64,000 bases of DNA from an uncultured Bacteroidota bacterium (GTDB lineage: Bacteria > Bacteroidota > Ignavibacteria > Kryptoniales > JAKASW01), in contig OY969800.1 of the NCBI GenBank assembly GCA_963703215.1, forward strand, positions 582,007 to 646,006. Reading direction: 5' to 3'. Every line of letters begins with the position of its first letter. Positions within the stretch are counted from its first letter, which is position 1. Both the position numbers and the translations under genes were made by a program. Of the stretch, positions 1 to 64,000 are shown piece by piece. The notes below the pieces were generated by a model. That model was given only the letters and a program-made list of their open reading frames with translations. It was not told the origin of the DNA and searched no databases.

Positions 1-407
1 ACGCCGCGGTTTATTCTCTTGATCGCATCATCCAGATACTCGAGAAACTTTCTCTGCCTAGAGGCAAGAAGATAATTCTTCTCTTTCTCCATCGTGTCCG
101 TTCCCTGTTCCATATGAAGAGAATATGGAGAATTTTCTTCAAAGTAGTCACCGCCAGAATTGTCATTTAAAGTTTCATTCATAAGCTCGAGCTCTTCGAT
201 GATCTGCTTACGTTTCTCAAGAATAATCTCACGAAAATGCTCGAGATCTGTCTTGTTAAACCCTTTTGGAGAAGTAGTTTTCTTTGCAACGACTTTCGCA
301 GCAGCTTTTACCGCGTGACCCGCGACTTTTCTTTTCGACGCAACAGCCTTCTTGCTCGGTTTCGCCTTTACCGTCTTGGCTCCCTTAGCTGCTTTTTTCT
401 TTGCCAT
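1..407 (-). CDS. TraR/DksA-family regulator, N-terminal part only (the zinc-finger end lies beyond the window edge), with a Lys/Ala-rich N-terminal tail
   Basis: My own minus-strand translation from ATG 407 (GGAG at 414-417; alternative ATG at 413) gives MAKKKAAKGAKTVKAKPSKK...SPYSLHMEQGTDTMEKEKNYLLASRQRKFLEYLDDAIKRINRG. This is a DksA/TraR-like coiled-coil segment. The frame is open to position 1. Confidence 0.6.
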   Translation of the reverse strand, partial: MAKKKAAKGAKTVKAKPSKKAVASKRKVAGHAVKAAAKVVAKKTTSPKGFNKTDLEHFREIILEKRKQIIEELELMNETLNDNSGGDYFEENSPYSLHMEQGTDTMEKEKNYLLASRQRKFLEYLDDAIKRINRG

Positions 408-435
408 ACTCATCTCCTTGCTGTCTCGGTCACCA

Positions 436-3400
436 TTAGTGAGCCGCGACCTTTTTTACCCTGCTTAGTGAAATTTTAAACTTCATTTTTTCTATTTCAA
501 CGTCTCCGGAGTACTCACCATCATTGAAGCTTGTTAACAACTCGACGGCAAGCGTCTCCGACTTTATATAATCGGATAATTTTGTGACGGCATCAGTGAA
601 TTCAGCTGGACAGTTCATATTCACGGAAATCCTGTCCATCACATCGAATCCGGCATCTTTCCTGAGGTTCTGGATGCGATTCACAAATTCGCGAGCAATT
701 CCTTCGCGCTTCAGATCAACATCGAGTTCAGTGTCTAATACTACTGTTAAAGCCCCATCCGACTCGACGACCCACCCGGACAACTCCTGGCTGAATATTT
801 CGACATCATCGCGGAGAACATGGAACGCCTTACTATCGACTCGAAGATCAATCTCGCCGTTCTTCTCCAATGCTTTTATATCCTTCGAGGTCATCGACTT
901 TATGAGCTCCGCAACGACTTTGACATCCTTGCCGAACTTTGGACCGATGGATTTGAAATTAGGCTTCGCTCCCTTGTTAACAAATTCCGAATCGTCGTCA
1001 ACGTACATTATCGATTTGACGTTGATCTCTTCGAGTATAACGCTTTCGATACGTGCAATGGTCTCACGCACCAGCGGTGAAGACACAGGAATGATTATTC
1101 GTTTGAGCGGCTGCCTTACTTTGATATTAGATTTCACTCGCATTGCTCTTGCAAGATAGACTATTTTCTCTGCAAGTGCCATGCGTTCTTCGAGCTGAGA
1201 ATCGATTTCATCTTCATTCACAACAGGATAATGCGAAAGATGGATCGATTCGTGAGACTCAAGTTTTGTAATCCCATTCAAATTTCCATAAAGTTCTTCC
1301 GAAAGGAACGGCGCAAATGGCGACATCAGTTTCAGTACGGTAATCAAGCATTCGTATAAGGTCTGATAAGCTGAAAGTTTGTCCTTCGCCATTTCGCCTT
1401 TCCAGAATCTGCGGCGACTGCGACGAACGTACCAGTTTGAAAGTTGGTCGATAGTAAAATCGGAGACCGACCTCGCGGCTTTCATGACATCATAGCTGTC
1501 CATGGAGCTCGAATATTCTTTGACGAGCGTGTTCATCACAGAAATTATCCAGCGGTCAATTTCCAGTCGCTCGCCCGCTGGAATTCGCGGCTCGGAATAA
1601 TTGAAGCCATCTATGTTGGCGTAAAGTGTAAAGAATGCATAAGTATTTAGAAGAGTGCCGAAAAATTTTCTCTGAACTTCGACAATACCGCTTTCGTCGA
1701 AAAGTTTTGGTTTGTGCGGCGGACTTGAGACGCTCAGATACCAACGAACGGCATCCGCCCCATACTCCGCAACCACCTTGAACGGGTCGACGACATTGCC
1801 TTTCGATTTCGACATTTTCTGTCCGTCTTTGTCGAGGATAAGCTCGTGACTGATGACGGATTTGTAAGCCGGGCTGTTGAAGATGGATGTCGCGATCGCG
1901 TGCATCGAGTAGAACCAGCCGCGTGTTTGATCGATTCCTTCGGAGATGTAATCAGCGGGAAAATGATTCACAAACCATTCCTCGTTTTCAAAAGGATAAT
2001 GGTACTGCGCAAAAGGCATCGAGCCTGAATCGAACCAAACGTCAATGAGTTCTGGTGTTCGTTTCATTTCGCTTCCGCACTTTTCACAAGTCAGTACGAT
2101 CGCATCGACATAAGGTTTATGTAAATCCAGTTCGCCGTTTTTCAAACCTGTTGCGACTGCCAGATTGAATCGATCTGCATTCTTGAGTTCTTCCACACTT
2201 CCGATGGATCTCAGGTGTCCGCAATTTTCATTCTGGCAGATCCAAATATTCAGCGGTGTTCCCCAGAACCGGTCTCGCGACAGAGCCCAGTCTTTGTTTT
2301 CTTCGAGCCAGTTGCCGAACCTTCCTGTCCCCACTTCCGGCGGAACCCAGTTGATCTGCTTGTTCAGCTCAACCATCCTCGCAGCAAACTTGGTCGTCGC
2401 AATGTACCATGACGCTCGGGCGTAATACAATAGCGGCGTCTTACATCTCCAGCAATGCGGATAGCTGTGAGTTATCACCTCTTTCTTATAGAGAATGTTT
2501 CTTCTCTTGAGATTGTCAATGATCTCAGGGTCCGCCTCTTTCACAAATTTTCCCGCGAAGCTCGTCCCGCTTGCGGGATCAATTACATCTTTTGTAAAGT
2601 TTCCGCTTTTGTCAACGGGCTGTAAAACGGGGAGATCGTACTCTCGCCCAACATTGTAGTCGTCCTCACCGAACGCAGGTGCGATGTGGACGATGCCGGA
2701 GCCATCTTCGGTGCTGACGAAGTCGCCATGGATGACATAAAACGCCTTTTTGTTCACCGGACCAAAATCAAAAATCCTGTCATACTCTTTACCGAGAAGC
2801 TTGCTCCCTTTCATCTCTTCGAGAATCGAATAATCTCCGTCGAGAACGGACAGCCGCGCTCTCGCGAGAATCAGGTTCTCTCCTTTGTTCTCGACCTTCA
2901 CGTAGTCAACGTCTTTTCCGACGGCAAGTGCGACGTTCGAGATTAACGTCCATGGAGTAGTTGTCCAAACGAGGAAGAAAGCATTCTCGGAGTCGCGAAG
3001 TTTCATCTTCACATAGACGGAAGGATCCTTGACATCCTCGTATCCAAGTGCAACTTCGTGCGACGAAAGCGGGGTCTCGCACCGCGGGCAATACGGCTGG
3101 ATCTTATGTCCTTTATAAATCAGACCGGCGTCGAAAAATTTCTTCAACGCCCACCAGACCGATTCGATATACTCGTTGCGGCAGGTTATGTAGGCGTCGT
3201 CGAGATCAACCCAATAGCCTATTTGCTCGGTCATCTTTCTCCAGTCGTCCACGTATTGGAAGACAGACTCTTTACAAAGTGCATTGAACTTCTCGACGCC
3301 GTAATCGACTATCTCATCTTTGTGCTTGAAGCCAAGTTTTTTCTCGATTTCGATCTCAACCGGTAAGCCATGAGTATCCCAGCCGGCTTTTCGATGGACT

Positions 3401-3639
3401 TGAAAACCGCGCATCGTCTTATATCGGCAGACAAGGTCCTTCAGCGTCCTGGCAAGAACGTGATGAATTCCCGGTCGCCCGTTTGCAGTTGGCGGACCTT
3501 CATAGAACGTGAAGCCCGGTTTGCCATCACGTTCGCTGATACTCTTCTCGAAGATTTTGTTCTGCTTCCAGAATTCAAGGATCTCTCGTTCGAGGTCAGA
3601 GTATTTTATTTTGTCGCTGACTTCTTTGAACCTATTCAA
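436..3639 (-). CDS. ileS: isoleucine--tRNA ligase
   Basis: 1067-aa ORF with a class I aaRS HIGH-type motif (PTANGRPGIHHV), KMSKSKGN, and long editing and C-terminal domains. Confidence 0.97.
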   Translation of the reverse strand: MNRFKEVSDKIKYSDLEREILEFWKQNKIFEKSISERDGKPGFTFYEGPPTANGRPGIHHVLARTLKDLVCRYKTMRGFQVHRKAGWDTHGLPVEIEIEKKLGFKHKDEIVDYGVEKFNALCKESVFQYVDDWRKMTEQIGYWVDLDDAYITCRNEYIESVWWALKKFFDAGLIYKGHKIQPYCPRCETPLSSHEVALGYEDVKDPSVYVKMKLRDSENAFFLVWTTTPWTLISNVALAVGKDVDYVKVENKGENLILARARLSVLDGDYSILEEMKGSKLLGKEYDRIFDFGPVNKKAFYVIHGDFVSTEDGSGIVHIAPAFGEDDYNVGREYDLPVLQPVDKSGNFTKDVIDPASGTSFAGKFVKEADPEIIDNLKRRNILYKKEVITHSYPHCWRCKTPLLYYARASWYIATTKFAARMVELNKQINWVPPEVGTGRFGNWLEENKDWALSRDRFWGTPLNIWICQNENCGHLRSIGSVEELKNADRFNLAVATGLKNGELDLHKPYVDAIVLTCEKCGSEMKRTPELIDVWFDSGSMPFAQYHYPFENEEWFVNHFPADYISEGIDQTRGWFYSMHAIATSIFNSPAYKSVISHELILDKDGQKMSKSKGNVVDPFKVVAEYGADAVRWYLSVSSPPHKPKLFDESGIVEVQRKFFGTLLNTYAFFTLYANIDGFNYSEPRIPAGERLEIDRWIISVMNTLVKEYSSSMDSYDVMKAARSVSDFTIDQLSNWYVRRSRRRFWKGEMAKDKLSAYQTLYECLITVLKLMSPFAPFLSEELYGNLNGITKLESHESIHLSHYPVVNEDEIDSQLEERMALAEKIVYLARAMRVKSNIKVRQPLKRIIIPVSSPLVRETIARIESVILEEINVKSIMYVDDDSEFVNKGAKPNFKSIGPKFGKDVKVVAELIKSMTSKDIKALEKNGEIDLRVDSKAFHVLRDDVEIFSQELSGWVVESDGALTVVLDTELDVDLKREGIAREFVNRIQNLRKDAGFDVMDRISVNMNCPAEFTDAVTKLSDYIKSETLAVELLTSFNDGEYSGDVEIEKMKFKISLSRVKKVAAH

Positions 3640-3644
3640 TCGTT

Positions 3645-3875
3645 TTATCTCTTAGAAAAATATGAAATCAAATAAAAAACAAACGATAACACCAAACTCA
3701 AAACAATGCTCGTGACGATCGGGAAATAAAACTGGAAATTCTTTTTCCTTATATAAATGTCGCCTGGTAATCTTCCCAAGACGGGAAAATTAAACTTCTC
3801 TGTTACGATAAGAAGAAGACCGGCAGCGACAATTACTCCTCCGATAACGACTAGTGTTTTTCCAAGGCTGCTCAT
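3645..3875 (-). CDS. DUF2905-family small membrane protein
   Basis: 76 aa with two hydrophobic segments flanking a GRLPGDIYI motif. Confidence 0.7.
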   Translation of the reverse strand: MSSLGKTLVVIGGVIVAAGLLLIVTEKFNFPVLGRLPGDIYIRKKNFQFYFPIVTSIVLSLVLSFVFYLISYFSKR

Positions 3876-3878
3876 AGT

Positions 3879-4064
3879 TCATGGCTTCGGAATTTCCAGA
3901 TCTTTACAAATCTTTTCTGCCAGGTATTCAATTATTTCCTTATGTCGTGGAACAGTGGAAGTCTTCTTAGTCATTCGATTTACATAAACCGTGTGCTTGC
4001 CACCTTCCCGCAAAAACTCGCAACCATGTTTCTCCAGATGGCGGATCAAATCGGCCCTTTTCAA
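3879..4064 (-). CDS. hicA: type II toxin HicA (YcfA-like mRNA interferase)
   Basis: 61 aa: MKRADLIRHLEKHGCEFLREGGKHTVY...VPRHKEI. It lies 2 nt downstream of the hicB-like ORF. Confidence 0.8.
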   Translation of the reverse strand: MKRADLIRHLEKHGCEFLREGGKHTVYVNRMTKKTSTVPRHKEIIEYLAEKICKDLEIPKP

Positions 4065-4066
4065 TT

Positions 4067-4282
4067 TTAGCCGGCCAATTTCAATTTTTCCTTGATTACC
4101 TCTTTGCCAACAATCGCCTCTTCTGCAAGTTCTCTATTTGCTTGGAGCACCAATTCAACAGCTTCCGCGAGATTTACACGAGCTTCTTCTAATGTCGTTC
4201 CTTGAGTATTTGCTCCAGGCAACTCTTCGACAAATCCGACGTATCCTTCAGGAAATTTTTGGAATACCGCGGTCAACGTCAT
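4067..4282 (-). CDS. hicB: type II antitoxin HicB (UPF0150 family)
   Basis: 71 aa containing EGYVGFVEELPGANTQGTTLEEARVNLAEAVELVL, paired with hicA. Confidence 0.75.
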   Translation of the reverse strand: MTLTAVFQKFPEGYVGFVEELPGANTQGTTLEEARVNLAEAVELVLQANRELAEEAIVGKEVIKEKLKLAG

Positions 4283-4335
4283 CTTAAACCTCCCTCGTCA
4301 AAACACATTGCTCAATTTTCATCATTCCGATTAGA

Positions 4336-5169
4336 TCAAATACTCTCGACAACCGTCTTCATCAACTTTGTCAACTTCGGCTCGGTTTCTTTCGCAACAC
4401 GGATAATTTCGTTCACATCCGCAGGTACGAGCGAATCCGGAAAACATTCATCGGTTATAACTGAAAAACCACAGACTCTCATCCCCATATGAATTGCGAC
4501 GATGTCCTCCGGCACTGTCGACATCCCAACTGCATCGGCGCCGATCTGTCGAAGGAACCTATACTCCGCCCGCGTCTCCAAACTTGGTCCCGTCATCGCC
4601 GCAAAGACTCCACGTTCGACCCTAATTTTATTATCGAGAGCAGCCTGCATTGCAATCTTTATCAGATCTCCTGAATACGGCTCGCTCATATCGGGAAAAC
4701 GTGGACCAATTGATTCATCGTTCGGGCCGATAAGTGGATTCTGACCGAGCAAATTTATATGATCCACGATTATCATAACGTCGCCTTTGCGGAAATTTGG
4801 ATTGAGTCCGCCAGCGGCATTGGAAACGATCAAGGTCTTTGTACCGAGAAACTTCATCACCCGCACGGGAAGAGTTATCTCCTCCATCGAATAGCCTTCG
4901 TAGAAATGGAAGCGGCCTTGCATCGCAACAACGTTCTTTCCACCGAGCTTTCCAAAAATCAATTTCCCGTGATGCGACTCGACGGTCGAAAGACGGAAAT
5001 GCGGGATATCTCCATAATCGATCGTCGTTTTCTTCTTGATCTCGTCCGCGAGTGCACCAAGCCCCGTGCCCAGAATTATCCCGATCGACGGCTGGTCCTT
5101 TACTTGTTTCTTGATGAAGTCAATCGACTCCATAATCTTCTTCTTTAGTTCGCTAACATTCTCAACCAT
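4336..5169 (-). CDS. purine nucleoside phosphorylase (inosine/guanosine type)
   Basis: PNP family motifs are present ([33 protein letters not shown]). I prefer the ATG at 5169, preceded by AGGGGA, over the TTG at 5202 given in the ORF track. Confidence 0.85.
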
Positions 5170-5696
5170 TGTTTTCCCCTGACCTCTCGATTGAAGCAAC
5201 AATTGATTTGAATATCTAAAATCTCTGTGGTCGGTTCCTGTTTCAAAAGTTCGCTCTCGAGAGAGTTAAGCATATCGAGCTGCGCAGTAAGAATCGTCCG
5301 AATCGTTTTTACCATTGTCTCTCTGAGATTTTTTACCTCAGCAAGTTTCGATTTTGCCCGTACCATTTCCTGAGTTGCTTCGTTCAAAATCTGCTGCGCT
5401 TTGACCTCCGCTTCGTGCTCGACAATCTTTGAAGTTCTCCTCAACGACTCGCTGGATTCCGACGCCGCTCTCTCCGCCTGAGTTACGAGAGAACGAAGCG
5501 AATCTTCCATTTTCTTATAATTTTGGAGTTCGTCTGTCAGAACCGTCTTCTGAACGCGGAGCTCCATATTTTCTTTGAGCAATTCCTCGAAGTCGGAAGC
5601 GACGGTGGTAAGAAAAGCCTCAACTTCTTCGGGATCGAATCCGCGCATCTTCTTGGCGAATTCCTGCTTTCGAATTTGAATGGGGGTAAGTCTCAT
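5145..5696 (-). CDS. DivIVA-domain protein
   Basis: The N-terminus is [27 protein letters not shown], followed by coiled coil. The last ~25 codons overlap the PNP start region. Confidence 0.8.
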
Positions 5697-5809
5697 AACT
5701 CTGCGTTTTCCATTTCTAAGGCAAAAATATAACCCTTAGGTGGAGGAAAATCAAAGTATGAGCGCAACGACGGTGGGACAGTGACGATTGGCAAAGTGCC
5801 GAGATGTCA

Positions 5810-5935
5810 TCAGACTTTACGATGGAACTCTTTTCGCCTCAAGATTCTTTTCCGTTCTGCAACCGAATCAAGCTGACGAAACCGGCAGACATAGAATTTG
5901 GTGATCTTCACGGAGTTGGTCACAAAGGTTTTCAT
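5810..5935 (-). CDS. hypothetical 41-aa basic peptide
   Basis: My own translation is MKTFVTNSVKITKFYVCRFRQLDSVAERKRILRRKEFHRKV. It is the only ORF in the 263-nt spacer, and I recognise no homology. Confidence 0.15.
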   Translation of the reverse strand: MKTFVTNSVKITKFYVCRFRQLDSVAERKRILRRKEFHRKV

Positions 5936-5959
5936 GCGTTCCCAAAAAACATTGGCAAA

Positions 5960-8900
5960 TTATTCCCACTCACAAAGCTTCCCCACATACTCCGCCGATC
6001 CATCTCTCAACCACCCGTCCATCTGCGCCAGCTCCTTCAGTTGCTGACCGCGTTCCCGCGGAACCACGATGTATGCGCAGTTCAACTCTGGTAGAATCGT
6101 CATGTCCCCCCATAGCTTCTCGTACTGAAGTGTCGGAAAAACATCTTCCTGTCCTTTGCCCCAACGTTTCTTCACATTTTTTAGGGTGATGTATGTCGGC
6201 ATCTGCAACGCGAGCGAACGGACCGCACCCTTGACTTTTTCTTGATCATCAATAGTTTTACGATCAAGTCCGAATATAGTTAACATCTGGTCAATGTCAA
6301 TCCAATATGTGGCGGAATTATAATAAGAGAGAGCAAATTCATCCTCTTCGCGAGGCATCGCAAGTCCTTCAATCAGTCGAAGGCGTCCGTTTGCCTTCGC
6401 TAACCCACCTCCACGGTCCTCAAGCCGCCTTGTGATGACTTCGACGGACATCCCTGCTTTGCTTTCGATATGTCTTCCTAAAATGCCCGCATCGATGTTT
6501 GCACCCATCGTATCGATATTATGAACCATGATGTACTTCAGTTTTGGCTGCTTGCAGATAATTTTGGAAAGAATCCCATTGCGGACCAGATTTGGAATCT
6601 CATACCAATGTCCTACCGGATTGAGGCACTGGAGCGGCACGTTGTCCGTATAATCGCTCGCTTCGCCGGTTCGTTTGGCCCAATCCATCAACGATGTATG
6701 CAAGCTTTCGAGAACTTTCTGCGCTTGCTCGTCGAGCAACTGCTGCGGCATCTCCATCCATGCGAACCGAAGATCGCGCACCGTAGGTACCAACCGCAGC
6801 CCAACATTACTTCCTGGCGACAGGTAGGCGTTCTCGGCGTATCCATAATATTTCTCCCTTTCAAGACATTGTTTAATTGCATCATGGGTCATGTAGCCCG
6901 TCGATATCACGTGGGGAATTGCTATTCCGAAGTCCTTCATCGACTTTTTGCTCTTTGCAATGTGGGTCTCGATAAAAGATCGATGGTCACCGGCAATTTT
7001 GCAGAAAGGATTAAGCGCCTTGACTGTGCCTGCACCCTTCGTCCATCGGCTCCCTGCACCCGCGGCAAGAGTCAAAACGGCAACCATACCAGATGCAATG
7101 GCATCGGAGCCCACTTTACGATATTGAGACATCAATTCTCTTGTGCTGTTAAACACATCGTCTTCATTAACGTCCACGATGGTCGTGTTGACCGGCAGCC
7201 GGTTCTGAGAAATCCCGATGCGTCCAATGCGCAGATCCGCTTTTATTTGCTCGTGCTGAACCCGATCGAATCCATGCTCCTTCAGAAGATCATCCAGCGC
7301 CTGACTCTTTGAGAACTGCGCGTTTCCTTCGGGCAGGATATGGTCAAGAATCTGCTGCAGCGTACCGTTGAGAGCGGGATTAGTTCGCGACACCGACGAG
7401 AAGTGTTCCAGCTCGATTCGTTGATCCGCTGTGATTTCCGTTGGGTACTTGCGCAGCAGAGGCGGAACCATCAGCGTATAATAACGCCGAGGCATCACAG
7501 TGTTTTCACCGGTCAAGATTTCCGCAGATGAGCCATCTTCATTGATTGCAAAATCATAAATTACCGGTTCCATGGCGAATGGGATCCCATGCTCGAGACG
7601 TTTTTTCTGCTCGCTCATTATTTTCTGCAACCGCAGTCCAGCTTCGTGTTTCCGCTTCGGGTCGAAGAAAAATCCCATACCGCCACCCGACATTCCACCA
7701 AGCATTAGGAAGCCCCAAAAGTCCTTGCCAAATTCCAATTGAACTCGCTTGATTATCGATTCGGTGTAGAGATTCGTGGCCCACGGGATAATCGACTGAA
7801 TCGGCCCGAAGAAATTGGCATTCGTGGAATTACCAATCGATTGAACGTCTCCTTGCTTTAACTGTACCACGATCTGATCGAAAAGTGAGTGCGCCTGCTT
7901 GCGAGCATCCCATTCGACTTTCGAGCGAAGAAGATACCTCTCCGTCACCATTTCCAGAATCGGGCCGACATCCTGTGCCATGCCACCGTGAACTAAAACC
8001 AGACTCTTTTGAAGCTCCTCACGAGTACGCTGTGAAACGTCATCTTGATCTAAAACTGTGTGTCGCGGCAAGAGACAACCACGGCTTATGCCAAACTCCA
8101 TATCATCCTTACCGTTAAGCACTCCCTGTATCAGTTTGATGCCAGGCCAGACGCCTCCGGAATCCTGCCATCCACCGCCCGATCCACCAAGCCATTCACC
8201 TAAAATTGCACGCGCCGCAACGGTGCGGCGTTCCATCTCCGTCAGTGATCCGGTGAGCGAAGATGTTTGCCCCGTCGCCCTCATGCAGGCAGCGACCATG
8301 GAGCCGAGTAGCGTCGTCGAAACCGCGAGCCGCGAACCCTTGGGGATTTCGTTTACCTGACTGACGATTTCGATTCCCAGTCCCGATCCCGCAATTCTCG
8401 AAAGAAGATCGGAGAACGGCTGCCCCAAACCCTCCATTCCTGGAGGAACAATTCCAGACGCGATTACCGCAGCTTTCAACAATCCAAGATAGTCCGCGGC
8501 AAAATCGAAAAGCTGTGCGAAAGAGGAAATCTCTGTGACTGCTCCAAGATCCGTGCTGACAAGGCGAATTACCGGAGTATCGATGATTCTGAAGAAAACT
8601 TCCACAGGCGGTTGTGGAGTTCTGCTTCCTGACTGATCCTGCACGACGAGATCGATAGAAATATTAACGACTCTTGCGCCTTCAGGATAGTCCATTCCCA
8701 AAAAGAAAATGTCGCTCCAACCGCTGTGAGATAAATCCATCCGCACTGGGGTCTCTTCATGAAGAATTGGATAGAGACCATTCACTTTTTGGAGCAAAGT
8801 GGGGATGACGTGCAGCGGATGACCGGAGATATGCCCGGCTCGAAACATCCACTGGTTCCCGCGGACAGATCGGACACTTGCTCGCACTTGATTTGCGAGA

Positions 8901-9280
8901 GTCTGAAAACCCAAACTTCTGTATGAGACTGCAAGCGCACTCGAAATTCCATCCTGGCACCCGCTCTTTTCCTGGACATGAAGAAAACGCTGAATGGCTT
9001 CCTCAAAGCGGCGATTCAAAAGATCTTCATATCCGTGAAATGGAATGAGTCCGCGAGTGATGATACCTTTCTTCGTCGGGATGTGAAATCTATGGATTGC
9101 ATATAGAAAGAAAAGAGACCGTACCTGCTCGTAGAGATTAGTGCTCGAATGACGGAACCCCTCGAGTGCAGAACATTCATCGAGAAGCTGTTCAAGCGAC
9201 GCCGACTGACAAAATGCATCGAGCGACTGATCGCGAATTCCTGGATCCTTGCTCGTAATCAGATTGACGAGCTTGCTCAT
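5960..9280 (-). CDS. fusion protein: unassigned N-terminal region, GHMP/fucokinase-like domain, and UDPGP-type sugar-1-phosphate nucleotidyltransferase domain
   Basis: 1106 aa. Motifs: IPKGSRLAVSTTLLGS, GGSGGGWQDSGG and LGGMSGGGMGFFF (GHMP-like); LTLAAGAGSRWTKG and NIDTMGANID (UDPGP-like). Confidence 0.6.
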   Translation of the reverse strand: MSKLVNLITSKDPGIRDQSLDAFCQSASLEQLLDECSALEGFRHSSTNLYEQVRSLFFLYAIHRFHIPTKKGIITRGLIPFHGYEDLLNRRFEEAIQRFLHVQEKSGCQDGISSALAVSYRSLGFQTLANQVRASVRSVRGNQWMFRAGHISGHPLHVIPTLLQKVNGLYPILHEETPVRMDLSHSGWSDIFFLGMDYPEGARVVNISIDLVVQDQSGSRTPQPPVEVFFRIIDTPVIRLVSTDLGAVTEISSFAQLFDFAADYLGLLKAAVIASGIVPPGMEGLGQPFSDLLSRIAGSGLGIEIVSQVNEIPKGSRLAVSTTLLGSMVAACMRATGQTSSLTGSLTEMERRTVAARAILGEWLGGSGGGWQDSGGVWPGIKLIQGVLNGKDDMEFGISRGCLLPRHTVLDQDDVSQRTREELQKSLVLVHGGMAQDVGPILEMVTERYLLRSKVEWDARKQAHSLFDQIVVQLKQGDVQSIGNSTNANFFGPIQSIIPWATNLYTESIIKRVQLEFGKDFWGFLMLGGMSGGGMGFFFDPKRKHEAGLRLQKIMSEQKKRLEHGIPFAMEPVIYDFAINEDGSSAEILTGENTVMPRRYYTLMVPPLLRKYPTEITADQRIELEHFSSVSRTNPALNGTLQQILDHILPEGNAQFSKSQALDDLLKEHGFDRVQHEQIKADLRIGRIGISQNRLPVNTTIVDVNEDDVFNSTRELMSQYRKVGSDAIASGMVAVLTLAAGAGSRWTKGAGTVKALNPFCKIAGDHRSFIETHIAKSKKSMKDFGIAIPHVISTGYMTHDAIKQCLEREKYYGYAENAYLSPGSNVGLRLVPTVRDLRFAWMEMPQQLLDEQAQKVLESLHTSLMDWAKRTGEASDYTDNVPLQCLNPVGHWYEIPNLVRNGILSKIICKQPKLKYIMVHNIDTMGANIDAGILGRHIESKAGMSVEVITRRLEDRGGGLAKANGRLRLIEGLAMPREEDEFALSYYNSATYWIDIDQMLTIFGLDRKTIDDQEKVKGAVRSLALQMPTYITLKNVKKRWGKGQEDVFPTLQYEKLWGDMTILPELNCAYIVVPRERGQQLKELAQMDGWLRDGSAEYVGKLCEWE

Positions 9281-10152
9281 TCCCTGTTCCTTTCAACGTC
9301 GCTGGATTCTCGAAGCAGCATCATTTCCATTAACATGGCTATCACATCGTCGCGATCTTTTCCGCTCATCGCAAGAGCAAGCTGTGCGTTGAACAAGCCA
9401 TACTTGACTCCGATGTTGTAACGCTGGTCGTTCATTTCCAAAGCCAAATATTTTTCTTTCTTGGAAAGCTGGTGCAGCGCACCCGATATTGTTGTGAGCC
9501 TGCCTTCTTTCGAATCGTGAAGATGTCGATCAAGAATCTCCATAACGATGGGGGTCAAGACATGAATTCCAAAGAAGCAGAGGTAATAACCAGCTCGCAG
9601 ACCCGGCACGAGAAGTTTTTGTTCAGCTTCGGTTGGGGTAGGTTTCTCAATGACGGTTTCAATCGAGTAAATATCGTTTCTTCCTAAAATCCTTTTACCA
9701 CCGATAGCACCGAAGTTGCTAAGAAGTCCTTCACGAGTTGCCTGTACTGCCGATACGGAACATGATTCTGCCTCAGCAGTTTTCACAACTCGATGAGCGC
9801 AGCCCTCCTGCATCCTGCTGACATACAGATGGTCTCCGATGAGATGGAGGAACGGTTCACCTTTCGTGAAATCCTTCGCACACCAGACGGCATGGCCGTA
9901 TCCGCGAGGCTCATCCTGGTACACGAACGTTATCCGACCGGCGTGGTCGCCAGCAACAGATCGGTAAGCGGCCTCGTCGTGGGAATGAATGACAATGCAA
10001 ATCTCTTCGACCCCCGATTGTGCGACTTCATTTATAATTATACTGAGCACAGATTTTTGCTGACCATCACGGTCAATCAAAGTTTGAAGCGGCAGATTCC
10101 TTTGTCCCTTGCCCGCCGCGGTGATAACTGCTTTAGTAATTTTCATGATCAT
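9277..10152 (-). CDS. GalU-type sugar-1-phosphate nucleotidyltransferase (UTP--glucose-1-phosphate uridylyltransferase-like)
   Basis: 291 aa with KAVITAAGKGQRNLP and YQDEPRGYGHAV. There is a 4-nt overlap with the downstream fusion gene. Confidence 0.75.
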   Translation of the reverse strand: MIMKITKAVITAAGKGQRNLPLQTLIDRDGQQKSVLSIIINEVAQSGVEEICIVIHSHDEAAYRSVAGDHAGRITFVYQDEPRGYGHAVWCAKDFTKGEPFLHLIGDHLYVSRMQEGCAHRVVKTAEAESCSVSAVQATREGLLSNFGAIGGKRILGRNDIYSIETVIEKPTPTEAEQKLLVPGLRAGYYLCFFGIHVLTPIVMEILDRHLHDSKEGRLTTISGALHQLSKKEKYLALEMNDQRYNIGVKYGLFNAQLALAMSGKDRDDVIAMLMEMMLLRESSDVERNRE

Positions 10153-10302
10153 TCCTTAACTCAACAGCCTGTTTTTCAAAACCTTCTAATCATTTTGTCG
10201 CCAATGAAATGCATTTAAATTTGCCTCCTCTCCACCAACAAATCAACCTTTCACGCCTAAGAAAATTCCACCTGAAGCTTGTTAGCGGACCGCTAATCCC
10301 TT

Positions 10303-11373
10303 TCAGAACATTTCCGTCTGCATCCCGACGGGCCGCCTGAACTTGTCCGTCGCAAGATCGAACTTCCCATTGCCGAGATGATATTTCTTGCACGCCATGT
10401 AGAACAATTGGTGGATCGTCTTCGCCGTCTCGCCCGTTCCTCGCATCCGCTCTCTGAAATTACTGCTGTTCATCTTCCCCTTTCGTACGTCTTTTATCCT
10501 GCTGATGATCCTGTTCTCGCGATTGGGAAATTCTCGTCGCACCCATTCAACGAACAAATCTTTTACCGCGTATGGCAATCTCACCATCTGCAGCCCGGCA
10601 AACGTCGCGCCTCTCGATGATACTTCGCGCAGGATCGACGGTATCTCCTCATCGGTTAAGCCGGGAATCACCGGCGCAACGAGCACGCCGACCGGGATCG
10701 AGTTCTTAACGAGGATTTCGATTGCTTCAAGCTTCTTCGTCGGAGAAGACGTCCTTGGCTCCATCTTCTTCGTTAAGTCTTGATTCAAACTCGTAATTGA
10801 AATTGCCACACTAACAAGATTGAGTTTCGCCAGTTCTTTGAGAATATCAAGGTCGCGGGTTATCAGGAAATTCTTCGTCACGATCCCAACAGGGTTCCTG
10901 AACTCCAGGAACACTTCGATACATCGACGCGTTATTTTCAGCTTTTGTTCCACCGGCTGATAACAGTCGGTGTTTCCCGACATCGCAACGACCTGCGGCT
11001 CCCAACTTTTTTTCATGAATGCTTCGCGAAGAAGCCCAGGTGCGTCTTCCTTCACCATGATCTTCGTCTCGAAGTCAAGCCCGGAAGAAAATCCAAGAAA
11101 CTCATGTGACGGTCGAGCATAGCAATAGATGCAGCCGTGCTCGCAGCCGCGATAAGGATTTATGCTGTAAGTGAAACCGACATCTGGACTATCGTTTCTT
11201 GCAAGCGCGGTCTTCGATGTATCAACGAAAAATTTTGTTTCAACTTTCCGTTCGGCTTGGTTTTCATCGGGGAAAAACCTGCCGTCGTCATCCGTCGGCA
11301 CAAGAACGATTTCCTCAAACCTGTTCTGCGGATTATAACCTGACGAGCGGCCGGATATCTTTTGGTTTGCCAT
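10303..11373 (-). CDS. PA0069-family radical SAM protein
   Basis: 356 aa with CEHGCIYCYA (CxxxCxxC) and an N-terminal NPQNRFE motif. Confidence 0.8.
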   Translation of the reverse strand: MANQKISGRSSGYNPQNRFEEIVLVPTDDDGRFFPDENQAERKVETKFFVDTSKTALARNDSPDVGFTYSINPYRGCEHGCIYCYARPSHEFLGFSSGLDFETKIMVKEDAPGLLREAFMKKSWEPQVVAMSGNTDCYQPVEQKLKITRRCIEVFLEFRNPVGIVTKNFLITRDLDILKELAKLNLVSVAISITSLNQDLTKKMEPRTSSPTKKLEAIEILVKNSIPVGVLVAPVIPGLTDEEIPSILREVSSRGATFAGLQMVRLPYAVKDLFVEWVRREFPNRENRIISRIKDVRKGKMNSSNFRERMRGTGETAKTIHQLFYMACKKYHLGNGKFDLATDKFRRPVGMQTEMF

Positions 11374-11511
11374 ATTGTTTCGATGCTAACCCATTGTGAA
11401 CATCAAATAGTTCCTCACACTTTGAAACGTTTGCTCAACAAAGTTAAATTAGGGAGTAGTCATTTGCCACTGTGCAATTCCATTTTACGATTGACGAGAA
11501 AGAGGAAGAAA

Positions 11512-12201
11512 ATGATAAGAAAAGTTTTTTTGCCGATTATGCTGATGGCTTTCTTAATACCGGCGGCGCACTGCCAACCAAAGATTATTGTGGTGGGAAA
11601 CAGTGTTGCCGATATGGGAACCGTTTACAACACCGGCACTCACGTTATCAACACATTTCAAATCGAAAACGCGGGTGACCAACCTTTACACATCAACCAG
11701 GTGAGAACGAGCTGCGGATGTACTGCCGCACTGCTATCAGATAGTCTTCTCAAACCGGGACAAAAGTCGGAAATAAAAGTAGACTTCAACCCTTCGGGAT
11801 ACAGCGGTGACATCACAAAGTACATCTACATAATGAGCACCGATCCATCAAATCAGATGACCACTCTTCAGCTCAAGATGAAAATCTCTTATGCACTTCA
11901 ATCGGATCCGAGCTTTATCCTCTTCTCAAATCCGAAGGCGGGAATTCCTGACACCTCAGCGGTGACTTTGACCAATAATTCAAGTGACACCATCGAAATT
12001 ACAGGAGTGGAGGCAAACGCCAAGGAAATATCTTCGCAAGTCGATGATGCGAGTTTGAAACCCGGCCAGAGCACGCGTCTTCATATGTATTTGATCGGCG
12101 AGAAAGCGGGACCTCTCTCCGGTGAAGTCATTGTCCACACTTCAAGCAAGCTCCAGCCAAAGCTTGCGATAAGATACTACGGAGGCGTTAATCCAAAATA
12201 G
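11512..12201 (+). CDS. DUF1573-domain secreted protein
   Basis: IENAGDQPLHINQVRTSCGCTAA motif. ATG 11512 is preceded by AGAGGAAG and followed by a signal peptide (MIRKVFLPIMLMAFLIPAAHC). The ORF-track start at 11362 is unlikely. Confidence 0.75.
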   Translation: MIRKVFLPIMLMAFLIPAAHCQPKIIVVGNSVADMGTVYNTGTHVINTFQIENAGDQPLHINQVRTSCGCTAALLSDSLLKPGQKSEIKVDFNPSGYSGDITKYIYIMSTDPSNQMTTLQLKMKISYALQSDPSFILFSNPKAGIPDTSAVTLTNNSSDTIEITGVEANAKEISSQVDDASLKPGQSTRLHMYLIGEKAGPLSGEVIVHTSSKLQPKLAIRYYGGVNPK

Positions 12202-12236
12202 AAGGAATGAAAATCGACATCATGCAAAAAGACGTT

Positions 12237-13646
12237 TCATTGTGTCAGATATTGCTGCCAGTTGTCGTCGTGGATTTCTTTGTGTTCGGTGGAGTTGACC
12301 AGAGAATAGTCGCCAAACCCTGTCCGATCCACGAAGTCGAAACTCACCCCACCTTCTAATGAATTGTAGGTCCAGATCTCATAAGGTTTAGAATCGGTTT
12401 CGTTTGGATGCCGGTCGATCTCGTCGGGATTGCCGTACAGCACGTAAACTCTCCCACGATCTGTCTTCCAGCCGTCTCTCATCCCCGCTCTAAAATGGTC
12501 GTTCGCGTACGCGATGCGTTCCAAGTATTGGGACCTCGCGTCGCCGCTTTTTGAAACCTCATCGGATTTTCTCTTATTCCAAAAATCGTAAAGAAATTGG
12601 CGCTTCGAATCGACGGTAGTGAGTTTTTCGTAACGGTTGCGCTCCTCAGTGCTCGAGATATAACGTGCCTCCGCAAATTCCTTATCAAGTTGATCTTTCC
12701 CCATCGTTGTGTAAACAGAAGAGAGAATTGCGCTTCCCGTAATGGTGGTGTCAGGCGATTCGGGTTTTCCGAGATTCGGATTATAGATAAAAAATTTCCT
12801 CGAAGATACCGCATATAGATTCACAGCAGAATCGACTACAGTGTAAGTGAAAGTATAAGCCCCGGTCTTGAGATTCGATCCGTTAATCGTTCCAACCTCC
12901 ACACTTGAGTTGCCAAATTTCTCCCTCGCCCTGTAAGAACTCTTGCGCACCTGTCCGTAGCTGTCGCGGATTTCATAACCCGCGGTAAACGAGCTGTCTC
13001 CAGCTCCCGGAGGAATGTTATACACCTCCAAGTAATAATAAATAATTGGCATACCGAGTCCGTATATTGCCGTTGGGTTGGGAATCACGTCGTAGGTGTT
13101 CTTGTAAAAGATGCCGCTTCCATTTCCTTTCGTAATCGTTGAGCATAATTCGATCCCACTCATCTCCAGTTTATCGCTATTATAAGAGGGAATCGGAATA
13201 GCTGAGATGAGACTATCGGCGTTAAGGGAGTTATTCATGTCAACGCATCTAACGACCAGACTATAATTTCCCGGAAACAATAGAAAATCTATTTTACCTA
13301 CGAGATTCTTACGGATATATTCCTGAGTCGTATCCGTGATCGCCACCGGAGTTTTCCATGCCTGCCGCGCTGCGATCGAATCAACCTTCCTGATCGAGAC
13401 ATCAAACAACAGTGAGTCAGTAAAACTTAATGCCCGCGCAGTATCATGATTGACAGTTCTCGTGAAATGCAGAGTGCTCGTGTTGAAACTGTAATAAAAC
13501 TCAGCGTAGGTTCTTGCAGAATCATATCGAAACGTAGCGTAGTCAAAGTTTACGTTTAATCCCTGCGCCAGAACCGGATGTGAAATTACGATCAAAGAAA
13601 ATATGCAGTAGAGCGATGTTCTTAGCTCAATAAAAAATGATCTCAT
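12237..13646 (-). CDS. GWxTD-domain protein
   Basis: 469 aa with a signal peptide and the C-terminal motif GWKTDRGRVYVLYGNPDEIDRH. Confidence 0.75.
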   Translation of the reverse strand: MRSFFIELRTSLYCIFSLIVISHPVLAQGLNVNFDYATFRYDSARTYAEFYYSFNTSTLHFTRTVNHDTARALSFTDSLLFDVSIRKVDSIAARQAWKTPVAITDTTQEYIRKNLVGKIDFLLFPGNYSLVVRCVDMNNSLNADSLISAIPIPSYNSDKLEMSGIELCSTITKGNGSGIFYKNTYDVIPNPTAIYGLGMPIIYYYLEVYNIPPGAGDSSFTAGYEIRDSYGQVRKSSYRAREKFGNSSVEVGTINGSNLKTGAYTFTYTVVDSAVNLYAVSSRKFFIYNPNLGKPESPDTTITGSAILSSVYTTMGKDQLDKEFAEARYISSTEERNRYEKLTTVDSKRQFLYDFWNKRKSDEVSKSGDARSQYLERIAYANDHFRAGMRDGWKTDRGRVYVLYGNPDEIDRHPNETDSKPYEIWTYNSLEGGVSFDFVDRTGFGDYSLVNSTEHKEIHDDNWQQYLTQ

Positions 13647-13709
13647 AACTTGATATCAGAATATAGTTTTTCTAATTCCCTGAGTAAATACTAAGAACTC
13701 TTACCAGAA

Positions 13710-14852
13710 TTATGCTAGTCCATTCCTCTTGATGACATCTTTCGCAATCACCATTCGTTGAATCTCATTCGTACCTTCGAAGATGCGGTTGATCCGCGAG
13801 TCTCGATAGAATCTCTCGATCGGCATCTCGCGTGAGTATCCCATTCCACCGTGGATTTGGACAGCACAATCGACGATAAAATCGAGCCCCTCGGAGCAGA
13901 ACAGCTTCACCATTGCGGACTGACGCGAAATTGATTTTCCTTCCTCGTAAGCGGCGGCAGTGCGATAGATGATCGACTCCATGCAATAAATCCGTGTTGA
14001 CATGTCTGCGAGCATCCACTGAATCGCTTCAAAATTCGCAATGGCCGAATCGAATTGCTTTCTCTCTTTGGCATATTTCGTAGAAAGCACAAGCATCTCC
14101 TTTGCCGCTCCGAGACATGCCGCACCGAGACCGAGCCTCCCCGCGTCGAGAGTCTTCATCGCGACCAAAAATCCTCGCCCGTCCTGGCCGATGATATTCT
14201 CTGAAGGCACGCGCACGTTTTCCAAAGTTATCGGAGCCGTGACGCTTCCGCGAATGCCCATTTTCTTTTCAGGCGGACCAGCATGGAATCCCGGCCATTT
14301 GGTCTCGACGACGAATCCGGTTATGCCCCGTTCGGTTCGAGCAAAAAGTGAAACAACATCCGCAATTGATCCGTTGGTTATCCACATTTTTTCGCCATTC
14401 AATATCCATTCTTTTCCGTCGAACACAGCTTTGGTCTTAAGGTTGAAAGAGTCCGAACCCGCGAGAACTTCCGTCAACGCAAACGCCCCGATCATTTTTC
14501 CCTCGGCGAGCTGCGTAAGATATTTCTTTTTCAATTCTTCGCTGCCGCCGATGTAGATCGCATTTGCACCGATCGACTGATGTGCACCAACAAACGTCGC
14601 CGTCGAGAGACAGGCTCGCCCAATTTCTTCCTGCATCAGGCAATAGCCGACCTCTCCAAAACCGCTTCCTCCGTATTCAGGCGGAAATGCGACCCCGAGG
14701 AAGCCAAGTTCACGCAGCTTGTTGATTACATCGTCTGGAATTTTCTCTTGGGAGTCTATCTCTCGCGCGCGCGGCATTAGCTCCGAGTCCACGAACTCGC
14801 GCACGGTTTCCCTTAACATTTTCTGCTCTTCTGTAAACTCAAAATCAGGCAT
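13710..14852 (-). CDS. acyl-CoA dehydrogenase
   Basis: 380 aa, typical ACAD length, with motifs LTEVLAGSD, KMWITNG and QIHGGMGY. Confidence 0.9.
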   Translation of the reverse strand: MPDFEFTEEQKMLRETVREFVDSELMPRAREIDSQEKIPDDVINKLRELGFLGVAFPPEYGGSGFGEVGYCLMQEEIGRACLSTATFVGAHQSIGANAIYIGGSEELKKKYLTQLAEGKMIGAFALTEVLAGSDSFNLKTKAVFDGKEWILNGEKMWITNGSIADVVSLFARTERGITGFVVETKWPGFHAGPPEKKMGIRGSVTAPITLENVRVPSENIIGQDGRGFLVAMKTLDAGRLGLGAACLGAAKEMLVLSTKYAKERKQFDSAIANFEAIQWMLADMSTRIYCMESIIYRTAAAYEEGKSISRQSAMVKLFCSEGLDFIVDCAVQIHGGMGYSREMPIERFYRDSRINRIFEGTNEIQRMVIAKDVIKRNGLA

Positions 14853-14914
14853 ACGGCTTCCTCAATAAAATAATTTAATCCACGATGAATGAGATCTAAA
14901 TCTCTGGAGAAAAA

Positions 14915-15751
14915 TTAAGAACCGGGTTTCTGACCCACGTAGCTTACGATGTCTTCGCCGCCATCGACGCCAATGACATTTCCAGAAATCCAAAATGCGT
15001 TGTCATCGGAAAGCAAAGCTATCGCTTTTGCCACATCTTCGGGCGTTGTCAATCTGCCTCCTGGATTTTTTGCCCGCGCAACATGAAGCATCTCTACATT
15101 GCCCGGTATCTTCCTAAGTGCAGGCGTGTCCGTGACACCAGCCATGATCGCATTTGCCGTGATGCCAAACGGACCAAGTTCAACCGATAGCTGGCGAATA
15201 TGAGACTCGAGGCAAGCCTTGGCGGCTGAGACCGCTCCATAATATGGAATTGCAGTATGACCTCCTGAACTTGTCATCGCAAATATCTTACTCCCCCTCT
15301 TCATCAAATTCCTGAGCATCAATCCCTGGCTCCAATAAACAAGAGAATGTGCCATGACATCGAGCGTCATCTCCATTTGCGCCTTGCTGATAATTTCTTC
15401 CGTTTTCTTTCCGATGAATTGTTTCAACGTGCCAAATGCGAGAGAGTGAAGCAGGACTTTAACGCTTGAGTTAGGCTCTTTTGAAAATTGCTCGCCAATC
15501 TCGTCCAGGACCTCATCCTGTTTGATCGGATCGGCAGCATTGATGTTGAAAAAAATGGCCTGGGCGCCGTGATGTTTTATGTCTTTGGTAATCTGCTGTA
15601 CGACGGGCATAGTCCCCGCGCGATCCAAATGAACGCCGAAAATATTCATGCCGTGTTTGGCAAGCTCAACTGCGGTCGCGCCGCCGAAACCACTTGACGC
15701 GCCGAGAATAATCGCCCAATCGGATGATTTGAATCGCAAATCCTGTTTCAT
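14915..15751 (-). CDS. SDR-family oxidoreductase (enoyl-reductase-like)
   Basis: 278 aa with a Rossmann motif (ILGASSGFG) and YGAVSAAK (YxxxK). Confidence 0.7.
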   Translation of the reverse strand: MKQDLRFKSSDWAIILGASSGFGGATAVELAKHGMNIFGVHLDRAGTMPVVQQITKDIKHHGAQAIFFNINAADPIKQDEVLDEIGEQFSKEPNSSVKVLLHSLAFGTLKQFIGKKTEEIISKAQMEMTLDVMAHSLVYWSQGLMLRNLMKRGSKIFAMTSSGGHTAIPYYGAVSAAKACLESHIRQLSVELGPFGITANAIMAGVTDTPALRKIPGNVEMLHVARAKNPGGRLTTPEDVAKAIALLSDDNAFWISGNVIGVDGGEDIVSYVGQKPGS

Positions 15752-16024
15752 CTATATCTTTCTCTGCTTGTTAGTCCCTCAATAAGCTTGACTTGGAAAA
15801 AAATTTCCAGATTCCGCCTTTTCATTTCAGCATGTAAGATAGAAGATAACTTTGGAAAGTCAAAGCCGTGGCAATCGAAACAGATCGACAAAATGCCGTC
15901 CGAATAACTACGCGAAAACATCTCGGCCGCTAATACCCACTTAGTCTCATTATCAAAAAACGACTTCTAACGTTTCCACACAATTGGCCGGATAAGATAT
16001 CCATTTCCCCGTAGCCACTCCAGA

Positions 16025-16273
16025 TTATCTGGTTGCAAGGCTCCTGGAAAAAATATCTTTTAATTCGTCGGTCATCGGGACATAACCGGCGAGAACCACT
16101 TTCCCATTTATTACCAGCCCCGGTGTCTTATTTATTCCGTAATGGGCAATCTCTTCGATGTCTTGCACTTCACGGATTTCCAGCGGCATTTCTAGTTCTT
16201 CTGCTGCTTGCTTTGCACGGAGTTCGAGTGTCTTGCAGTTCGAACATCCCGCTCCAAGAACTTTGATAAGCAC
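16025..16273 (-). CDS. small thioredoxin-fold protein (TM0996/MTH895-like)
   Basis: 82 aa with VLGAGCSNCK (CxxC) and a C-terminal TPGLVINGKVV. Confidence 0.7.
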   Translation of the reverse strand: MLIKVLGAGCSNCKTLELRAKQAAEELEMPLEIREVQDIEEIAHYGINKTPGLVINGKVVLAGYVPMTDELKDIFSRSLATR

Positions 16274-16727
16274 TCTTCAGTCCCTGCTTTCATTTCTGAA
16301 ATAACATTGCAACATTCAATCGAGAAAAAAATTCCCGATTCGTGTGAAACTCCAAAAGCCATCTCATCATTTTTCTTGCACACCGATTCGCTACCGGAAT
16401 ATGAAATCTAACCATATGCGAGTCTACAAAATCTCCCTGGAAGCTCAACCGTTCACAACTTATGTCGGTAAAATTTAACTGCAATCCCCCAAGAATTCAA
16501 TCCTTTTATCAAGGTTCAGGAAGAGCGGGATGAAGCGTGTTGACAACACGTAAATTGATTTTGAGGCAGGGCACGGTTATATTTTTTCTTCAAAGCGGCA
16601 CGCCGCAATCAAATGAGTTTACAAACCGCGAATTAATTTCTTTGATAGAATTAGATTGTTTCCCAAAGGGATTCTTGCGGCGAAAATTTGCGTGTCATCA
16701 AACAAAATCTACTTTTAAGAGACTAAT

Positions 16728-18842
16728 ATGCCAATAATGACAAGAATGCGGGACAACATGCCCGCCATACTGATTGGACTCGCCGTACTTTTCATCGCCA
16801 TGATAGTTTTTGAGTGGGGCATGGGAATAACAAATCGCGGGAGCGGACAATATGCCAGCTCTGCCGTCGGCAGGGTGAATGGGGAAGAAATCACATACCA
16901 GCAGTTTGAAAATATTCTCCAGAACATGGTGGATCAATATAAGGCAAACTCGAAACAAGATCCCGACGACCAAACCATGGATCAGCTCCGTGATCAGGTT
17001 TGGCAGAGTCTTGTGAACCAGATGCTCATAGAGCAAGCCGCAACTAAATTAGGCATATTTGTTACGGATCAAGAGATTGTCGATTGGGTAACAAACAACC
17101 CCGAATCACTGCCGGACTTAATAAGAAAGAACTTCGAAGATTCGACAGGACAGGTCAACCGCCAGATCCTCGAGGCCGCTCTCTCTTCTGACCGGCCTGA
17201 GGTCCAGCAGTTTTGGAAAAGTGTTCAGGATTACCTTAAGCAGCAGCGGCTGCAGGACAAAATAACCAGTCGCCTTTTCAGTGCGATTAGAATTCCGGAA
17301 AGCGCAATGAGACTGCAGTTTGCCCAAACAAACGAGAAGCTGGATGTCGGTTACGTTCTATTTCCCCCGTCGGTGCTCTGTCCCGATTCAAGCATCAAGG
17401 TGACCGACTCCGAGATAAAGGATTACTATTCCTCGCACCAGGACGATTACAGGACTCAAGAGACTAGAAGACTTAAATCGGTCATATTCCCGATCGCCCC
17501 TTCGGCAGCAGACAGCGCCGATGTCAAAACCGAGATGGGTCGTGTAGCTTCACTCGCAAAGACAGGCACGGACTTCGTCGAACTCGTGAAAGAGTATTCG
17601 GAGACTCCGTACGATGACAAGTTTGTTAGTCATGGTCAACTGGACCCGCAAGTTGAGGAGGCAGCCTTTGCAGCGAAAAAGGGAGATATAATAGGACCGA
17701 TTGCGACTTCCGAAGGATATAACTTAATAAAAATCATCGACGAACAAAATGGCAAGAACCAGTATATTCACGCCGCTCACATTCTTCTTCACATCGTACC
17801 GGGCCCCGATTCCACTGCCGCGTACAAACTGGCACAAAATATCCTGAAAGACACGAGATCCGGCGGCGACTTCTCCTCGCTCGCAGTTCAATACTCTCAG
17901 GATCCCGGTTCCGCATCGCGCGGAGGCGACCTGGGCTGGTTCGGCAAAGGAATGATGGTCAAGCCCTTCGAGGATGCATGCTACAAAGCCGGCGTCGGTC
18001 AGGTCGTCGGTCCGATAAGAACGCAATTTGGACTACACATAATAAAAGTTCTTAGCAAAGACTCGCGAGAACTCAAGATCGCAGATGTCAAGATGAGCGT
18101 GAAGGCTTCGCAGCAGACGAAAGACGATTTGAAACAACATGCCGAGGATTTTGCTTATATTGCAAAACAGGATGGCTTCGACAAGGCCGCTGCAACGATG
18201 AACATGAATGTCAGGCAGACTCCGCCGTTCACGAAAGGTCAATTCATTCCTACTGTCGGCAGCAACGAAGATCTGATGAAGTGGACATTTGATGGTTCAC
18301 TTGGAAAACTCAGCGACATAATCATGCTCAATCAGGGGTACGGAGTTTTCATGATCAGCGAAATAAAAGATGCCGGGGTAACACCGCTCGAACAAGTCAC
18401 CGCCCAAATCAAATCGTCGGTATTGAAACAAAAACAATTCGACAAGGCGGAATCCTATGCGAACCAATTGGTCAAAAAGATTTCAGCAAATGACAGTCTA
18501 AGCCGCCTTCAGCAGTTTGACTCGCATCTGCGATACGGAACAACCGGCTCGTTCACTTCGTCAGGATATGTGCCTAACGTTGGGAGAGATTTCAATTTCG
18601 TTGCCGTCGCCGCAAACTTGCGCCTCGGCCAGATTTCCCGTCCGTTCGAGGGAACGAACGGTGTGTACATATTACAGCTTCTGAACTCGACTGGCTTCGA
18701 TTCAACCGCGTACAAAATTCAGAGAATCTCCATAATGCAGAACATGATGCAACAAGAGAAGCAAAGAATAATGAGCGATTGGCTCCAGCAGCTCAAAGAC
18801 AACGCATCCATCGAAGACAACCGGGAAAAAATATTTAGATAA
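16728..18842 (+). CDS. ppiD: periplasmic chaperone / peptidyl-prolyl isomerase, PpiD-like
   Basis: 704 aa with an N-terminal TM anchor, a SurA-N-like region and a parvulin domain (GDLGWFGKGMMVKPFE, FGLHIIKV). Confidence 0.8.
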   Translation: MPIMTRMRDNMPAILIGLAVLFIAMIVFEWGMGITNRGSGQYASSAVGRVNGEEITYQQFENILQNMVDQYKANSKQDPDDQTMDQLRDQVWQSLVNQMLIEQAATKLGIFVTDQEIVDWVTNNPESLPDLIRKNFEDSTGQVNRQILEAALSSDRPEVQQFWKSVQDYLKQQRLQDKITSRLFSAIRIPESAMRLQFAQTNEKLDVGYVLFPPSVLCPDSSIKVTDSEIKDYYSSHQDDYRTQETRRLKSVIFPIAPSAADSADVKTEMGRVASLAKTGTDFVELVKEYSETPYDDKFVSHGQLDPQVEEAAFAAKKGDIIGPIATSEGYNLIKIIDEQNGKNQYIHAAHILLHIVPGPDSTAAYKLAQNILKDTRSGGDFSSLAVQYSQDPGSASRGGDLGWFGKGMMVKPFEDACYKAGVGQVVGPIRTQFGLHIIKVLSKDSRELKIADVKMSVKASQQTKDDLKQHAEDFAYIAKQDGFDKAAATMNMNVRQTPPFTKGQFIPTVGSNEDLMKWTFDGSLGKLSDIIMLNQGYGVFMISEIKDAGVTPLEQVTAQIKSSVLKQKQFDKAESYANQLVKKISANDSLSRLQQFDSHLRYGTTGSFTSSGYVPNVGRDFNFVAVAANLRLGQISRPFEGTNGVYILQLLNSTGFDSTAYKIQRISIMQNMMQQEKQRIMSDWLQQLKDNASIEDNREKIFR

Positions 18843-18850
18843 GGCAGGCT

Positions 18851-19575
18851 TTGCCATTGCTTCTATCGATAGTTAGTTCTGATTTTTTTCTATCACAGAA
18901 GCATGCGCTCAAGTAGAGCCACTATTACCAGCGATTAATATCCAGGTCGAAGGCTTCGCTGACTACACAACTTCCGCTCGAATTTATCCCGCCTCGCGCG
19001 ACGCCGATCCATCTATAAGCGGCTTTTACAATTCTTTCAGTGATTTCCTTTCCACCGGTGGGGACTTGAGAATAATCCTGAACCACTCAAGTGTCATCGG
19101 ACTGACGATACAGTACTTAACCGCAAGACAAACGATTTATAGCATCTATGGATATGACCAGACTGGTCAATATGTCGGTGTACCAGTGAATGATGGCTTC
19201 TCACTCTTGCTCGTCGAGTTGAATGGCTATTTCAATATCCCAATATTGGATGGAGGATGGAATATTTATTTAGGAGGAGGACCGGCTCATTATTTTGGGA
19301 GGCGAAATCTGCAAATCGGAAATTCTGAGGCCAATACACCTTTGGTTACTGCAGGCGGAATTCAAGTCAGTGCCGGAGTACCATTCAAGTTCACCGACTA
19401 TGTTGGACTTCGTTCGGAAATGAAATCCAGATCGCCGGAGTTCAACACGACTTCCTCATTTAGTTCACCCACAACGACCTACAATGGCACGGAAGTCTCT
19501 TTACCGAAAACACAATATGGTAAGGTGGATTTGGACGGGGATGATTTTACTTTGGGATTATGCTGGGAATTGTGA
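18851..19575 (+). pseudogene. hypothetical secreted beta-barrel-like protein with a 5' end split by a frame break at a T7 run
   Basis: The frame of the 169-aa ORF is open back to 18883 with no ATG/GTG. A TTG-initiated signal-like peptide (LPLLLSIVSSDFF) lies in another frame and joins if T7 (18883-18889) were T8, giving ...EACA|QVEPLL. Confidence 0.4.
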
Positions 19576-19579
19576 ACCC

Positions 19580-20848
19580 TTACCGCATAATTGTCTGATC
19601 GCGCATCGCGCCGACCGAAATCATGCTCAATTTTGTACTGAGATAATTTTCGATAAAGTCGATGTAAGACCTACAATTTTTCGGCAAGTCAGAAAGTTTC
19701 TTAGCACTTGAAATCTTCGTCTTCCATCCCGGCAGCGTTTCATATACGGGTTGGATATCTTCTATCGTGCATAGATCAAGCGGGAATGTTTTCAGAGCTT
19801 TACCTTCAAAATTATAGCCGACACAAACCTTTATCTCATCGAATTCGTCAAGCACGTCTAACTTTGTCAGTGCAATTTCTCCGATCCCATTGATCATGAC
19901 GGAGTATTTCAAGCTGAACAGATCCAGCCAGCCGCAACGGCGCGGTCTCCCCGTCGTTGCACCGTATTCTCCTCCGATCTTCCTGAGACTCTCGCCAACT
20001 CCATTTTCTTGTTCTGTCGGGAAGGGGCCCATTCCTACTCTTGTCGTGTAAGCTTTTGCGATGCCAACAATCGATTCCACCGCCGTTGGAGGTATCCCAA
20101 GTCCCGTGCAAGCGCCGCCGCTCGTCGGATTTGAGGAAGTGACATATGGATAAGTTCCGAAGTCCACATCGAGCATTGCGCCCTGAGCACCTTCGGCAAG
20201 AACTCTTTTACCAGCTTTCAATTCCTGGTTTAGATAAAGCGATGTATCTTTTATGAACTCGTCTAACTGCTCGTCATAGTGAAGGTAAATGTCGACTATT
20301 TCCTCGACATCCATCTCGGACGAATGATAAATCTTGCTCAAGAGCTGGTTCTTGTCTTCAATATTCGCTCTGATCTTTTTCACGAGCACATCACGGTGGA
20401 GCAGATCGACAATCTTGACCCCGACGCGGGCGAACTTGTCGATGTAGGCCGGCCCAATTCCACGGCCAGTCGTTCCAATCTTTGAGGAACCTTGTTCCTT
20501 CAAAGAGTCTATCAGCTTGTGGTAGGGCATGATCAAATGAGCGTTGTGAGAGATGAAAAGCCTGCCTCGAACATTTATGTTATGCGATCCGAGAAATGCC
20601 ACTTCATCCAGGAATGCTTGCGGATCAAGCACAACGCCGTTCCCGATTACGCAAATAACTTCTGGATGCAGGATTCCCGACGGAATCAAATGGAGGATAT
20701 ACGTTTTCCCCCCAACGACAACGGTGTGCCCGGCGTTGGCGCCACCCTGATATCGTGCCACTATATCCACGTTCTCGCTTAAGAGGTCGACGATTTTTCC
20801 CTTGCCTTCATCGCCCCATTGAGCACCGACAATAATTTTTACCGGGAT
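19580..20848 (-). CDS. purA: adenylosuccinate synthase
   Basis: GGANAGHT and the rest of PurA sit in the ORF. The P-loop GAQWGDEGKGK is in frame upstream of the ORF-track GTG (20770). There is no canonical start upstream, so the start is set provisionally at ATC 20848 (giving MPVKIIVGAQWGDEGKGK). Confidence 0.85.
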   Translation of the reverse strand: MPVKIIVGAQWGDEGKGKIVDLLSENVDIVARYQGGANAGHTVVVGGKTYILHLIPSGILHPEVICVIGNGVVLDPQAFLDEVAFLGSHNINVRGRLFISHNAHLIMPYHKLIDSLKEQGSSKIGTTGRGIGPAYIDKFARVGVKIVDLLHRDVLVKKIRANIEDKNQLLSKIYHSSEMDVEEIVDIYLHYDEQLDEFIKDTSLYLNQELKAGKRVLAEGAQGAMLDVDFGTYPYVTSSNPTSGGACTGLGIPPTAVESIVGIAKAYTTRVGMGPFPTEQENGVGESLRKIGGEYGATTGRPRRCGWLDLFSLKYSVMINGIGEIALTKLDVLDEFDEIKVCVGYNFEGKALKTFPLDLCTIEDIQPVYETLPGWKTKISSAKKLSDLPKNCRSYIDFIENYLSTKLSMISVGAMRDQTIMR

Positions 20849-20956
20849 TTTTATTAGAATGTTAAATGTTAAACGCTGAATTTCCGATTAAGAATCTTAA
20901 ACGGTTTGTTCGTCCTGACAATTGAGAATTTAGAATTCAAAATTGAGAATTGATTA

Positions 20957-21298
20957 TTATGCGAGCTTCTTCACTGCTTCGTCGACAGACTGGAAAGAAT
21001 CAAAGATTTGGTTGAGTTTCGTGATCTTGAGAAGCTCAAGGACACGCGGACCCGCGTTTGCAATTTTCAAATCTCCACCAGCCTGATGAACTGCATTTAG
21101 GCTGGCTATTAGGATTCCAAGTCCGCTGCTGTTTATATGCTCGACCGATTTCATGTCGACAATAAATCTTTTAGTCCCGCCGTCAATGGATTTGTGGATT
21201 TCGTCGTTCAAAGTCATGGCATCGGGCCCACCGACGATATTGCCTTCCACCTCAAATAAAATTACGCCATTCTTAAGCTCTTTTTGCCGCAACTTCAT
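20957..21298 (-). CDS. STAS-domain anti-sigma-factor antagonist
   Basis: 113 aa, SpoIIAA-like (VDMKSVEHINSSGLGILI). It overlaps the secF 3' end by 26 nt. Confidence 0.75.
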   Translation of the reverse strand: MKLRQKELKNGVILFEVEGNIVGGPDAMTLNDEIHKSIDGGTKRFIVDMKSVEHINSSGLGILIASLNAVHQAGGDLKIANAGPRVLELLKITKLNQIFDSFQSVDEAVKKLA

Positions 21299-22256
21299 AT
21301 CGTTTCTCGATTTCTAATACCGGAGACTGCGCTTGAGTTAAACGCAGATCGACTTTTTTCACGTAGATGTTGTAGTCAACCACAATCGCCGACGCGACAT
21401 AAATTGAAGAATACGTTCCCGTGACCACTCCGATCAACATGGAGAACGCGAACCCTCTCGTCACTTCTCCGCCGAAGATCAGCAGGACAAGAAGCACGGT
21501 GAACGCAGTGCCAGAAGTGATAATGGTGCGACTCAAAGTATCATTGATGCTTCGATTCATTACCCGAATTAGATTTTCACCTTTGTATATTTTTAAATTT
21601 TCCCTGATTCTGTCGAAAATAACAACGGTATCATTCATCGAGTACCCGACCAGCGTTAGGAATGCCGCAACCAATGTCTGGTTGATCTCAAGGTTGAGCC
21701 ATGGTATAAGCCAGCCGAAAATTCCAACGAAGCCAAGCGTTATAAGAACGTCATGGAACAAAGCGAGGACCGCGCCAAGAGCGTAGATGAATTGGAAACG
21801 GAAAGAGACATATATAAGAATTGCAATCAAGACGTAGAAAATTGCCATCACCGCATCGCGTCTCAGTTCCTGACCAATCTTCGGCCCGATATTGTTCCCT
21901 TGAAGAAACTGGATCTGCGTGTTCGGCAAGGAACTCTTCATCTGCTCCAATATCATCTGGGTTGGATCGCCTTTGTCAGTAGCTTTCACGCGGATCAAAA
22001 GTTGATTGGCTGCACCAAACGTTTTGATCTCTGCGTCGCCATAACCGATTTTGTCGAGGGATGAACGGATAGTGCCAATGTTTGGGGACGGGTTGAACTC
22101 AAGGGTCAATTCCGTTCCTCCCTTGAAGTCTATTCCATAATTCAGCCCCCTTATTGCAATCGTAACCAGTCCGAGCAGTATCAACGTCGCTGATACCGTA
22201 TACCACATGTACCGTTTGCCGATAAAGTCGACGTTCGTTCTTGGGAAAAATCGCAT
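21273..22256 (-). CDS. secF: protein translocase subunit SecF
   Basis: 327 aa, polytopic, with GIDFKGGT and a SecD/SecF C-terminal TM bundle. Confidence 0.9.
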   Translation of the reverse strand: MRFFPRTNVDFIGKRYMWYTVSATLILLGLVTIAIRGLNYGIDFKGGTELTLEFNPSPNIGTIRSSLDKIGYGDAEIKTFGAANQLLIRVKATDKGDPTQMILEQMKSSLPNTQIQFLQGNNIGPKIGQELRRDAVMAIFYVLIAILIYVSFRFQFIYALGAVLALFHDVLITLGFVGIFGWLIPWLNLEINQTLVAAFLTLVGYSMNDTVVIFDRIRENLKIYKGENLIRVMNRSINDTLSRTIITSGTAFTVLLVLLIFGGEVTRGFAFSMLIGVVTGTYSSIYVASAIVVDYNIYVKKVDLRLTQAQSPVLEIEKRYEVAAKRA

Positions 22257-22331
22257 CCTTAGATCCTAATTTTGAAGTTTAAATTCTAAATTTTTGAATT
22301 AGAACCATCTGATTCTTAATTCGCAATTAAA

Positions 22332-24245
22332 TTAACCGAAGTTTATGTGGGTCGCACCGCGGTCGACCATGATATCGAAAATTACACGCGAAATCACAAT
22401 TGCACTAAAAAGACTCGACACAATACCGATCATCAGCGTCAATGCGAATCCTTGAACCGGTCCGGTTCCAAACTGGTAAAGTATTGCACCGGTGAAGAAC
22501 GAAATTATGTTCGCATCGAAGATTGCCGAGTAGGCTCTCCTGTATCCTTGATCGATTGCCGCTCGCAAGGTCTTACCTGTAGTGAGCTCTTCCCGGATAC
22601 GTTCATAAATAAGCACGTTGGCGTCAACGGCAACGGCAATCGTCAAAATCATTCCGGCGATTCCTGGCAATGTCAGTGTTGCATGAAAAGCTGCAAGCAC
22701 TCCCAGTATGAACAATATGTTCAGAAGCAATGCAAAATCGGCAGCGGAGCCGCCGGTGCGATAATAGAACAACATAAACAAGACAATGATGCCGAGTCCA
22801 ATCAAACCCGAAGTCACGCCGTTCCTAATAGAATCTTCGCCGAGCGAAGGCCCAACATTTCTTTCCTCGACAATGTCAACTGGAGCCGGAAGTGCGCCGG
22901 CACGAAGCACGATTGCCAGCAGGTTTGCTTCATCAACATTTGCCATCCCTGTGATCGAGGAACTTCCGTTGGGAATTTTGTTCTGCACCACTGGTGCCGA
23001 ATAAACGGCGTTATCCAAAACAATTGCAATACGTTTCTTGATGTTCGCACCGGTAATTCGGGCCCAGTCGCGTGCACCATCCGAGCTCATCGTCATTTCT
23101 ACCTCCGGCTGGCTCGTGTTGGGGTCGATTCTCGTTTGAGCGTTTGTCACGACTCCACCCGTTAGTTCAGGGTCTTTCTTCACCACGAAAAGCTCGTAAT
23201 ATTTCTGACTATTAGCTGTACCAAATGGTTTTGCTCCGAACAAAAATTGAAAATCACTTGGGATGACTCTCTTAACATCTTCGCGCTCAAGCAATCGCAT
23301 CAACCTGTCTCGATCTTTTTCAAACACAGCAAAGTCTTCTGTATTCGGAATCTGCTGAACCATCGCGAAGAAAGGATGCTTCTTCTCAAATTGTGCCACG
23401 GAATTGCTCGAATCTGACGAAGCGCTGTCGGCGGGAGTAGCAAGCGTATCTGACCTTCCCGCAAGAATATTATCAATAGCTTGATACACTTTTATCACGA
23501 CATCCATGGGTTTAAGAAGCTTGAACTCAAGGAGTGCGGTGTTTTGAAGGAGCTGCGTTACTTCGGATTCGTTGCTGACGCCCGGAAGTTCAACGATAAA
23601 TCTTGCACTCCCCTGCTTTTGGATCGAAGGTTCAGATACGCCATACTGGTCAACACGATTCCTTACTATCTCCATGGCCCTATCAACCGCCGTCCTTGTC
23701 TGATCTCGAAGATAAGACATGACTTTGCTGTTGTCGTCACGGATGTCTCCGTAGTAGCGACTGAGCCGTATACCTCGCTGATTGAACTGTTGCTGCAACA
23801 CGTCTAATGGATCAGCATCGGTTTGCTTTACTTGTGCCACAACCTGTTGCATGATCTGTTCAAATGCCTGGTCTTTGTTCTTCGCCATGTCATCGAGCAT
23901 CTTGACTATATTGACTTCAAGGACGATGTGCATTCCACCTTGAAGATCTAGACCTAATTTTATCCTTTTCAGTTTCGCATCAACAATACCTTTCGCATTG
24001 GCATCGTAGTATTGGAGACTGTCCGCTGAAAAGGCAGATCTCAAACTGTCCAGATACGTCTGTTTCAAAGAGTCTGCCATCTGAGGGAGCGGATGTGAAT
24101 TTAGGTAATCGACGTACTTGACCTGGCCTGAAAACTCGGTCAATTTCTTCTGATAAGATGCGCTCTCGTAAGTCGGATAGAGATAATAGAGCGCAAGTGC
24201 AATTGCGGCAACAATTAAGATTATTCTGAAACGATTCTTGCGCAA
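22332..24245 (-). CDS. secD: protein translocase subunit SecD
   Basis: 637 aa with LGLDLQGGMH and a periplasmic P1 domain. The TTG start is preceded by GGAGGA at a 5-nt spacing. Confidence 0.92.
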   Translation of the reverse strand: MRKNRFRIILIVAAIALALYYLYPTYESASYQKKLTEFSGQVKYVDYLNSHPLPQMADSLKQTYLDSLRSAFSADSLQYYDANAKGIVDAKLKRIKLGLDLQGGMHIVLEVNIVKMLDDMAKNKDQAFEQIMQQVVAQVKQTDADPLDVLQQQFNQRGIRLSRYYGDIRDDNSKVMSYLRDQTRTAVDRAMEIVRNRVDQYGVSEPSIQKQGSARFIVELPGVSNESEVTQLLQNTALLEFKLLKPMDVVIKVYQAIDNILAGRSDTLATPADSASSDSSNSVAQFEKKHPFFAMVQQIPNTEDFAVFEKDRDRLMRLLEREDVKRVIPSDFQFLFGAKPFGTANSQKYYELFVVKKDPELTGGVVTNAQTRIDPNTSQPEVEMTMSSDGARDWARITGANIKKRIAIVLDNAVYSAPVVQNKIPNGSSSITGMANVDEANLLAIVLRAGALPAPVDIVEERNVGPSLGEDSIRNGVTSGLIGLGIIVLFMLFYYRTGGSAADFALLLNILFILGVLAAFHATLTLPGIAGMILTIAVAVDANVLIYERIREELTTGKTLRAAIDQGYRRAYSAIFDANIISFFTGAILYQFGTGPVQGFALTLMIGIVSSLFSAIVISRVIFDIMVDRGATHINFG

Positions 24246-24287
24246 AAAATTCCTCCGGAATTTGAAATTGCAAAAAAAACCGCAGTC

Positions 24288-24316
24288 AATATATCAACCA
24301 GCGGAGTGAAAATCAA
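24288..24316 (-). promoter_or_regulatory. candidate sigma70-type promoter for secDF (TTGATT-N17-TATATT)
   Basis: The minus strand reads TTGATTttcactccgctggttgaTATATT, ending about 40 nt upstream of the secD TTG. Confidence 0.35.
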
Positions 24317-24627
24317 TTTACAGCAAGAGGAAAAGAGATCGACGAGTTCTGACAAGGAAGTACAAGATCATCGCCCCTGACACCACCTTCGCCTGCATTG
24401 TACCACGTTTCCTATGAGTCGCCGAATTTGTCGGCAATCAATATCCACCGGGACCGCAAAGAAGTCCAACAGAAACAACTGCAAGCCAACTCACGCGTAG
24501 TCTTTACGTGACAAACTAAACTAATCACCGCCACTGCCTTTGAACAAGGCATGGTTCACATCTAGATTTGTTGAGACCATTGACCCCGGGAAAAAAGTGT
24601 GTCTTCTAACACTCGTGACAAAAGAGT

Positions 24628-24654
24628 CGGCAAGCAGCGGTTAGCTGCTTGCCG
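24628..24654 (-). terminator. Rho-independent terminator after the RRM-protein gene
   Basis: An 11-bp stem (CGGCAAGCAGC / GCTGCTTGCCG) with a 5-nt loop is followed on the minus strand by ACTCTTTTGTC. Confidence 0.6.
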
Positions 24655-24662
24655 TTAACAAA

Positions 24663-24998
24663 TCAAAACCTGCGACGGCCTCCGCCGCCACCGCCAGGAC
24701 CGCTTCGTCTTGGTCCGCCTCGTCCGCCACCACCACCGCCACCTCGACGGTCATCGGTTCGCGGTCGAGCCTCATTGACATTCAAAGCTCTCCCCTTCAA
24801 TTCCTTGCCGTTGAGACTGCCTATGGCAGCAGTCGCCTCTTCCTTCACCGGCATCTCCACGAACGCAAAGCCGCGGTATTCTCCGGTGAACTTATCTTTA
24901 ATAATGTTGACGGTTGAAACCTGTCCGAATGCCGCAAATGCTTCGCGCAACTCCTCCTCGCTCAGGTCCTTCGAAATGTTTCCTACGTAAATGTTCAT
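24663..24998 (-). CDS. RRM-type RNA-binding protein with a Gly/Arg-rich tail
   Basis: 111 aa with RNP2 (IYVGNI), RNP1 (RGFAFVEM) and a C-terminal [15 protein letters not shown]. Confidence 0.9.
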
Positions 24999-25250
24999 TA
25001 CTGCTCCTCAATTATTAAAAGCGATGTTCCTGGTCTTCCTATCTGACCGGAACTTTATGTTAATCTTACGCAATTTACAATCCATTTCCAAACCATCATA
25101 GCACAAAATTGCGATCGAAGTCAAACCCGTCCAGCCGATGAAGTTTATTGAATGGTATTGGCATTCAACCCCCTTGTCAAAACCATGGACAAGAGACCAC
25201 GAAGATGTAATATTTAGTGTATTTAACGCAATTTCAGGTTAAATTTTGAT

Positions 25251-26033
25251 ATGAGAGCCAAACCACACATTCTAATTTCCAACGACGATGGTATTGATGC
25301 GCCTGGACTTTACATTCTTTCAAAGCGGCTAAGAAAATTTGCACAAGTTTCGATAGTTGCACCGAGCATACAGCAAAGTGCCGTGGGGCACGCGATAACG
25401 GTCCGTACTCCGTTGAGGGCGCACGAGTTCAGGCGCGACGGTAAACTCTTCGGATACGCAGTGGATGGCACACCTGCTGACTCAGTTAAATTAGCAATCC
25501 GATCTCTTCTCAAAACGAAACCCGATATAGTCGTTTCAGGAATAAACGACGGGCTCAATACCGCAGTAAATGTTATCTATTCGGGAACGGTTAGCGCAGC
25601 GACCGAGGGAACAATACTCGGTATTCCATCAATCGCAGTTTCAATTGAGTACACACAAAAGCCGGACTTCGAACCCGCCGCAAAGATCGCTTCGATGATC
25701 GCAAAGTTTGTTTGCAGACATGGCATGCCAAAAGATACCATCTTAAACATAAACGTACCTGCGATTCCCGAGGACAAGATCAAAGGAATAAAGTTTACCC
25801 GGCAGGGACGCTCAAGATGGGACGATAAGTTTTATCTTCGGAAGGATCCTAAAAACAGGGATTACTATTGGCTCGCTGGAGACATGCAGATCATGGATCG
25901 CGACGACGACGTTGATCAAGTCGCTCTCAAGTCTGGATATGTCTCGGTGACTCCGATCCACTTCGATCTGACACATTATGAGTTTTTGGAAAAAATTCAG
26001 CGAGAATGGGACGGGAAATTCAAGATTAGGTAG
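25251..26033 (+). CDS. surE: 5'/3'-nucleotidase SurE
   Basis: 260 aa with ILISNDDGIDAPG and YSGTVSAA. Confidence 0.92.
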   Translation: MRAKPHILISNDDGIDAPGLYILSKRLRKFAQVSIVAPSIQQSAVGHAITVRTPLRAHEFRRDGKLFGYAVDGTPADSVKLAIRSLLKTKPDIVVSGINDGLNTAVNVIYSGTVSAATEGTILGIPSIAVSIEYTQKPDFEPAAKIASMIAKFVCRHGMPKDTILNINVPAIPEDKIKGIKFTRQGRSRWDDKFYLRKDPKNRDYYWLAGDMQIMDRDDDVDQVALKSGYVSVTPIHFDLTHYEFLEKIQREWDGKFKIR

Positions 26034-26086
26034 AAAAAAATTCCGGATCGCGCTTTAAAGTCTATTTCACTCTACAAAGCAAACAT

Positions 26087-26491
26087 CTACGGAACGATTC
26101 TTATTTCGTGAGTGACGTTCGCATTCAGGGAACCAGATACCGAGCAGTACTTCTCTCGAGAAAGGGACACAGCCTGCTCCGCATCTATTCGTTCCACATC
26201 GCCATGAATTATATACGTAAGGTGAATATTGGTGAATCTTTTCGGATACTCTTCCGATCTTTCCGAAGTTACTTCGATCTCAAGTTTTTTCATTCCCGCA
26301 CGTTTCTTCTTGAGAATATTTTCTACGTCTATAGCCGTGCATCCTGCGAGCGCGATTAGCACCAGCTCCATGGGGCGTGTGCCAGCATTGTGTCCGCCGT
26401 CTTTTTCAGCAGCATCGATTGTTACCCAATGATTCGATTCACCCTTGCCTACGTAGGTGTTGCCTTCCACCTGTTTCAATTCAACTTTCAT
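26087..26491 (-). CDS. OsmC-family peroxiredoxin-like protein
   Basis: 134 aa with two conserved Cys contexts (LAGCTAID, KYCSVS). Confidence 0.8.
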   Translation of the reverse strand: MKVELKQVEGNTYVGKGESNHWVTIDAAEKDGGHNAGTRPMELVLIALAGCTAIDVENILKKKRAGMKKLEIEVTSERSEEYPKRFTNIHLTYIIHGDVERIDAEQAVSLSREKYCSVSGSLNANVTHEIRIVP

Positions 26492-27087
26492 TTTTCCGCC
26501 AGTAATTGTTTTAGTAGATTCTCAAAAACGGATGCCTGCCGATAACCCTCAAAAGCTCCGCGGACATATCCTTTTTTGTCTATGACAAAAGTCGTAGGTA
26601 TTCCTCTAATTCCACCGTAAGCGGAAACGACTTCTTCAGTACCAAAGACAACTGGATAATTCATCCCATGGTCTTTCATGAAGGGCACGACGTTTTTCGC
26701 TCCGCCTTCGTCCAATGAAACTCCCAACATCTGGAAGCCATCGTTCTTATACTCCGAATAAAGTTTGACAAAATCCGGAATCTCGGCTTTGCATGGTGGG
26801 CACCATGTTGCCCAGAAATCAACGATGACAACTTTTCCTCGAAAATCCGAAAGTCTAATTTGCTTCCCGTTGGTAGAAGACAGAGTAAAATCAGGCGCAA
26901 CGGTTTTATCGCCTGACGTTTCTACCGCGGCCGATTCCGGTGGCAAGGCTGCCGCGGACGCAAAAGCGAGACCAGAATCATTCGATTTCTTTAGATACAC
27001 GGTGCCCACAATCAAAGCTACAACTGCTAACACGATCAAATGAAAATTCTTTTCCATAAATCCCTTTTGTTTTACCATGTGCACCAT
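26488..27087 (-). CDS. TlpA/ResA-like thiol:disulfide oxidoreductase
   Basis: 199 aa with a signal anchor and WATWCPPC. Confidence 0.85.
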   Translation of the reverse strand: MVHMVKQKGFMEKNFHLIVLAVVALIVGTVYLKKSNDSGLAFASAAALPPESAAVETSGDKTVAPDFTLSSTNGKQIRLSDFRGKVVIVDFWATWCPPCKAEIPDFVKLYSEYKNDGFQMLGVSLDEGGAKNVVPFMKDHGMNYPVVFGTEEVVSAYGGIRGIPTTFVIDKKGYVRGAFEGYRQASVFENLLKQLLAEK

Positions 27088-27088
27088 T

Positions 27089-27193
27089 TTACTTTACCTC
27101 ATCTATGATTTTCTTAATGACTTCTCCGACATTGCCCGGGACCGAAACAACTTCGGCGGTCGAAAAGAATTCGGATAACAACGTTGGTTTCAT
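27089..27193 (-). CDS. hypothetical 34-aa ORF translationally coupled to the tlpA-like gene
   Basis: My own translation is MKPTLLSEFFSTAEVVSVPGNVGEVIKKIIDEVK. Its TAA is separated by 1 nt from the tlpA-like ATG. It may be a relic of a thioredoxin-fold gene. Confidence 0.25.
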   Translation of the reverse strand: MKPTLLSEFFSTAEVVSVPGNVGEVIKKIIDEVK

Positions 27194-27385
27194 ACCTGTG
27201 GGAAATATTTAGCCGTTCCTTTCACACGCATTTATCTTTTACCGTCCTTTAAACACATGTGCAGAAAGCACCTTGAACTATTTTCCGAGATTCCCTTCTG
27301 CACATCTTCCACAAGCTCATCAAATCCTTGCGTGCATTCAACAATCTATCACAACTCCTGAGTTTCTGTTTTTTCCACATTCTAC

Positions 27386-27955
27386 CTAAGTCTTTTTTGC
27401 CAGAACGGCATAATACCTTGAGTTGAGAATGAGAGATTTCGTCGCCATCAAGTTACTCTTGCCGCAGAAGGTCTTTACTTCCTCAGGATTTAGCCTTTCA
27501 TGGGCCGGTGGTCCGGCGCGAAACGAATCTTTCCGCCAATCAATAATCAAAAGGGTCGCGTCCGGCTTCATGATTCTCCTGATCTCCTTGAGAAATTTCA
27601 CAGGATCATTTTCGTGGATTATTGCACTAGCTATGACAAAGTCAACACTTCCTGAATCAATTTTAAATTTATAACCGTTGGGACTGTGAACCAGCTCGAT
27701 GTTCGAAGGAAATTTTTTTCTTCTCAAAATGTTGAGCATTTCTTTAGACGCGTCAACACCGAAGACCGCGGCCTCTGGGCCTGCGATGCGCGCGGCGGGA
27801 ATCAAAAAGTATCCTGAACCCGCACCAATATCCGCTACGACCATCCCCTTCTTCAATCCAAACTTTTTCAGAGTCGATGTTGGAGGTAAAATTCGTCGCC
27901 TGTACGAGGAGTTAAGTCTCTTGTGATGCTTCGCTTCAAACCTGTGTCCGTGCAT
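27386..27955 (-). CDS. class I SAM-dependent methyltransferase
   Basis: 189 aa with motif I, VADIGAGSGYF. Confidence 0.8.
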   Translation of the reverse strand: MHGHRFEAKHHKRLNSSYRRRILPPTSTLKKFGLKKGMVVADIGAGSGYFLIPAARIAGPEAAVFGVDASKEMLNILRRKKFPSNIELVHSPNGYKFKIDSGSVDFVIASAIIHENDPVKFLKEIRRIMKPDATLLIIDWRKDSFRAGPPAHERLNPEEVKTFCGKSNLMATKSLILNSRYYAVLAKKT

Positions 27956-27973
27956 TTCCTAATGCTGGCCTTC

Positions 27974-28306
27974 TTAAATCGCTTCTATCGCTTTTGAGAC
28001 TTTCTCAACGATGACTTTCTTTGGAACCGCACCAATAATCCTGTCAATCATCTCTCCGCCGCGGAAGAATCCAAGCGTCGGAATGCTGAGGATATTATAC
28101 TTTATTGCAATATCCATATTTTCGTCAGTGTTAACTTTAAAGACTTTCAACTTGCCGTCATATTCTTTGGCTACCTCTTCCACAAGAGGAGCAACCATTC
28201 TGCATGGCCCGCACCATGGAGCCCAAAAATCGACTAGAACTGGCGTGGCCGAATCCAGAACTTCCGTCTTAAAACTTGTGGTCGATGTTTCTAGTATATT
28301 TGACAT
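27974..28306 (-). CDS. trxA: thioredoxin
   Basis: 110 aa with WAPWCGPC. Confidence 0.95.
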   Translation of the reverse strand: MSNILETSTTSFKTEVLDSATPVLVDFWAPWCGPCRMVAPLVEEVAKEYDGKLKVFKVNTDENMDIAIKYNILSIPTLGFFRGGEMIDRIIGAVPKKVIVEKVSKAIEAI

Positions 28307-28382
28307 TTTTCCAACCTTTCTATAGATATTCCGTTTTCGATTGGTTTGATGCAGTTATTCATAAAGAGTTTCAGAATCAAAA

Positions 28383-28400
28383 AAGCTTGAGTGGAAGCTT
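28383..28400 (-). terminator. weak hairpin plus T-run downstream of pepA
   Basis: AAGCTT-gagtgg-AAGCTT is followed on the minus strand by TTTTTTGATT. The stem is short and AT-rich. Confidence 0.3.
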
Positions 28401-28473
28401 AACTTTCCGGACACAAATTATGTGAATGAGATTTGCAAAGGAAGATCTGATTCGATTCGTATCAAATTTCTTT

Positions 28474-29981
28474 TTACAACGCAACCTGCTTGAAGAATTG
28501 CGTCAGTAGTCTGACGCCGACGCCGGATCCGCCCTTCGGCGAGTATTCGGTTGCCTCATCGAGCATCGCGGTACCGGCAATATCAAGATGCACCCAGGGA
28601 TAATCTCCGACGAACTTCTTCAGGAACAAAGCGGCAGTAATCGCTCCCGCCCAGCGGCCGCCGACATTTTTCACATCCGCGATATCACTCTTGATTTGCT
28701 TTTCGTATTCTTCGAAGATCGGCAATTGCCAGACTCGTTCGTAGGTTTTTTCGCCGGCATCTTTGAGTTGTGCCATTACTTCTTCGCTTGTTCCGAACAT
28801 TCCTGTCGCATGCATTCCAAGCGCAACGACAACAGCTCCTGTCAAAGTCGCGAGATCGATTATCGCCTTCGGACGATATCTTTGTGCATAGTAAAGACCA
28901 TCCGACAGAATTATTCTACCTTCGGCGTCGGTATTGTCGACCTCGATCGTAATTCCAGACATCGTGGTCACAACATCACCCGGTTTATATGCTGACCCGC
29001 TCGGCAGGTTTTCCGTACATGGAGCAATCCCCGCAACATTGACCGGTATCTTCAGTGCCGCGACTGCTTGCATCGTGCCAATGACAGCCGCCGCTCCAGC
29101 CATATCCATCTTCATCTCACTCATCCCGGCCGATGGCTTAATCGAAATACCGCCGCTGTCAAAGGTAATTCCTTTTCCGACAATCGCGTACCAGTCTCTG
29201 GTTTTCGGATTGCCTTTATATTCCAGCGTGATAAAACGTGGCGGTCTGGCACTCCCCGAGTTGACTGCAAGGAGACCGCCCATCTTCAGTTTACGAATCT
29301 GCTTTTCATCGAGGATTCTTGCCTGAATATTATATTTCTTGGCCATGCTTGATGCGGTTTGAGCAAGCACTTCGGGATAAACTTCGTTTGCTGGCGCATT
29401 AGACAAGTCTCGAGTCAGGTAAACCGCATCACAAAGAATGTCCGCATCATGGACTGCTTTCTTTCCAATTGTTGAATCAACTGTTTCCAGAGCAACCATG
29501 ACGGTCTCAACTTCGGCTTTCTCTTTTTCCTGAGTCAAGTATTTGTCGAATCTATAATGACCCAGCTTAACTCCTTCAACAATGGAATGAGCCGTTTCAT
29601 AATCGCTTAGTTGCTCAACTGTCGACTCAAGCGTCGAGATCACAACGGATTTTGCTTTGGCCAATCTTGCAGCTTTTATGCTTCCTGCAGCTGCACGTCT
29701 GATCTTTTCATTTGTCAACTGAGACTTATCGCCAACACCGATCAGGAAAACCACTCGGTGAGCTCCAACCGAATATATCGTAAGTTCCTGTTTCTTGTCT
29801 CCCTCGAAGTTGCCGGCTTTGAGTGCTGCTTCGACTTGCCTTTTGTGTTCTCCAAAGAGGCGTGAGACTTTTTCGTGATGCCCTCCTTTTCCGGCTCCAG
29901 GTCGTCTTTAGTAAGCAAAAGAACAAGGGCATCCGATTTCACTTCACCGGCCTTCTTTTCAACAAATTCAACTTTCATCAT
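28474..29981 (-). pseudogene. pepA: leucyl aminopeptidase (M17), reading frame broken once near 29869-29873
   Basis: The main ORF carries NTDAEGRIILSD. The N-terminal 45 or so codons (MKVEFVEKKAGEVKSDALVLLL...) are in another frame. Adding one A to the A5 run fuses them (...EGITKKVSRLFGEHKRQVEAAL...). This may be a sequencing error rather than a true pseudogene. Confidence 0.85.
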
Positions 29982-29992
29982 TCCTCCAGATG

Positions 29993-31010
29993 TCATTGCT
30001 TAGGTAATATTTTCGCCGCATCTTTCAAAACTCTTTGGATCGTTTCGTCGAGTCGAGCACCAAGCAGTCTCGCCCCGGACGCATTTTTATGCCCGCCGCC
30101 GCCATAAAGTTTTGCGAGCTCGTTCACCGGGACGTCTCCTTTGGACCTGAAACTGATCTTGACTCCTTCTGGTAATTCCATGAAGAAAATGGAAGCCACG
30201 ACCCCAGATATCGCACCTGCATAGTTGGCAAATTGTTCCGTCTCATCGGGAACAACATGATGTCTTCTCAACTGTTCCTGAGTTATGGAAAAGTAAGCGA
30301 GTCTGCCATCGTAGGCCAGCTCGAATTCCGGACAGGACTTCGCCGAGAAGTCTCGTGCGACCAATCGAATTCTGCTCGTAAAAGTTATTGTAGACATAAG
30401 TTGGATCGACGCCGAGATCTAAAAGATGTGCGGTGATTCGATGAAGATCGCCATCGGTCCGTGGAAAACGGAAAGATCCGGTATCAGTCATGATCGCTGC
30501 ATATAAGGCTTCAGCAATGCCTTTGTCCATCAATCCTGGATCATAAGCCATCAGGCATTTGTAAACTATTTCCGCCGTCGCGGGAGAATCTAAATCGATG
30601 AGCTGGAAATCGACAAAATCTTGTGCTTCCAGGTGGTGGTCGATGATTATTTTTCTTGCAGTGCTTTCCATAAAATATTTTTCCAGACTGCGAAGCCGTG
30701 ACGGATTATTCATGTCGACGGCGATCAGAACGTCGGCATCAAGAATCAGTCTCCCATCTTTATCGGGGTCAAACTTCTTTATCTCATTATCGTAGTCCAT
30801 GAAAATATGATTAGACGGTGTCTCGCTATGATTCAGAATCACGGATTCCTTTTTGATCTTGGCCAAGAATCGATTCAAGGCAAGCTCCGAGCCGAGTCCA
30901 TCAGCGTCAGGATTGACGTGAGTTGTAAGAACGAATTTCATATTATCGTCAACCACCATCCGGAAAATATCCGCGATTTCTTTTATCGATAGTACCGACG
31001 AGTGAACCAT
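29993..31010 (-). pseudogene. nrnA: bifunctional oligoribonuclease / pAp phosphatase NrnA (DHH-DHHA1), reading frame broken once near 30330
   Basis: The DHH half is at 30243-31010 (HVNPDADGLGS, IIIDHH) and the DHHA1 half at 29993-30397 (GGGGHKNASGA). Deleting one C in gtCCGGa gives ...RLLGEVLSEFELAYDGRLAYF... Confidence 0.85.
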
Positions 31011-31120
31011 TTATTCTCCATTTTGCACATAGAACTAAATATCTTTAAACCGACAGAATCAACCATTTACTGGTACGCACAGATAGCAATGACCTCATTA
31101 AGTTTGTCAAATAAAAGACA

Positions 31121-31156
31121 GAAAAATAAAAAGGGGAATCTTACGATTCCCCTTTT
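31121..31156 (-). terminator. Rho-independent terminator after korB (bidirectional shape)
   Basis: An 8-bp stem (GGGGAATC / GATTCCCC) with a 4-nt loop is flanked by an A-run and a T-run. On the minus strand it is followed by TTTTTATTTTTC. Confidence 0.8.
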
Positions 31157-31210
31157 GGTCAATTTGCAGAAACAACCCAGGTATTGCCAGACTTCAGCAG
31201 CTTGTCCAGA

Positions 31211-32203
31211 TCACCGGCTCCACGCTTTTTCGTAACTGCTTCGAGTCTGTTCACTCATCATTTCCTCATAGCTTTTACGTTCAGCCTGATAAAACACACC
31301 GACTGGAGTCGGGAAGCCTTGCCTTTCGCTGAACGTGGCAAGTAATACCGCGAGGTCAAGCGAAGATTCATCGTAAACCAGAACATCGCTGATGCTCCAT
31401 TTGCCGTCTTTCAACGAGACAACTTCAGGAGTGAAGACATTTAACCTTATTCCTTTGTCGTTCTCTTTTCCGAAAACCAATGATTTCCCGTGTTCAAGGT
31501 AGACGACGTTATCCGGTTTCGTTTCCTTCTCGGTCAGCAATTCAAACGCGCCGTCATTGAAAACGTTGCAGTTCTGGTAAATCTCGATGAAGGCCGTTCC
31601 ACGATGCTTTGCCGCACGGAGCAGAATTTGCTGAAGATGTTTCGGGTCTCTGTCCATCGACCGGGCCACGAAGGTCCCCGCTGCACCAAGCGCGAGTTGA
31701 ACCGGATTAAACGGGTAATCGACCGTTCCGTACGGCGTGGACTTCGTCTTCTTGCCGAGCTCTGAGGTCGGCGAATACTGACCTTTGGTCAATCCATAAA
31801 TCCTGTTGTTGAACATAAGTATCTTGAGTCCGATGTTGCGACGCAGAGCATGGATGAAGTGGTTTCCGCCAATCGAGAGCGCATCGCCATCTCCGGTTGC
31901 TACCCAGACGGTCAAATCTGGATTTGCTGTTTTAACTCCCGTGGCAATCGCTGGAGCACGTCCGTGTATTCCATGAATTCCGTAGGCCTCCATGTAATAC
32001 GGAAAGCGACTCGAACAGCCGATTCCTGAAACGAATACATGTTTTTCCTTCGGTACGTCCAGTTCCGGTAGAATTCTCTGAACCTGGGCGAGGATCGAAT
32101 AATCACCGCAGCCAGGGCACCATCTTACATCCTGATCTGACGAAAAATCTTTCGCAGTATATTTCTTAACCTGAATCTCACCATTTCCACCAGTCGTAGC
32201 CAT
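31211..32203 (-). CDS. korB: 2-oxoglutarate/2-oxoacid:ferredoxin oxidoreductase, beta subunit
   Basis: 330 aa with WCPGCGDYS and the TPP-binding motif GDGDALSIGGNH. Confidence 0.9.
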   Translation of the reverse strand: MATTGGNGEIQVKKYTAKDFSSDQDVRWCPGCGDYSILAQVQRILPELDVPKEKHVFVSGIGCSSRFPYYMEAYGIHGIHGRAPAIATGVKTANPDLTVWVATGDGDALSIGGNHFIHALRRNIGLKILMFNNRIYGLTKGQYSPTSELGKKTKSTPYGTVDYPFNPVQLALGAAGTFVARSMDRDPKHLQQILLRAAKHRGTAFIEIYQNCNVFNDGAFELLTEKETKPDNVVYLEHGKSLVFGKENDKGIRLNVFTPEVVSLKDGKWSISDVLVYDESSLDLAVLLATFSERQGFPTPVGVFYQAERKSYEEMMSEQTRSSYEKAWSR

Positions 32204-32235
32204 TATCTAACACCTCATAATTTTATTTTGGCTTC

Positions 32236-32311
32236 TTTTTTCCCGCTCATTATTGCAATTGTGATTTGCGGGATGCCGCAAAGCGGCACATTTCATGCGC
32301 CTTGCGGCTCA
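32236..32311 (-). repeat. structured intergenic repeat, copy 1 (between korA and korB)
   Basis: Shares a module order and two helices with the copies at ~35012-35095 and ~38374-38461. Helices are TGCCGC/GCGGCA and TCCCGC/GCGGGA. Confidence 0.7.
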
Positions 32312-34132
32312 GTATGCATCTTTGATTGCTTTTTCTAATTCGTTCGATCTAATTGGCAAACCTCTCACCTTGTTGAATTGAATAACCGGGATGAGGAATT
32401 CGCTCTTCAAAAGTTTTGCCAGCTGCCCGAGATTAATTTCGGGCACGAGAACCTTCTTAAAATTTTTCAGAACGCCTCCGAGATTTCTCGGGAATGGATT
32501 TAAGTAGCGGAGATGCGCGTGAGACACCTTATGGTGCGACTTGCGCAATCTCTCGACAGTCGATCGAACCGCACCGAAAGTTCCGCCCCAGCTTACAACA
32601 AGCAGCTCACCACTTTCCTCACCAAATACTTCCTGCAACGGAATATCCTTCTCGATGCCTTTGACTTTCTCGGCTCTCAAGTGCACCATGACATCGTGGT
32701 TGTCAGGATCATAGCTGACGTTGCCGGTGATATTTTGTTTCTCAAGACCACCGATTCTGTGCTCAAGTCCCGGGACTCCGGGGATTGCCCACGGTCTTAC
32801 ATTGTTTTCATTTCGAGAATACGGCTGAAAATTTTCCGGATCAGTCCGGAAATGGACGGGAATTCCCGCAAGATCCTTCGCATCAGGGACGAGCCATGGC
32901 TCGCTTCCGTTTGCAAGATAACCATCGGTGAGCAAATAAACCGGCGTCATGTATTTCACCGCTATTCTCGCAGCTTCGTACGCCATGTTGAAGCAATCCG
33001 CCGGCGTTGCAGCCGCAATGACAGGAGCAGGAGCTTCTCCATGACGACCGTAAATCACGAACAATAAATCCGACTGCTCGGTCTTTGTCGGCAAACCTGT
33101 AGAAGGTCCGCCGCGCTGCACATCCACTATGATCATTGGCAGTTCCAGCATAATACCAAGGCTGATCGTTTCGGATTTGAGCGCTGCACCAGGGCCGCTC
33201 GTTCCAGTGACTGCCAGGTTCCCGGCGTAAGAAGAACCTAAAGCCGCTCCAGCTGCCGCAATTTCGTCCTCTGCTTGAAATGTTTTTACTCCGAAATTCT
33301 TATACACCGATAAATTATGAAGGATGTCGCTCGCAGGAGTGATCGGATAGCTCGCATAATAAAGTGGTATTCCTGCTTTCTGCGATGCTGCGACGAGACC
33401 GAGAGCCGTCGCTTCGTTTCCAGTGATGTTTCTGTACAAACCCGGTTTCAATTGCGCTGGTTTTACTTCGAACCTCGATGCAAAAGCTTCCGTTGTATCA
33501 CCATAGTAGTAACCGGCTTTCAAAGCCTTGAGATTGGCTTCGGCAATTTTCGGTTCTTTGCCGAATTTCTCCTGGATCCATTCCTCAGTCGCTTCTGTTG
33601 TGCGAGAATACATCCAGTACATCAAGCCAAGAGCGAAGAAGTTTTTGCAGCGAACCATTTCCTTCTGAGTAAGTCCGATTCCCTGCAGTGCATTCAAGGT
33701 TAACTTCGTAATCGGGACATCGATAACTCGATAATTGGCAAGCGCGCCATCCGTCAATGGGTTTGCCTTGTATCCTGCAAGCTCGAGATTCTTATCGTCG
33801 AACGAATCCGTGTTAGCAAGAATCAATCCGCCTGTCTTCAAATCTTTCAGATGGACCTTCAACGCGGCTGGATTCATCGCGACGAGAACATCAGGATGAT
33901 CGCCGGGAGTCAGAATATCCCAGCTTGAAAAGTGAAGCTGGAAACTTGAAACGCCGAACAACGTTCCGGCAGGAGCCCTGATCTCTGCAGGATAATCCGG
34001 AAGCGTGCTAAGATCATTTCCGGCAAGCGCAGTTGTGTTCGTAAACTGCATGCCTGTCAACTGCATCCCATCACCCGAATCACCTGCAAATCGAATCACG
34101 ACATCATCTAATATTTCCGTCTTCTTACTCAT
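32309..34132 (-). CDS. korA: 2-oxoglutarate/2-oxoacid:ferredoxin oxidoreductase, alpha subunit
   Basis: 607 aa with a fused gamma/alpha-type architecture, directly upstream of korB. Confidence 0.9.
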   Translation of the reverse strand: MSKKTEILDDVVIRFAGDSGDGMQLTGMQFTNTTALAGNDLSTLPDYPAEIRAPAGTLFGVSSFQLHFSSWDILTPGDHPDVLVAMNPAALKVHLKDLKTGGLILANTDSFDDKNLELAGYKANPLTDGALANYRVIDVPITKLTLNALQGIGLTQKEMVRCKNFFALGLMYWMYSRTTEATEEWIQEKFGKEPKIAEANLKALKAGYYYGDTTEAFASRFEVKPAQLKPGLYRNITGNEATALGLVAASQKAGIPLYYASYPITPASDILHNLSVYKNFGVKTFQAEDEIAAAGAALGSSYAGNLAVTGTSGPGAALKSETISLGIMLELPMIIVDVQRGGPSTGLPTKTEQSDLLFVIYGRHGEAPAPVIAAATPADCFNMAYEAARIAVKYMTPVYLLTDGYLANGSEPWLVPDAKDLAGIPVHFRTDPENFQPYSRNENNVRPWAIPGVPGLEHRIGGLEKQNITGNVSYDPDNHDVMVHLRAEKVKGIEKDIPLQEVFGEESGELLVVSWGGTFGAVRSTVERLRKSHHKVSHAHLRYLNPFPRNLGGVLKNFKKVLVPEINLGQLAKLLKSEFLIPVIQFNKVRGLPIRSNELEKAIKDAY

Positions 34133-34887
34133 TCGTGTTCCCTCTTGTTAATTGCTTTCACGACAGACTCGTTGAGAAATGGAAACCATTTCGCGAAATA
34201 ACCGGAAAGCACCGTTAGATTGTTCGTCATTATCAAAATTCCAACTATTACCAACAAAACTCCACCCGTAACTTCGACCCACCTGATGTATTTACTAAAT
34301 TTCCTGAAGAAGCCAAGAAATGCATTGATGCTCAGACTCGTCACAAGAAATGGTATTCCCAGTCCGAGCGAGTAGACTGAAAGAAGGAGAATTCCTTTTC
34401 CGATTGTGTTCTGTTGAGCCGCAATCGCAAGTATTGCGGCAAGAACCGGACCTATGCACGGCGTCCATCCGAAAGCAAAAGCAAGTCCCGCAACAAATGA
34501 ACCGAGAAAACCGATCTTCTTTCCTGTGTGAAACTTCTTCTCATAGTTGAGGAATCTTATCTTGAACACCCCGGTCATGTGAAGGCCAAAAATAATAATT
34601 ATCAATCCTGCAATCTTCGAAAACATGTTCAGCTTCTGAAGAAGAAATTGTCCGACTGCTGTCGCTGATGCACCGAGCGCGACGAAGATAACCGAGAATC
34701 CTAGTACAAAGAGAACAGAATTCAAGGTCACTTTCTTGAACAGATCCGATCGTGCACTGTTCATCATCTCATCGAAACTGTAACCGCTGATGAATGACAG
34801 ATACCCTGGCACTATCGGCAGAACACACGGCGATATAAAGGAAATTATTCCGAAAACAAACGCCGTGAGGATGCTTACATTTTCCAC
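34129..34887 (-). CDS. ccdA: cytochrome c biogenesis / thiol-disulfide transporter CcdA (DsbD family)
   Basis: 252 aa, polytopic, with SPCVLPIVPGYLSF and TPCIGPVL Cys motifs. GTG start; 4-nt overlap with korA. Confidence 0.85.
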   Translation of the reverse strand: MENVSILTAFVFGIISFISPCVLPIVPGYLSFISGYSFDEMMNSARSDLFKKVTLNSVLFVLGFSVIFVALGASATAVGQFLLQKLNMFSKIAGLIIIIFGLHMTGVFKIRFLNYEKKFHTGKKIGFLGSFVAGLAFAFGWTPCIGPVLAAILAIAAQQNTIGKGILLLSVYSLGLGIPFLVTSLSINAFLGFFRKFSKYIRWVEVTGGVLLVIVGILIMTNNLTVLSGYFAKWFPFLNESVVKAINKREHE

Positions 34888-34908
34888 TATCTTCTCTTCA
34901 TTAAGTTA

Positions 34909-34931
34909 CATTTGTGCTTAGAGCAGCTCAT
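34909..34931 (-). repeat. partial copy (5' module only) of the structured intergenic repeat
   Basis: The minus strand reads ATGAGCTGCTCTAAGCACAAATG, compared with ATGAGCTGTAAAGCACATGATG in copy 3. Confidence 0.45.
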
Positions 34932-35011
34932 GAATCATCTACTTAATGAGACGTCATACGCGGCACTATGGTTCAGTCCGCACAATGATGTCCTATTCCG
35001 CCAATTATTCT

Positions 35012-35095
35012 ACTTTTCCCGCCCATCATTATTCAAATAGGATATGCGGGATGCCACAATGCGGCACTTTTTCTCATCGTGTGCCTTAGGGCTCA
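35012..35095 (-). repeat. structured intergenic repeat, copy 2 (starts inside the last codons of rplI)
   Basis: Has the same modules. Helix 1 is TGCCGC/GTGGCA (G.U in the minus-strand RNA) and helix 2 is TCCCGC/GCGGGA. Confidence 0.7.
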
Positions 35096-35538
35096 TTCTG
35101 CTTCCTGACCGACACGTTGATCTCGGCGGCAACTTGCTGGTGGAGCTTTAGAGGAACCTTGTACTCTCCAAGCGACTTGATCGGTTCAGCCAGATCAATT
35201 CGCCTGCGATCGATTTCGAATCCCTTCTCTGCAAGCTTATCAGCAATCATCTGCGAAGTGACAGAGCCGAACAGTTTATCTTCTTCACCAGCTTGAACTT
35301 CAAGCGTGATTTCAACGCCATTGAGTTTCTCCGCAACAGACTGAGCGTCATGAATCTCGCGGTTCATTTTCGCCTGGTAGGCTTTCTTCTCGTTTTCGAT
35401 CAGCTTCATGTAGCCTGGCGCATACGGATAAGCGACTTTCTGCGGGATCAAAAAATTCCGCGCATATCCGTCCCGCACATCGACGACTTTTCCTATTTCG
35501 CCGAGTCCTTCATAGTTCTTTCTAAGTATTACTTTCAT
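35086..35538 (-). CDS. rplI: 50S ribosomal protein L9
   Basis: 150 aa starting MKVILRKNYEGLGEIGKVVDVRDGYARNFLIP. Confidence 0.95.
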   Translation of the reverse strand: MKVILRKNYEGLGEIGKVVDVRDGYARNFLIPQKVAYPYAPGYMKLIENEKKAYQAKMNREIHDAQSVAEKLNGVEITLEVQAGEEDKLFGSVTSQMIADKLAEKGFEIDRRRIDLAEPIKSLGEYKVPLKLHQQVAAEINVSVRKQNEP

Positions 35539-35618
35539 ATAAACTCCTTAAGAGCAGTGATTACCTTTTGGCAATTAATTTTTGGCTAAACCCAACAACT
35601 TACAGCGAACGGCTGCCG

Positions 35619-35855
35619 TTATCTGATTATGTCTGAAACAAACGGCAGTAACGCGAGATGACGCGCTCTCTTAATTGCGAGCGCAAGCTGGCGCTGATGC
35701 TTGGCGCAGGTTCCTGTCACCCGGCGAGGAATAATTTTTCCTTGCTCCGAGGTAAACTTGATAATGCGTTTGTCATCTTTGTAATCGACGTAAACGTCTC
35801 CGTTCTCACAAAACCTGCAGACTTTTCTTTTCTTTATTTCTTTGACTGGTACCAC
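35619..35855 (-). CDS. rpsR: 30S ribosomal protein S18
   Basis: 78 aa with CRFC...IDYKD...PRRVTG.CAKHQR. Confidence 0.95.
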
Positions 35856-35904
35856 AATTATTCCACCTTTTTTTTAGTTGTATCCCGCCAGAAGCGAATG
35901 CATT

Positions 35905-36417
35905 TTACTTACTCACTAATTCCTGTCGAGACTGAAGATTTTGGACCTCAGCACTGCCATTTTGTTTAAGCATATTCGATTCTTCATTCGACAAAAAACG
36001 GTCGAAAGAATCATCTGTGAATGACGATGGCTCTTCTTCCGTTTGACCCTCGTGAACATCAGTGAAGTGAACTTGCCTGTTGAGAAATTGTATTCTCCTC
36101 GCTTTGATCTCCACGATGGACCGGTTATGACCGTCCTCGGTTTTCCAATTTCGACTCTGGAGCGTGCCGTCAACTAAAACGGCATTCCCCTTTTTCAATC
36201 TGTCACGGCAACTGTCGGCAAGCTTGTTCCACGCAACGATACCGATATAACAAACATCCTCCTGCCATTGGTTTCCACCGTCACGAAACCTTCTGTTGGA
36301 AGCGACCGTGAAATTTACCACTGGAGTGCCGCTCATCGTCTGACGAAAAACCGGATCCCTCGTAAGGTTTCCGGCAATTATGACGCTATTCATCTCAGGC
36401 ATCTTTAGATCGGCCAT
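35905..36417 (-). CDS. ssb: single-stranded DNA-binding protein (lacks the canonical acidic C-terminal tip)
   Basis: OB fold (NSVIIAGNLTRDPVFRQT...GTPVVNFTVA). ATG 36417 is preceded by GGAGG. The gene lies between rpsF and rpsR. Confidence 0.85.
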   Translation of the reverse strand: MADLKMPEMNSVIIAGNLTRDPVFRQTMSGTPVVNFTVASNRRFRDGGNQWQEDVCYIGIVAWNKLADSCRDRLKKGNAVLVDGTLQSRNWKTEDGHNRSIVEIKARRIQFLNRQVHFTDVHEGQTEEEPSSFTDDSFDRFLSNEESNMLKQNGSAEVQNLQSRQELVSK

Positions 36418-36491
36418 GAATCCTCCCTCAATCCTTCCTTGCGGACGGCTTCCATTCATCGAGAAACCGCCGGCTTGCCTTGCTCAATGAT

Positions 36492-36896
36492 TTATCTCCC
36501 ATTGTGATCTTTTTCAGTCATAGCCGTTCCAATGTCAGTCTGCTCCGTCCTCGAGACCCGCTGGCGGCGCCGTTTCTTGATGCCCGCCCGTGCTTTCAGC
36601 ATGTTCTTGTCGACTACGACTGTCAAATGGCGAATAACATCCTCATCAAGCTTGAACACTTGCTCCAGCTTGGAAACGATATCGGTCGGCGACTTATGCA
36701 GCAGTTGGACATAGAAGCCTGCGTTTTTCTTCTTGATGGGATATGCAAGACGCCGTCTTCCCCAGCGATCCGCATTTGTCACTTCGCCACCGTTCTTTGA
36801 TATAAATTCCTGGTAGCGTCCAATTACAGTCTCGACCTGACTATCTTCGAGATTGGAATTTACAATGAAAGTTGTCTCATATTCACGTTGAACCAT
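36492..36896 (-). CDS. rpsF: 30S ribosomal protein S6
   Basis: 134 aa starting REYETTFIVNSNLEDSQVE. Confidence 0.93.
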   Translation of the reverse strand: MVQREYETTFIVNSNLEDSQVETVIGRYQEFISKNGGEVTNADRWGRRRLAYPIKKKNAGFYVQLLHKSPTDIVSKLEQVFKLDEDVIRHLTVVVDKNMLKARAGIKKRRRQRVSRTEQTDIGTAMTEKDHNGR

Positions 36897-36974
36897 ATTC
36901 AGCTTACTTCACCTCCTTATCAGGAAATTGTAAATTTTAAATGTTGAATTTTAAATTTCATTTTGAATTCAAAA

Positions 36975-36995
36975 TTGAGAATCAAAAATTCTCAA
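36975..36995 (-). terminator. AT-rich hairpin plus T-run directly after the pth stop
   Basis: TTGAGAAT / ATTCTCAA, an 8-bp stem with a 5-nt loop, is followed on the minus strand by TTTTG. Confidence 0.5.
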
Positions 36996-36996
36996 G

Positions 36997-37566
36997 CTAG
37001 TTAAACCTATTCATCACAGTTTCGATTCCTTCGTTGATAAAACCAAACACCGCGTCGGCGGCGTTCTTCACCATTTTTTTTACCTCTGGGATTTCTTCCC
37101 CGTCAAATTTAGAAAGAACAAAATCCGCCATGTCTCTTCCTGGTACAACCTCATCGGTTCCGATACCACACCTAAGCCGCGGGAAGCCATCGTCATTCAA
37201 ATGATAAATGATCGAATAAACTCCGTTGTGTCCACCGTCGCTTCCACCTTTTCTGAGGCGAAGCTTGGCGAACGGGATATTGAAGTCGTCATGCACAACC
37301 AATAGATCTTCCAGTTGAATGCCAAATCTGTCAACTGCATCTTCGACAGCGATGCCGCTGTTGTTCATGAATGTCGTGGGCTTCAACAGAACGACATCTT
37401 CACCAGCGTGATAGATTTCTGCGAAGAAATATTCCCCTTTGCCAGGAGAAAACGCCTTTCTCACTTTCGAGGAAACTTCGTCAACGACCATGAAGCCGAC
37501 ATTGTGACGAGTCCCTTCATACTCCCGTCCGACATTTCCCAATCCGACAATCATTTTCACACTCAC
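36997..37566 (-). CDS. pth: peptidyl-tRNA hydrolase
   Basis: IVGLGNVGREYEGTRHNVGF. The true start is possibly the GTG at 37560 or the ATG at 37554. Confidence 0.93.
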   Translation of the reverse strand: MSVKMIVGLGNVGREYEGTRHNVGFMVVDEVSSKVRKAFSPGKGEYFFAEIYHAGEDVVLLKPTTFMNNSGIAVEDAVDRFGIQLEDLLVVHDDFNIPFAKLRLRKGGSDGGHNGVYSIIYHLNDDGFPRLRCGIGTDEVVPGRDMADFVLSKFDGEEIPEVKKMVKNAADAVFGFINEGIETVMNRFN

Positions 37567-37644
37567 CGAGTCATGATCCTGAGCGCAACAACCAGCATTT
37601 AACTATTAGCGTGGAGCTAAAGGCTAAGAGCTAACGGCCGATTG

Positions 37645-38364
37645 CTACTTCTTTTCCTTTTCCTTCTCTTTCTCTTTTTCCTTAGGCTTCTCTTTATCTT
37701 TGGGCTTCTCGCCTTCTTCTGCCTCTTCGCCTTCCTCAGCCTTCTTCGTCTTGCCGATGACTTCGGGCTCTGTCGGCTCCTCAGCAGCAGCCACAGCAGC
37801 TTCAGGAGTCTCTTCTTTGATCGTAGGCGGCGGAACAACGGTGACGATCGCCGATTCTGGATTGTCGAGAATCTTTACCCCTTCTATCTTTACATCTTTT
37901 ATGTGAATCGAATCCGCGATGCCGAGTTCATCGACTTTGATTTCTATACGTTCTGGTACTTGCTCCGGATCGCACTGAATTCTAATTCTGTGAATCGAAT
38001 GCTGGACTATACCGCCGTCCTTCACACCCTTCGGCGTTCCGACAAGCTGGACAGGAACCTGAACAGTTATCTTCTGGCCTTCCTTAATTCCATGCAGGTC
38101 GAAGTGTAATATCTTTCCAACGACCGGATCAAACTGCACGTCGTTCAAAATAGCCCTTCGCTCGGTTCCATCTTGGAATTTTACCCTTATCAGGTGGGTC
38201 GCATGCGATGTTACGAGACCGCGAACTGGTGCCTCGTCGGCCTGTACAACCACATTCTCGGTTCCAAGATAAAACACGCCGGGCACCTTTTTATCTGCGA
38301 AAAGTCTCTTCGATTTCTTACCCCTCAAAGTCCTTTTCTCAACATTCAAAACAACTTCTTCCAT
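37645..38364 (-). CDS. rplY: 50S ribosomal protein L25 / general stress protein Ctc with a Lys/Glu-rich tail
   Basis: 239 aa with an L25 N-terminal domain and a Ctc beta-domain. The tail is KPKDKEKPKEKEKEKEKEKK. Confidence 0.9.
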   Translation of the reverse strand: MEEVVLNVEKRTLRGKKSKRLFADKKVPGVFYLGTENVVVQADEAPVRGLVTSHATHLIRVKFQDGTERRAILNDVQFDPVVGKILHFDLHGIKEGQKITVQVPVQLVGTPKGVKDGGIVQHSIHRIRIQCDPEQVPERIEIKVDELGIADSIHIKDVKIEGVKILDNPESAIVTVVPPPTIKEETPEAAVAAAEEPTEPEVIGKTKKAEEGEEAEEGEKPKDKEKPKEKEKEKEKEKK

Positions 38365-38373
38365 AATTATCCT

Positions 38374-38461
38374 CGCTTTCCCGTTCTAATACTAAGTAAA
38401 ATCGACGATACGGGATGCCGCACAACGCGGCACTTTCTCACATCATGTGCTTTACAGCTCA
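38374..38461 (-). repeat. structured intergenic repeat, copy 3 (between prs and ctc)
   Basis: Has the same modules. Helix 2 is TCCCGT/ACGGGA, a double compensatory change relative to copies 1 and 2. Confidence 0.7.
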
Positions 38462-38470
38462 TTTCTTCCT

Positions 38471-39403
38471 CTACTTAATTTCAAATAATGAACTAATTGA
38501 TTCGTTCTGATAAGTTCTTCTGATCGCTTCCGCAAAAAGTTTTGCCACGGATCGCACCTCAATTTTCTCCGATTGCCGCTTCAAAGGCACTGTATCGCTG
38601 ACAATGAGTTTCTTGATCGGGCTGCTATTAATTTTTTCGAATGCGTTTCCGCTGAAAACCGGATGCGTACAAGCTCCATAAACGTCAGCAGCGCCCGCCG
38701 TCTTCAGAGCGTTTACCGCGGCGACAAAAGTCCCGCCTGTATCGATCAGGTCATCCACGATCAAAACATTCTTGCCCTTCACATCTCCGATAATATTTAC
38801 GACCTCAGCAACGTTTGCCTTCGGCCTGCGTTTGTCGATCAAAACTAAATCTGCCTCGAGTCGTGTCGCGTAAGCTCTCGCAAATTTTATCCCGCCTACA
38901 TCCGGCGACACAACTACTAAATTCGGAACTTTCAAATCTTTAATATATCTGACAAAGACTGCCGATGAGTAAAGGTGATCTACAGGGATATCGAAGAAAC
39001 CTTGAATCTGAGCCGCATGCAAATCCATCGTCAGCACACGGTCAACGCCAGCATGAGTCAACAGATTCGCAATAAGTTTTGACGAGATGGCAACTCGCGG
39101 TTGATCCTTTCTGTCCTGGCGCGCATATCCGAAATATGGAATCACACCGGTCACTCTCAACGCCGATGCTCGCTTGGCGGCGTCGATCATGATCAGCAGC
39201 TCCATCAAGTTCTCCGCCGGGGGAAATGTGCTCTGAATTATGAACACATCTGCACCACGGATGTTATCGGAGTACTTCACCCAGATCTCGCCATCACTAA
39301 AATTCACAATCTCTCTTTCTCCGAGAGGTTCACCTATTTCATGCGCAATCTTTTCCGCAAGCGGAATATTGCTGCGACCGGAAAATATTTTTATGCCTGC
39401 CAT
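38471..39403 (-). CDS. prs: ribose-phosphate pyrophosphokinase
   Basis: 310 aa with DLHAAQIQGFF, VVSPDVGG and DDLIDTGGT. Confidence 0.95.
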   Translation of the reverse strand: MAGIKIFSGRSNIPLAEKIAHEIGEPLGEREIVNFSDGEIWVKYSDNIRGADVFIIQSTFPPAENLMELLIMIDAAKRASALRVTGVIPYFGYARQDRKDQPRVAISSKLIANLLTHAGVDRVLTMDLHAAQIQGFFDIPVDHLYSSAVFVRYIKDLKVPNLVVVSPDVGGIKFARAYATRLEADLVLIDKRRPKANVAEVVNIIGDVKGKNVLIVDDLIDTGGTFVAAVNALKTAGAADVYGACTHPVFSGNAFEKINSSPIKKLIVSDTVPLKRQSEKIEVRSVAKLFAEAIRRTYQNESISSLFEIK

Positions 39404-39554
39404 CTTGGATTATGATTTTTTTGCGGCAAGGATTCTCTGCAGTGAAGAATTTGGATTTTCCCGACAAATTCAAAACTCCGTCAGGATTGCCTTGCCGATC
39501 AGATAATCGATCTCAGACTTGTTAGTTAAAAAACTCTATAGCGAACTCAAGCTC

Positions 39555-39596
39555 GCTCATCTATGCTGGGGCGGCAGGATTCGAACCTACGAGTGT
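39555..39596. repeat. direct repeat copy A (tRNA-Gln 3' half + CATAG + ATGAGC)
   Basis: Matches 39861-39902 at 41 of 42 nt; the repeat period is 306 nt. Confidence 0.9.
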
Positions 39597-39633
39597 CCCG
39601 CAAAGCGGGATGCCTTACCACCGGGTCACGCCA
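39566..39633 (-). pseudogene. tRNA-Gln-derived tRNA-like relic (copy 2) with a rebuilt anticodon hairpin
   Basis: The T-arm and 3' acceptor are intact. The 5' acceptor/D region is shortened and mismatched. The anticodon arm is TCCCG-CTTTG-CGGGA with a 5-nt loop. The GIY-YIG stop codon overlaps it. Confidence 0.7.
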
Positions 39634-39860
39634 ACAATTTCTAGAAACTTTGCAGTACCTTTGAGATTCTTCAATTCTCGTTCGCGTCTCATAGCCTCTG
39701 CACGTTTCTCGTATTTTTCAAAATAAACCATCGACCATGGCGCAAATGCCTTCGTCGATTTCGCTCTACCTTCGTTGTGTCTCCTAAGCCTGTCTGCCAA
39801 ATTGTTTGTCTGGCCTACGTAAAATCTTTTTACCTTCAGACTTTTAAGCACATACACGTA

Positions 39861-39866
<6 letters not shown>
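39615..39866 (-). CDS. small standalone GIY-YIG nuclease (COG2827/YhbQ-like)
   Basis: 83 aa with YVYVL...FYVGQTNNLADRLRRHN...RERELK. These are the GIY, YIG, Arg and Glu signature positions. Confidence 0.8.
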
Positions 39867-39943
<77 letters not shown>

Positions 39944-39980
39944 ATTCTGGGACAACCACAAACTTGAGGCATGTCAACAT

Positions 39981-40041
39981 CGGCATTTGAACCTGCGAGT
40001 GTCCCGCAAAGCGGGATGCCTAACCACTTGGCTACGCCCCA
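39981..40041 (-). pseudogene. tRNA-Gln-derived tRNA-like relic (copy 3), 3' end decayed
   Basis: The 5' acceptor, D-arm and variable loop are intact. It has the same TCCCG-CTTTG-CGGGA arm as copy 2. The T-stem 3' strand and acceptor are lost (GGTTCAAATGCCGATG). Confidence 0.65.
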
Positions 40042-40185
40042 ATTCATCAACCTTTCAAAGATTGCGACGCTTGGGATACGCCAAGTACACCTGTTTACAG
40101 CGTCGTGGCTTAGAATATAGTTGTCGAGAAGGAGAAAATCAAAGCGGAAGACCGGATCAAACTCAAATTTCCAACAAATACGTCT

Positions 40186-40494
40186 TCAGATTCCTCGAGT
40201 TTTATCGGACATTCTTGAATCCGTCCAGTTCCACCATTTCAATCTTTCCGGATGCTGAGAAGACCTTTCTGTCGAGGCATAATAGACCGCACATCTGAAA
40301 ACGTAATGAAGGTATCTGTCCTGAACGAAACCAGTCTTTTTATTAATTAGGCCATAAAGAGTCTCGGGATTTTTCCCCTTCAGATCTTTGACTGATTTGA
40401 TTCCAATCTTAAGAAAATCTAAAGCGATTGATTTTCCAACACCCGGGATTTGCTTAAGGTCTCTAATGGAATTTTCGTCGACCTTCACGCTCAA
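40186..40494 (-). CDS. helix-hairpin-helix domain protein (Cdd1-like)
   Basis: 102 aa with LKQIPGVGKSIALDF. Confidence 0.55.
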   Translation of the reverse strand: MSVKVDENSIRDLKQIPGVGKSIALDFLKIGIKSVKDLKGKNPETLYGLINKKTGFVQDRYLHYVFRCAVYYASTERSSQHPERLKWWNWTDSRMSDKTRGI

Positions 40495-40634
40495 CCTCAG
40501 ACATATTGATCCATAAAGTTACTGATGAATGTATCCTGCATAATTCAAAAAACAAATTTACAAATGCGAATCTTGCCGCCCAATTGTAACAAGAAGACTT
40601 TTGGCTTATCTTTTAGAAAGAAAGAGGAAATATA

Positions 40635-41042
40635 ATGGCGGAGTCATTTAAGATTTCAACCACCTTGCCGGCAACACCAAAGCAGATTTACAAAGCTTGG
40701 CTCAGCGGTGAAGAGCATGCGGGGTTCACCGGCGAACCAGCGGAAGTAGATCTGAGGGTCGGCGGCCGTTTCAAGGCGTTCGGTAGCTATATTGAAGGAA
40801 CAAACATAAAGCTGCACGTTAACAAGAAGATCGTTCAAGCGTGGCGAACGACGGAATTTCCCGCTGGAAGCGAGGACTCTACATTGGAGATAGCCCTGGA
40901 AGAAGTCAAAGGGGGTACGAAGCTTACGCTCATTCATAGCAACATACCCGACGGTCAAGCGGATTCATACAAAGACGGATGGAAAAAGTTTTATTTCAAA
41001 CCGATGAAAGAATATTTCGGGAAAAAGACAGGATTAGATTAA
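40635..41042 (+). CDS. SRPBCC-superfamily protein (AHSA1-like)
   Basis: 135 aa with KQIYKAWLSGEEHAGFTG and GGTKLTLIHSNIP. Confidence 0.7.
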   Translation: MAESFKISTTLPATPKQIYKAWLSGEEHAGFTGEPAEVDLRVGGRFKAFGSYIEGTNIKLHVNKKIVQAWRTTEFPAGSEDSTLEIALEEVKGGTKLTLIHSNIPDGQADSYKDGWKKFYFKPMKEYFGKKTGLD

Positions 41043-41092
41043 GCTCGCCAGGATTTTTCCGCCTTTTTCATTCGGGTGCAACGTGGTTCAAT

Positions 41093-43747
41093 CTACATAT
41101 TAAACCAGTACGTGAACTTCACAAGAAAAATATTATCGGGACGCGCAGCAACTAAGCTTCTCAAGTCGCGATTAATTTCCATAAATCCCGGGTATTGTGA
41201 ATCGGTCCTATTCTGAGTCCAGACTAAATACAGAGTTGAACCGGGCGTATATTCCCATCTCAGTATCGCATCGCCACGCAGAGATTTGTAATTGAAATCC
41301 GGATCTGAAAATGTAAACGGCGCGCCCTGTCCTCCGGGGTCAACTTGATACGTGCCTTCTTCTTCGGTGATTGTGGTTCCATTTCTGCCAAAAAAGTTGA
41401 AGTCATATGAACCTGGCTTTGCCAGCTCTTTATAATTGTGGTAGTTTCCAGCGGAGATAAGCGGTTGGGCATAAAACTGCAAGCTAAGCTGCGGCGTGAA
41501 TGTCCAATCCAGTCGAACGTTTGCAGATAAAGTTTTCTGGCCGAGCGTCGCAAACACATATCGCTGGCCATAAGTACCAGCAGCTGCAGGATCAAGGAAA
41601 TTGCCGACCCACTGCGCGTCCCAATTTGATTGTTCATAAGATGGACCAAAGCTGAAAGAAACGTTTGGCTGCGGTATCCACTGAACATTGATGCTGTAGG
41701 TCGCATCATGGTCACCGGTCTGATAGCTCGAAGGATTTACCTCCACACTTAGTATCCAAGGTTTTCTATCATCTGAGCCAGCCCATACATCGAATCCCCA
41801 GCCGGGCAAATTCAGGATTCTCGGCCCGCCGCGGGTCGAGTAGTCGCTCACTGTCTGCGGGTTGTACCATGAAGTTGCATTGACAGAATAATAATTCAAT
41901 AATTGCACGTGGCTAAATATGAAATATCCGTTTCCGGTTTCCTTCATCCCATAGTCATAACTTCTATATATAGCTCCGAAAAGATAGGCTGACCGCGCGA
42001 ATGTACCAGGCTCCGTCCATTGATAGCCAGCCACCACATGACCATTTAATTCATCGCCACGCCACATAAAACCGAGATCGTTGACATCGAACCTTGGATC
42101 GATAAATCCCACGGCTGCGTTGACATAGACGTTGCCTTTTTGTTTATTCAGCCAAAACCTGCCGGCATATCCCGTCATCGATGTCGCACTGCTGTCGAAA
42201 TGCAAGTAGCCGGCATCTGGACGCTGCAGATAATGCGGTTCGCTTTCTTGCAGTGTGATCATTCTGGTCCGATCACCGCTCACCCGACTCATTCCAGTCC
42301 ACCCGGTTAGAACCCATTCCTTGTCATGGTCAAGAAATGTCCACCCATCTAATGCAAATACTGCGGCGCTGCTGTTGAGTTGATCTCTCAAAGTATCCGC
42401 CTTAAAGTCCCGCTCAGACAAGGACGAGATAAATCCGATCCCCTGTCTTCCGTCGTTTGTTTCCTTGCGAGCTCGGACTACTCCGTAGTATGTTAGTGGT
42501 TCAACAGGGACATTGAAAATCGATCCCGCCGTATCAACTCTCGCATTTTCTGAAGCTGTCACGGCGTGTATCGTTCCAATTGTCCACCCATCGCCGATTC
42601 GCCCGGTAAGTTTTGCAGCACCAATTATAGAAGTACCGTCTGGTTCATCGACGAAATCTGCCGAAGGAATACTCCCTTCCGGCGCGTGGCCGATTCTCCG
42701 GCTGTAAAAGAATTGAGGATTGCCGAAGTTGAAGTTCCAAAAATTATTCGAACCGCCAGATCCAAAGTTATTGAAAATATCTGCGCCTTCGATGAAGAAC
42801 GGCCTTTTCTCGGAATAGTATGTTTGAATATCGCTTAGGTTCACAATTGCCGGATCAACTTCGACCTGGCCAAAATCGGGATTTATTGTTCCATCGAGCG
42901 TCAGGTTGTTCCCAATGCCAGCCTTAAAATCTCCACCGATCCCTGGAGTGTACCGTGAACCATCATTAAAGGGATTTCCGTTCCCCGCATTCAGATATTC
43001 GGCTTTGGCCGTGAAATATGGAAGTAATTCTATGGGACGATGGGTATTGATCTCGCTTATTCCGACCAGGTCAATAAACCGCGAGACGAAACCACTCGAA
43101 TTTTTTGGAGTGTAAACGACATAATCATCTTCATTACTCCGCCCAATAAACCTTTCGAAGTCGACGCCCCACACATAAGAGGAATCATGTTCAAATCTTA
43201 ACTGGGAAAATGGGATTCTCATTTCAGCGGTCCATCCGAGAGAATCGATACGCGCCTTTCCTTCCCAAACACCGTCCCACGTGTTGTCGCTCCAGTCGTC
43301 ATTGTAAAGCACTCCGTCCCCGATAGTACCGGCAGCGTTGATTGCGAAATAGAACCCCGATCGTCTATCATGGTACGGATCAACATAAAATACAAAATAA
43401 TCCGAAGAAACTTTCGTATCTCTCCTTGCGAGGCGGGCGACGATAGAATCAGGCGCATTATCGTACATCCTCGCCGCGACGTAGATCGCCTGCTCGTCGT
43501 ATGCTACCCAGACCTCAGTCGCCTGAGTCGGTTTTGTTCCCTCGTTCGGGTCTCGCTCGACAAATTTTGTAAATCCTGGACCATGCCAAACCCTTTCCGA
43601 AAGTATGCCATCGATTTTCATTTCCGAATTACAACGAATAGCTTCGATCTGTGTAGAGTCATTCGTACCCGCGCCGAAAGCTGAGCAGATAAGTCCGAAG
43701 AAAGAATTGATTGCCAGAATCCATGAAAGCAACAATGTTGCTTTCAT
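41093..43747 (-). CDS. CBM9-like / DUF5916 large secreted protein, probably outer-membrane
   Basis: 884 aa with a signal peptide and a beta-rich region that ends in an aromatic-rich segment (FTYWFNM). Confidence 0.55.
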   Translation of the reverse strand: MKATLLLSWILAINSFFGLICSAFGAGTNDSTQIEAIRCNSEMKIDGILSERVWHGPGFTKFVERDPNEGTKPTQATEVWVAYDEQAIYVAARMYDNAPDSIVARLARRDTKVSSDYFVFYVDPYHDRRSGFYFAINAAGTIGDGVLYNDDWSDNTWDGVWEGKARIDSLGWTAEMRIPFSQLRFEHDSSYVWGVDFERFIGRSNEDDYVVYTPKNSSGFVSRFIDLVGISEINTHRPIELLPYFTAKAEYLNAGNGNPFNDGSRYTPGIGGDFKAGIGNNLTLDGTINPDFGQVEVDPAIVNLSDIQTYYSEKRPFFIEGADIFNNFGSGGSNNFWNFNFGNPQFFYSRRIGHAPEGSIPSADFVDEPDGTSIIGAAKLTGRIGDGWTIGTIHAVTASENARVDTAGSIFNVPVEPLTYYGVVRARKETNDGRQGIGFISSLSERDFKADTLRDQLNSSAAVFALDGWTFLDHDKEWVLTGWTGMSRVSGDRTRMITLQESEPHYLQRPDAGYLHFDSSATSMTGYAGRFWLNKQKGNVYVNAAVGFIDPRFDVNDLGFMWRGDELNGHVVAGYQWTEPGTFARSAYLFGAIYRSYDYGMKETGNGYFIFSHVQLLNYYSVNATSWYNPQTVSDYSTRGGPRILNLPGWGFDVWAGSDDRKPWILSVEVNPSSYQTGDHDATYSINVQWIPQPNVSFSFGPSYEQSNWDAQWVGNFLDPAAAGTYGQRYVFATLGQKTLSANVRLDWTFTPQLSLQFYAQPLISAGNYHNYKELAKPGSYDFNFFGRNGTTITEEEGTYQVDPGGQGAPFTFSDPDFNYKSLRGDAILRWEYTPGSTLYLVWTQNRTDSQYPGFMEINRDLRSLVAARPDNIFLVKFTYWFNM

Positions 43748-44541
43748 TTGCTTTCACCGGATTTCAAAATCTTTATACTTCCATTAACGCTCTCGGCTTC
43801 AATATATGCATCGCCATTACCTATCTTCCCATCCACCGAATCTCCAATTTTACCAAATGAATGCTCGTCACTTTCGCGCGAAGAAGCCAATCCAAAGCCG
43901 TTTGAAATCTGCCCGTTGGCAGTTTTTGCTTTAATCCTCGCGTCCGCACTTGCCGGGAGATTAATCGCGACGGACCCATTCACTGTCTTAAGCATAACGC
44001 TAGACCCCGATTTCAATTCGGCAAAGTCAGCTTGAACTTTCCCGTTGACCGTTTCAAGCCTGCAATCACTGCGAACATCCCCCGCGCGAACAGTTCCATT
44101 TATTGTCGATGCATTTACCTTTCCCGAAAGCCCTGAGATTTCTATACCGCCATTAACAGTTTTTATTCTGTCAAGGTTGACATCTTCGGGAACCGTGATT
44201 GTGTATTCAACCCACGGCCCGTCGTCATTATCGATGTTACTGTTATCCGGATATTTAGTATCAATGTCAACAAGATTACTCGAAGCGTTCACCACAATCT
44301 GCAGCTGGTCCATCATATCTTTATCGTTGGCGTGTTTCACTGCGTCCACTTTTACTTCATTCTTGTCCCATGCCTTTATTTCTACTCCGCCGTTGATATT
44401 ATTGAGACGGACCGAACCTCCGGGAGAGAGCGTGTACAACTGATGAAATTCCTCTTTGACTCCGCCACCGAAAACTGAAGCCTGACAAGAGCATGCCGCG
44501 AGAAGAACGAACGCCGCGATAAAAGATTTCATGGGTTTCAT
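43744..44541 (-). CDS. DUF4097-family lipoprotein (putative beta-helix adhesin-like)
   Basis: 265 aa with a lipobox (LLAACSC) and repeated NG.V/I motifs. There is a 4-nt overlap with the downstream gene. Confidence 0.6.
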   Translation of the reverse strand: MKPMKSFIAAFVLLAACSCQASVFGGGVKEEFHQLYTLSPGGSVRLNNINGGVEIKAWDKNEVKVDAVKHANDKDMMDQLQIVVNASSNLVDIDTKYPDNSNIDNDDGPWVEYTITVPEDVNLDRIKTVNGGIEISGLSGKVNASTINGTVRAGDVRSDCRLETVNGKVQADFAELKSGSSVMLKTVNGSVAINLPASADARIKAKTANGQISNGFGLASSRESDEHSFGKIGDSVDGKIGNGDAYIEAESVNGSIKILKSGESK

Positions 44542-44564
44542 TTTAACTTTTCTCCTTCAATCAG

Positions 44565-45698
44565 TTATTTTGAAAACGAGTCAAGTTTCCTTATGTAGAT
44601 AATCCCACCGGAGGTATGCAAATATATTTCCTGTCCACCGCCATTCAGAGTAATTTCTCCGCTCTCGTTACCAAATCCATGCGATTTGTTATGGATCGTG
44701 ACGGGAAAGTCGGAAACTATGCCATCTTCGTCACTGCCGGATACTTCTGCCTTTATGCTGGCCTTTGCGTCCTGTGGAACATACAGATATACATCGCCGC
44801 CACTCGATTCCACTCGACTCCCTTGATTGCCTTTGGGATTGAGACCAACCTTCACGGTTCCACCCGACGATGAAACATCGACCGAACCAGTGGCATTCGT
44901 GATCTCAACGTCTCCGCCGCAGGTGTTCGCAGAGACGCGACCATTTCCTGAGGAAAGCGAGATATCGCCGCCAGAAGTAGAGATGTCAACGCTTCCGCTT
45001 ATTTTGCCAATCGACATGTCTCCGCTCGACGTAGAAGCGCGAAGGTTTCCGCCGACTTTCTCGATATTAATGTCTCCACCGGCAGTGGAGGCATCGAGAT
45101 CTTTGCCGACAGTTCCTACCACTATGTCGCCGCCCGAGGTTTCAATTTGGAGAGCGTTCGCGGCATGATCCACTCGAATGTCCCCACCTGATGTTGTAAG
45201 CGTAGCATCTTTTTCCAAACTATGAACGATTATGTCTCCGCCTGATGTCTTGCCGTCAACCGCACCGTCCACATCATCGATCTTGAGATCTCCACCTGAA
45301 GTTGAAAGGTCAACGTCTCCAGTAAGTTGACCGTCGATTGTGACGTCACCGCCGGAGGTGGATAGATATAGATTAAAATTTGAAGGGACATAAAAAATAA
45401 ACTTTAGGTTGCGGTTGTCCCCCCACCACCCTCCATGGACCCGGTACCGGACAGTGACTGTATTTCCTGATTGATCGCTCTCGACGCGGTCAGCGTCCTC
45501 GCCAATATCTTGCGCTGTCATTTGAACCTGCGCTTTGTCCCAAGTTCTTACTTGAATGTCTCCGACGCTTACTGACACAACCAATTTCCCATCTTTCGAG
45601 ACAAAAAAATTCTTTTGCAAATCTGATGGTTCTTTGCTTACAGCGAGATTCGCGAAAGTTAGAACCGACAAAACTGTTGTTAAAATAATTTCTTTCAT
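44565..45698 (-). CDS. DUF4097-family protein with ~11 tandem [ST]SGGD[IV] repeats
   Basis: 377 aa with a signal peptide and 18-19-aa repeats (TSGGDVTIDG, TSGGDLKIDD, TSGGDIIVHS and so on). Confidence 0.65.
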   Translation of the reverse strand: MKEIILTTVLSVLTFANLAVSKEPSDLQKNFFVSKDGKLVVSVSVGDIQVRTWDKAQVQMTAQDIGEDADRVESDQSGNTVTVRYRVHGGWWGDNRNLKFIFYVPSNFNLYLSTSGGDVTIDGQLTGDVDLSTSGGDLKIDDVDGAVDGKTSGGDIIVHSLEKDATLTTSGGDIRVDHAANALQIETSGGDIVVGTVGKDLDASTAGGDINIEKVGGNLRASTSSGDMSIGKISGSVDISTSGGDISLSSGNGRVSANTCGGDVEITNATGSVDVSSSGGTVKVGLNPKGNQGSRVESSGGDVYLYVPQDAKASIKAEVSGSDEDGIVSDFPVTIHNKSHGFGNESGEITLNGGGQEIYLHTSGGIIYIRKLDSFSK

Positions 45699-45699
45699 T

Positions 45700-46662
45700 T
45701 TAAAGCTCCGTAATTTCCTTCAGCATGCCTGCTGCCTTAAGTCTAACATACTGGTTTTGATCTGATAAGGATTTTTCTTTTAATACATTTAAAACTTTCG
45801 GATCGACATCCTTGACATTGGAAGATGCCACGGTCGTTTCTTTCTCCGATAAATAATTGATAGCTAAGACCCGCATTCCAGGATTCTTGTCGTTTTGAAG
45901 AACGAAAAGAAGAGCGTCTCTTATTTCGTTATCAAACGGCGACTTCTTCAAAGAAAGAAGAGCTTCCCTTCGCACACCTGCGTTGTCGTCTGTCTTTGCA
46001 GCCCTTACAAGCGCACGTTCGATTTCCTCGTCAGGTTTAGTAGCCGCAACAGCATCCAACATTCCGACGGTTTTCAATCTTATACCCGCGTTATCTGAGT
46101 TGCCAAGGGCATACGCAAGGACCTTCTGCACATCATGGTCATCTAATGAGCCTTTCATTTCGTAACGCCTGACGAAGTCGAAAGAAAATTGGATGTTGCC
46201 GGATTTTTGATCGGTCGAAATAAAACGGATGTTGTCGATCGCTACATCATTCAGATTCCGGGAATTAAGATCCGATATGATTGATCCGGTGCCTTTGCCT
46301 TGATGGTTCAAATAGAGATAACTCGTCGTCGCACCGATCGCTAACATTACTGATGCAATTGCGGCGACGGCATATAATGGAACATGTGAGAATCTTCTTA
46401 TTGGCAAATGAAATCTATATTCGGGAATGTTTCTATCTGCGAAAAGCGTGCGGTGGAGTTCGTTTCTTGCTTCAACAAGAGTTCCATCGAGGTACGAATC
46501 ATCAACATGCCGGTATTGAGGTACAGTCCTTCTTACATTCCGCTGAAAATCCGCGCACCTTGGACATGCTGACAAGTGGTTTTGTAATTTCGCCTTTTCT
46601 TCCGGCGAAATATCTTTGTAAAAATCAAGAACGATTAGACTTTCGAATTTCTTGTGTTTCAT
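45700..46662 (-). CDS. anti-sigma factor (zf-HC2) with one TM segment and C-terminal HEAT repeats
   Basis: 320 aa with HLSACPRCADF, a TM segment (VPLYAVAAIASVMLAIGATT) and HEAT-like repeats (AGIRLKTVGML, AGVRREALLSL, PGMRVLAINYL). Confidence 0.7.
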   Translation of the reverse strand: MKHKKFESLIVLDFYKDISPEEKAKLQNHLSACPRCADFQRNVRRTVPQYRHVDDSYLDGTLVEARNELHRTLFADRNIPEYRFHLPIRRFSHVPLYAVAAIASVMLAIGATTSYLYLNHQGKGTGSIISDLNSRNLNDVAIDNIRFISTDQKSGNIQFSFDFVRRYEMKGSLDDHDVQKVLAYALGNSDNAGIRLKTVGMLDAVAATKPDEEIERALVRAAKTDDNAGVRREALLSLKKSPFDNEIRDALLFVLQNDKNPGMRVLAINYLSEKETTVASSNVKDVDPKVLNVLKEKSLSDQNQYVRLKAAGMLKEITEL

Positions 46663-46674
46663 GGTTTCAATCTC

Positions 46675-47304
46675 CTACTCTAAAACCCCTCTTAGTTCTT
46701 TTTGCAATCTTCGGACAGCCACATACAAATGTTTCTTCACCGTTCCTTCACTGCAATTTGTCAAGGAGGCAATTTCTCTCAGCAAATAGCCCTCGTAATG
46801 CTTCATGGTAAATACAAGCCGCTGCATCGGGGATAGAGTCCCGAGAGCCCGCTCGATCTGCTTCGCGAGCTCGGCTCTCATAAATTCCCCTTCGACAGAA
46901 TTGGTATTCCCCGAATTGGGTTCGGGATCCGATTCTTCTTCGTCGGTCCGAGATTTTTGTTTGAACAAGTTCATGTTCTTCTGCTGTTTATACTTAAAAC
47001 TTACACAAACATTGCTGGCAATTCGGTAAAGCCATGTTGAGAATTCACTCTTCATTTGAAAATTTCCGATCGCGTTGAATGCCCGGATAAGCGTTTCCTG
47101 GTAAATATCCTTTGCGTCATCAGAATTGCGGGTAAAAGAAAATGCAAGCGACAAGATCCGTCTATCGTACCTCTCCACAAGTTTTTCGAAAGCATCTGTA
47201 TCTCCACTTTGGGCATACATGACTAGCTCTCTGTCAGCCATTCTCTCCTGTACGGATTCCGTGGCCAAGTCCTCCTTTTGTTTCCGCTTAAATTCTTTCT
47301 TCAT
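46675..47304 (-). CDS. ECF-type RNA polymerase sigma factor
   Basis: 209 aa with region 2 (DAKDIYQETLIRAF) and region 4 (LREIASLTNCSEGTVKKHL). Confidence 0.85.
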   Translation of the reverse strand: MKKEFKRKQKEDLATESVQERMADRELVMYAQSGDTDAFEKLVERYDRRILSLAFSFTRNSDDAKDIYQETLIRAFNAIGNFQMKSEFSTWLYRIASNVCVSFKYKQQKNMNLFKQKSRTDEEESDPEPNSGNTNSVEGEFMRAELAKQIERALGTLSPMQRLVFTMKHYEGYLLREIASLTNCSEGTVKKHLYVAVRRLQKELRGVLE

Positions 47305-47548
47305 AACTTTCGACTCGCGATTGTTGGAAATGGTTGGGGGTTAAAGCCACTTTTTTATGCCTCCGATAGCTAAGTTCCTTCGGAACTACGGTTGCAGATT
47401 CAAGAGGTGTACATTGGCTGAGAAGCTGGAGATTTTGGTCACAACCTCCCAACAAAACCAAACCCCGGAACGAGAATGACTCAAACCATTGAGAAGTTAC
47501 AAAAATAAAGTCGTAATTTTGGATTCGGAATTAGAGGCTTGAGTTCTT

Positions 47549-48196
47549 TTACGGGTGCAGAAGAGTCCGGAGTGAAGTTATAAGAAAATAAAAGGACAGC
47601 AACACTAAAACGCCACCAAGTGCTTTATTAACCTTTTTCATCATCTCATCGGAAATGAAATTCTTAACCCTATGGAGAATATTTGCCAGCGATAACAGGT
47701 AAGTAGCCAGACCAAAGCCACCGGCTATTAGAAACATTAATGATGCATTCACATCAAACTTGTGAACCACTCCAATGTCTCTAATTATCTTCACGCCGAT
47801 GAGCCACCACACGATCATCATCGGATTTGTTGCCGCAAGTGAAAATCCCGTCATGTAAGAAATCCGTCCGCTCTTAAGTGTGCCATTTGTAAGATCATGC
47901 ATATTGGTATTTTTGCCGTCTCTGAATGTGAAGAATGCCAATATCCATAAGATTGCCGTGGCAGCTAAGCCGAATATGGCGACCACCGTTTTGTTCTCCA
48001 AGAAAGGTGCGACTCCAAAAAGAGCGATGGCTCCATACATTACATCGGAGCTTACAGATCCGGCGGCGACCATGTAAGCTGATCGGAGGTGATTGTTCAG
48101 CGAACGCTTTGCGATCTCGATCTGTGTTGCACCAATCGGCATCGCCGTTAATATTCCTAAAACGTATGTTAAAAAAAGGAAAAGGAATGTATTCAT
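47549..48196 (-). CDS. LysE/RhtB-type exporter family membrane protein (putative)
   Basis: 215 aa with about 6 TM segments, and family-like size and topology. Confidence 0.5.
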   Translation of the reverse strand: MNTFLFLFLTYVLGILTAMPIGATQIEIAKRSLNNHLRSAYMVAAGSVSSDVMYGAIALFGVAPFLENKTVVAIFGLAATAILWILAFFTFRDGKNTNMHDLTNGTLKSGRISYMTGFSLAATNPMMIVWWLIGVKIIRDIGVVHKFDVNASLMFLIAGGFGLATYLLSLANILHRVKNFISDEMMKKVNKALGGVLVLLSFYFLITSLRTLLHP

Positions 48197-48314
48197 TTAG
48201 AATCGTTTAGGTGTTAAGATAAAGTATCTGCGGTATCCAAAACAAATGAAATAAAACGCAGAACCGGTCCACCGGGCTATCAGCATCTTCAGGGATAAAC
48301 TCTAACTGAAGTAC

Positions 48315-48333
48315 CCCGGGGGCATTCCCCGGG
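48315..48333 (-). terminator. GC-rich hairpin just downstream of the GT9 gene stop (no T-run)
   Basis: CCCGGGG-gcatt-CCCCGGG, a 7-bp stem. Confidence 0.3.
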
Positions 48334-48339
48334 TTCAAG

Positions 48340-49710
48340 CTATTTTGCAGGAATTGAATAGCCCTCGTGCATGTAAGAACGCCTGACTGGTTCGAGATAT
48401 TGAGATGCCTCTGAAATGATCTTGTCGACATCTAGATTATCAAAACATCGGACTTCTTTGCAAGTCTTAGCCATTTTGTTTATGCAGGTAATATTCCTGC
48501 ATGGACTCCCCGCGACGAAAGCCCTCGAAGGCGCATCTTGATTAGCAGGGAAAAATCCCGGAGACTTAGAGTCGTACCCGTAAATGCGTGGAGGAGTTCC
48601 CCCAAATACCGAAAAGACTGCCGTCTTATTTCTTAGACTTTTGGCTGAGCTGCGCGAGAATTTTCGCGCCGCAGCAAGGTGCAAGGGGCCGGTATCTCCT
48701 CCAATATATAGATCGACGAAATCTATGAGCGCGGCGAGAACGTCTAAACTCATCGGCGAAGGAATGATGGAAATATTACGCCTAATGTCCGGCGGCAAAG
48801 AATACATCAACTCATGTTCGATGTGCCTCTCAACATAGCCGGTGCCCAATAAGATGGTACACTCAAGAGAACTTAATTCAGCCAACAGAATACGCTGCAC
48901 GTCGAACGGGATTCTAGTGAATCGGGCCGATGCATCAGGATTAAACAATACTAATGGACGGTCTTTCGAAACATCCAAACTCGACAAAAATACTACGGCT
49001 TCCCTGATAGCATCGTCCGAAAGATAAATTCGTGCTCCGCCAAATTCTTTCCTGCTGACCGAAGGCAAGAAATCATGAAACATGTTTTTTACAAAATCAT
49101 ATGACTGAAAAGAAATATTGTTTACACTTTCAGGATATTTTTCATTTCGAACAAGCTGCGCCGCCATCATTTGATAATTGACAACATTTCTCCCGCCGAA
49201 TATTCCGTCGTCGATCATTGGACTAAAATTAATCACCAGATCGTATTCCTTCGCCGCTGAAAGACGACTAAGACGAACAAGATCATCATCCGTCGGAAAA
49301 GGAGCTCCTTCGTAAATCGGGAATAAATTTGAAACGTCCGGATTCCCTTCGACGAAGCATTTGGCGGATTTCTTGATCGCAAAATCTATTTCTGCCTCCG
49401 GAAAAATCTCTCGCAGTGCTGCGATAGCGCTCGACGCAATTACCGCATCTCCGATGTTCAAATCGCAGACAAAGAGAAAAGATCTAAATTCCCGGATCCT
49501 TCCGACCACATTCTTCGAAGAACGGGCGATCGAACTTAAAAGAATTTTATTCCCAAGAAGACTTTTGAAGGTGACGTCAAGCAAACGTCCTCCGGCAACC
49601 GGGAAAAAATCCGTGACAATACTGGACAATTTGAACAGAGTCATGAATTTCGTCTCTTTATCCAGATTGATTCTACCCTTCTGAGAAGCCTTCAATGAAC
49701 GATCCAGCAT
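48340..49710 (-). CDS. glycosyltransferase family 9 (heptosyltransferase-like)
   Basis: 456 aa with LNIGDAVIASSAIAAL and IGGDTGPLHLAAA. Confidence 0.75.
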   Translation of the reverse strand: MLDRSLKASQKGRINLDKETKFMTLFKLSSIVTDFFPVAGGRLLDVTFKSLLGNKILLSSIARSSKNVVGRIREFRSFLFVCDLNIGDAVIASSAIAALREIFPEAEIDFAIKKSAKCFVEGNPDVSNLFPIYEGAPFPTDDDLVRLSRLSAAKEYDLVINFSPMIDDGIFGGRNVVNYQMMAAQLVRNEKYPESVNNISFQSYDFVKNMFHDFLPSVSRKEFGGARIYLSDDAIREAVVFLSSLDVSKDRPLVLFNPDASARFTRIPFDVQRILLAELSSLECTILLGTGYVERHIEHELMYSLPPDIRRNISIIPSPMSLDVLAALIDFVDLYIGGDTGPLHLAAARKFSRSSAKSLRNKTAVFSVFGGTPPRIYGYDSKSPGFFPANQDAPSRAFVAGSPCRNITCINKMAKTCKEVRCFDNLDVDKIISEASQYLEPVRRSYMHEGYSIPAK

Positions 49711-49938
49711 ATAATCTAAACGCCAATCTTCTTCTGAGCCAAAAATGCGATACGGATACTCTTCGTTTTGCGACGTGAACTACCTAACATAACCGATTCT
49801 TGATAAAAAAGTTTCAAAGATTCAGTCAAATGATCACTGGGCATGCTTCAAATTAGACGAAAGAAAATCATCACGGTTTACTACCCGGGAAACCTCAGGC
49901 TGGGATCACAAAATTTTAGAACACGCTTGCGGTCTATC

Positions 49939-51693
49939 CTACAAAAATCTTACGCATAACTGAGTTATGTCATCGCTTTGGGGAGCATCTTTGACAAATG
50001 CAGCGACCTCTTCTTTCACCGTCTCCAGGATCTCTGCGGCGTCGCATGAAGATTTCGATCCCAGTACTTTCTCTAATCTCTCCTCGCTAAATTGTTCCCC
50101 TTTCGAATTCAACGCTTCGTTCACTCCGTCGGTGAACAAATAAAGCAAGTCTCCATTTTTTATTTTTTCCTCACCCGTCTCGTATTTAACGTCTTTCATG
50201 ACGCCAAGCATAAGTCCGCCTTTATCAAGCCTCACGACACTGCGATCAGATTTCATCAGGAATGGATAATTGTGCCCGGCGTTGACGTACAATAGCGTAC
50301 CATCTTTAGATTTATAAATTGCGGCAAAAAAAGTTATGAACTTGTCAAAGTCGGTGTTCTCATAAACGATATTGTTGAGTCTCTCGCAAATCTTAACAAG
50401 CGACATTCCTGTAGCTATCAGCGCGTGAAATGCGGACTGCAGGTTCGCCATGAGCAAAGCGGCCGGGAAACCTTTTCCCGATACATCAGCAATAGCTACG
50501 CAGAGCAAATTCTCATCGAGCTTTATAACGTCGAAATAATCACCGCCCACTTGCTTCGTTGGAATATGGAACGTCTTCACATCGCAGCCCGCGAACTCGG
50601 GCATCTTTCTCGGCAGAAGATTCTCTTGTATCGTGTGGGCCAGGTTTAATTCTTCTTCGAGACGCTGTTTCGCCAACGATTCCTCGAATAATCTGGCATT
50701 ATCTATCGCCATCGCGGCAAGGTTGGACAGCGAAGATAGAAAATTTATTTCGGAATCTGTGTAACTTGCTTTCGACATCCTTTCCCCAAGAGCCAACATT
50801 CCATGGGCATCTCCCTGAAGCTGGAATGGTATCACGACCTCGACACCGATTTCCATAAGTCGTTTTACAGAAGGAAATTTTTCCGGCATTCTTGAAAGTC
50901 TTGCCGGCTGATCGGAAGAAAAAAGAACCTGCCCAAAGGAATCTTCCGAAAAATCGAATTCTTCTATGCCGGGAAGTCTGTTGACAACGATTTTTGCCTT
51001 CGATTCTTGCAGAAGACAGATGGCAAATTTCCGCGCCCCGGTCTGTCCCATGACGGCAAATTCAAGTGTCCTGACTGCGCGAGCTTCATCAATGAGTAAA
51101 TTGAACTCTTTACTTAGTTCAAACAGCGTCTGGAGCTCCTGCACCCGTTGCTGCAATTCGAAGTTAGAATCTTTGTATTGCTCGAACACGCTTGCGTTTT
51201 CAATTGCAGCTGCAGCAATGTTGCAAAGAGTAGAAACGAATTCGATCTCGGTGGCGACCAGTTCGCCGCTTTCCGATGATTGCGGTCCCCGCAACAGCTT
51301 CTTTCCAACGAATAAATACCCTAAGAGATGCTGCGATGTCCGCATGGCAAATATCCTATCCACACCTGCATCGATTAATTTTGCCCTGATTGAACTGTGA
51401 ATCGCAGCCACCTCCACCGATCCTTCAAGGTCCAGTCCGAACATTTCGGACAGAGTGGGATCATCTATTGAAATGCCCTTTGAAATTTTGGTAAAGCCAG
51501 GTTCTTTAATTGAGAACAGCTTGGGATTCACAGCAGCTGCACACTTCGAGATACCTAACTTGCCCATCGAGGCGAGCATGATGTGATTCAATATGAATTT
51601 GTAATCGAGGGAGGAATTCAGAATCTTAGCGGTCTCAATCAGAGAGGTCAGCTCAATGATTTGATCGCCGTTCCGATTAGATTCTTGGCTCAT
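49939..51693 (-). CDS. cytoplasmic GAF-GAF-PP2C (SpoIIE/RsbU-type) phosphatase
   Basis: 584 aa with a C-terminal SpoIIE domain (GGDYFDVI, DVSGKG, TDGVNEA). Confidence 0.8.
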   Translation of the reverse strand: MSQESNRNGDQIIELTSLIETAKILNSSLDYKFILNHIMLASMGKLGISKCAAAVNPKLFSIKEPGFTKISKGISIDDPTLSEMFGLDLEGSVEVAAIHSSIRAKLIDAGVDRIFAMRTSQHLLGYLFVGKKLLRGPQSSESGELVATEIEFVSTLCNIAAAAIENASVFEQYKDSNFELQQRVQELQTLFELSKEFNLLIDEARAVRTLEFAVMGQTGARKFAICLLQESKAKIVVNRLPGIEEFDFSEDSFGQVLFSSDQPARLSRMPEKFPSVKRLMEIGVEVVIPFQLQGDAHGMLALGERMSKASYTDSEINFLSSLSNLAAMAIDNARLFEESLAKQRLEEELNLAHTIQENLLPRKMPEFAGCDVKTFHIPTKQVGGDYFDVIKLDENLLCVAIADVSGKGFPAALLMANLQSAFHALIATGMSLVKICERLNNIVYENTDFDKFITFFAAIYKSKDGTLLYVNAGHNYPFLMKSDRSVVRLDKGGLMLGVMKDVKYETGEEKIKNGDLLYLFTDGVNEALNSKGEQFSEERLEKVLGSKSSCDAAEILETVKEEVAAFVKDAPQSDDITQLCVRFL

Positions 51694-52150
51694 TTCTTAA
51701 ATAACGGACGAGTCGTACTTCGTTGGCGGTTGCTCTATTCCCACCGGCATCTTCGGCGTGATATTCCACGGTGTCCATGAGTTTTCTCATCAGGAAAATT
51801 CCCAGTCCGCCGGCTTTGTGTTTCTTCATTCTGTCTTTTATATCTGGAACTGGCACTTCTTCAGGTTTAAAACTCGCGCCCCAGTCTCGGACGATAATTT
51901 CAAATTCAATTCCGCTCGCCAATACTCTGACTTCGAATTTCGTTTCTGGATTCCCTTTGTACGCGTGCTTGACAACGTTCGTGCAGGCTTCATCGACCGC
52001 AAGTGTTATCTCGGATACTTCCTTATCCCCAAAGCCGAAATTAACCGCCCGTTCATTCACAAAATCCCTTACATCCGAGAGAGCCGTCGTAGTGCTCTTG
52101 AATATCCTGGAGTCTGCTATTTTATCTAACCTTTTCAATCTATCTCGCAA
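51677..52150 (-). CDS. anti-sigma regulatory factor, Ser/Thr kinase (RsbW/SpoIIAB-like HATPase)
   Basis: 157 aa with an N-box (EACTNVVKHA) and a G-box (GGLGIFLM). It overlaps the downstream phosphatase by 17 nt. Confidence 0.8.
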   Translation of the reverse strand: MRDRLKRLDKIADSRIFKSTTTALSDVRDFVNERAVNFGFGDKEVSEITLAVDEACTNVVKHAYKGNPETKFEVRVLASGIEFEIIVRDWGASFKPEEVPVPDIKDRMKKHKAGGLGIFLMRKLMDTVEYHAEDAGGNRATANEVRLVRYLRNEPRI

Positions 52151-52165
52151 TATTTTGCCGTACCA

Positions 52166-52516
52166 TCATCTGGAGTCGAATTTTTTCAATGCCTCTTCCT
52201 GATCCTTGTAAATCTCATAGAGAAAAGGAAAGCCGAGAAGATCGAACACATTGAAGACTTTCTGCTGCATATTGGCCAACTTGATATCCCCATGGTTGCT
52301 GCGGATTTCGTCAATATAAGCCATAAAAACACCGAGCCCTGCGCTGGAAATATAATTCAACCTATCAAAGTTGACCACAATATTAAATTTTCCTTTGCCA
52401 ATTAGATCAGTAAATATTTTTTCGAGTTCAGGTGCGGTATGAGCATCAAGGAAACCATGAAGCTCCATGACAACCGCATTCCCTGAATCTTTAGTCAGCA
52501 CTTTAAACTCGTTCAT
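52166..52516 (-). CDS. STAS-domain anti-sigma-factor antagonist (RsbV-like)
   Basis: 116 aa with NFDRLNYISSAGLGVF. Confidence 0.8.
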   Translation of the reverse strand: MNEFKVLTKDSGNAVVMELHGFLDAHTAPELEKIFTDLIGKGKFNIVVNFDRLNYISSAGLGVFMAYIDEIRSNHGDIKLANMQQKVFNVFDLLGFPFLYEIYKDQEEALKKFDSR

Positions 52517-52653
52517 CAGATAAATCCTCCATCTTAAACTCTAATCTAAAAAAACGGCACGAACCGACAAAGGCATAGAGGCGCCAATAAAAGGATGCCA
52601 GACTCCCTTTTGAATTTGGGCCTCTGCAACTCTTCACTTCTTTGTCTATCACG

Positions 52654-54783
52654 TCATTTCCATTTCAAAATTAATACGGTTGTGTCATCGACTGGATCCG
52701 TACCCTGTGAAAATTCTGCTGAAGCCCGGATGATGCCTCCTTTGATTTCTGTTGCCGTTCCATGGCTCAGACTCTTCAATAAGTCATAAAACCTTTCCTC
52801 GCCGAACTCGCTCCCTTCAGGATCTCTCTGGTCAGTAACGCCGTCAGTGTAAAACACGAGAGTGTCGCCCGGCCCAAGACAAAACTTTTCTTCCTCAAGA
52901 TGTTTTCCGAAATGAAATGACTGCTCGATGCCAAGAGCTGCGCCAGGCGGTTTAATAAGCCGGCAATTCCCACCTGCTATCAGCACTGCCGGTGTATGCC
53001 CCGCTCGGGCCAAAACAACCTCACCGGTTCTGGAATCAAGCAGGCCATAAATCAATGTTATGAAGAAATTCTTTTGAAGAGTATTTCCGACAGCCTCGTT
53101 TGCCGCCATCATGAATTCCGACGGTGATTTTGTAGAAGCTGAGAGCGATTGGAATATTCCCTTCATATATGCCATGTAGAAAGCTGCGGATGTTCCCTTG
53201 CCCGAGACATCACCTATTGCAAATGCAAACATGTTATCGTCAATCTTTAGAAAATCTATATAATCGCCGCCTACTTCGAATGCCGGAAACGCGAGAAAAT
53301 CGGATTCAAATCTTTCGGTATTCGGGAAGGCCGTAGGCAGAAGTTTCAATTGCATTTCGTGCGCAAGGCGCATCTCATGCTGGAGTCGCTCGTTCTCAAT
53401 CGACTTCGTGAAGAGTAAAGAATTCTGAATCGCCACCGCGGCAGTATCCGCAAATGCGCTGACGGTGGAAATCTCCTCCTCATCGAAAGCATAAGGCATG
53501 TCATTGGCAACGTAGAGAATACCGATATACTCATCATGGGCAGTCAATGGAACTGCCATCAGTGACTTAGCGGGAAAATCTTTTAAATCGTACCTCGCAA
53601 AGCCATCGACTTCTTGAATTACGATTCGACCCGTAGTGCATACGACATCGCGGACTTTATCAAATTCGAACGCAGAAAGTTCATACTGGCTTGTCCTGTA
53701 CGTCGCACCGATGTCAATGCCTGATGAGGAAGTTCTCGTTGCAGGCGGAGCGAGGCTCGACTGGGAATTATTATCAGGACTACCATCAGAGTTTATTCCT
53801 CCTTTGGAGCGAGGTTCGGACATGAGCTCGATCCACACCTTGTTTGCCTGCGTCACGGTACCGACCACCGAAACAGTATTGTTGAGAACCTCGGAGGTAT
53901 CCAAAACATTCGTAATAACTTTACTCAGGTTCTGGTACGAATCAAGCTCCCGCTTCTTTTTCTCGAAGACTCCGGATGTCGGGATATGAAAAGTCGTCAC
54001 GACGAATGCGAGCGAAAAATAAATTGCTAAAAATAAGAAAACGATTTTAGAAAATTCCTGGAGAGGGGCGCTATAAAACCCCAACACGCCCCCGGCTAAA
54101 TCTGCTGGACCTATCGACGCATATGAATAGCCGAACAGTACGATCAATGCGAAGGAATGCGCGAGGGATTTGTACTTTTCCTTGCGTGTTAAGAAAACGA
54201 TCCAATTCATGCTGACGATGTGAAGAATAGAAAGGATAACTGCGATTACGAACGCGATTTCCGCCAGCGTGTTCATGACCGATGACGCCTGAAATCCACT
54301 AAGGACAGCCGATGCAATTGCAGATCCGACGAAGAATCCGAATCGCCGTCTCGCCTTCTTATCGGGTTTGATGTAGATGATCCCGGACATGCAAGACAGC
54401 AGAATTATAACGAACGTGCATATTCCGAAGGCAAACGCGGTTGTCGCAAGAAGCTGCAAAATATTTTGCGGCACAAACCTTCCTGAAACGTCCCCCCTTT
54501 TTTCGAGAATTACTCCCCACGTGGAAATTATCGCAGCGCAGAAGAACCCATACGCAAGGAGTTTTCGCAGAGATTCAAGAGGCTTGAGCTGCTTCTTGTC
54601 GCGCCAGGAGTTGACCGTGGCGTAGAGAAACACAAAAGCGATGATCGAAAACATGTCCCTGATCGAATTCAATACCGGATCATTCAGGCTGATAGTGATC
54701 CGAATCCAGTCGTAAACGAGCAAGACAAGTGCAATTGCGCCGGATGAGATGAGGTAAAGACTATTCTTGAAATTTATCCGCAT
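52654..54783 (-). CDS. membrane-bound sensor, GAF domain and PP2C (SpoIIE-type) phosphatase
   Basis: 709 aa with about 8 N-terminal TM segments, a GAF region, then GGDYIDFL, DVSGKG and TDGVTD. Confidence 0.8.
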   Translation of the reverse strand: MRINFKNSLYLISSGAIALVLLVYDWIRITISLNDPVLNSIRDMFSIIAFVFLYATVNSWRDKKQLKPLESLRKLLAYGFFCAAIISTWGVILEKRGDVSGRFVPQNILQLLATTAFAFGICTFVIILLSCMSGIIYIKPDKKARRRFGFFVGSAIASAVLSGFQASSVMNTLAEIAFVIAVILSILHIVSMNWIVFLTRKEKYKSLAHSFALIVLFGYSYASIGPADLAGGVLGFYSAPLQEFSKIVFLFLAIYFSLAFVVTTFHIPTSGVFEKKKRELDSYQNLSKVITNVLDTSEVLNNTVSVVGTVTQANKVWIELMSEPRSKGGINSDGSPDNNSQSSLAPPATRTSSSGIDIGATYRTSQYELSAFEFDKVRDVVCTTGRIVIQEVDGFARYDLKDFPAKSLMAVPLTAHDEYIGILYVANDMPYAFDEEEISTVSAFADTAAVAIQNSLLFTKSIENERLQHEMRLAHEMQLKLLPTAFPNTERFESDFLAFPAFEVGGDYIDFLKIDDNMFAFAIGDVSGKGTSAAFYMAYMKGIFQSLSASTKSPSEFMMAANEAVGNTLQKNFFITLIYGLLDSRTGEVVLARAGHTPAVLIAGGNCRLIKPPGAALGIEQSFHFGKHLEEEKFCLGPGDTLVFYTDGVTDQRDPEGSEFGEERFYDLLKSLSHGTATEIKGGIIRASAEFSQGTDPVDDTTVLILKWK

Positions 54784-54978
54784 GTGATCGTGCCTAAAGA
54801 CTGGGTCGGCATTTCTTCCTTGCTGTTCATCACCGAGTTATTCCAACATTTTTCTCTTATCATCTGCAGTAAAGTTCGTATTCTACACTTCGCATTCCAT
54901 AGCTTTTTGTTACAAAGACAATCATCTCTTTTTTAAGTTAATCAAACTCCAATTCGTTTCCGAGAAAACCCAAAACCT

Positions 54979-55230
54979 TTAAGATGTAATTATGGTTTTA
55001 AGGTCGTTTGCCGTTCCAACATCAGCGGAGAGGACATACTCCTCTTCAAGCAAACATCTCTTTGCGGCCTCGAGGCTGCCATGTCGTTGATGTAAGAATT
55101 CTGTTGGGATTGATTGGACTTTGCGCGCTCGGATTCGCGCGAGCAGGAAATGAAGAGAAAGAGATAACAACAGAACACAGATAACACGGAAAAAACCGAT
55201 CAGCGCGGATTTGAAATAGAAAGGGAACAA
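54979..55230 (-). CDS. hypothetical small membrane protein
   Basis: 83-aa ORF with one hydrophobic N-terminal segment. I recognise no family. Confidence 0.25.
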   Translation of the reverse strand: MFPFYFKSALIGFFRVICVLLLSLSLHFLLARIRARKVQSIPTEFLHQRHGSLEAAKRCLLEEEYVLSADVGTANDLKTIITS

Positions 55231-55275
55231 TCCGCTATAGTACGTTTCTTCTGTATTATCTGTATTCTACTTTTA

Positions 55276-56368
55276 TTAATTATTTTCGAGAACGAGCTTG
55301 AGCGAGATACGATTCGTCGGAGGAAGCGCATCGGCATAGGAAAACTTCGCAAACGCATAATCTATTTCAAGCTTCGGAAGATGGATTCCCGCTCCGACAG
55401 TGAACTGCTTCACCTCGTTGTATCCTGCTCGGATTGCGAGAACATTTTTGTAGCTTACCTCCATTCCGGCACGAGCATCCGCACTCAATGGACCAAGATG
55501 CACCATGGAAGCGGACCGCATGTTGTCGATGTTGAAAAGCAAATCTACGGCGGGAGTGATGCCGAATGAGCCCAGCAACAGATCATATGCGGCACCGGTC
55601 GCAAGCGTGGGCGTCATGACCTCTGTCGTTCCTGTCGTCCACGCCACGACTGTAGTCGTAGCGTTTTGCAGATTGGCACCAAGACTCAGATTCTTGAACG
55701 GATTGTAAAGCGCTCCGAACGTCGAATCCGATACCCGTACCCGAAGTCGTTCCGATACTCCGGCGAATCAGTTTAACGCTGCCGCCGTATGCAAAATTGT
55801 CCGTGGATTGCTTCGCGTAGCTTCCAACCAAAGCAAAATCCGTCTCACCAAAAAAAGTGACCATGTTAGGATCAAGCCTGCTCAGGCTATCGGGGTTCGC
55901 GAATTCCGGTGGAATCGGATTGCCGTTCAAATCAAGCCCCGCCGACTGCGTGTTCGGAACGCCGCTGACACTCAGAACTACGGCACTCAATCCTACAGTT
56001 TCATCTTTTGAAAGCTTGATTGCACCTGCAACGTAATTGTAGCTGACGATGTCCCCGTACCGTTGATCGTGCATCAAAATTATTTCTGGAAATTCCACTT
56101 TTGAAAGGCCAGCTGGATTCCAGTAACCTGAAGTCACATCGTTTGCGGCGGCGGTGTATGCGCTCCCCATTCCGAGGGCGCGTCCTCCAACACCGATCGC
56201 CAGGAAATCGTTCGCATACTTCGCAAGCGTCAAGCCTTCTCCCTGCGCTTTCACCTCAGCACAAGAGAAAAGCGAAACGAACAAAACTAATAAAGAAAAA
56301 TAAAAGATCAAGAATAACGAGCGGACATATTCAAATCTTCCGCCCCTGGTCTCTTTCGTCGATGTCAT
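55276..56368 (-). pseudogene. PorV/PorQ-family outer-membrane beta-barrel protein, reading frame broken once near 55717
   Basis: The N-terminal part has GGRALGMGSAYTAAANDVTSGYWNPAGL. Deleting the C in gttCGGa joins it to ...GIGFDVGALYNPFKNLSLGANLQN... Confidence 0.65.
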
Positions 56369-56430
56369 TCTCCTTGCTCCATGATTAGATGGTCGCAATT
56401 CTTCATCCTTGAATCTTCGTTTTTAGTTTT

Positions 56431-58113
56431 TCATTCAATAGGTTCGGCGCCGAATTCGTCCTTCAGATATTTTATTAGCGGGTCATCCGGCTTGGAATCC
56501 ACCGGGTGTTCATCGGCGACTATCGTAAAATCGATCGCTACTCGCATCCCCAAAACTTTCTGAATCGTGTCCTGCACATAATTTTTGTAAGGTTTGGTCA
56601 TCCCGACAACCACCTCGTTGGGAGCGCCGAGCATCAGCCAACCATTTCTGATCCCGATGGGCTTCAAGTTTATCATCTGCGACCAGACACCGATTCTTTC
56701 TTTTCTGACAACCTGGAGCAACTCTTCCCATCTTACACTAATCTCCTGGAAAGATGCTTGAGTGCTCGGGTGAGCGGGCGGCTTGCTTTCCAGAACCTTT
56801 GGCTCGGACGCGGACGGCGGTTTATCGCGCCTTATCTGGTTGTCGACAAGAGGGTTCTTCGGCTTGAATTGCGAGAAAGATGCTCCGGATTCTTTTGCTG
56901 TCGCGCCATTGCCAAAACCAGTTTGAACCGTCTGCCCTGGAGGGGCTTTAATTCCAAATGAACTAACCTGGATTACGTTTTTTTTTAACTCTTCGACCTG
57001 TTGAAGAAGCTCACTCAGTTTGACGGACCGCTCCATGTTGACAAGCTGAAGCAGCGTCATCTCCAATTTTATCCGCGGCTGTGAGACATACTTTATCTGC
57101 TGCATCGCTTCGCTCGTCGCCTTCAGGAATCTCAGCAGATCAAGCCTGTCAAATTTCGAGGACGAATCCAAATAGCGTTTCTTGTAATCCTCGGACGCCT
57201 CAATCAAATCCCCTTTACCTGTCGTCGCTGCGATTAATAAGTTGCGCAGATGTTCTGCCAATCCTTCAAGAAAATCCACGGGATCGTATCCACGCGAAAC
57301 GATTTGTGCCGCAAGCTCCACGGCTCCTTTCGAATCGTTTTTCTCGATCAAGTCGGTCAGTATAAAAAAAAGTTCAGCATCGACGAGGCTAAGCGCGTTC
57401 ACGACGACTTCATGTTTGACATCATTCCCGCAAAACGCGGCCACCTGGTCGAATATACTCAGCGCATCGCGCATCGACCCGTCGCCCTTTTTCGCGATCG
57501 TCACAAACGATTCCTCATCGACAGAAATTTTTTCCTCCTTCGCGATGAAGCGGAGCCGCTCGATGATTTTCTCTGTTTCAATCCTCTTGAAATCGAATCG
57601 CTGGCACCGCGTGAGAATCGTCGGGATAACTTTGTGAGGTTCAGTAGTCGCCAAAACAAAGATCGCATAAGACGGAGGCTCCTCAAGAGTCTTCAACAAT
57701 GCGTTGAACGCTTCCTTGGTGAGCATATGTACTTCGTCGATGATGTAAATCTTGTGCTTCAATCGCGAAGGTGAATAGCGAACCGATTCCCGAAGATCTC
57801 TTATTTCATCGATACCGCGGTTCGATGCTCCATCAATCTCGATGACGTCGAGACTTCTCCCCTCGGTAATTTCTTTGCACACATCGCATTCGTTGCACGG
57901 TTCACCGTCATTGACGTTCGGACAGTTTATCGCTTTTGCAAAAATCCGGGCAGTAGTAGTCTTTCCGACGCCGCTCGGTCCGCTGAACAGATAGGCGTGC
58001 GCTATGCGATTGCGGACTATAGCATTCTTCATTGTGACCGTAACATGTTCCTGTGCAGTCACTTCGTCGAACCGCATCGGCCGCCACTTGCGGGCGGTAA
58101 CCAAATAACTCAT
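56431..58113 (-). CDS. dnaX: DNA polymerase III subunits tau/gamma
   Basis: 560 aa with Walker A (GPSGVGKTT) and DEVHML. The ATG overlaps the lon TGA (ATGA). There is an internal A9 run at codons 376-379. Confidence 0.93.
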   Translation of the reverse strand: MSYLVTARKWRPMRFDEVTAQEHVTVTMKNAIVRNRIAHAYLFSGPSGVGKTTTARIFAKAINCPNVNDGEPCNECDVCKEITEGRSLDVIEIDGASNRGIDEIRDLRESVRYSPSRLKHKIYIIDEVHMLTKEAFNALLKTLEEPPSYAIFVLATTEPHKVIPTILTRCQRFDFKRIETEKIIERLRFIAKEEKISVDEESFVTIAKKGDGSMRDALSIFDQVAAFCGNDVKHEVVVNALSLVDAELFFILTDLIEKNDSKGAVELAAQIVSRGYDPVDFLEGLAEHLRNLLIAATTGKGDLIEASEDYKKRYLDSSSKFDRLDLLRFLKATSEAMQQIKYVSQPRIKLEMTLLQLVNMERSVKLSELLQQVEELKKNVIQVSSFGIKAPPGQTVQTGFGNGATAKESGASFSQFKPKNPLVDNQIRRDKPPSASEPKVLESKPPAHPSTQASFQEISVRWEELLQVVRKERIGVWSQMINLKPIGIRNGWLMLGAPNEVVVGMTKPYKNYVQDTIQKVLGMRVAIDFTIVADEHPVDSKPDDPLIKYLKDEFGAEPIE

Positions 58114-60497
58114 TTCCTATTCTTACCATTGACGAAGACGTGCTTCAACGCATCCTCGATTCTCTCAACCGGAACTATTGCAATTCCTTCCTTCACTTTG
58201 TCAGGTACCTCAACCAAATCCTTCGTGTTCTCTTTCGGAATCAGGACTTTCTTAATGCCATATCTTTTTGCTGCAAGTAATTTCTCCGTCAAACCGCCAA
58301 TAGCCAAAACCTCACCATTAAGATTGATTTCTCCAGTCATTGCCACATCGGTTCGAACCTGTTTTTTCCCTGCAGCAGAGATTAGTGCGACCGCCATCGT
58401 AAGTCCGGCGGATGGACCATCTTTTGGGGTTGCACCTTCGGGGACGTGAATGTGAAGTTCTTTTCCTTTCTGAAAATTTTTTGGAATCCGGAGCTTCGAA
58501 GCGTTAGCTCTAACGTATGTCAGAGCCGCGCGCGCCGATTCCTGCATTACATTCCCAAGCCTGCCTGTTAATTGCACTCTGTCCGGTCCTTCTATTAAAA
58601 TCGCTTCGACGTTCAGAATATCGCCACCTCCACTTGTCCACGCAAGTCCAACGGCAACACCTATCCGACTTTTCTTGTCGATCAGTTTCGAATGGAATTT
58701 CGGCACACCCAAGAATTCTTCGACCTTCTTCTCGTCGATAAGGATAGGGACTATTTTCTTCGACTTTCCATTTTTCTGTATGACAATTTCCTTCGCGATC
58801 TTTCTGCAAATTGCGGCGATAGAGCGCTCGAGATTTCTTACGCCGGCTTCCCACGTATATTCGCGGATGATTTTTACCAATGCAGGGTCTTCCCATTTCA
58901 CGTACTTTTCCTCAATGCCGTGAGCTTTTAGCTGTTTTGGAATAATGTGTCGCTTCGCAATCTCGATCTTATCGTAATCGAGGTATCCCGGAAGCTCGAT
59001 GACCTCCATCCTGTCTTCAAGCGGCTCCGGAATATTCTCGCGGACGTTCGCAGTTGTAATAAACAGAACCTTTGACAGATCATAATCCACTTCAAGATAA
59101 TGATCCTGGAAAGAATGGTTTTGTTCCGGGTCAAGAACCTCGAGCAAAGCAGCGGAAGGATCACCATGGAAATCGTTTGCCATCTTATCGACTTCATCTA
59201 AAAGCATGACCGGATTGACGACAGCGGCTTTTTTCATGGCCTGCAGGATTCTTCCAGGCATCGATCCAACATAAGTTCTGCGATGTCCACGAATCTCAGC
59301 CTCGTCTCTAATCCCACCGAGCGAAAGACGAACGAATTTTCTCCCGATGGCGCGCGCTATCGACTTGGCGAGGGATGTTTTACCAACTCCCGGCGGTCCG
59401 ACAAAACAGAGTATCTGCGATCGCATTTCTTTCACAAGATTCAGAACCGCGATCTGTTCGACGATTCTCTCCTTCGGCTTTTCAAGCCCATAATGATCCT
59501 CATCGAGTATCTTCCTGACATGCTCTATGTCCATGTCGTCGCTCGTTTTGTCATGCCATGGCACATCCACCAGCCAGTCGAGATAATTTCTTATGACCGT
59601 CGCCTCAGGAGAAAACGGCTGCGTTCTCTTCAGCTTATCGAGCTCATCAACCGCTTTTAACTTTGCCAATTCCGGCATCTTCGCCTTTTCAATTTTATCC
59701 TTCAAGAAAGCGATCTCGCCGGTTGGGCTCTCCTCACCGAGCTCGTCCTGCATTATCCTTACCTGTTCCTGGAGGTAATATTTCCGCTGGTTCTTTTGTA
59801 TACTGTCCTGGACCTTGTCGTCGATCTCCTGCTCGATCTTCAGGATACTTATCTCCTCCATCATTATCCTGATCATATCTTCATATTGATTCCGCAGGCT
59901 TTTCAAGCCGAACAAATCCATCTTCTCCGGAACCGGAAGATCCAAATTAGCGAGAATGTAGTAAAACTTACGATCTGGCTGGTCCATGTTCTCGAACGAC
60001 ATCAGTGTTTCGGGTGGAAGATCGCGGCTATTCCTCACATAGTCTCTAAACAATTGAGAGGCATGTTTTACATAAGCTTCAAGCTCAAGTTCTTTCTTTG
60101 ACGGCTGAATGTTGAGAGAATATTCGGCGTGAAGAATCCGATTTTCATCGTAGAACTTTTTTACAAAACCCTGCGCAACTCCATCGACAAGAACCTTGAG
60201 AAGCCCATTGGGAAGTTTGAGCACTTGCAATATTCTTGCGACCGTACCCACACGGTAAAGCTCATCCCGTGTTGGATCCTCCAAAGCACTGTCCTTCTGT
60301 GCAATTAACAAAATAAACTTCTGATTCTTCGACGCATACTCGACTGCCTCGACGGATTGCTCCCTTCCGACAAGAATCGGAAACAGCATGTATGGAAGCA
60401 CCAATGAATCTCTAAGAGGAAGAACAGGAAGTCGTGACGGGATGTCCTCGACTTTTTTTATTTCTTCAACCTGATCCATTTCTTCGTTTTCGTTCAA
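58110..60497 (-). CDS. lon: ATP-dependent Lon protease
   Basis: 795 aa with GPPGVGKTS and the catalytic-Ser motif PKDGPSAG. The TTG start is preceded by GGAG. Confidence 0.95.
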   Translation of the reverse strand: MNENEEMDQVEEIKKVEDIPSRLPVLPLRDSLVLPYMLFPILVGREQSVEAVEYASKNQKFILLIAQKDSALEDPTRDELYRVGTVARILQVLKLPNGLLKVLVDGVAQGFVKKFYDENRILHAEYSLNIQPSKKELELEAYVKHASQLFRDYVRNSRDLPPETLMSFENMDQPDRKFYYILANLDLPVPEKMDLFGLKSLRNQYEDMIRIMMEEISILKIEQEIDDKVQDSIQKNQRKYYLQEQVRIMQDELGEESPTGEIAFLKDKIEKAKMPELAKLKAVDELDKLKRTQPFSPEATVIRNYLDWLVDVPWHDKTSDDMDIEHVRKILDEDHYGLEKPKERIVEQIAVLNLVKEMRSQILCFVGPPGVGKTSLAKSIARAIGRKFVRLSLGGIRDEAEIRGHRRTYVGSMPGRILQAMKKAAVVNPVMLLDEVDKMANDFHGDPSAALLEVLDPEQNHSFQDHYLEVDYDLSKVLFITTANVRENIPEPLEDRMEVIELPGYLDYDKIEIAKRHIIPKQLKAHGIEEKYVKWEDPALVKIIREYTWEAGVRNLERSIAAICRKIAKEIVIQKNGKSKKIVPILIDEKKVEEFLGVPKFHSKLIDKKSRIGVAVGLAWTSGGGDILNVEAILIEGPDRVQLTGRLGNVMQESARAALTYVRANASKLRIPKNFQKGKELHIHVPEGATPKDGPSAGLTMAVALISAAGKKQVRTDVAMTGEINLNGEVLAIGGLTEKLLAAKRYGIKKVLIPKENTKDLVEVPDKVKEGIAIVPVERIEDALKHVFVNGKNRK

Positions 60498-60732
60498 ACT
60501 ATCTCCTGTGACAACTTTGTGTGGGATTTACCTGAGAAAATATAGCAGAGTCAGGAGGGGGAAACAATCCAAACTGCTCTGCTTTGACCGGTTTTTAAAA
60601 CCTAATTATGTCTCCCCTCTCGCCTTTGAACTTTCAACCTTTGCTGACTAACTTTTCAGCACACAAACAAAATCATCGATTGTCCCGATACATGGGGCAA
60701 CCGGATCCGCAAATTCAGAAAAGGAGCTTCAC

Positions 60733-63009
60733 ATGAAAATCCGAGTGGAAGACGCTCTTCAATACCATTCATCGGGCAGGAGAGGAAAAGTCGAAGTCGT
60801 GCCCACGAAGCCATGCGTGACGCAACGCGATCTATCATTGGCATATACGCCGGGAGTCGCAGAGGTCTGCCGGGCAATAGACAAGAATCCGGATTCTGTT
60901 TACGAATATACCGCAAAATCGAATTTGGTTGCAGTGCTATCCAACGGGACCGCGGTACTCGGCCTCGGGAATATCGGTCCGCTTGCAGGAAAGCCGGTAA
61001 TGGAAGGCAAAGGAGTATTGTTTAAGAGGTTTGCCGACATCGATGTATTCGACATCGAAATCAATTCCAAAACGCCGGAAGAAATTGTCACGGTTGCAAA
61101 GGCGCTGGAGCCGACATTCGGAGGGATTAACCTCGAAGACATCAAAGCTCCTGATTGTTTCTACGTCGAAGAGAAACTGAAGGAGACGATGAATATTCCG
61201 GTGTTCGATGATGACCAGCATGGCACAGCCATTATCAGTTCTGCTGCTTTGCTAAACGCCGTGGAGATTGTCGGAAAAGATATTGCAAAAGTGAAAATTG
61301 TCGTCAACGGGGCAGGCGCCGCCGCTATAGCCTGCACAAAACTTTACATCAGATTAGGTGCGAAGATCGAAAACGTCTTTATGTGTGATTCAAAAGGTCT
61401 TATATATAAAGGCAGACCAATCGACATGAATCCGTACAAAGAACAATTTGCTCAAGAAACGACTCTCCGTACTCTTGCACAAGCGATCAATGGCGCAGAC
61501 GTGTTTGTTGGACTTTCAGTGGCAAACGTGGTGACGAAGGAAATGGTCTGCTCGATGGCTAAGGATCCAATAGTGTTTGCGATGGCGAATCCGGATCCGG
61601 AAATAACTTACGAAGATGCAACCGCATGCCGCTCCGATGTAATTATGGCAACTGGTCGAAGCGATTATCCAAACCAGGTTAATAACGTGCTTGGCTTCCC
61701 GTTCATTTTCAGGGGCGCACTCGATGTCCGTGCCCGCACGATTAATGAAGAGATGAAAGTGGCTGCCGTGAGAGCCCTCGCTAGCCTCGCCAAAGAACCT
61801 GTTCCTGATTCTGTGAAACGGGCTTATGGTGGTGCTGAATTTGAATTTGGCCGGGAGTACATCATACCGAAGCCATTCGATCCGCGTGTGATAACATGGG
61901 TTGCACCGAGCGTTGCAAAAGCCGCAATCGAGACCGGTGTCGCAAGGCTCCAAATCGACGACTGGGAAAAGTATGTTTTCCAGCTTGAAGAAAGAATGGG
62001 CATCACACGAAGCGTAGTGCGAACGGCGATCGTTAAGTCGCAGCGCAGCGGAATGAGAATAGTTTTTCCCGAAGGCGAAGAGCCGAAGATACTCCATGCT
62101 GCCCAGATGATTCTCGACGAAGAAATTGCAAAGCCGGTGCTTCTCGGCAGAAAGTCTCACATCGAGATGAAAGCTCATGAGATGAAAATCGATATGGAGG
62201 GGATTGAAATAATTGACCCCGAACATTTTGAGAAACGTGAACAATACATAGAAGAACTTTTCAGGATGCGCCGTCGGAAAGGGTTTACACGCACGCGAGC
62301 AGAGAGGTACATCGAAAGGCCTAACTATTTAGGCGCGATGATGGTACACATGGACGATGCGGACGGACTCGTATCCGGACTTACGCAAACTTACCCAAGC
62401 ACAATTAAACCTGCCCTGCAAATTATCGGAATGGCCGAAGGAAGAAATCGAGTGGCTGGCATTTACATCATAATGACAAAGCGCGACGCCTATTTTTTCG
62501 CCGACACCACTGTCAACATCGATCCAACAGCCGAAGAACTTGCGGAAATCGCCCTGATGACTGCAGAGGTCGTTAAGAGATTTAACATTATTCCAAAAGT
62601 CGCTATGCTTTCGTTCAGCACATTCGGTAGCACGCGGCTTCCCCAATCGATCAAAGTCCAGAAGGCAACTGAGATTGCACACAAGTTGGACCCTGACCTC
62701 ATAATTGATGGTGAGATCCAGCCAGATATTGCGCTCTCCCCCGATGTTATCCAGGAGACTTATCCATTCTCAAGCCTCAAGGGTGGTGCGAATACTTTTA
62801 TCTTCCCAAATCTGGACGCAGGAAATATTGCATACAAGCTAATGGGAAAAATTGGCGGTGCCGCCTTGCTCGGACCTATTTTGATGGGAATGCAAAAACC
62901 GATTCATGTTCTTCAACAGGGCTGCGACGTAGAAGCGATTGTCAACATTGCAGCAGTTTGCGCAGTCGAAGCTCTTGACAAACAGAAAATGAATCCAATT
63001 CATAACTAG
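60733..63009 (+). CDS. maeB: NADP-dependent malic enzyme (malic enzyme plus PTA-like domain)
   Basis: 758 aa with an N-terminal malic enzyme region ([18 protein letters not shown]) and a C-terminal phosphotransacetylase-like domain. AAGGAG precedes the ATG. Confidence 0.92.
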
Positions 63010-63072
63010 GATTTATTTATATGATTTCATTTCGCTGCGGAATAAGTTGAACCAAAAGGAAAGGTACGCTAA

Positions 63073-64000
63073 ATGTTTATTCTCCGTTGTCTTCTCGTCC
63101 TTGTTTTCTTAGACAGTTTCGTTTTCGCTGGCTCAAACAAAGCGAGCGCGCAATCCAGAGACTCATCAAATGTCGATTACGGAACCGCTGGTATTGATGC
63201 GCTGCAATTGTTCAACACTGCAAACGTACGTTATGCGTTGACTTATCTCGCTTCCGATTCTCTCCAGGGGCGAGAGACAACCGAGCCTGGACAGAAGAAA
63301 GCGGCGGATTTTATTGCTCGACGTTTCAAGGAGACTCGGTTTGAAACCGCTTGGCGATAGTGGCACTTATCTTCAGCATTTTCCCGTCGATGTCCATTTT
63401 ATCAGTGATTCTTCCTTCGTCGAGGTTGATGGAAAATATTTTCAAAATAACGAAGACTTTTACGTCTTGCCTTTCGGCGCGGGGAGTGCCAACATAAATG
63501 CGCCGGCGGTATTTGCTGGATACGGCTTTGAGAACGATACGTATTCAGACTATAAAGGAATCGATGCCAGCGGAAAAATCGTTATCCTCCTAAGCGGGAA
63601 TCCGCCCTTTGCTGACACAAACGACATCATGGTGAACTCACAATTGTACAAAAGGACAAACGCTGCAAGGCACGGTGCAGCGGCAGTTCTTATCGTCGCG
63701 AACGGAGATGAGTTTGCGAAGGTTCGTCAGCGATTTGCATCCATGTTCGGGAACAAGACAATGACTTTGGATCAAGGGATCAAAGAAACAAGGAACATCG
63801 CGCAATTTCAAATGGTCTACATCAAAACAGAAGTCGCGAACGCCCTTTTGGAAGCACAGGGAACGAGCGTAGAAAAGCTTTCCAGAAGAATTGATTCATT
63901 AAAAGCTCCAGCATCTTTGCAGTCGGCAGTGCAACTGTGAAAATCTATCTTGTCTCCGAAATCCGCCAAAGCGAAAATGTGGTAGGAATGCTTGATGGAA
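63073..64000 (+). pseudogene. M28-family peptidase with PA domain, running off the window, with two frame breaks (~63337 and ~63901)
   Basis: Three frames join into signal peptide ...AADFIARRFKETGLKPLGDSGTYLQHF... then ...RRIDSLKSSSIFAVGSATVKIYLVSEIRQSENVVGMLDG. Confidence 0.7.

Follow-up and report, generated by a model that had tools for sequence, protein, structure and literature searches.

Three repeat copies within housekeeping operons

The window, i.e., the whole stretch of 64 kb that was analysed, carries three copies of a structured repeat at the korA|korB, rplI|ccdA and prs|ctc junctions, all in a long form that has landed three times within 6.2 kb of housekeeping operons. The pattern GTGCCGC-N3-7-GYGGCATCCCG matches three times in the window and never in 100 shuffles, and when the 64 kb are searched with covariance models of the family, the same three copies alone are recovered (55–77 bits), the next-best match, of 15 bits, being located within coding sequence. 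Both searches bear out the three full, co-oriented minus-strand copies of a preliminary description of this DNA. That description also listed a half copy (34909-34931, minus strand), which is not a member of the family, as the same stretch is present in relatives lacking the element, where it reads TTGAAC/TTGACA..17 nt..TAACTT. It was rejected as ordinary promoter-like sequence upstream of ccdA.

The long form in the window, 96–100 nt, runs from a 5′ hairpin (P0) through UGA..AAG, the core and AAA..GGTAGAATAATT. The core consists of two adjacent hairpins, P1 and P2 (helix 1 and helix 2), both of which had been described correctly. P0 has the form UGAGCY-(GNRA-like loop)-RGCRCA, an A.A or A.G mismatch lying inside its stem, and resembles helix 1 in a degenerate state. 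The 5′ module proposed earlier does exist, but its consensus with a three-nucleotide gap finds nothing and should read TGAGCY-NN-AARGCRCA; likewise, the suggested alternative pairing of GGCRC with GTGCC is real but merely reflects P0 as a degenerate helix 1. A conserved 3′ tail, consensus GGTAGAATAATT, is part of the window copies, and the same tail follows cores in L003/L006, L036, L039 and L030. All coordinates of the copies given below refer to the minus strand.

Copy 1 (32221..32311) occupies the korA|korB junction, with a 5′ boundary uncertain by up to 5 nt (CATAC, 32312-32316). The first 3 nt of its P0 hairpin, UGAGCC-GCAA-GGCGCA (32296..32311), are the korA stop TGA. Its core, the minimal mobile unit (32241..32288; covariance model 67 bits), is composed of P1, UGCCGC-UUU-GCGGCA (32274-32288), and P2, UCCCGC..GCGGGA (32241-32273), and is followed by an A-rich 3′ tail, AAAAAGAAGCCAAAATAAAA (32221..32240), which reads GTTAGAATAATT in the orthologous copy of the relative L022. 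The effect of copy 1 is that korA has been shortened by four codons (607 aa here vs 611 aa in relatives), with its stop now provided by the element's TGA, and that the korA/korB overlap is broken.

Copy 2 (35002..35097, 96 nt, boundaries ±1) lies within the last codons of rplI and is the youngest of the window copies. Its P0 hairpin, UGAGCC-CUAA-GGCACA (35080..35095), carries the new rplI stop as the TAA of its loop. The last two rplI codons are replaced, and the L9 protein ends ..KQNEP* inside the element. The core (35017..35066; 73–77 bits) includes P1 with one G.U pair (35052-35066), as had been noted, and P2 (35017-35051), and the 3′ tail is AAAGTAGAATAATT(G) (35002..35016). A relic of the old rplI end, GCG GAA TAG (34993..35001), is stranded 3′ of the copy and aligns with the ..GCGGA(G/A)TA(G/A) gene end of L022 and L018.

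Copy 3 (38365..38464, ~99 nt) starts 10 nt past the prs stop and has landed just ahead of ctc, where it parts the ribosome-binding site (the Shine-Dalgarno sequence) from the ATG start codon. In its P0 hairpin, UGAGCU-GUAA-AGCACA (38446..38461), a U-A pair takes the place of the C-G pair of copies 1 and 2. The core (38379..38432; 55 bits) comprises P1 with a 5-nt loop (38416-38432) and P2, UCCCGU..ACGGGA (38379-38415), the double change of which is confirmed. Its 3′ tail, AAGCGAGGATAATT (38365..38378; GGTAAGATAATC in L022), now provides GAGGA ahead of the ctc ATG. A new stop codon or a new purine-rich sequence before the ATG is supplied by the element at all three sites, and the copies do begin close to, or right at, the stop codon of the gene upstream (the korA TGA, the rplI end inside copy 2 and 10 nt beyond prs), as first observed.

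Empty sites in relatives

Four relatives in which the genes follow the same order (L018-L021; L25 86–88% identical) lack the element at each of the three sites, and the covariance model matches nothing in their 82,826 bases. At the empty korA|korB site of these relatives, korA and korB overlap; the empty rplI|ccdA site reads AAGCA(A/G)|GCGGA(G/A)TAG (L022, L018-L021) and the empty prs|ctc site GAGGAAGCA|ATGG, with a spacer of 8–11 nt (L018-L021, L023). In L022, a 95% relative, the sites of copies 1 and 3 are filled and that of copy 2 is empty, and in a 90% relative the site of copy 3 is empty. Since orthologous sites are empty in relatives, the window copies are recent, lineage-specific insertions of ~96–100 nt each, and the view that a structured repeat family has inserted between co-oriented genes is upheld. 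The window copies are 70–80% identical to each other and 85–88% identical to copies in other genomes, which points to sub-lineages. Among the copies compared, the P2 interior splits into several unrelated sub-families, and the copies of L001/L025/L037/L038 carry an extra hairpin module of 14 bp.

Copies in transposons and coding sequence

The two-hairpin element lands at operon junctions, in other transposons and even in coding sequence. One IS21 (L002) holds four core insertions in istA/istB, three sense and one antisense. When these insertions are removed, the IS21 yields single continuous Pfam matches to IstB_IS21 (profile positions 1-235/238) and Mu-transpos_C_2. One other core adjoins IS3 orfB, the core also sits within another repeat, and in-frame insertions of 51 nt are translated in both birA and istA. 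Copies occur singly, as inverted pairs and in mosaic clusters (L025, L030, L037). The preliminary description had named copies in both orientations or inside genes as evidence against its reading, and both were found (IS21 istA/istB, birA, and copies antisense to the genes on either side).

Same-site copies are found in different organisms, at prmC in L005 and L032 and in the L001/L025/L037/L038 group, and such retention is compatible with a local function. In L005/L032, prmC apparently starts at the AUG of the element. No functional theme is evident among neighbouring genes (clpP|clpX, tetR|hlyD, ECF sigma|anti-sigma, cimA|leuA, prmC), and the downstream genes (korB, ccdA, ctc, hlyD-like, prmC, glmM-like, czcD-like, clpX, leuA, anti-sigma) are unrelated, unlike those expected behind a riboswitch or regulon leader.

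Precise, oriented insertion at a short target

The boundaries of the unit were set to the base by comparison with eight intact IstA homologues and intact IS21 DNA (L040). Two adjacent hairpins, and nothing else, make up the mobile unit of 44–54 nt; their GC stems are near-identical, and the layout is 5′-(U GCCGC-loop-GCGGC A)(U CCCGC-AU-rich 20–27 nt-GCGGG A)-3′. Insertion is precise, between the G and the A of a purine-rich (A)AG|AA, and the comparison with intact IS21 places the conserved AAG and AAA flanks outside the element, as target DNA. Three independent filled/empty pairs show AG|AA (CAAG|AAAG, CCAG|AACG, TTAAG|AAAC). Target positions −3 and −2 are each A in 20 of 22 independent copies and were not constrained by the search pattern; positions −1, +1 and +2 of the target logo are built into the retrieval pattern, and the unbiased evidence is that of −3, −2 and the three empty-site comparisons.

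No consistent target-site duplication was seen in five short-form and three long-form filled/empty comparisons. Nor are there terminal inverted repeats: the ends UGCCGC.. and ..GCGGGA are the feet of the two hairpins, and in the long form AAUGAGCC.. at one end bears no relation to ..GAAUAAUU at the other. The sole 13-nt inverted repeat seen encloses a 210-nt composite repeat, in a single genome. A classical MITE, derived from a DDE transposon, was rejected on the lack of both features. Two of the observations that count against the main reading of the element belong here: a 44-nt mini variant has flanks that differ from AAG|AA (TTC|CAGG and CGA|CTGG), and the long-form ends are not hairpin ends, their junctions being ambiguous by 2–5 nt.

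Thirteen copies are sense to both neighbouring genes, two are antisense to both and two are mixed. In the window, the target motif itself is more frequent on the sense than on the antisense strand (2:1 for AAGAA, 3:1 for AAGAAA). The sense-strand bias of the copies is thus explained by target asymmetry, which alone predicts such a bias.

Conservation of the hairpins

The hairpins are maintained, with 98.9% of cells paired. Double changes occur in three pairs, and some of the variants have exchanged the stem types of P1 and P2; the length of P1 also varies. The covariation is real but small, as 8 of the 12 pairs are invariant. The earlier proposal that the fold is specific to the gene strand is not supported, as it rests on G.U in only 2 of 353 cells, and the folding z-scores are similar for the gene strand (−0.95 to −3.8) and the opposite strand (−1.8 to −2.8).

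No Rfam family matched the window or 10 loci at the gathering score, consistent with the first impression of no known RNA family, and at E≤10 over 31500-40500 only tRNA was matched. Intrinsic terminators are not indicated: the sequence continues with P2 after P1 and with AAA after P2, a terminator scan calls neither hairpin, and the absence of a T-tract after the window copies agrees with the initial observation. As a side effect, the hairpins may alter the stability of the mRNA or the coupling of translation.

Relation to known mobile elements

The window belongs to a genome of the uncultured phylum Candidatus Kryptoniota, and its repeats very probably represent a small element of mobile DNA, non-autonomous, that is proper to these bacteria. 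They are probably not dedicated regulatory RNAs, but selfish mobile DNA with two GC-rich hairpins spreading within Kryptoniota genomes. The best reading is a new non-autonomous family resembling REP/REPIN elements or IS200/IS605 derivatives.

REP/REPIN/BIME elements are mobilised by RAYT (Y1 HUH) transposases (PMC3116915, PMC3333891). Like them, the family consists of short GC-rich palindromic units with hairpins kept by compensatory change, is mostly intergenic near stop codons and transcribed with operons, is arranged as singles, inverted pairs and mosaic clusters, and has several sub-families persisting across related genomes. REP/REPIN-RAYT units are defined as imperfect palindromes of 20–40 nt with a GTAG-like 5′ tetranucleotide; the palindromes are present here, but the conserved tetranucleotide is not, and the AAG preceding the unit is target. 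The family further differs from REP/REPIN in pairing two different adjacent hairpins rather than a REP doublet, in its defined AAG|AA target and in frequent insertion into coding sequence and insertion sequences, and no RAYT, a gene that REP repeats typically flank, was seen in the 383 kb examined.

In IS200/IS605 elements (PMC3201880, PMC5027513), terminal inverted repeats and target duplication are lacking, insertion is precise and oriented beside a short specific target with a strand bias, and hairpins at both ends are read as single-stranded DNA, all of which the present family resembles. The two-hairpin unit agrees with the IS200/IS605 type in lacking inverted repeats and duplication and in its oriented insertion beside a short specific target. 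In IS608, the hairpins are subterminal and cleavage takes place some distance away (PMC3201880), whereas the present unit ends exactly with its hairpins and has conserved target bases to its left and right. Unlike IS200/IS605, the element is only 44–54 nt, and no tnpA/tnpB partner with such ends was found in the examined loci. Gene-less derivatives of IS200/IS605 include palindrome-associated transposable elements and the Nezha-type elements of cyanobacteria.

Rickettsia palindromic elements (RPE) are 100–150 bp, mostly intragenic, and can be translated in frame. The present family is similarly a small palindromic element found in frame in genes (birA, istA), but most of its copies are intergenic, its target is defined, and it shares no sequence similarity with RPE. 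Correia and RUP-type elements carry terminal inverted repeats and a TA duplication, and we know of no defined insertion target for BOX and ERIC. The modular build (P0, core, tail and, in some copies, the 14-bp hairpin module) and the stable RNA hairpins within transcription units recall pneumococcal BOX, Neisseria Correia and enterobacterial ERIC, none of which is similar in sequence to the two-hairpin family.

Mobilising enzyme and alternative explanations

Once inserted, the elements are passively co-transcribed with host operons. As to their movement, we propose an enzyme acting in trans, which would recognise the hairpins as they fold in single-stranded DNA. Our best guess for this enzyme, a tentative one with odds somewhat against it, is an HUH/Y1-type "peel-and-paste" transposase, as in IS200/IS605 or RAYTs. 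Searches by tblastn with IS200 TnpA and RAYT queries (approximate query sequences) found nothing in 383 kb of Kryptoniota DNA, and no autonomous Y1 transposase partner with matching ends was found in the examined loci or viral contigs. In IS200/IS605-type elements, cleavage sites are recognised by way of internal guide sequences; here the CUU of the P1 loop complements the AAG of the target, but it does not covary with flank variants. It is improbable, though worth noting, that the mover belongs to an enzyme class new to such transposition or that domestication has turned the unit into a portable RNA module through which operons would tolerate insertion or put it to use.

Some side observations concern the same subject. 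A small stand-alone GIY-YIG nuclease, a candidate enzyme lead, is encoded beside tRNA-Gln in the window; it is flanked by tRNA-like copies that bear the same UCCCG..CGGGA hairpin types in place of the anticodon arm. As for the domesticated module, every reading frame meets a stop codon on the 5′ side of the element, and the 3′ side provides a ribosome-binding tail.

The repeat might instead be a selected cis-acting RNA module, with hairpins that protect mRNA, set processing sites or uncouple the translation of cistrons, and with function rather than target choice keeping sense copies at gene junctions. In its favour are the intergenic copies, which are mostly sense to both neighbours, 7–34 nt after a stop and 11–190 nt before a start, as well as the maintained stems, where the sense strand shows G.U pairs twice and A.C pairs never, the shared sites in different organisms with an AUG apparently starting prmC in L005/L032, and the GAGGA gained ahead of the ctc ATG from the copy 3 tail. 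Relatives with the same operons lack the element entirely, however, and copies also lie antisense or within IS21, birA and another repeat; the asymmetry of the target motif matches the sense bias, folding z-scores are similar for both strands, and the 8 invariant pairs of 12 suggest recognition of sequence, not of structure alone. We consider this explanation improbable.

The chance is slight indeed that mobile DNA carries, in this core, a novel structured non-coding RNA or a self-cleaving ribozyme. The conserved unpaired nucleotides (AU after the P2 5′ strand, AAUGA before the P2 3′ strand) and the absence of an Rfam family match could be cited for it; against it, the conserved AAG and AAA flanks proved to be target DNA, the P2 interior falls into unrelated sub-families and in-frame translation in birA and istA is tolerated. 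By inspection there is neither hammerhead geometry (no stem II between GAUGA and GAAA) nor K-turn geometry (no 3-nt bulge with a GA after it). Very unlikely as well is a site acting at the DNA level, which might serve as a portable promoter or as a terminator, or offer a host protein an array of four GCGG(C/G)A half-sites. The four alternating half-sites are nearly invariant, and TTGAAT/TTGATA-17/18-TAGAAT spans the P2 loop and tail in copy 2 and L030; most copies, however, are without promoter-like spacing because the A-run between GGGA and GGTAGAAT varies from 0 to 8 nt, and a promoter scan is at background (9 found vs 8.3 expected). Neither hairpin is followed by a U-tract, a terminator in korA-korB or ahead of ctc would be harmful, and the compensatory changes and variable loop lengths favour folded single strands over duplex half-sites.

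Implications for Kryptoniota genomes

To our knowledge, Kryptoniota are known only from metagenomes, and we know of no earlier work on their mobile DNA. At 44–54 nt, the present unit is among the smallest elements with base-precise, target-specific and duplication-free insertion. Should the mover belong to a new enzyme class, or the unit be a domesticated module, it would represent a new kind of minimal mobile element of this size, target-specific and duplication-free. An enzyme, if found through its association with the hairpins, would constitute a compact sequence- and structure-specific system for single-strand DNA insertion. The ends of korA and rplI, the start of prmC and the in-frame birA segment are partly element-derived, and gene callers and assemblies for Kryptoniota genomes will be affected. 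Essential operons in these organisms survive insertion into stop codons, overlapping gene junctions and the gaps between ribosome-binding sites and ATG.

Copies in the window and their structure

Three copies of the element are present on the minus strand of the window, between korA and korB (32221..32311), rplI and ccdA (35002..35097), and prs and ctc (38365..38464), as the preliminary description had reported. The pattern GTGCCGC-N3-7-GYGGCATCCCG has three matches in the window and 0 in 100 shuffles. A covariance model of the core, i.e., two adjacent hairpins (helix 1, UGCCGC/GCGGCA; helix 2, UCCCGC/GCGGGA), run with filters off, recovered these copies and no others in 64 kb at 55-77 bits, and the next-best match, at 15 bits, is within coding sequence. 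No Rfam family was matched at the gathering score or at E<=10.

The 5' consensus originally proposed matches nothing as written, its 3-nt spacer being in fact 2 nt. The 5' module folds into a hairpin of its own (P0), UGAGCY-[GCAA/CUAA/GUAA]-RGCRCA, whose stem is interrupted by an A.A or A.G mismatch and has, in copy 3, a U-A pair at the place of C-G in copies 1 and 2. P0 is approximately complementary to helix 1, and the alternative pairing noticed earlier is that of P0 with helix 1, formed in the minimum-energy fold of copy 1. The supposed half copy (34909-34931, minus strand) is not a family member, because it aligns, in relatives lacking any element, with ordinary sequence upstream of ccdA. 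This upstream region (34895-34940, minus strand) is conserved in the relatives and resembles a sigma-70-type promoter, with TTGACA-17-TAACTT in two of them (L020 and L021), which suggests classical -35/-10 promoters in Kryptoniota instead of the Bacteroidota type.

Empty and filled sites

Relatives were chosen through their L25 homologues, and their contigs were compared. Four relatives with 86-88% identical L25 share the gene order prs-ctc-pth-rpsF-ssb-rpsR-rplI-ccdA-korA-korB, with a prs-ctc spacer of 8-11 nt and overlapping korA and korB. Over the 82,826 bases of these four relatives, two models found no convincing match, the highest-scoring one (20 bits) being in the prs leader. The 95% relative (L022) has filled korA-korB and prs-ctc sites and an empty rplI-ccdA site, and prs-ctc is empty in the 90% relative (L023).

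Filled/empty alignments define a long form of 96-100 nt, consisting of (A)AUGAGCC-P0, UGA..AAG, the core, and AAA(N0-8)GGUAGAAUAAUU, the tail GGUAGAAUAAUU also being found 3' of cores in other genomes. Target-site duplications or terminal inverted repeats at the long-form junctions were rejected, as several apparent matches of 2-9 nt there differed from site to site. The flanking genes have been altered at each site: korA is shortened by four codons (607 aa vs 611 aa), its stop being the TGA of the element; the L9 C-terminus (..KQNEP-stop) lies inside copy 2, while the original GCG-GAA-TAG end of rplI persists at 34993-35001; and the Shine-Dalgarno sequence of ctc has been moved ~100 nt away, GAGGA of the copy 3 tail now preceding the ATG.

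The same gene string differs elsewhere in three of the four relatives (L018, L019, and L021, ~12370-12750). There rpsR is uncalled between ssb and rplI, rpsF is called short (72-96 aa vs 134 aa in the window), and the pth-rpsF spacers are 150-280 nt vs 100 nt in the window. Neither model matches in this rpsF-rpsR region, and the differences may reflect gene-calling problems or other insertions.

Boundaries and insertion target

An IS21 element (L002) carries four insertions in istA and istB: two are 44-nt mini forms, one is an antisense variant, and one is a canonical copy in sense orientation. Excising all four restores single continuous Pfam matches, and the corresponding residues in eight intact IstA homologues are ..EAAFWKE.. 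and ..AGKKVW... At the DNA level, the empty sites in intact IS21 (L040) are GGCAA(A/G)^AAAGTC; CCAG^AA(G/C)G, in element orientation; CTTC^CAGG; and C(A/C)GA^CTGG (^, insertion point). A further empty/filled pair (L038/L037 vs L025) gives TTAAG^AAAC. These comparisons fix the boundaries: the mobile unit consists of exactly two hairpins, beginning with the U opening helix 1 and ending with the A closing helix 2 (44-54 nt), without target duplication and without inverted ends. Short-form boundaries first drawn at GUGCC..GGGAAA (53/54 nt) were abandoned, since alignment with intact IstA shifted them by one codon per site.

The apparently conserved AAG 5' and AAA 3' of the core are thus target DNA, outside the element. 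Target positions -3 and -2, absent from the search pattern, are each A in 20 of 22 independent copies; positions -1, +1, and +2 were fixed by the pattern, and their support is confined to the three empty-site pairs.

Spread and variation of the family

When one genome per species was scanned with the pattern, the core turned up in metagenome-assembled genomes of Candidatus Kryptoniota and "Bacteroidetes bacterium", and a metagenome scan added more copies; the viral contigs searched contain none. GC-rich pattern hits (L007, L027-L029, L033, L035), at ~30 bits or less on GC-rich contigs, were regarded as chance matches, and an "Acidobacteriaceae" locus (L003), whose element and flanking sequence do not differ from those of L006, is probably a binning artefact. 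The core is the unit common to the family, since most copies outside the window have no P0. Covariance-model searches of the fetched loci revealed further, more divergent copies beside the first ones, including variants with the stem types swapped (GUCCCGC/GCGGGAU then GCCGC/GCGGC), variants whose helix 1 has 12 bp, and the 44-nt mini form. Among 31 distinct sequences, an alignment partly chosen by our own search pattern, 98.9% of cells are paired, with double changes at three pairs and 8 of 12 pairs invariant. The hairpins are real, and their covariation is modest.

Identity is 70-80% among the window copies but 85-88% between each of them and copies in other genomes, so that several sub-lineages coexist across genera, as they do in REPIN populations (PMC3116915). 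Copies are also clustered, with three in 6.2 kb in the window, four in 1.4 kb in L002, and four in 0.6 kb in L037; a possible cause is that the A-rich flanks left by each insertion recreate targets.

Orientation and genomic location

Among intergenic copies with callable neighbors, 13 are sense to both genes, two antisense to both, and two mixed. This sense bias is expected from target choice alone, because the target motif is itself skewed in the window (sense over antisense, 2:1 for AAGAA and 3:1 for AAGAAA), in coding and intergenic DNA alike. Ribosome-binding regions and Lys-Lys codons typically contain purine-rich AAG/AAA runs, which fits the positions of the element near starts and stops. 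Separating replication from transcription orientation by GC skew was confounded and uninformative.

The neighboring genes have no common theme. Insertions are also found in IS21 (n = 4), beside an IS3 gene, within a 210-nt repeat, and in frame in birA, and thus the family inserts at any place that tolerates it. The birA copy (L024 5562-5612, metagenome contig Ga0326727_10020720) is 51 nt long, lies between the GILLE and VVLGIGLN motifs, and is translated as roughly HRAAGSRVSYFDSNERD; in being translated within a gene, it resembles Rickettsia palindromic elements. The larger repeat, in MFD01828, is ~210 nt long with 13-nt inverted ends (AGTGTCCTAATTT..AAATTAGGACACT) and the core in its middle. 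It is not an rRNA operon, no rRNA being there. In MFD01828.bin.1.43, a 1.34-kb segment duplicated at 99.6% identity (L004 801-2139, L010 129-1467) contains this repeat and a small toxin-antitoxin-like gene pair, and is bracketed by 135-nt direct repeats.

At four loci (L001 7815-7850, L025, L037, and L038), a perfect 14-bp hairpin module, GUUCUUUCCUUUGU-loop-ACAAAGGAAAGAAC, with compensatory differences among the loci, lies directly 5' of the core, and an inverted variant core follows ~120 nt downstream. Such mosaics of several palindromic modules are BIME-like.

Neighboring structures

In the window, tRNA-Gln (39871-39943, minus strand) is flanked by two partial tRNA-Gln-like copies (~39985-40045 and 39555-39632), both with a hairpin UCCCGC-UUU-GCGGGA in place of the anticodon arm. 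Between them lies an 83-aa GIY-YIG nuclease ORF (39615-39866, minus strand), whose last codons are within the second copy. The same arrangement occurs in L018 and L042 with other hairpins (UCCCGAU..AUCGGGA, UCCCGAC..GUCGGGA), and L019-L022 have the tRNA alone. These hairpin types match the P1/P2 (helix 1/helix 2) variants of the repeat family, which could be chance or a lead to the mobilizing enzyme. A tRNA origin was considered because the core shares the 10-mer GGCAUCCCGC with the tRNA-like copies (39.6 and 40.0 kb); the model scores these copies at only 10-14 bits, however, and the overlap is taken as a lead only.

The prs leader (39404-39505, minus strand) is a conserved structured leader upstream of prs in seven relatives. 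The helix GCAAGG/CCUUGC closes the structure, which also includes a hairpin of variable UCC(C/U)GAC..GUCGGGA type and a conserved AUUCUC/GAGAAU hairpin in which one pair is compensatory. The leader has no Rfam match and may regulate PRPP synthetase in cis, as an RNA not yet described.

Role at the RNA level

The preliminary observation largely stands, and its reading as a regulatory RNA does not. The fold had been considered specific to the gene strand, but the sense strand is favored by two G.U cells only, and folding z-scores are similar on both strands. No U-tract follows the hairpins as in a terminator. Promoter-like hexamers occur in some copies only, and the promoter scan is at background level. 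Although ORFs start from the ATG of the element in copies 2 and 3, the frame shifts with P1 loop length and no small peptide is conserved. A hammerhead or K-turn was dismissed by inspection, GAUGAG..GAAA occurring without stem II and no GA following a 3-nt bulge. The element may have an RNA-level role, though none is needed to explain it.

Same-site retention in different organisms suggests occasional exaptation, at prmC and in the L001/L025/L037/L038 group. The element directly precedes prmC in two different organisms (L005 5848-5910, L032 3026-3088), where the sole in-frame start is an AUG within the element (AAUGAGCGGGAAAAAA, giving MSGKK..), and therefore part of helix 2 now appears to be the 5' end of prmC.

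Mechanism of movement

Insertion is precise, oriented, and duplication-free, into a short specific target, and the termini are hairpins with near-identical stems preserved by compensatory change. We infer that a trans-acting enzyme would recognize the folded single strand of the element. The closest counterparts of the proposed enzyme would be the RAYTs and the IS200/IS605 Y1 HUH transposases, which bind hairpins and insert beside a short target without duplication (PMC3201880, PMC5027513, PMC3333891). The element probably works like these families rather than belonging to them, because, in contrast to those systems, its hairpins are terminal and not subterminal, its target is conserved on both sides, its mini form uses other flanks, and its long-form ends are not hairpins, and because no Y1 transposase or RAYT was found in the 383 kb of loci searched. 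The Kryptoniota harbor a real family of miniature mobile elements built of hairpins that had not been described before, and our search found no literature on it.

Follow-up and report, generated by a model that had tools for sequence, protein, structure and literature searches.

In Thermus thermophilus, dnaX carries a run of nine A residues (A9) within a one-ORF tau gene, with stops in both non-zero frames, and its two products are made at 1:1 (Larsen et al., 2000, via PMC5009743, PMC1088944). The critical run length for slippage is known to vary among species (Baranov et al., 2005, PMC1088944). A two-ORF form of dnaX with an A10 run has been reported in Chlorobi, Bacteroidetes, and Verrucomicrobia and attributed to transcriptional realignment (Antonov et al., 2013, PMC3711429, Fig. 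S3). The single-ORF form is undetectable by the frameshift-finding method of that study (Antonov et al., 2013, PMC3711429), and no description of a single-ORF poly-A dnaX in the FCB superphylum was found in the literature searched. In Escherichia coli, gamma is tau cut after the clamp-loader core, and the dnaX cassette consists of the heptamer A_AAA_AAG, a Shine-Dalgarno (SD)-like element, and a 3′ stem-loop. Gamma-like forms are also derived from a single tau ORF in Caulobacter crescentus; there, however, they arise by post-translational ClpXP proteolysis, with no slippery sequence (bioRxiv 10.1101/2022.11.10.516041). The reason for a truncated gamma beside tau is a 30-year-old question, and the main argument that gamma matters is that ways of making it have evolved independently (bioRxiv 10.1101/2022.11.10.516041).

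The dnaX gene and its A9 run

The locus described here lies in a 64,000-nt stretch of DNA from an uncultured Bacteroidota bacterium; this whole stretch is called the window below. The ORF at 56431–58113 on the minus strand is dnaX, encoding DNA polymerase III subunit gamma/tau. Its start ATG overlaps the stop codon of the upstream lon gene (58110–60497). The product scored 527.7 bits against NCBIfam PRK05563 (cut-off 400), in an alignment that reaches residue 531, and 457.5 bits against TIGR02397 (cut-off 250). Three Pfam domains were identified, PF13177 (residues 21–178), PF22608 (183–229), and PF12169, which is domain III (234–372). Residues 1–358 of the E. coli gamma core crystal structure 1jr3_A (373 aa) align to residues 1–359 of the product (E = 6.5e-74). 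The features of the gene are as follows.

56431..58113, minus strand: dnaX ORF (tau), 560 codons plus stop
56998..58113, minus strand: clamp-loader core, domains I–III (AAA+ module, lid, domain III), codons 1–372, from Pfam and the 1jr3_A alignment
56977..56988, minus strand: putative slip-site codons L376 K377 K378 N379, TTA AAA AAA AAC, read from the sequence
56978..56986, minus strand: A9 homopolymer (T9 on the plus strand), the longest homopolymer of the window
56973..56975, minus strand: TAA stop in the +1 frame (one A fewer), predicted product ...ELKKT, 379 aa
56963..56965, minus strand: TAG stop in the −1 frame (an extra A, or a −1 ribosomal shift), predicted product ...ELKKKRNPG, 383 aa
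56758..56976, minus strand: tau-only variable linker, codons 380–452, from the alignment of relatives
56485..56757, minus strand: tau-only conserved C-terminal domain, codons 453–543, from a weak PF20964 match

The match of DnaX_C (PF20964) to the C-terminal domain is below the cut-off (E = 0.029); the same family is precomputed in several relatives at 47% identity. Neither the sequence nor the length of the linker is conserved among relatives. The predicted gamma would share codons 1–372 with tau and would lack the C-terminal domain.

The A9 run begins about four codons past the end of domain III (residue 372), at 67% of the ORF. An initial annotation of this DNA had located the run at these codons, about two-thirds into a 560-codon dnaX and beyond the clamp-loader core, and had described near-immediate stops in both alternative frames; coordinates, codons, and position were correct on re-reading, and both predicted ends, LKKKRNPG-TAG and LKKT-TAA, were verified in the sequence. 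Past the run, TAG is reached five codons into the −1 frame and TAA one codon into the +1 frame. The suggested resemblance of products of about 380 and 560 aa to the E. coli gamma/tau ratio also held, the predicted length ratio (383 or 379 aa to 560 aa) being 0.68 here vs. 0.67 in E. coli. An independently made second assembly of this organism (GCA_052915765.1, L089) has an identical A9.

Composition alone makes one A9 per 64 kb not improbable: dinucleotide shuffles of the window held a mean of 4.97 A9/T9 runs, with at least one run in 95 of 100 shuffles. The real window has only one, so that such runs are about fivefold depleted relative to the shuffles. Within its long ORFs, 8 of 68 KK dipeptides are encoded as AAAAAA. 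By both measures, the window shuffles and the KK codons, the genome otherwise avoids such A runs. It is where the run lies, and how well it is conserved, that goes beyond chance, not its mere presence. The T9 on the plus strand was also considered as an antisense intrinsic terminator and was rejected; no hairpin adjoins the T-run and no plus-strand gene enters it. The sole tRNA in the window is a tRNA-Gln.

Conservation of the A run and the out-of-frame stop codons

Close relatives were represented by 16 Kryptoniota-level dnaX genes with 61–100% protein identity. A metagenome search by the peptide pattern QPRIKxEMT returned eight loci, with dnaX in only four of them. An A run is present at the same codon in all 16 genes (A9 in 14, A10 in two), and the codons flanking it vary synonymously. 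The motif L/I-K-K-N/K at the slip site is invariant in 52 of 52 close homologs. All 36 lysine codons at the site are AAA and none is AAG, whereas the rest of these genes uses 294 AAA and 265 AAG. The Leu or Ile codon preceding the run is A-ending in all 14 L/I-K-K-N genes, whereas only 10.7% of the Leu codons in the background have A in the third position. Two genes use CTG for the preceding Leu, and in both the Asn is replaced by Lys (CTG AAA AAA AAA CTG), which restores A9; the run length is thus preserved, but the phase is not. Because of the AAA-only lysines, the A-ending Leu/Ile codon, and these compensating codon solutions, the comparison indicates that the run is under nucleotide-level purifying selection in the relatives.

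Tau stays in the zero frame, as one continuous ORF, in all 16 relatives. The −1 frame is stopped within nine codons in 16 of 16 (background P = 0.41) and within four codons in 13 (P = 0.24), and the +1 frame is stopped immediately in 11 of 16 (background about 0.06), although the relatives are not independent and these nominal probabilities therefore overstate significance. The +1 stop is not universal: the distance to it is 119 codons in L094 and 16 codons in L099. Early stops have been kept despite the lack of sequence conservation in the linker downstream. The initial annotation had named loss of the run or of the stops among relatives as grounds for giving up its proposal; with the run and the −1 stop kept throughout and the +1 stop in most genes, it was not refuted.

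A broader survey covered 80 diverse dnaX loci from genomes other than those of Kryptoniota, obtained by a whole-protein genome-contig scan whose matches were swamped by a generic peptide, YIIDEVHM. Of the runs of at least nine A residues, 38 fall within the 23.7 kb surrounding the domain III end and 12 within the remaining 502.6 kb, a 67-fold enrichment. Near the end of domain III, A10 was the most frequent length (27 runs), followed by A9 (eight) and A11 (three), and lineages with A9–A11 at the site include Bacteroidota, Ignavibacteria, Chlorobium, and Fibrobacteria. Three Pedobacter loci of the single-ORF form (L038, L048, and L055) have A10. In the single-ORF loci, the −1 frame is shut within four codons in 32 of 32 (background 0.30) and the +1 frame within five codons in 27 of 32 (background 0.31). 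Six of seven loci with runs of just 7–8 A residues have no such frame closure. The zero frame is shut instead, giving the two-ORF form, in five loci (L020, L031, L033, L072 from Chlorobium, and L080), with tau in the −1 frame in four and in the +1 frame in one. In dnaX of other lineages, E-K-R, E-R-K, or L-K-R-S occupies the aligned position, without an A run. Together with the locus in the window, the survey shows that clear selection at the nucleotide level conserves the single-ORF poly-A solution in much of the FCB group.

Mechanism of the putative recoding

We consider it likely that selection maintains the A9 run as a programmed recoding site, of the same type as in T. thermophilus dnaX. 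RNA polymerase on the T9 template would realign through an all-A:T hybrid, giving a mixed population of mRNAs (A8, A9, A10, and other lengths). Messages with A9, or with nine plus or minus three A residues, would be translated into full-length tau of 560 aa, or into a form one Lys longer or shorter. Those with one extra A would terminate at TAG after ...LKKKRNPG (383 aa), and those with one A fewer at TAA after ...LKKT (379 aa). Each of these two shorter proteins would be a gamma, consisting of domains I–III without the linker and the C-terminal tau domain. We infer slippage itself, its transcriptional level, and the tau:gamma ratio from the sequence. The exact predicted gamma sequences of the window and three relatives, in both frames, had no match among 15 billion proteins.

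The label “Thermus-type” given in the initial annotation fits better than “E. coli-type,” because tau is contained in one ORF, the run has at least nine A residues, both non-zero frames are shut, and neither a conserved 3′ stem-loop nor a correctly spaced SD-like element is present. The locus shares with Thermus dnaX the A9 on the sense strand, the uninterrupted tau ORF, the nearby stops in both frames, and the absence of any need for a stimulatory RNA structure; the short product, here predicted, would likewise lack the C-terminal part of tau. The position of the run differs: here it lies 67% of the way along the ORF, which would make gamma a minimal protein of domains I–III. Since the flanking sequences are unrelated and the phylum differs, the two sites are probably of independent origin. 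The two-ORF genes of Antonov et al. (2013) have poly-A at the same kind of place and belong to the same superphylum. In those genes, however, the zero frame stops just past the run and tau needs a slip, whereas in the window no zero-frame stop directly follows the run, tau is read in the zero frame as a single ORF, and gamma would need the slip.

A −1 programmed ribosomal frameshift, as used by E. coli dnaX, could produce the 383-aa gamma from a homogeneous mRNA, with slippage of the ribosome on A_AAA_AAA (TTA AAA AAA) or A_AAA_AAC and termination at TAG. The gene is the same, and the window and every relative, those of the CTG AAA AAA AAA type among them, have an X_XXY_YYZ heptamer in the right phase. 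The early −1 stop, another feature of E. coli dnaX, is the most consistently conserved feature in both gene sets (16/16 relatives and 32/32 survey loci). An A-ending Leu codon would likewise be required by the heptamer, and every run of nine or more A residues includes an in-phase A_AAA_AAA. Yet seven A residues are enough for such a shift, as in E. coli, and the constrained sites all have 9–11 (nine here), while frame closure is missing from most A7–8 loci. A stop in the +1 frame would be useless to it; nevertheless the +1 frame is also shut here and such stops are enriched. The heptamers at the site are A_AAA_AAA and A_AAA_AAC, and AAG is absent from the site in all 16 genes.

The stimulators of the E. 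coli cassette were also looked for. No conserved GGAGG-like motif was found about 10 nt 5′ of the heptamer in a 14-gene alignment, in which GAGG occurs in only two genes, directly abutting the run. No conserved 3′ stem-loop was detected; the downstream 50 nt had a mean z-score of −0.26, with no gene below −1.6, and the predicted structures differ between genes. Transcriptional slippage of the type credited to Penno et al. in 2015 is reportedly stimulated by a hairpin that forms in the nascent RNA directly 5′ of the slippery sequence; no conserved hairpin of this kind was found at the dnaX A9. A 5′ hairpin, CUUCUU/GAAGAG (6 bp, ending 2 nt before the run), is predicted for the window and some relatives and was rejected as a stimulator. 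It showed no covariation, with a single double change, and 76% of cells were paired vs. 75.7% in shuffles; RNAalifold predicted no structure. The simplest explanation of this hairpin is as a side effect of the Leu-Leu...Glu-Glu codons. Since neither flank of the run has a conserved hairpin or an unusually stable structure, stimulators of the E. coli type appear to be absent. Shifts in both directions are represented among the orthologs, a criterion of Antonov et al. (2013) by which a transcriptional mechanism is favored. On this evidence −1 frameshifting is an unlikely origin of gamma at this site.

It is improbable that no recoding takes place and that K-K-N/K is kept for protein reasons at the end of the last domain III helix, with the A-run and the stops as tolerated by-products. 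A protein-level preference for charge is shown by the basic and acidic helix residues that other lineages hold here without an A-run. Such a preference would leave unexplained the exclusive use of AAA (36/0), the A-ending Leu/Ile codons, the N-to-K/TTA-to-CTG compensation, the early stops conserved in both non-coding frames although the linker is not, and the 67-fold enrichment of long runs at the site; moreover, AAAAAA is avoided for KK elsewhere. Sliding of ribosomes on poly-A (Koutmou et al., 2015), in which the frame is lost either way on iterated AAA Lys codons and nearby stops are reached, would account for the AAA-only codons, the missing stimulators, and the closure of both frames, and truncated products at out-of-frame stops have been observed in E. 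coli systems (PMC4363877). The lengths speak against it, runs being A9 in 14 of 16 Kryptoniota genes and mostly A10 in the wider survey, and we regard sliding as improbable. A hypervariable homopolymer at the DNA level (phase variation) or a run-length assembly error is hardly credible, although homopolymers mutate through replication slippage and the second assembly differs from the window by a 1-nt indel in the next gene, so that differences or errors of this sort are present in these assemblies: the two assemblies agree on the A9, tau is in frame in all 16 relatives, and dnaX is essential, which makes on/off switching implausible.

Significance for the FCB group

Transcriptional slippage of the Thermus type is the favored reading, and the locus most likely serves to produce a long tau and a short gamma from one gene, which makes it a well-supported further case of a mechanism already known. 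It adds a candidate phylum to those using it, and within FCB only the two-ORF variant had been reported earlier. A broader proposal is that the poly-A run where domain III of dnaX meets the linker is ancient and near-universal in FCB (Kryptoniota, Ignavibacteriota, Bacteroidota, Chlorobi, and Fibrobacterota), that its length is tuned to 9–11 nt, that lineages toggle freely between tau-in-frame and gamma-in-frame forms, and that slippage of RNA polymerase, rather than frameshifting of the E. coli kind, is the commonest bacterial route to gamma. Taken jointly, we give these statements somewhat less than an even chance. The dnaX annotations in the genomes studied here omit the second, predicted product; if the site is indeed ancient and FCB-wide, thousands of single-ORF dnaX annotations would lack theirs. 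“Frameshifted” dnaX genes with A10 in metagenome-assembled genomes should not be written off as pseudogenes or as artifacts of assembly. The conserved range of run lengths, 9–11 nt, also provides a natural data set on the tolerance of RNA polymerase.

The dnaX gene and its A9 run

The ORF at 56431-58113 unambiguously encodes DnaX: its product scores 527.7 bits against NCBIfam PRK05563 (cut-off 400) and 457.5 bits against TIGR02397, the dnaX N-terminal region (cut-off 250). Residues 1-358 of the E. coli gamma core crystal structure (1jr3_A, 373 aa) align to residues 1-359 of the window protein. The features of the gene and its neighbor are as follows.

56431-58113, minus strand: dnaX ORF, 560-aa protein
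Residues 21-178: AAA+ module (Pfam)
Residues 183-229: lid (Pfam)
Residues 234-372: domain III (Pfam)
56978-56986, minus strand: A9 run, codons 376-379 (TTA AAA AAA AAC)
56963-56965, minus strand: TAG stop in the -1 frame, after ...ELKKK RNPG; product of 383 aa
56973-56975, minus strand: TAA stop in the +1 frame, after ...ELKK T; product of 379 aa
Residues 380-452: variable linker, tau only
Residues about 453-543: conserved C-terminal domain, tau only
55277-56368, minus strand: gene just downstream of dnaX, encoding a 363-aa protein

The initial annotation had described an uninterrupted A9 run downstream of the clamp-loader core, with LKKK-RNPG-TAG following an extra A or a -1 shift and LKK-T-TAA following the loss of one A; all of this was confirmed in the sequence. 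Domain III ends four codons before the run starts, and either predicted short product (379 or 383 aa) would therefore retain domains I-III as a minimal gamma. Slips of three nucleotides in either direction would do no more than lengthen or shorten tau by one Lys where the linker begins. Against Pfam DnaX_C, a family on record for several relatives with 47% identity, the tau C-terminal domain scores weakly and below threshold (E=0.029).

Composition alone would allow an A9 in the window, dinucleotide-preserving shuffles containing a mean of 4.97 A9/T9 runs. The real window holds one, against about five expected, and this run is also the longest homopolymer in the 64 kb. AAA accounts for 55% of Lys codons, yet among the 68 Lys-Lys pairs of the window's long ORFs just 8 read AAAAAA. 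The genome thus avoids such runs, as has been described for many bacteria (Baranov et al., 2005; PMC1088944), and the sole exception is located where tau and gamma diverge in dnaX. In L089, a second assembly from this organism, the dnaX gene is identical, A9 included; the two assemblies are 99.96% identical over 4.7 kb, the differences being a single substitution and a 1-nt indel in the gene that follows dnaX. That gene is intact in L089, whereas in the window an extra T at about 55719-55720 (GACGTTCGGA in the window, GACG-TCGGA in L089) splits it into ORFs 55583-56398 and 55276-55647; the T reflects either a true frameshift or an indel introduced in assembly. No Pfam match is on record for the 363-aa protein; faint UPF0164 matches were found in several relatives.

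Conservation among Kryptoniota-level relatives

A protein search returned 52 homologues (61-100% identity), three of them named Candidatus Kryptoniota by their sources. All 52 carry L/I-K-K-N or L-K-K-K exactly at the switch from the conserved part to the hypervariable linker. DNA was compared for 16 genes, the window and 15 of the homologues, whose kinship makes the following figures nominal. The initial annotation had staked its reading on conservation of the run and of nearby out-of-frame stops, and both were found: the run is A9 in 14 genes and A10 in two, the -1 frame closes within nine codons in all 16 and within four in 13 (background: median 13 codons, P(<=9)=0.41, P(<=4)=0.24), and the +1 frame closes immediately in 11 (background frequency about 0.06), remaining open for 16 codons in one relative (L099) and for 119 in another (L094). 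These stops are retained though the downstream linker is unalignable, and differ between genes in the codons that build them (GTA-A, TTG-A, CTG-A, AAC-TGA).

Lys at the site is always AAA (36 codons, no AAG), compared with 294 AAA and 265 AAG elsewhere in the same genes; Asn is AAC in 12 cases and never AAT (background 164 and 151). All 14 K-K-N-type genes have an A-ending codon (TTA, ATA, CTA) for the Leu/Ile preceding the run, whereas only 10.7% of Leu codons elsewhere end in A. In the two genes with CTG for this Leu, Asn is replaced by Lys (CTG AAA AAA AAA CTG), restoring A9; what is conserved is run length, and not its phase within codons. Synonymous positions in the codons beside the site vary freely. 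Constraint at the site acts on nucleotides and not only on protein. The A9 is very probably a selected tau/gamma recoding site; that it serves no recoding function is quite improbable.

The lon stop and dnaX start overlap (ATGA, window 58110-58113), and the order lon - dnaX - UPF0164-like gene - DUF1684 gene is kept across the relatives (L089-L100); in L094 a toxin-antitoxin-like pair (DUF433 and PIN-like/DUF5615) is inserted between lon and dnaX.

dnaX sites across phyla

We surveyed 80 dnaX loci of many phyla, taken from a genome scan. In 37 of them an A9-A11 run lies no more than about 40-60 codons from where domain III ends. Runs of at least nine number 38 in the 23.7 kb target versus 12 (A/T) in the other 502.6 kb, a 67-fold enrichment; their lengths are A10 (27), A9 (8), and A11 (3). 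Run-positive loci are labeled Bacteroidales, Flavobacteriales, Chitinophagales, Pedobacter and other Sphingobacteriales, Cytophagales, Ignavibacteria, Chlorobium, Fibrobacteria, and one Desulfobacteraceae, with none among the sampled Firmicutes. Of the single-ORF loci, all 32 have the -1 frame closed within four codons (background 0.30) and 27 have the +1 frame closed within five (background 0.31). Comparable closure is absent in six of the seven loci with only A7-A8, so the length distribution of constrained sites starts at 9.

The sole short-run locus with both frames closing early, within 1-2 codons, is that of Pontibacter rugosus JCM 31319 (L057; GGATC A7 GCTAAGG), possibly a decayed form of the site or one that works by ribosomal frameshifting. 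A Trichlorobacter sp. MAG (L012) has an A10 at position 1819 (GGCAG A10 GCATGA), about 137 codons past the domain III end, with the -1 frame closed after one codon; this run could be a site of slippage placed deeper in the linker, comparable to those of E. coli or Thermus.

In five loci the zero frame ends 0-5 codons past an A10, with over 200 codons of the tau C-terminal part in the -1 frame (L020, L031, L033, and L072, a Chlorobium) or the +1 frame (L080). These are of the two-ORF type of Antonov et al. (2013), though those in MAGs could alternatively be homopolymer assembly errors.

Two Bacteroidales MAG loci, L018 (CAMZFW010000113.1) and L070 (ONQD01000012.1), have an in-frame TAG and no A-run just past domain III, roughly 15 codons ahead of the site that aligns with window codon 376, followed by 201-254 further in-frame tau codons. 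They share the context CCA TAG ATT GCN AGG TCG CCN CAG GCG G, with a possible CGCC-NCA-GGCG hairpin. Stop-codon readthrough, or a recoded TAG, could be a route to tau/gamma here; we know of no description of such a route.

Probable transcriptional slippage and its alternatives

Transcriptional slippage is probably the main route at the A9 site. RNA-polymerase slippage is favored by five observations: constrained sites are 9-11 nt and never 7-8 (L057 being a possible exception), when a heptamer would be enough for frameshifting; the +1 frame is closed too, which matters only if A's are both inserted and deleted; the run is never ended by AAG in the 16 Kryptoniota-level genes; orthologues need opposite shift directions, Antonov's criterion for transcriptional realignment (PMC3711429); and there is no conserved stimulatory element. 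No stable structure was found 3' of the run (mean z-score of the downstream 50 nt, -0.26), nor any SD-like element about 10 nt from it. In the window a small hairpin is predicted upstream of the run, but it lacks covariation, its pairing matches that of shuffles (76.2% vs 75.7%), and RNAalifold yields no structure; it was rejected as a conserved stimulator.

Any run of at least nine A's contains an in-phase A_AAA_AAA and is compatible with -1 ribosomal frameshifting, but the same five observations speak against this route, which we consider unlikely. Ribosome sliding on poly-A would likewise populate both frames, but in the PURE system it proceeds strongly at A11 and only weakly at A9-A10 (Koutmou et al., 2015; PMC4363877), and it is a very improbable explanation.

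E. coli obtains gamma from a -1 ribosomal frameshift at A_AAA_AAG, accompanied by an SD-like element and a 3' stem-loop, and Caulobacter obtains it via proteolysis. In T. thermophilus it is made by transcriptional slippage on an A9, with stops in both non-zero frames and a product ratio of 1:1 (PMC5009743; PMC1088944). Antonov et al. (2013; PMC3711429) reported a two-ORF dnaX, termed 'novel', whose tau depends on the shift, which they ascribed to transcriptional realignment; poly-A occurs in twelve of their genes, nine of them A10 (Fig. S3: Chlorobium, Prosthecochloris, Pelodictyon, Flavobacterium, Cytophaga, Capnocytophaga, Coraliomargarita). Their method seeks genomic frameshifts and therefore cannot detect the single-ORF form, and truncating cases were explicitly excluded from the survey of Baranov et al. 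(2005; PMC1088944). In the literature searched, with incomplete coverage, no description of this form outside Thermus was found. The suggestion that the gene carries a Thermus-type signal is backed by the conserved A9/A10, the closure of both frames and the lack of a stimulator. Comparative evidence thus supports Thermus-type dnaX slippage in a Kryptoniota-like genome, and the single-ORF poly-A form is widespread in the FCB group.
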